From an uncultured Candidatus Poseidoniales archaeon (GTDB taxonomy: Archaea; Thermoplasmatota; Poseidoniia; Poseidoniales; CAYMED01): 17,057 nucleotides of DNA. Positions 1 through 17,057 of the stretch are shown piece after piece. The stretch spans positions 3,452 to 20,508 of the forward strand of contig CAYMED010000027.1 in assembly GCA_964389655.1 (NCBI GenBank), read 5' to 3'. The notes beneath the pieces were generated by a model. That model was not told the DNA's origin, searched no databases, and worked only from the letters and a program-made list of their open reading frames with translations. The position numbers were made by a program, and so were the translations under genes. How positions within the stretch are numbered: the first letter of the stretch is position 1; the number at the start of each line of letters is the position of its first letter.

Positions 1-3000
1 GGAGTCCTGCAGCAGGGGGGGAATGGGGGCTAGGAGCCGGTGGAAGTGAGCCAGTTTGTGGCGGCGAAAGAGGAGGGAGTCCACCTAGTGCCCCTGAAGG
101 TAAGGGGGGTGGTGCATTTGATGCTGCTAGGATGGAAGCAATTTCAGAATCGCTCACACCTTCGTTTCCCGCCATACCAATTTGATTGGGTACGGAAAGG
201 GCCTCTCGGCGGCGAAAATCCTGATTTAATGGAACTGAAAAATCAACAAGTTCCTCTCCCTCATCCAAGTCAGGAGAGCGGAAGATGAAGAACAACAGCC
301 CACTCACAATGGCAAGGATTACTGCGACAATGCCAATTCCTGTAGGAGATGCAACACGCTCAGAAAAAGTCAATTCTGCTGAAGTCGCAGAAACACTGGA
401 GAGCGACATCGATGTTGAGCCATTGATTGACCAATCATTTCCCGAGGTATCCCAAGCATCGAAGAGCACGCTTGTAATTTTCAAATTAGGACTTGGGATG
501 ACAGAGACCATCAAATCAACTCGGTCCCCGGCCGCGAGATCAAATGTTTCTTGTTCGAATTGCACCATAATTGCCGAAGAGGCATTTGAAACAAGTCGGA
601 CAGTTGCAGGTTCTGATCCAATGTTCGAAACGGATAGTTTGACATCAATGCCAATTTCAGGATCTACGTCTGGAAATTGATCTCGGTCAAGTGAAAGGCT
701 CAAAATTGAGGCACCGATTGTTTTGAGACTAATCGAATCAAAAATGGATTCCGTCAGCAGAGAATCAATTTCAATTCCCAGAATTCCAGACGTACCCCCT
801 GCAAGATTATCAGGCGCCTTCAGTGTAATGGAAAAACCAATAGTTGCACCGGGTTCAATAGAAGATGGTGGTAAATTCGCAAATCCGATGCTCCAATTCG
901 CCGCAGAGTCCACACCAGATACATGAGGGGTGATCACGAGTTGATCAACAAGAACATTACCTGTATTTGTAAGCGTCCAATGTGTGTCTATTCGGCCACC
1001 AGAACCCACTTCAATCTCATCTGGATCATCCGGAACAAGGGAAAGAGATGCCCGAGGGAGAAGCCGCACCTCAATCACAAAGCCTGCCATTTCCACCCCA
1101 TCTAATTTCAAAGAGATAGACAATTCTGCCTCATCACCACCTCGCGCATCAGGGCCGGGATCCAAAATAAGATCAAACGTCCCATTTTCCGAAGAGTTAA
1201 CGAGAATTCCATTTCCTGTACTGGTGGATTCATCGACATAAAATCCCCAAGTTAAACGATCAATTGAGCAAGACACCGAAAGGTCAACTCGCTGATTTCC
1301 ATCATTGAAGATTTCCATTGTAAATACCTGAGATACACCTTCGACAAGGTTAATTGGATCGAGACCATCACCCCAGCCACCGGGTAAAATATCGCTATTT
1401 CCACTCGTCCGTAGGACTGACGTAAAAGAGGTCAATGGAAGAACTGTAAGGTTGTACGAAGGCGAGGCAAGGAGTATACCCGTGGTCCGACTTTTGACTG
1501 TACAATCCACTTTCTCAATATCACCTGCCGCTGGAAGCCCCGCACTCACTGCAGGAACGTAGACTGCTCCGATTAGCGGAAGAAAACCGTTAGGGCTGAT
1601 TGAAGCCAAATCCCGTACCACTTCCACATCGTCAGGGGTACTTGCAACGTGATCGACCACCCACCCCCTCGGAGTCATACAAGTCACCCGAAGATCAACA
1701 GGGGCGTTTCCTTCATTTTCCAAACTCATACGCAAATCTGTATTTGCGCGGGGGGCTGCTGCGATATCAGTGCCGCCGGGATAAGAGACTCGGATTGATT
1801 CTATCACCTCAACTTGGCTGACGAAGCGTAGATTATCCGATACTTTAGAGTCATTTTGGCTTGTAATTGTTACATCGACAACATAAGTGCCTGCCCGCGC
1901 ACGTATGGGAGGATCTGCGTTCAAATCAGCCAGTGTATCTTCGAGTATCACCTCAAATTCTTTTGAAGGGGTACTTCCACTTTCTTCGGAAAGCTCGATC
2001 TTGGTCAATCCCCCTACTATCGATGCAGACCAGCCGGATGATGCGGGAAATAACATCCCATCGCTTTCCCTCATACGCTGGACTTGACTGATTTCAATCA
2101 GACCAGTTTCAGGTGACGTGCCCTCATTCGAGAGGTGAATCTCCCAAGAGATTTTTGAATGGTTCATCGGGTCCAAAGGACGATTGAGAAGGCGAAACTC
2201 GTCTGCTGCGTCTATCGCCAGCGCATCTGTTTCAGGATCTTCAACATCTAAACGAAGGCCTACATCAGATACAAGAAAGTCAAAGAGGAAAACATTCGGG
2301 CCTGCACCTGATATTGCGTCTTCGGGCTCAGGAACTGCATCATTCGGATCAAGTGAAATGCGTAGTGTGTGCTGCCCAACTGTCGTAAATTTGTGGGTGA
2401 TAGACAACGTTCCTATTTTCCCTGAAGCGAGACTTGATTCAATGTGTTCATCAATCAGGATGGATTCGGTCACGTCCTCTATTTTTACGAGATGATTCCC
2501 CGCAGGACCATACCCCTCATTTGCCCACACAACCTGAATTGTTGTCCGCTCACCGCGTTGTGGCTGGGCTGGATAGAGGACCACGCCTCCCTCTCTGATT
2601 GAGAAATCAGGACGAGAATCAACAGAGCCGCGTGTAGAAGTAACTAGGGCATACTCAACATCTCCGCCTGCTGCACTGAGTACGCGAACAGTCCAGATGC
2701 CCGATTCAGCAGATGGAATGTAGATACGCTCGATTGTATTCAAGCGATCTGCGGAACCACTTGTGGAACTTTGCCCTGAAGAGAATACATTTCCAAGATA
2801 AACCAATCCTGAAGGAGATCGCACCACTAGGTCAAGGTCGTCTATCAAATGTGACGCATTTTGCGCGCCTAGGGAACTAGATGCAAGATCAGACCATGCA
2901 AGACTGACTTCAAAATCCGAGCCACCAGTTACTTGCCATCCATAAGCAAGAGATCTCCCTTCCAGCAAAGTGCTCTGATCGTCAACCCACGTCTCTAAGG

Positions 3001-4720
3001 GACCCATCCCATCTGATGGAGCGAGGCTTCCCAACAAATCTGCTCTACCCCAACCTTCAGCGGAATTTGGCACATCGGGCGCACCAATATCGGTAGCACC
3101 CTGTACGAGCATTGCACGCATTAGATCGCCACTTGGGGCACTGATACTCTGGTTATCAACCAAATACTGTCTTATCAAAGCCGACGCACCAGCGACTGCA
3201 GCTGCCGACATTGAAGAACCTGTCAAAACACCACCATGGGAGCTACCAGATGTATGTGTGGATCCACCAGTACAACTAGGAGCTGCTGGTGAAGCAAGTT
3301 CTTCGGCTCGGGACGAACACACAGAGGTACCAGGTGCAACGAGATCTGGTTTTATACGGCCATCTGCTGTTGGCCCTCTAGATGAAGAGGCCCATACGTC
3401 ATCTTGCACCGAACCACCTTCCGCAGTCGTAGACACGCCAATTGCAAGAGAATTCTTCGCGGTTGCAGGAGAAGTAATTCCATTTGAGGCATCATTCCCC
3501 GCTGAATAGATTACAAGCAAGTCTCGATTATTTCGTATAGCGGAATCAGTATCACTTGATTCAGTGGTGTAATTGCCATGATTTGATTTGGCGCCCCATG
3601 CGTTAAGATGGATGCGCGCGCCCCTATTCCTGGCATCTGTGTAAAGGTCTACTAGAGAATTCCAAGATGGGTCAAGTTCACCTTGTTTGGCATCATCTCC
3701 GACCTGGTAGAACCATATGTACGAGGAAGGGGCAAGCCCCAGAAGGGTGGAATTCGAATCACCCGTCCCTGCAATCATTCCGGCCATGTGCGTCCCATGG
3801 CCTGTAAACGAGTCCAACGAGGAAATATCAGGAGCATAGACATTCGATACAGACAATATTCGATCATCTAGATCGGGATGATCATCATCAACCCCCCCGT
3901 CTGCGATTGAAATCATCTGGCCAAGTCCAGTAAGCCCTGACGGCAATTGCGGGCTGGCAGGACGCACTCCCATTGCAAGCGCAACCTCTGAATTATGAGG
4001 CACAATCTGAAGAACGGGTGCAACCCATAACACACCGGGGTCATGTGCAAGTGCATGAATGGTGTTTGGAGAGACTGGATTCAGTAAACAAGTCGAGGTG
4101 CTGCAATGCTGCAGGGAAAGAAAAGGGCCTATGCGTTCAAGCGTATCGCTGAAGCGATCTTTGGCAAGCACAATTTGAACTTCTTGCGTAGTTGATGTAA
4201 ACCAAAGGTCAGGGTGTAGACGATCAGCTGGGCGAATGCCACCAGACCATATGACGCGAGGATCGCTATTCAGGTCAGTCAACAATGAGGGAAATGAGGC
4301 AATATCTGAAGCGCGCGTGATTAACAAATGGGATGGGCCCTCGTCGAGGATCGTCAAGCCGTAATCTTGCGCAAGAGAAAAGCCGGAAGATGCCCGTGTT
4401 GAGCGCGGGAGGACTGCAAGGAGGCCAGAGTCGTCGGCTGAAAGGTGAGAGGGGGCTGCTGGGCGAAATTCAGCAGATGAGTCCCACATTTGAGAACCAA
4501 GTGCCACCCATGGACTAGATTCAGCTTCTACTTCAGAGAGGCCTTCGTGCATTGGAGAAATCAGATGTATAGGTGAAAAAGAAACCTCTCCAACGGGACC
4601 CAAGGTGGCTTCATCAGAACGGGACACTGGCAGAGGCATGGTCACTGCAACAGCGATGCCCGCAAAGGGAAGCATGAGGATTGCAAATGCGAAGGCTATC
4701 CGCCCACTTTCACCTCTCAT
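1..4720 (-). CDS. Membrane-anchored S8 (subtilisin, KP-43-like) serine peptidase with CARDB and NEW3/COG1470-like Ig stalk; 3' end outside window (>1573 aa)
   Basis: Translated by hand; not in the ORF track because there is no stop before the window edge. ATG at 4720 (in-frame TGA upstream at 4750-4748). N-terminus MRGESGRIAFAFAILMLPFAGIAVAV is signal-like. Catalytic motifs: GQMISIADGGVD (Asp 3901-3899), GHGTHMAGMIAG (His 3799-3797), SAGND, SSRGPTADGRIKPDLVAPG, LTGSSMSAAAVAG (Ser 3214-3212), EGWGR. These are followed by a KP-43-type C-domain (SLAWSD...DDLDLVVRSP), a CARDB-like module (WANEG), five NxG(N/T/S) Ig modules, a TM helix GIGIVAVILAIVSGLLFFIF (340-281) and a Pro-rich tail. Confidence 0.93.
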   Translation of the reverse strand, partial: MRGESGRIAFAFAILMLPFAGIAVAVTMPLPVSRSDEATLGPVGEVSFSPIHLISPMHEGLSEVEAESSPWVALGSQMWDSSAEFRPAAPSHLSADDSGLLAVLPRSTRASSGFSLAQDYGLTILDEGPSHLLITRASDIASFPSLLTDLNSDPRVIWSGGIRPADRLHPDLWFTSTTQEVQIVLAKDRFSDTLERIGPFLSLQHCSTSTCLLNPVSPNTIHALAHDPGVLWVAPVLQIVPHNSEVALAMGVRPASPQLPSGLTGLGQMISIADGGVDDDHPDLDDRILSVSNVYAPDISSLDSFTGHGTHMAGMIAGTGDSNSTLLGLAPSSYIWFYQVGDDAKQGELDPSWNSLVDLYTDARNRGARIHLNAWGAKSNHGNYTTESSDTDSAIRNNRDLLVIYSAGNDASNGITSPATAKNSLAIGVSTTAEGGSVQDDVWASSSRGPTADGRIKPDLVAPGTSVCSSRAEELASPAAPSCTGGSTHTSGSSHGGVLTGSSMSAAAVAGASALIRQYLVDNQSISAPSGDLMRAMLVQGATDIGAPDVPNSAEGWGRADLLGSLAPSDGMGPLETWVDDQSTLLEGRSLAYGWQVTGGSDFEVSLAWSDLASSSLGAQNASHLIDDLDLVVRSPSGLVYLGNVFSSGQSSTSGSADRLNTIERIYIPSAESGIWTVRVLSAAGGDVEYALVTSTRGSVDSRPDFSIREGGVVLYPAQPQRGERTTIQVVWANEGYGPAGNHLVKIEDVTESILIDEHIESSLASGKIGTLSITHKFTTVGQHTLRISLDPNDAVPEPEDAISGAGPNVFLFDFLVSDVGLRLDVEDPETDALAIDAADEFRLLNRPLDPMNHSKISWEIHLSNEGTSPETGLIEISQVQRMRESDGMLFPASSGWSASIVGGLTKIELSEESGSTPSKEFEVILEDTLADLNADPPIRARAGTYVVDVTITSQNDSKVSDNLRFVSQVEVIESIRVSYPGGTDIAAAPRANTDLRMSLENEGNAPVDLRVTCMTPRGWVVDHVASTPDDVEVVRDLASISPNGFLPLIGAVYVPAVSAGLPAAGDIEKVDCTVKSRTTGILLASPSYNLTVLPLTSFTSVLRTSGNSDILPGGWGDGLDPINLVEGVSQVFTMEIFNDGNQRVDLSVSCSIDRLTWGFYVDESTSTGNGILVNSSENGTFDLILDPGPDARGGDEAELSISLKLDGVEMAGFVIEVRLLPRASLSLVPDDPDEIEVGSGGRIDTHWTLTNTGNVLVDQLVITPHVSGVDSAANWSIGFANLPPSSIEPGATIGFSITLKAPDNLAGGTSGILGIEIDSLLTESIFDSISLKTIGASILSLSLDRDQFPDVDPEIGIDVKLSVSNIGSEPATVRLVSNASSAIMVQFEQETFDLAAGDRVDLMVSVIPSPNLKITSVLFDAWDTSGNDWSINGSTSMSLSSVSATSAELTFSERVASPTGIGIVAVILAIVSGLLFFIFRSPDLDEGEELVDFSVPLNQDFRRREALSVPNQIGMAGNEGVSDSEIASILAASNAPPPLPSGALGGLPPLSPPQTGSLPPAPSPHSPPAAGL

Positions 4721-4727
4721 CAGGCCT

Positions 4728-4748
4728 AGGGGCTCATCGAGCCCTTTT
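4728..4748. other. Intergenic GC-rich hairpin
   Basis: GGGCTC-ATC-GAGCCC (4730-4744), followed by TTTT on the + strand. It lies between the gap stop and the S8 start. Function unknown. Confidence 0.45.
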
Positions 4749-4805
4749 CAGGATTGGGCGGAATCGATCACAAATTGCATCATTCAGATTAACACCTCAC
4801 TCGAC

Positions 4806-5852
4806 TCAGAGGTTGTAATATGCAGAAATAGAGGCATCGGTGCGCGCGACGGAGGCGCGCCAGTCTAATTCAGCACCCATCAAAGCACGGATTGCATCTA
4901 TATTTTCAGGTATCACATCACTTTCCTGATGAATCGCTTGGAAATAATGCAGTACATCACCTTGCAAACTTACCCCATCTTTCCAGACAAAGATTTCATG
5001 CAAGTCGCCCCACTTTCGCCCAATATCTCTTGCCAACTCCATCACTTCCGCAGTTGAAGTGATTCGTGTGCTTGCACCATCCATAGTGATCACGCGTGGC
5101 GTATTTGCCCACAAATCCAATACTGATTCTGTTGAAAGCCCATGCCCGGGTGGGAGATTCACAGTAATTGCATGGACGTGCATGATCGTAGTTGGAACTG
5201 CAACTGCAAGGCTAGTTATTTGGATATCGGGTTCAACCGTCATCAGATCTGGACCGTGATGACTTGGAACTTTCAACACAGGCTTTATCGCATTTATCGG
5301 ACCCCTAGATGAATCACCAGGGTCTGCAGCCCTCCGAATCATAACCGAATTTACTGAGATTTGCCCGCGTTCCCGCACTGAGTCATGTAATGGCACCAAT
5401 GTCCGAGATAATCCAGTGGTATTACAGGAAACAACTCTTGTACAATCTACGTCAACGTTCATGCTGTGATTTGCACTAGATGAATACGACCTCCCAGTGA
5501 GGGCATGTTCCTCACCACCTTGAAAGATATGCTTGATCCCCTTTTTGAGATATATTGCACGATTCTCGGCACCAAGGTGGCCTGGGGAACAATCAACAAC
5601 AATGTCGGATGCAGCTAATAAATCACTAATCCCACCTTGGCAGAAATATCCCTGCTCCGAGAAACGAGCAATGCGTTCAGAGTCATCTGAAGTGCAGTAG
5701 AGAGGGAACCCTTTTTTCACAGCAAGATCACAGCCAAAAGAGGGGCCAGTTTTTGTTACACCACAAACTTCCATGTCATCCTGAGCATCAACTGCATCAG
5801 CAACTCGTTTGCCGATTGTGCCGAACCCATTGATCGCAACTCGGATGGTCAT
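4806..5852 (-). CDS. gap: Glyceraldehyde-3-phosphate dehydrogenase, archaeal type II (phosphorylating)
   Basis: Motifs VAINGFGTIGKRVADAV, IFQGGE, catalytic RVVSCNTTGL, RRAADP, PSHHGPD, QAIHQESDVIPENIDAIRA. Start moved from 5897 to the ATG at 5852 (MTIRVAING), because the Rossmann motif normally begins within a few residues of the N-terminus. Confidence 0.96.
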   Translation of the reverse strand: MTIRVAINGFGTIGKRVADAVDAQDDMEVCGVTKTGPSFGCDLAVKKGFPLYCTSDDSERIARFSEQGYFCQGGISDLLAASDIVVDCSPGHLGAENRAIYLKKGIKHIFQGGEEHALTGRSYSSSANHSMNVDVDCTRVVSCNTTGLSRTLVPLHDSVRERGQISVNSVMIRRAADPGDSSRGPINAIKPVLKVPSHHGPDLMTVEPDIQITSLAVAVPTTIMHVHAITVNLPPGHGLSTESVLDLWANTPRVITMDGASTRITSTAEVMELARDIGRKWGDLHEIFVWKDGVSLQGDVLHYFQAIHQESDVIPENIDAIRALMGAELDWRASVARTDASISAYYNL

Positions 5853-5877
5853 CAAACCTGTGCCCAAATCTCTCGCG

Positions 5878-5890
5878 CATAATGCTTTCC
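5878..5890 (-). promoter_or_regulatory. Putative BRE/TATA promoter for a leaderless gap transcript
   Basis: The minus strand reads GGAAAG-C-ATTATG, with the TATA-like hexamer 31-26 nt upstream of ATG 5852 and no SD. This fits archaeal leaderless promoter geometry, but the TATA match is imperfect. Confidence 0.35.
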
Positions 5891-5951
5891 GAGCCATTTT
5901 CCAATCTGATAAGCAAAGAAATCATGAGGCAATGGCGGGCCCACTCATACA

Positions 5952-7445
5952 ATGCGGGAGGCCATAGAGCGTAGTGTTCGGCTAAATCGCCGGCTATTGC
6001 ACGGTGAACGGGGAATCGCTCTAGCGATCGAACAAGACCGTGCGCTCAAGATTGGGTGGCCAAATAATGAGCCTGCTCCCCGTAGCGGAGACCTCGGTTT
6101 TGCGCCAGCCCTTCCTGAAGGTCTTCGGCTTCGATACTTAGGGGAACCTGCCTCATTCGCCATCGCAGCAAACAATGGAGCAAATGTCAATATTGAGGGA
6201 GGAGGAGGCACGTGGCTGGGTGCTTGGCAGCGTCATGGGAGAATTCGTATTGAGGGTGATTCAGGCAAGGGACTCGCCCATGGTGCAACTGGCGGACACA
6301 TCATTGTTGAAGGCTCAGTAGGTGATGACGCTGGGACGAGGCTAGATGGAGGTATGGTACTCATTCGCGGTAATACTGGCAAGCGCATTGGGGCCGGCAT
6401 GTCATCTGGCCTGATTTTAGTGCAAGGAGACATCGGTGAAGATCCTGGGGCAATGATGACTGGTGGGCGGATCATTGTCGAAGGGAGGGCGCCTGTTGCG
6501 GGTTCAGGTGCACGGTCGCGTCCCTCTAAAGCCGCCGATAGAAAAGTTGCAGAGAAGGCATTTTCTGATTTAGGGATCACTGTGGACAAGGATGCTGTTG
6601 TTATTGAGGCAGATGGTGCAAGTCTCGCGGTGACTCAAGAAAGGCGCCCTGCGACTGGCGACTGGTCAACAATACAATTGGTTTCTGACCAAAAAGAACC
6701 CCTAGAAGGAAGGCGTTCTCTAGATCTGACTCGAGTTATGACATCATATGATGACGCAACACCACCGCTGGGCCTGCGTGCAGCACTTCTACTCTCTGAA
6801 GGGGATTCAAGTCCAGGTGCACCAAGCCTTGGGATCAAGAGGGATCAAATCCGGCGTCTTGATGCGAAAACATTCGCAGAACATCTCTGCAATCCCATTG
6901 CCACAGCAGGCCTCCTCATTGATATTGATGAGATGCCCGATCTTGATGACCAGGACCTTGACGGCATCCTAGCAGCATTGCTTTCAGTCCATGAGGTCTC
7001 GCCACCCCTCCTCATCATTGGAGGGTTAGCACGCGTGGATAGATTGGCTAGGATTGCCGAGCGAGTGCTACCGACTGCAATACTACTCAATTTTGAGCAT
7101 TCCGAGGGACGAACGGCCACCAGCGTACTCCCAATCTCGGGACGCTTAGGCGGACGTATACGTGAAACATCAGAAACCCCCCTCGGCCTATGCATACCTT
7201 GGGAGATCTGTGCAGATGATTTGCTAATTGCGGCCGCCACAGGTGCTGATTTCATATTGGGCACAACGGACATCGCTCTCGAAGAGCTCACTGCAAGTGC
7301 AAGAGGACGGCTCTTGAGCCTTGGAATTGATTCGATTGAGCAGTTGGGCCGTAGAAACCTACGCGCACTTGACCCCACGACTGCCGCTGTGAGTGGGTTG
7401 CGGCTGATCGGGTATGAACGGCCCCTCCCCGAATGGCTTGCTTGA
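5952..7445 (+). CDS. GXGXG (GltB3/FwdC-like) beta-helix fused to a degenerate FMN glutamate-synthase (GltB2-like) barrel
   Basis: N-terminal half has repeated GxxxxG-GxI-I-xG turns (GATGGHIIVEGSVGDDAG, GMSSGLILVQGDIG, MMTGGRIIVEG). C-terminal half retains GltB2 landmarks (DDLLIAAATGADF; LGIDSIEQLGRRNLRALDPTTAAVSGLRLIG) but lacks the cofactor-binding motifs. Confidence 0.8.
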   Translation: MREAIERSVRLNRRLLHGERGIALAIEQDRALKIGWPNNEPAPRSGDLGFAPALPEGLRLRYLGEPASFAIAANNGANVNIEGGGGTWLGAWQRHGRIRIEGDSGKGLAHGATGGHIIVEGSVGDDAGTRLDGGMVLIRGNTGKRIGAGMSSGLILVQGDIGEDPGAMMTGGRIIVEGRAPVAGSGARSRPSKAADRKVAEKAFSDLGITVDKDAVVIEADGASLAVTQERRPATGDWSTIQLVSDQKEPLEGRRSLDLTRVMTSYDDATPPLGLRAALLLSEGDSSPGAPSLGIKRDQIRRLDAKTFAEHLCNPIATAGLLIDIDEMPDLDDQDLDGILAALLSVHEVSPPLLIIGGLARVDRLARIAERVLPTAILLNFEHSEGRTATSVLPISGRLGGRIRETSETPLGLCIPWEICADDLLIAAATGADFILGTTDIALEELTASARGRLLSLGIDSIEQLGRRNLRALDPTTAAVSGLRLIGYERPLPEWLA

Positions 7446-7448
7446 GGA
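7444..7448 (+). promoter_or_regulatory. Shine-Dalgarno site for pheT
   Basis: GAGGA overlaps the upstream TGA stop and ends 6 nt before ATG 7455. Confidence 0.55.
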
Positions 7449-7454
7449 ATACTG

Positions 7455-9170
7455 ATGCCTACAATTACTGTGCCAGAGACCATATTTAGGAGACTCCTTG
7501 AAAAGCGTGGAATTGTACTTAACCGTGCTGAGATATTGGAGAAACTTCCACTCATAGGAGTGGACATCGGAGGCTGGACTGAAGAGGGCCTCGAAATCGA
7601 AGTGTTCCCAGATCGCCCAGACATGCTCAGTCCTGAAACACTTGTCCGAGTGATAGCACCATTTCTATATGGTGAGAAGATATCACCACATCTCAAGATT
7701 AAAGATGCCACAACTGCAATAACTGTCGATGAAGAGTTGTCACAAATACGCCCCGTCATACTGGCCGCGATCATCAGAAATGTCAATTTAGGGTCGAATG
7801 AGGAAGAACGAGATCACTTTGTTAAATCAATGATGGACCATCAAGAAAAATTACATCACGCACTTGGAAGAGGGAGAAAAAGGGCATCAATCGGCGTACA
7901 TGATTTGGCATATCTCAAACCACCTTTTCGCACAATTGCGGCGCCTAAAACATACTCGTTCGTGCCACTAGGTGAAAATAACCCGATGACGATAGATGAA
8001 ATTCTCTCTAAACATCCAAAAGGCATTGATTATGCACACCTGCTAGAGGGAATGTCTCATGTCCCATTAATACTCGATTCTGAGGAACAAGTCCTTTCAT
8101 TCCCCCCCATCATCAATGGCCGTATTACCACAATCAGTACTACAACGCGCGACGTTCTGATCGACGTTACCGGTTGGGATACCCGCGCGTGCACCGCGAG
8201 TTTGTTACTGATGTGTTTGCAATTTTTGGAACATGGTGGCCAAATCGAAGCAGTCGAAGTATTGGGTGCTGGCCGAGATACAGTAGCCACACCATCGGCT
8301 GAAGCAACGACGTGGAAAATTGATCCCCTTGCCATCAGCAATCTCCTTGGCATCGATCTAGGAGCAGAAGAAATTGCAGTAGCACTCGAAAGAATGGGAG
8401 GTGTGCTCGAACAGGAAACGAGTGCCGGGAACCTCTCCGCTCGGATGCCTGCTTGGAGAGCAGATCTATTGCATCCAATCGACATCGTCGAAGATGTTGC
8501 AATTGGGCATGGATATGAAAAAATCGGAAATGCAGACCCACGCACTCCAATGACGGGTTCGGAATTACCCATACAAGTATTTGACCGTAGGATTCGATTA
8601 TCCCTCCAAGGCGCTGGTTTCTCCCAAGTACAATCACTTTCACTATCATCGGAGAATATTGAATTTGATGCGCTGGAATGGGCCCCTCTGGGGTCCGTCA
8701 CAAAAATTGAAAACGAGATTAGCAAGGACCATACAATCCTTCGTCAGCGCATCACGCCTGGACTTCTTGGTTTGTTGGCTACCAATCGCCACAATGACCT
8801 CCCACAGCGAATTTATGAATCTGGGACCGTGGTCATCGATGGCAGAAACCAGCGTCGGATGGGATGGTCCGCATGTGAAAGAACATCTGGTTTTGCTAGA
8901 AGTAGAGGGCTTGTACAACGCCTTCTGTTAGACCTTGGAATCAGTGTAAAGAGTGTTGACATCACGCCTTGCAACGCTGGGCCATGGATCAATGGGCGAG
9001 GTGCCTCGGTCGAAATCAATGGAACAAATGTGGGATTTTTTGGCGAAATTAGCCCCCTTATTGCAGAGTCCTTCGACCTGCATGCACCAATCCATTCCGG
9101 TGAAATCGATTTGGAGGCTTTGTCCCGAATTGTGAAAGACCCCATTACAGGAAATGTGCTGCTTTCGTGA
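7455..9170 (+). CDS. pheT: Phenylalanine--tRNA ligase beta subunit (archaeal type)
   Basis: MPTI start, FPDRPDMLSPE, QEKLHHALGRGRKRASIGVHD, VLSFPPIING, DVTG, PAWRADLLHPIDIVEDVAIGHGY, NRHNDLPQRIYESG. The 571-aa length is typical of archaeal PheT. Confidence 0.96.
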   Translation: MPTITVPETIFRRLLEKRGIVLNRAEILEKLPLIGVDIGGWTEEGLEIEVFPDRPDMLSPETLVRVIAPFLYGEKISPHLKIKDATTAITVDEELSQIRPVILAAIIRNVNLGSNEEERDHFVKSMMDHQEKLHHALGRGRKRASIGVHDLAYLKPPFRTIAAPKTYSFVPLGENNPMTIDEILSKHPKGIDYAHLLEGMSHVPLILDSEEQVLSFPPIINGRITTISTTTRDVLIDVTGWDTRACTASLLLMCLQFLEHGGQIEAVEVLGAGRDTVATPSAEATTWKIDPLAISNLLGIDLGAEEIAVALERMGGVLEQETSAGNLSARMPAWRADLLHPIDIVEDVAIGHGYEKIGNADPRTPMTGSELPIQVFDRRIRLSLQGAGFSQVQSLSLSSENIEFDALEWAPLGSVTKIENEISKDHTILRQRITPGLLGLLATNRHNDLPQRIYESGTVVIDGRNQRRMGWSACERTSGFARSRGLVQRLLLDLGISVKSVDITPCNAGPWINGRGASVEINGTNVGFFGEISPLIAESFDLHAPIHSGEIDLEALSRIVKDPITGNVLLS

Positions 9171-9249
9171 AAATTGATTTGTGAGTAAATGTACTGAAAG
9201 ACAGACATTGACCGAGTGATTTCAAGGGTATTCAGCCACCCGGCTTGCT

Positions 9250-11418
9250 GTGGAAAATCGCTGGGCCGCCATTGCCTTTGCCGCGTTGATCATGCCAATT
9301 TGTTCGATTTCTGCACAAGGGTCTTCTGATTCTGCCATCGGGATGAAAATTTTGAGCGACTCCAATAGTGTATGGGCGAATGGCACACTGAATATTACCA
9401 TCATTCTTTGGAATAATGGAACTGATCCTGTCCAAATGAGTCTCTTTGGGCAGGCAGATCCAGACATCCAACTTGTGGGCATTCCCTCTAGTGAATTTTC
9501 AGTTTACCCAGGTGGATCACATGCACCGATCACGGTCCGGGTTCATGCATTAACCTCCGCCACATATGGATACACATCGGCATCAATTCAGGCAATTCCT
9601 GATGGGGACTCCAATTTGAAAATCCAGCAAGACGTCGCTTTCAGAGTCCTTGTACCTTCCAAATTGCGCATCGAACGCTCTGCAATTGGGTGGCCTGAGA
9701 ATATTGAACCGGGAACAAATTATTCTACACTGGTGAGAATCTCAAATCATGGAAACACCTCAGAGAATGCAAATTTAAGCATTGAAAGTGAAGAAGAATG
9801 GGAATATGGCTGTTATTTAGTAGGTGGAGGATCTGCTGAACGCCTCACAGTCGCCCCTGGAACTAATGAATCAATACGAGTTTGGACCATAGTCCCCTCA
9901 CTTTCAGAATCCCGGGCACTAGCAGGTCATGGGCACAGATTCGACGTACTCCTCGTCCCAGACGTAGACCAAAAAACAATGAGATGGTCATTTGACGTAG
10001 GTGTTTCAAGCCACCCCTCTGTTGCATTCCCATCAGGTCTAGAAACTGAATTTGAGATTGAGGCTGAAGGCACTTCCCGAGTACGCATTCCCCTGACAAA
10101 CCCCGGAAATGATGCACAACAAGTGGAAATTCGATTTGCAACAAATCAGACTCCTGAAGATCAGCAAATCCTAATCGAAGGTGGGTGGTCTGTTCAATTC
10201 ATAGAAGATGATCTCACGCCCGGAGTTTACGTATCTCCCAGCACAGTGTCAGTAATTGATCTGTTGATTGCCGCCCCTGATGGGTTGCGAGAAGGCGAAT
10301 TCAATTTTGAAATAATACTTCTCGGAGTTGAGGAAGGAACCGCACGGTCGTCATTTGTGGCAACCATCGTGTGGACACGGAGCCTCTCATTCAATGCACT
10401 CCTTGATTGCCCATCCTATGACCCGCCCTCCAACTGCGAACTCATCGCCAATGTTGGAAATAACGGATTTCTCGCAGAGGACGTACTAATCACCGTGGAC
10501 AACATGGCAACTAATTCGATTACTTTTGCAGGTCCAACGATGAAAAACCTCTCAATTAATGCTGGACGGGAAAGTAGTGCTGTTTGGGCGTTTGCCATCG
10601 TTTCTGGAACCCCTGCTAAAGAAATCATTCAAATCCCACTTAGGCTCTTTGCAGGAAATGAACTCATTGCTGAAACACAGGTTGAATTCACAGTTGGAAT
10701 ACAGCGTTCTTGGGAAGAAGATGGACCTCCATCTCTTGAAGTTCTAGGCGATGGGCGAGCACGCATCGTATGGATCATCCGCAATACCGGCAATGCTGAT
10801 GAAGCAGTTGACCTTAGCATTGCGCCTAGCCTAGAAGCAACTCGAGTTCAACTCGTTCAGTCATCGAGTTGTGCCCCACTAGATGAAGGAATATCCCATC
10901 TAGATATTGGATGCAACTCTGTCGCACCAAATGGCGTGGTCCGCTTCGAAATTGACCTCACCGCTCCACCCGCAACTGTGCTTGAGGCAAAAGATACCAT
11001 CGTATTCGAGGTAAGGGGAAAAGATGCACCAGATCAAGTCATCACAAGACGAACTATCGAAATTGATCGAGATGCTGATGGGAAATGGATACTGCCAATT
11101 TCGGGAGAAAATCCCGAGGAAAAGTGGTATTCAAGTTCCTTGAGTTACCTTATTCCACGAACGTTCATTATCCTAGACATATTGGCAACCTTCGCGATTG
11201 CACTATTGCTATTGCTCGCCATACAAAGAGGCCTTCGACGGAGGAAGAAAATTGGCCGGATGGAACGAGAGCACTATGAAGCACGACGCCAGGAAAGAAT
11301 TCGGGTACCAAAGCCAGATGCAATCAAGCCAAGGCGAATAATCAACACTAAAGACCATGATCGTGATCTTGATTCTGCACTCGATTCCCTAGCACAGATC
11401 ACCAACAAAGAGGAGTAG
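9250..11418 (+). CDS. Secreted, C-terminally membrane-anchored protein with about five NEW3/COG1470-like Ig modules
   Basis: GTG start; signal-like RWAAIAFAALIMPICSISAQ. Module signatures LWNNGT, ISNHGN, LTNPGN, VGNNGF, IRNTGN occur at roughly 100-120-aa spacing. TM segment FIILDILATFAIALLLLLAI is followed by basic QRGLRRRKK. Confidence 0.82.
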   Translation: MENRWAAIAFAALIMPICSISAQGSSDSAIGMKILSDSNSVWANGTLNITIILWNNGTDPVQMSLFGQADPDIQLVGIPSSEFSVYPGGSHAPITVRVHALTSATYGYTSASIQAIPDGDSNLKIQQDVAFRVLVPSKLRIERSAIGWPENIEPGTNYSTLVRISNHGNTSENANLSIESEEEWEYGCYLVGGGSAERLTVAPGTNESIRVWTIVPSLSESRALAGHGHRFDVLLVPDVDQKTMRWSFDVGVSSHPSVAFPSGLETEFEIEAEGTSRVRIPLTNPGNDAQQVEIRFATNQTPEDQQILIEGGWSVQFIEDDLTPGVYVSPSTVSVIDLLIAAPDGLREGEFNFEIILLGVEEGTARSSFVATIVWTRSLSFNALLDCPSYDPPSNCELIANVGNNGFLAEDVLITVDNMATNSITFAGPTMKNLSINAGRESSAVWAFAIVSGTPAKEIIQIPLRLFAGNELIAETQVEFTVGIQRSWEEDGPPSLEVLGDGRARIVWIIRNTGNADEAVDLSIAPSLEATRVQLVQSSSCAPLDEGISHLDIGCNSVAPNGVVRFEIDLTAPPATVLEAKDTIVFEVRGKDAPDQVITRRTIEIDRDADGKWILPISGENPEEKWYSSSLSYLIPRTFIILDILATFAIALLLLLAIQRGLRRRKKIGRMEREHYEARRQERIRVPKPDAIKPRRIINTKDHDRDLDSALDSLAQITNKEE
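11410..11415 (+). promoter_or_regulatory. Shine-Dalgarno site for rnhB
   Basis: GAGGAG forms the last two sense codons of the upstream gene, 5 nt before ATG 11421. Confidence 0.6.
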
Positions 11419-11420
11419 AT

Positions 11421-12167
11421 ATGTGGGTTGGTGGCGTCGATGAAGCAGGAAGGGGGGCTGTTGTTGGGCCCCTTGTGATTGCAACACTCATCCTTCCAGT
11501 AACTGACCTTGCTCAATTAGAGAGCCTTAATCCCCGCGACTCAAAACAACTTAGTCCTGCTAGGAGGGAAGAAATTGATAAGGAAATCAGAGAGCTTGCA
11601 AATACACGCAACTGGGCCATCAAGTGTTTGCACCTAACCCCACTTGAAATTGACACATGGGTAAGGGCAAAGGGACTTAACCGAGCTGAAGCAGATGGAT
11701 TTGGTCGACTCTTATCCCTAGCATCGAGTAGCATCACTGAATCGATTGAAGTTCTTGTAGATGCATGTGATGTAAATGCAGAACGCTTTGGACAACAAGT
11801 ATCTCAAGCCGCTGGAAGAGAGAACATTGTAGTCTCGTCCAAGCATGGAGCGGATGCTCGAGATCCCGTCGTAGGCGCTGCAAGCATTTTGGCAAAGGTT
11901 GAGCGGGATGCATCAATCCGAGCCATTTCCAAAGAATGCAACTTAGATCTCGGTTCTGGATATCCATCAGACCCCCGCACCCGTGCCTGTTTGCCGCAGC
12001 TGCTTGCAGGGTCATCCCCCCACCCTGATGTGCGATGGTCTTGGTCAACGGTTTCAAACGCCTGGAAAGAAATCCATCACACTAGTCCACCAGTTCGCTC
12101 TTCAGAATTAAGAACAAGAAATCAGACAAGCCTATTCGACCACATTTCACCTGAAGGGATGAAATGA
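11421..12167 (+). CDS. rnhB: Ribonuclease HII
   Basis: GVDEAGRGAVVGPLV, DSKQLS, VDACD, HGAD...VGAASILAKVERD, GSGYPSDPRT, RWSWST. C-terminal PIP-box-like QTSLFDH. Confidence 0.97.
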   Translation: MWVGGVDEAGRGAVVGPLVIATLILPVTDLAQLESLNPRDSKQLSPARREEIDKEIRELANTRNWAIKCLHLTPLEIDTWVRAKGLNRAEADGFGRLLSLASSSITESIEVLVDACDVNAERFGQQVSQAAGRENIVVSSKHGADARDPVVGAASILAKVERDASIRAISKECNLDLGSGYPSDPRTRACLPQLLAGSSPHPDVRWSWSTVSNAWKEIHHTSPPVRSSELRTRNQTSLFDHISPEGMK

Positions 12168-12173
12168 GGGATT

Positions 12174-12179
12174 GAGGTG
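12174..12179 (+). promoter_or_regulatory. Shine-Dalgarno site for gltX
   Basis: GAGGTG, 8 nt before ATG 12188. Confidence 0.65.
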
Positions 12180-12187
12180 GACACATT

Positions 12188-13951
12188 ATGGGAGCATCGG
12201 ATTGGCCAGACGAAGTGATCCAAATCGTCCACCATCTCGCCCTCCAAAATGCTGTGGAATACAATGGCAAGGGGCAAGTGGGGTCCGTGATGGGGAGAGT
12301 ACTTGGGGAGAGACCTGAATTGCGTAGCCAAGCCAAAGAAATCGCATCACTTATCGCGTCAGAAGTACAACTAGCCAATGCAAGGGCAGAGCGAGAAGGA
12401 GTTGCAAAACTGCGAGATGAACTTGCAGATGCAGATCCAAGCCGCTTAGAAAAGCGAAAAGCCACGCCGAAACGAGAAGGGTTTCCTGAACTTCCAAACG
12501 CAGAGAGGGGGCATGTTGTTCTTCGCTTTGCCCCAAACCCAAACGGCCCACTGACACTTGGACATAGCCGTGGTTTGCTGACTAATTCCATTTACGCGAA
12601 GAACTTGGAAGGTCGCTTAATCCTTCGATTTGATGATACCGATACTCGTGTCAAGCCACCCCATCCTGAAGCATACCAGTGGATTCTCGAAGATACTGAG
12701 TGGTTGATAGGCCGAAACCCGGATGAGGTCATCATGGCCTCAGACCGAATCCAAATTTACCACAAATATGCCGTGCTGGCAATTGAAAAGGGGCTCGCAT
12801 ATGTCGACCTCACACCCGCAAATGAATTTCGTGAGATGCGAATCCAAGGTAACCTTCCCGCTGACCGTGACCTCGATTGTGAGACACACCTAGCCCGGTG
12901 GAATTCAATGTTGGATGGTACGTTTTCCCCTGGCGAGGCAGTTGTTCGAATTCGCACATCTGCTGAATTGACGAACCCTGCATTGCGAGATTGGCCTGCA
13001 TTGCGGATTCAAGAAAAGCCACACCCACGCGAACAAATCGCGTCATCAGTACGCGTTTGGCCATTACTTGATTTCCAATCGGCGATTGATGACCATTTGT
13101 GCGGAGTAACTCATATCATCCGCGGAAAAGACCTCATGGATTCAACAAGACGCCAAACACTTCTCTATGAAGGACTGGGATGGACATATCCTGAAACGAT
13201 TTATTGGGGCCGGGTCAAAATCCATGGCTATGGGAAGTTCAGCACATCCGGAATGCGAGAAGATATTGAGCAAGGGCGAGTAACGGGATGGGATGATCCA
13301 CGGCTGCCTACCCTTCGAGCATTAAAGAGGCGTGGAATTAGCCCCGTTTCGCTGCACCAACTGTGGAGCGAATTGGGACTAACTGCAAAGGATATTTCCG
13401 CCTCCATGGAAACACTATCCACATTCAATGCGCGGATCATTGACTCCACTGCACATCGCGCCATGTTTGTTCGTAATCCTAGACGAATTCGTTTGAAGGA
13501 TTCTGAGCATGGTTCCAAGGAAGCCGTGCATTTGCCCATCCACCCTGATCGTCCCGAATTAGGCGTAAGAGAAATAATGCCAGATTGGGATGATGGATTC
13601 TGTGAAGTGATCCTTGAACCAGGCGATTTAAGCACGGATTCAGTAATCCGCTTGCGCGGTTGGGCGAATGTCAAGGTTGACGACCTCAACCCAGATGGAA
13701 CCGCTAGCGGACGCTGGCTAGGTGGCAAAAGAGATCCAAAGATTGTACAGGCCCATTGGCTACCACTGGGAAGAGGGCGGCTGGCTCAATTGACTCGTGT
13801 TGAAGATGAAAACATCATCATTGAGAGTGGAATGCTTGAATGGAACAAGGACCACAGTGTTGGCGACATATTACAACTTGAACGCATTGGATTTGCAATC
13901 ATTGAGAGAATAAGTGATGATGGTGTTGAGTTAATGTTCACTCATAGATAA
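12188..13951 (+). CDS. gltX: Glutamate--tRNA ligase (archaeal type)
   Basis: Archaeal N-terminal domain (ALQNAVEYNGK), LRFAPNPNGPLTLGH (HIGH equivalent), LRFDDTD, NPALRDW, VWPLLDF, GVTHIIRGKDL, KFSTS (KMSKS equivalent), GWDDPRLPTLRALKRRGI, QLERIGF. Confidence 0.97.
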   Translation: MGASDWPDEVIQIVHHLALQNAVEYNGKGQVGSVMGRVLGERPELRSQAKEIASLIASEVQLANARAEREGVAKLRDELADADPSRLEKRKATPKREGFPELPNAERGHVVLRFAPNPNGPLTLGHSRGLLTNSIYAKNLEGRLILRFDDTDTRVKPPHPEAYQWILEDTEWLIGRNPDEVIMASDRIQIYHKYAVLAIEKGLAYVDLTPANEFREMRIQGNLPADRDLDCETHLARWNSMLDGTFSPGEAVVRIRTSAELTNPALRDWPALRIQEKPHPREQIASSVRVWPLLDFQSAIDDHLCGVTHIIRGKDLMDSTRRQTLLYEGLGWTYPETIYWGRVKIHGYGKFSTSGMREDIEQGRVTGWDDPRLPTLRALKRRGISPVSLHQLWSELGLTAKDISASMETLSTFNARIIDSTAHRAMFVRNPRRIRLKDSEHGSKEAVHLPIHPDRPELGVREIMPDWDDGFCEVILEPGDLSTDSVIRLRGWANVKVDDLNPDGTASGRWLGGKRDPKIVQAHWLPLGRGRLAQLTRVEDENIIIESGMLEWNKDHSVGDILQLERIGFAIIERISDDGVELMFTHR

Positions 13952-13999
13952 GCAATGAATTATTTGCATATGCAGACGTGCTAGAAACAAGTGGAGAGG

Positions 14000-16900
14000 A
14001 TGCTGATACCACATGAGGCTCGCTCGCGCCTTTTGGCTATTGTTGCAGCATTGATTTGCACGCAGGCAGCATTCCTGAATTTCGTCTCAAATGAGCCTCA
14101 AAAAGAGATGCTTGGGACTGATGAGATACCGCAATACACTAGTGGACGTGCCAGTGGATCGGTGGATCTGCATCAGGAATATATTGCTGCTGGCTGGTTT
14201 CACACTTGTGCAATCAACTCAAGTGCTGATTTGTATTGCTGGGGAAAGAATTCGAACGGCCAACTTGGCAACGGGGGGACTTTAAACAGTGCTACTCCAG
14301 TCAAAGTCAATTTAGGAGTTGGTCGAACAGCATTGTCAGTAACTGCCGGATGGGGCCATACATGTGCGATTGTGGATAACAGATCAGTCATGTGTTGGGG
14401 GATCAACGGTTACGGGAGATTGGGAAACGGCGACACAGTTCAGCAGGAGACTCCCGTCTATGCACTGCTACCCCGAAATGCGAGTGTCGTCACGATAGGC
14501 GATGAAACAACATGTGCCCTGCTCGACAATGGGTCGGTCATGTGTTGGGGAAGAGGAAGTCTTGGAACTATCGGGGATGGTGACCTAACCGACCACACGG
14601 ATGGGCCTACATATGCCCTATTGCCTGCTAGCAGATATGCCATTCATCTCTCTGCTGGGCGTCAGCATACATGCGCAGTTCTGGACAATGGTTCTGCGAC
14701 GTGTTGGGGGACAGGGGATAAAGGAAGACTGGGAAATGGGGCTGAGGCAACCACCAGCTCAGCCGTTTACGTGCTACTTAATCAGAGCCAAGGCAACATC
14801 ACAGAATTGGCTTCTGCGTTCGAATATACTTGCGGCCTTCGGGAGAATGGCTCTGTCGTTTGTTGGGGATCAGCCAGTGAAGGACGCCTAGGAACCGGGG
14901 CTTCAAGCGGCAACTCAACAATACCAGTTGATGTGCAACTTCCACCTGGAAGAGAAGCCATTGCATTATCTGGAGGTCATGCACACACTTGTGGATTGCT
15001 CGACAATGGCTCTGTCGTTTGCTGGGGTTGGGGAGGAAGGGGCCAAATTGGAGATGGGTCAAACAGCAATGCACTCACCCCTACATTCGCCGACCTGCCT
15101 ATTGGGCGGAAAGCAACAGCAATCGCGGCACATGCCGAGGGACATACCTGTGTCCTTCTTGACAATAATAGCGCAATGTGCGGGGGGGAAGGGGCTGATG
15201 ACCGCTTAGGAACAGCGGCAGGCCTGAGTGTCAACACACCTGCTTGGGTGAATACGACTGTACCTTGGGCCGTGAATAATGCTACACTTGATTCCGATGA
15301 TGATGGCTATTTCAATAATGAGGACGAATTCCCACTGAATGTCTCTGAATGGAGTGATGCTGATGCTGATGGATTTGGGGACAATACCGACAACTGCCCT
15401 TCCTTTGCTCAGTTGAACCAAAACAACACAGATGGGGATGGTCAAGGAGACGCTTGTGATCCTGACGACGATAATGATACCATAGCCGATGGAGTTGACC
15501 AGTGCCCTAGAGGTGACATCAACTGGCCATCAGAACCCGACGTGCCCCCCATAACTGATTACGATGGTGATGGTTGTAAAGACGCAACAGAGGATAATGA
15601 TGATGATAATGATACTGTGAGTGATTCATTGGATGCATGTCCCCGCTCTCCATACAACCGAACATGGACATCATCCATCATGACTGATGCAGATGGAGAT
15701 GGATGCAGCAATGATGATGATGATGATGATGACGACAATGACAATGTAACTGATCTATTGGATAAATTTCCCCTTGACGCCAGCGAATGGGCTGACAATG
15801 ACAATGACTCCATCGGAGATAATGCTGATCCCGATGATGACAATGACAATGTAACTGATCTATTGGATAAATTTCCCTTTAACGCCAGCGAATGGGCTGA
15901 CAATGACAATGATTCAATCGGAGATAATGCTGATCCCGATGATGACAATGACAATGTAACTGATTTGATGGATGCCTTTCCGTTTTCGGCTAGTGAATGG
16001 CTAGATCATGATAATGATTCAATCGGGGATAATGCTGACCTCGATGATGACAATGACACTAGGCCCGATCAAACCGATTTGTGCCCTGATGGAGATACCA
16101 ATTGGAATTCAAGTTTGTCGGAAATGGACCATGATTCTGACGGTTGTCAGGATAGTAGCATTGAGGATGATGATGACGATAATGACTCCATTCCCGACAT
16201 CAACGATGACTGCCAGACGGGGGAGACCGGATGGGTCTCGAACACATCAACAGACCTAGACTCTGATGGATGTCAAGACGCTAATGAAGACACTGATGAT
16301 GATAATGATGGATTTGGCGATGCAGTGGACGAATTTCCCGCGAATGCAGGTGAATGGGTCGATACCGACGGAGATGGGATAGGGAATAATTCTGACCCAG
16401 ACGACGATAATGATGCGGTACCTGATGTCCTAGATGCATTCCCTGATGATCCCACAGAATGGGTGGATGAGGATGGAGATGGAGTAGGAGATAATGCAGA
16501 TGCATTCCCAACAGATCCAAGTAGATGGCAAGATACTGATGGATGGATGAATGGAGGCACCTTGGTATTGCTGCTAAATGAATCACAAATTAAAGATCGA
16601 GATATAACATTCAATGTGTCGCAAGACAAGTTGTATCAAGTCGACATCGGAAATATTGACGTACACGAACCAGATGGCCGAGGATTCATCGAATTCAACT
16701 ATAGCAACGGGACCACATTTAGATTCGAGTTTTTTCTGACGACAGGAAATGGGGTGTTGGCACTCACCCAAGTGACCCCAATGAATGGGCTGACTGCTGA
16801 TGATTATGCCCAGAAATTCATCGTAGAGCAGTTTAGTGGCGGAAGTAACTTCTTCTTTGATGAAAACAGGTTGATCATTAGAACGAGAGATATTGGGCTC

Positions 16901-17057
16901 TCTACAATCACCATTGGCGATCTTGTGCAGGCTGATGGTGCAAGGTTAGGCTTAAGCCGAGTAAAAATAGAGTATTTGGATCTTGGAAATCGATCCTTCA
17001 ACATCTCTACTGCAGGATATGGGGAAAATTGGCAGAATGCTACCATCTGGGCCGAGC
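14000..17057 (+). CDS. Large secreted/surface protein: seven RCC1-like repeats, Asp-rich TSP3-like Ca-binding repeats and an unassigned beta-rich domain; 3' end outside window (>1019 aa)
   Basis: Translated by hand; not in the ORF track. In-frame TAG at 13982; start is ATG 14000 or GTG 13991. Signal-like RSRLLAIVAALICTQAAFL. Seven HTC-x4-NGSVxCWG-x4-GxLGxG-type blades (about 14183-15250). DxDxDG/DxFPxxxxEWxD and Cys-containing DxCP...W...DxDGC units (about 15287-16545). The frame is open to the window end. Confidence 0.92.
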   Translation, partial: MLIPHEARSRLLAIVAALICTQAAFLNFVSNEPQKEMLGTDEIPQYTSGRASGSVDLHQEYIAAGWFHTCAINSSADLYCWGKNSNGQLGNGGTLNSATPVKVNLGVGRTALSVTAGWGHTCAIVDNRSVMCWGINGYGRLGNGDTVQQETPVYALLPRNASVVTIGDETTCALLDNGSVMCWGRGSLGTIGDGDLTDHTDGPTYALLPASRYAIHLSAGRQHTCAVLDNGSATCWGTGDKGRLGNGAEATTSSAVYVLLNQSQGNITELASAFEYTCGLRENGSVVCWGSASEGRLGTGASSGNSTIPVDVQLPPGREAIALSGGHAHTCGLLDNGSVVCWGWGGRGQIGDGSNSNALTPTFADLPIGRKATAIAAHAEGHTCVLLDNNSAMCGGEGADDRLGTAAGLSVNTPAWVNTTVPWAVNNATLDSDDDGYFNNEDEFPLNVSEWSDADADGFGDNTDNCPSFAQLNQNNTDGDGQGDACDPDDDNDTIADGVDQCPRGDINWPSEPDVPPITDYDGDGCKDATEDNDDDNDTVSDSLDACPRSPYNRTWTSSIMTDADGDGCSNDDDDDDDDNDNVTDLLDKFPLDASEWADNDNDSIGDNADPDDDNDNVTDLLDKFPFNASEWADNDNDSIGDNADPDDDNDNVTDLMDAFPFSASEWLDHDNDSIGDNADLDDDNDTRPDQTDLCPDGDTNWNSSLSEMDHDSDGCQDSSIEDDDDDNDSIPDINDDCQTGETGWVSNTSTDLDSDGCQDANEDTDDDNDGFGDAVDEFPANAGEWVDTDGDGIGNNSDPDDDNDAVPDVLDAFPDDPTEWVDEDGDGVGDNADAFPTDPSRWQDTDGWMNGGTLVLLLNESQIKDRDITFNVSQDKLYQVDIGNIDVHEPDGRGFIEFNYSNGTTFRFEFFLTTGNGVLALTQVTPMNGLTADDYAQKFIVEQFSGGSNFFFDENRLIIRTRDIGLSTITIGDLVQADGARLGLSRVKIEYLDLGNRSFNISTAGYGENWQNATIWAE
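15713..15730 (+). repeat. (GAT)6 trinucleotide run encoding poly-Asp
   Basis: AAT (GAT)6 GAC GAC, in frame, encoding N followed by D8. Confidence 0.85.
15734..16048 (+). repeat. Intragenic tandem repeat, 3 x 105 bp (35 aa)
   Basis: Units start GACAATGACAATGTAACTGAT at 15734, 15839 and 15944. Copies 1 and 2 differ at 4 of 105 nt; copy 3 is more diverged. Unit 1 encodes DNDNVTDLLDKFPLDASEWADNDNDSIGDNADPDD. Confidence 0.95.

Follow-up and report, generated by a model that had tools for sequence, protein, structure and literature searches.

The window, a 17,057-nucleotide stretch of DNA from an uncultured Candidatus Poseidoniales archaeon, carries directly upstream of pheT an intact gene for a protein, P0001, that joins a GXGXG beta-helix to a glutamate synthase-type TIM barrel that has lost the cofactor motifs. 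It is one member of a single-copy gene family that is under strong purifying selection, and so P0001 is a repurposed protein rather than a gene in decay or a subunit of glutamate synthase. Our preferred reading, to which we give a little better than even weight, is a cofactor-less, non-redox binding module that serves as a scaffold or adaptor or binds a small ligand. The following features of the locus are referred to below:

4806 to 5897, minus strand: type II (archaeal) GAPDH gene, divergent to the P0001 gene, 54 nt intergenic (NF003251, E = 1.3e-123)
5952 to 7445, plus strand: P0001 coding sequence, GXGXG beta-helix plus degenerate Glu_synthase-type barrel (AlphaFold2 model, pLDDT 90.8)
5952 to 6584, plus strand: right-handed beta-helix domain, residues 1 to 211 (Pfam, NCBIfam and fold comparison)
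6585 to 7445, plus strand: linker and predicted cofactor-less TIM barrel, residues 212 to 497 (hhalign via intermediates; fold search)
7444 to 7447, plus strand: GAGG, Shine-Dalgarno-like, 7 nt before the pheT ATG (sequence)
7455 to 9170, plus strand: pheT, archaeal phenylalanine-tRNA ligase beta subunit, downstream operon partner (TIGR00471, E = 7e-126)

The open reading frame at 5952 to 7445 (plus strand) encodes 497 aa. The database gene model begins at residue 16; because residues 1 to 15 are conserved in homologs, translation likely begins at the ATG at 5952. The TGA stop codon (7443 to 7445) lies 9 nt from the pheT ATG at 7455, and with GAGG at 7444 to 7447 the Shine-Dalgarno-like element therefore overlaps the P0001 stop codon. 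A preliminary description made from the letters alone had claimed an intact frame, this spacing and this overlap, and the coordinates agree with it. PheT in the window is a normal, full-length archaeal PheT by NCBIfam, and beyond it lie genes for a 722-aa Ig-domain protein, RNase HII and GluRS.

The N-terminal assignment is direct. Pfam PF01493 (GXGXG) matched residues 76 to 179 (nucleotides 6177 to 6488) with a score of 33.8 bits (cut-off 32.5), as the preliminary description had expected, and was the sole Pfam match in P0001. In the AlphaFold2 model of the full protein (built from 33 sequences), residues 1 to 222 superimposed on the GltB beta-helix (1ofe_A, residues 1242 to 1498; Z = 23.1, rmsd = 2.5, 208 residues aligned) and on FwdC/FhcC (6s6y_C and 5t61_C; Z = 20 to 21). 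FwdC/FhcC was the best sequence match to this domain, with the family profile reaching 1e-32 on FwdC chains and 8e-12 on GltB in a search of PDB sequences. However, the match to the FwdC-type model TIGR03122 (E = 4.9e-18, 65.3 bits) fell under the NCBIfam cut-off of 130.65, and the FwdC model NF042910 scored 43.7 against a cut-off of 340. Orthologs are named “FwdC” or “glutamate synthase domain 3” by automatic annotation; because the scores are under cut-off and a barrel domain is absent from FwdC, the first of these names is most likely an annotation artefact. Such labels can mislead on C1 or nitrogen metabolism, and P0001 is, judging from its sequence, most likely neither FwdC nor a glutamate synthase.

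Homology of the C-terminal half had to be traced in two steps. This half had no Pfam or NCBIfam match; PF01645 (Glu_synthase), which the preliminary description had named as the profile to try, gave no direct match to P0001 at E values up to 0.1, and none of the orthologs in 41 genomes reached 1e-5 on it. A profile of the P0001 family (A1) aligned directly with this genome's GltB2 left the barrel unmatched (probability 1.3%), gave a probability of 0.14% against the canonical protein P0021 and aligned only the beta-helix of P0179. An exhaustive HMMER search detected proteins of 606 to 642 aa that have the same N-terminal GXGXG domain and C-terminal halves matching PF01645 at 1e-61 to 1e-9. Aligned by hhalign with a profile of such reverse-order GXGXG plus Glu_synthase proteins (A2; 596 to 660 aa), A1 matched over 483 columns (probability 99.95, E = 8e-38), and A2 in turn matched this genome's own GltB2 (probability 98.7, E = 2.5e-16). 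By transitivity, these two matches make the C-terminal half of P0001 homologous to the Glu_synthase barrel, against the possibility, raised at the outset as fatal to the fusion reading, that it is unrelated.

The predicted fold agrees. Modelled alone (pLDDT 87.4) and compared with 48,161 representative chains, the C-terminal domain retrieved FMN/IMP-type TIM barrels in all of its top 20 matches (Z = 14 to 16.3), including mandelate dehydrogenase (Z = 16.3), flavocytochrome b2 (Z = 15.7) and type 2 IPP isomerase (Z = 15.3); it matched GltB residues 709 to 1188 at Z = 14.3, and generic barrels at Z = 10 to 11. An Atlas feature search with residues 212 to 497 returned sub-threshold leads (0.79 to 0.88), the top rows being unnamed archaeal clusters and the named clusters mostly PF01645. 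The PF01493 match, the hhalign chain and the folds together uphold the initial proposal of a reverse-order fusion, with GXGXG placed before a GltB2-type barrel. We note separately that the barrel homology is visible through the A2 intermediates only, and that the reversed domain order is not unique to P0001, since fully canonical fusions with that order exist.

The status of each cofactor and substrate motif was read from the chained A1-A2 and A2-GltB2 hhalign alignments. Both in P0001 and in the family consensus, MSxGAxS is replaced; TGEGG, due next, is deleted; QGAKPG.GG is replaced by a (L/V)(I/L)D(I/L)D...P stretch (LIDID..P in P0001); and DG..GGTGA is replaced. SPPPHHD is deleted as well. 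On strand 7, the FMN-phosphate loop GG[IL]R(T)G.D gives way to IPW in P0001 and DIPW in the family consensus. D...GAD is the sole remnant of the barrel motifs, and the Cys-cluster segment due after GAD is deleted. Two of these regions can be placed on the DNA as follows:

6801 to 6845, plus strand: low-confidence loop, residues 284 to 298, at the site of the lost MSxGAxS (pLDDT below 50)
7188 to 7259, plus strand: strand 7 to strand 8 region, residues 413 to 436, GG[IL]R replaced by IPW and D...GAD kept (chained alignment)

The preliminary description had reported loss of the FMN and Fe-S motifs and deletion of the cysteine segment; the chained alignment concurs and adds the substrate motifs to the losses. 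No conserved Cys was found at Fe-S ligand positions across 92 orthologs. CIPWEIC, considered as a candidate Fe-S site, was ruled out, neither of its Cys residues being conserved in the 92 orthologs. By alignment, the canonical FMN phosphate loops are lost in P0001, and a non-canonical flavin site may exist in its barrel. We infer that P0001 is probably no longer capable of flavin or Fe-S redox chemistry and would stand outside glutamate synthase.

Relatives of P0001 lose the motifs in graded steps, with a canonical flavoenzyme fusion at the start and a cofactor-less protein at the end. At one end, P0178 and P0179 (676 to 699 aa) match PF01645 at 1.6e-85 and 4e-89, and P0179 visibly keeps MSFG, GDGG, QGAKPG, GGT and GGIR, none of which is present in P0001. 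In P0127 and P0093 the GG loop and the CxxCxxC cluster remain, in P0082-type proteins only the Cys cluster, and in sister-order proteins (about 470 aa), short forms of 441 to 448 aa and the Poseidoniales proteins none of these elements. The A2 proteins of other Thermoplasmatota (P0127, P0093, P0082 and others) are homologous to the P0001 family over their full length (E = 8e-38). In contrast to P0001, they keep the CxxCxxC cluster and in some cases GG[IF]R, are 100 to 160 aa longer and still score on PF01645 (1e-9 to 1e-61), and their genes are not beside pheT. In a maximum-likelihood tree (30 sequences, 605 columns, quick method, rooted on normal-order GltB2 proteins), the reverse-order proteins grouped together (SH-aLRT 91 with the Mgs-like fusions and 99 without them), and the Poseidoniales clade (support 100), whose stem measures 1.87 substitutions per site, was nested among the A2 forms and the sister-order clade. 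For work on how pseudoenzymes evolve, a stepwise natural series of this kind offers a useful case.

Comparison with characterized systems places P0001 near, but outside, each of them. GltB, including the split archaeal GltB2 and GltB3, has the same two folds, and the homologous pair of beta-helix and barrel is kept in P0001. In contrast to GltB, P0001 has the reverse domain order; has no amidotransferase or central domain; lacks the FMN-phosphate loop, QGAKPG, DGGTGA and the Cys cluster; has an extra conserved C-terminal tail; and belongs to a family found in genomes without glutamate synthase (GOGAT). The order GXGXG then Glu_synthase mirrors that of mgsB and mgsC in the mgsA-B-C gene order (PMC5023230). 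The MgsB-MgsC-like fusions P0178 and P0179 fall with the reverse-order clade at the SH-aLRT of 91 given above. Membership of an MgsABC system finds no support at the locus itself, where no mgsA, gmaS or mgd lies near P0001, its neighbors are gap and pheT, and its FMN motifs have gone. Neither Pfam-A nor NCBIfam has a curated family for the fusion or for the barrel, and no paper on the P0001 family was found in literature searches; the architecture is a new, degenerate form of glutamate synthase-type enzyme outside the families of both collections.

P0001 descends from a reverse-order fusion, in the MgsB-MgsC gene order, of a GltB3/FwdC-like beta-helix and a Glu_synthase-family TIM barrel. On the Poseidoniales stem, this barrel kept its fold but shed its FMN-phosphate loop, the motifs for substrate and FMN and the cysteines for Fe-S. 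Since that time the gene has stayed a single-copy member of the core genome, and the purifying selection on it matches that on pheT. It occurs with or without a canonical glutamate synthase and, in Poseidoniales, lies in an operon with pheT immediately after it.

A pattern scan of species genomes found 267 that encode a relative; among the 80 matches listed, all were Poseidoniales (Poseidoniaceae, Thalassarchaeaceae and “MGII”) or unclassified euryarchaeote, Methanobacteriota or Thermoplasmatota metagenome-assembled genomes. Exactly one full-length copy was present in 41/41 closest genomes. In a sample of the phylum the gene was present in 47/47 other members of the order (48/48 Poseidoniales genomes sampled overall) and a shorter homolog in 7/7 genomes of the sister order; elsewhere in that sample its occurrence was patchy. 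The gene is thus a single-copy core gene of Poseidoniales, which are among the most abundant archaea of the surface ocean and of which we know of no cultured member. The order has a third family, f1, which is poorly sampled and includes the source genome, and P0001 is 32 to 40% identical to all other homologs, the nearest being 39 to 40% identical.

Selection on the family was estimated by the Nei-Gojobori method. The 20 independent pairs of orthologs used, all with dS below 2, come from lineages other than the window's own. The whole gene has a dN/dS of 0.055, the beta-helix (N-terminal domain) 0.037 and the barrel 0.061, compared with 0.055 for pheT in the same pairs. Because the whole-gene value equals that of pheT, the P0001 family is not decaying. 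Across 92 orthologs, 68 columns are at least 95% conserved, and P0001 departs from the family at 8 of these 68 positions (for example, R296K, D299Q and D375T). These data bear on the reading of P0001 as a remnant in decay, turning into a pseudogene as selection relaxes, which the preliminary description had offered as a way in which it could be wrong. Loss of all cofactor motifs would suit such decay, as would divergence faster than that of PheT at long range (32 to 39% versus 43 to 50% identity); P0001 itself is 39% identical to its nearest relative, and PheT from the same two genomes 44.5%. However, frames are intact and free of stops in every genome searched, and the dN/dS matching that of pheT, the 68 conserved columns and the confident model (pLDDT 90.8) all argue against it. 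We regard decay as scarcely credible for P0001, and for the family as a whole it is refuted by dN/dS, intact frames and conserved columns. The label “repurposed pseudo-enzyme”, which the preliminary description had used, is fair because the gene is intact and selected (dN/dS = 0.055) and the motifs are lost. A single-copy gene carried by all Poseidoniales sampled and constrained like an aminoacyl-tRNA synthetase subunit is part of the core biology of the order.

Descent from GltB/MgsBC-type proteins raises the alternative that P0001 serves glutamate synthase, or an N-methylglutamate synthase-like complex, as a non-catalytic subunit or regulator, in line with the subunit idea of the preliminary description. 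On contig C3 the source genome carries a split GOGAT, consisting of a 523-aa degenerate barrel protein, a canonical GltB2 (the intact paralog whose existence the preliminary description had asked after) and an 856-aa GATase-GXGXG fusion, as well as a membrane Glu_synthase-family protein on contig C4. However, this canonical GOGAT already has its own GXGXG domain, and co-occurrence of the family with glutamate synthase fails in related genomes: a PF01645 gene of any kind was present in 16/41 closest genomes, and 25/41 carry the P0001 family without one, including 19/19 in family f3, all at least 91% complete. No second GXGXG gene was found in the closest genomes that have no PF01645 gene. Because so many of these genomes encode no Glu_synthase-domain protein, P0001 is not GOGAT-dependent, and the expected co-occurrence with an amidotransferase and an FMN subunit is not seen. 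No amidotransferase gene was detected by Pfam among the window ORFs from 4806 to 13951, so the original statement that the window has none holds for that interval, with two large ORFs at the ends of the window lying outside the scan. On this evidence a GOGAT-linked role is very improbable, and even when it is pooled with decay the two readings carry only a slight probability. The preliminary description had also suggested a Glu/2-oxoglutarate sensor. The QGAKPG segment, which we take to hold a 2-oxoglutarate-contacting lysine in glutamate synthase, is gone, and nothing else points to these ligands; with no substrate motif retained, this candidate was dropped.

Linkage to pheT is close and widespread within the order. 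In 79/80 Poseidoniales loci, pheT lies on the same strand 11 to 66 nt after the gene (measured from tblastn alignment edges), the remaining locus ending at a contig edge, and GAPDH is divergent upstream in 77/77 loci. The conserved block comprises an S8 peptidase gene, gap, the P0001 gene, pheT, rnhB and gltX, and its arrangement is kept at 32 to 36% protein identity. In the sister order, the homolog instead directly follows a polyprenyl synthase gene (4-nt gap in locus L106), itself preceded by a NUDIX gene, with no pheT nearby; homologs in other Thermoplasmatota lie beside genes for a PyrK-like flavoprotein, an aromatic amino acid lyase or a radical SAM protein. Adjacency to pheT is therefore an operon confined to Poseidoniales among the orders compared: the synteny with pheT that the preliminary description proposed to look for across Thermoplasmatota holds in the order and breaks down beyond it. 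Cotranscription with pheT is likely.

These observations frame the possibility that P0001 is a PheRS-associated factor, cotranslated with PheT, that binds the synthetase or tRNA-Phe and modulates aminoacylation, editing or assembly. The short distance to pheT throughout the order, the 9-nt spacing with stop/Shine-Dalgarno overlap in the window and the persistence of the arrangement at low protein identity are consistent with such a role. However, the block is conserved as a whole, and its members may simply have been inherited side by side; the sister-order homologs follow NUDIX and polyprenyl synthase genes, other Thermoplasmatota homologs have unrelated neighbors, and the PheT encoded here is normal and full-length. 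A complex prediction with full-length P0001 and PheT residues 1 to 358 (the catalytic-like module lies outside this segment) returned no answer (score 0.00) and weighs neither for nor against. We consider a PheRS factor unlikely. The functional coupling to pheT claimed earlier gives way to an order-wide housekeeping block that is absent from the sister order and from other Thermoplasmatota homologs, and the linkage is best read as inherited operon structure rather than as evidence of shared function.

Conservation within P0001 points to where a binding module would act. The most conserved stretch is the C-terminal tail:

7350 to 7442, plus strand: C-terminal tail, residues 467 to 497 (invariant columns)

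Its signature is R..LRA...TAA.SGLRL.GY.RPLP.W. In the barrel, the conserved non-glycine positions (D324, P329, R361, L393-P394-G397 and D423) come after predicted strands, which, with residues placed by the order of secondary-structure elements, would fit a location on the catalytic face. In the preferred reading, a binding module, ligand or partner binding would use these conserved loops after the barrel strands together with the invariant tail, and the beta-helix would remain a structural partner of the barrel, as in GltB.

The conserved after-strand residues and tail are compatible with a binding face that was retained or with an active site that is new, and conservation after the barrel strands would suit a new enzyme activity equally well. 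Many TIM barrels have taken on other chemistries. P0001 could accordingly be a new enzyme that kept the barrel pocket for non-flavin chemistry, with a putative active site formed by D324, R361, D423, the LP..G loop and the strand-7 PW. The conserved polar residues right after barrel strands, the strong purifying selection on the barrel (dN/dS = 0.061) and the long stem branch followed by stasis, a pattern expected of neofunctionalization, all speak for it. However, P0001 has no motif in common with known non-flavin barrel families and no Pfam or NCBIfam match to its barrel; the structures nearest to it are without exception FMN/IMP enzymes, and it is missing their cofactor loops; and no metabolic neighbor is conserved across lineages. 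We therefore hold a new enzyme to be possible, but distinctly less probable than a non-redox binding module. In a related form, to which we attach a similarly tentative probability, the barrel and the invariant tail have gained a new essential activity or interaction, as either a non-flavin enzyme or a translation accessory factor coexpressed with PheT; if so, all marine Group II archaea rely on a protein family without a characterized member. The tail itself is common to the whole reverse-order clade, including the A2 proteins, the sister-order proteins and the short forms: the pattern TAA.(S/T)G..L.GY...LP.W occurs in both A1 and A2, and the end of P0179 resembles it by eye.

The occurrence of canonical glutamate synthase genes within the Poseidoniales separates cleanly along family lines (genomes G001 to G040). 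A gene carrying the Glu_synthase domain (PF01645) was detected in 14 of the 20 genomes of family f2, whereas it was found in 0 of the 19 genomes of family f3. Among the genomes compared, a GATase-GXGXG fusion of about 860 to 900 aa occurred only in f2 and in the window's own genome. In the latter, on contig C3, a second degenerate barrel protein is encoded directly upstream of the canonical GltB2 gene:

L003, positions 1225 to 2796 (contig C3, about 96.5 to 98.0 kb), minus strand: degenerate barrel protein of 523 aa

This protein matched PF01645 weakly (E = 4.6e-6, residues 378 to 431), and a CxxCxxC motif occurs around its residue 130. Possibly it represents a diverged GOGAT subunit of Fe-S or central-domain-like type.

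Natural fusions of GXGXG and Glu_synthase domains were represented by P0178 and P0179 (676 to 699 aa), which the tree placed next to the entire reverse-order clade. The canonical FMN and substrate motifs are visibly retained in P0179, and the Cys cluster is absent from it. One annotation source labels P0178 as MgsC, and both proteins look like MgsB-MgsC fusions. Public annotations name P0006 and P0010, orthologs of the studied protein (P0001), either "formylmethanofuran dehydrogenase subunit C" or "glutamate synthase domain-containing protein 3"; applied to this family, either label misleads.

A homolog of about 470 aa was present in all seven genomes sampled from the sister order (family f4, 7/7), with a conserved gene order of NUDIX, polyprenyl synthase, and homolog (loci L104 to L107). 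The arrangement is exemplified by one of these loci, in which a gap of 4 nt separates the polyprenyl synthase gene from the homolog:

L106, positions 2446 to 5525, plus strand: NUDIX, polyprenyl synthase, and homolog

Two further ORFs of the window are listed below:

Positions 9250 to 11418, plus strand: ORF of 722 aa between pheT and rnhB, with an Ig-like FixG_C match
Positions 2 to 4720, minus strand: very large ORF (1573 aa or more), extending past the window edge

The slot between pheT and rnhB differs by lineage, holding a 976-aa ORF at locus L007 and a 64-aa ORF at L008 and standing empty at L116. In relatives, S8 peptidases of about 1550 to 1600 aa occupy the position syntenic to that of the very large ORF. 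At five loci (L024, L049, L081, L064, and L089), the codon aligned with Met1 of PheT is CTG or ATT instead of ATG, reflecting either unusual starts or starts displaced by a few codons.
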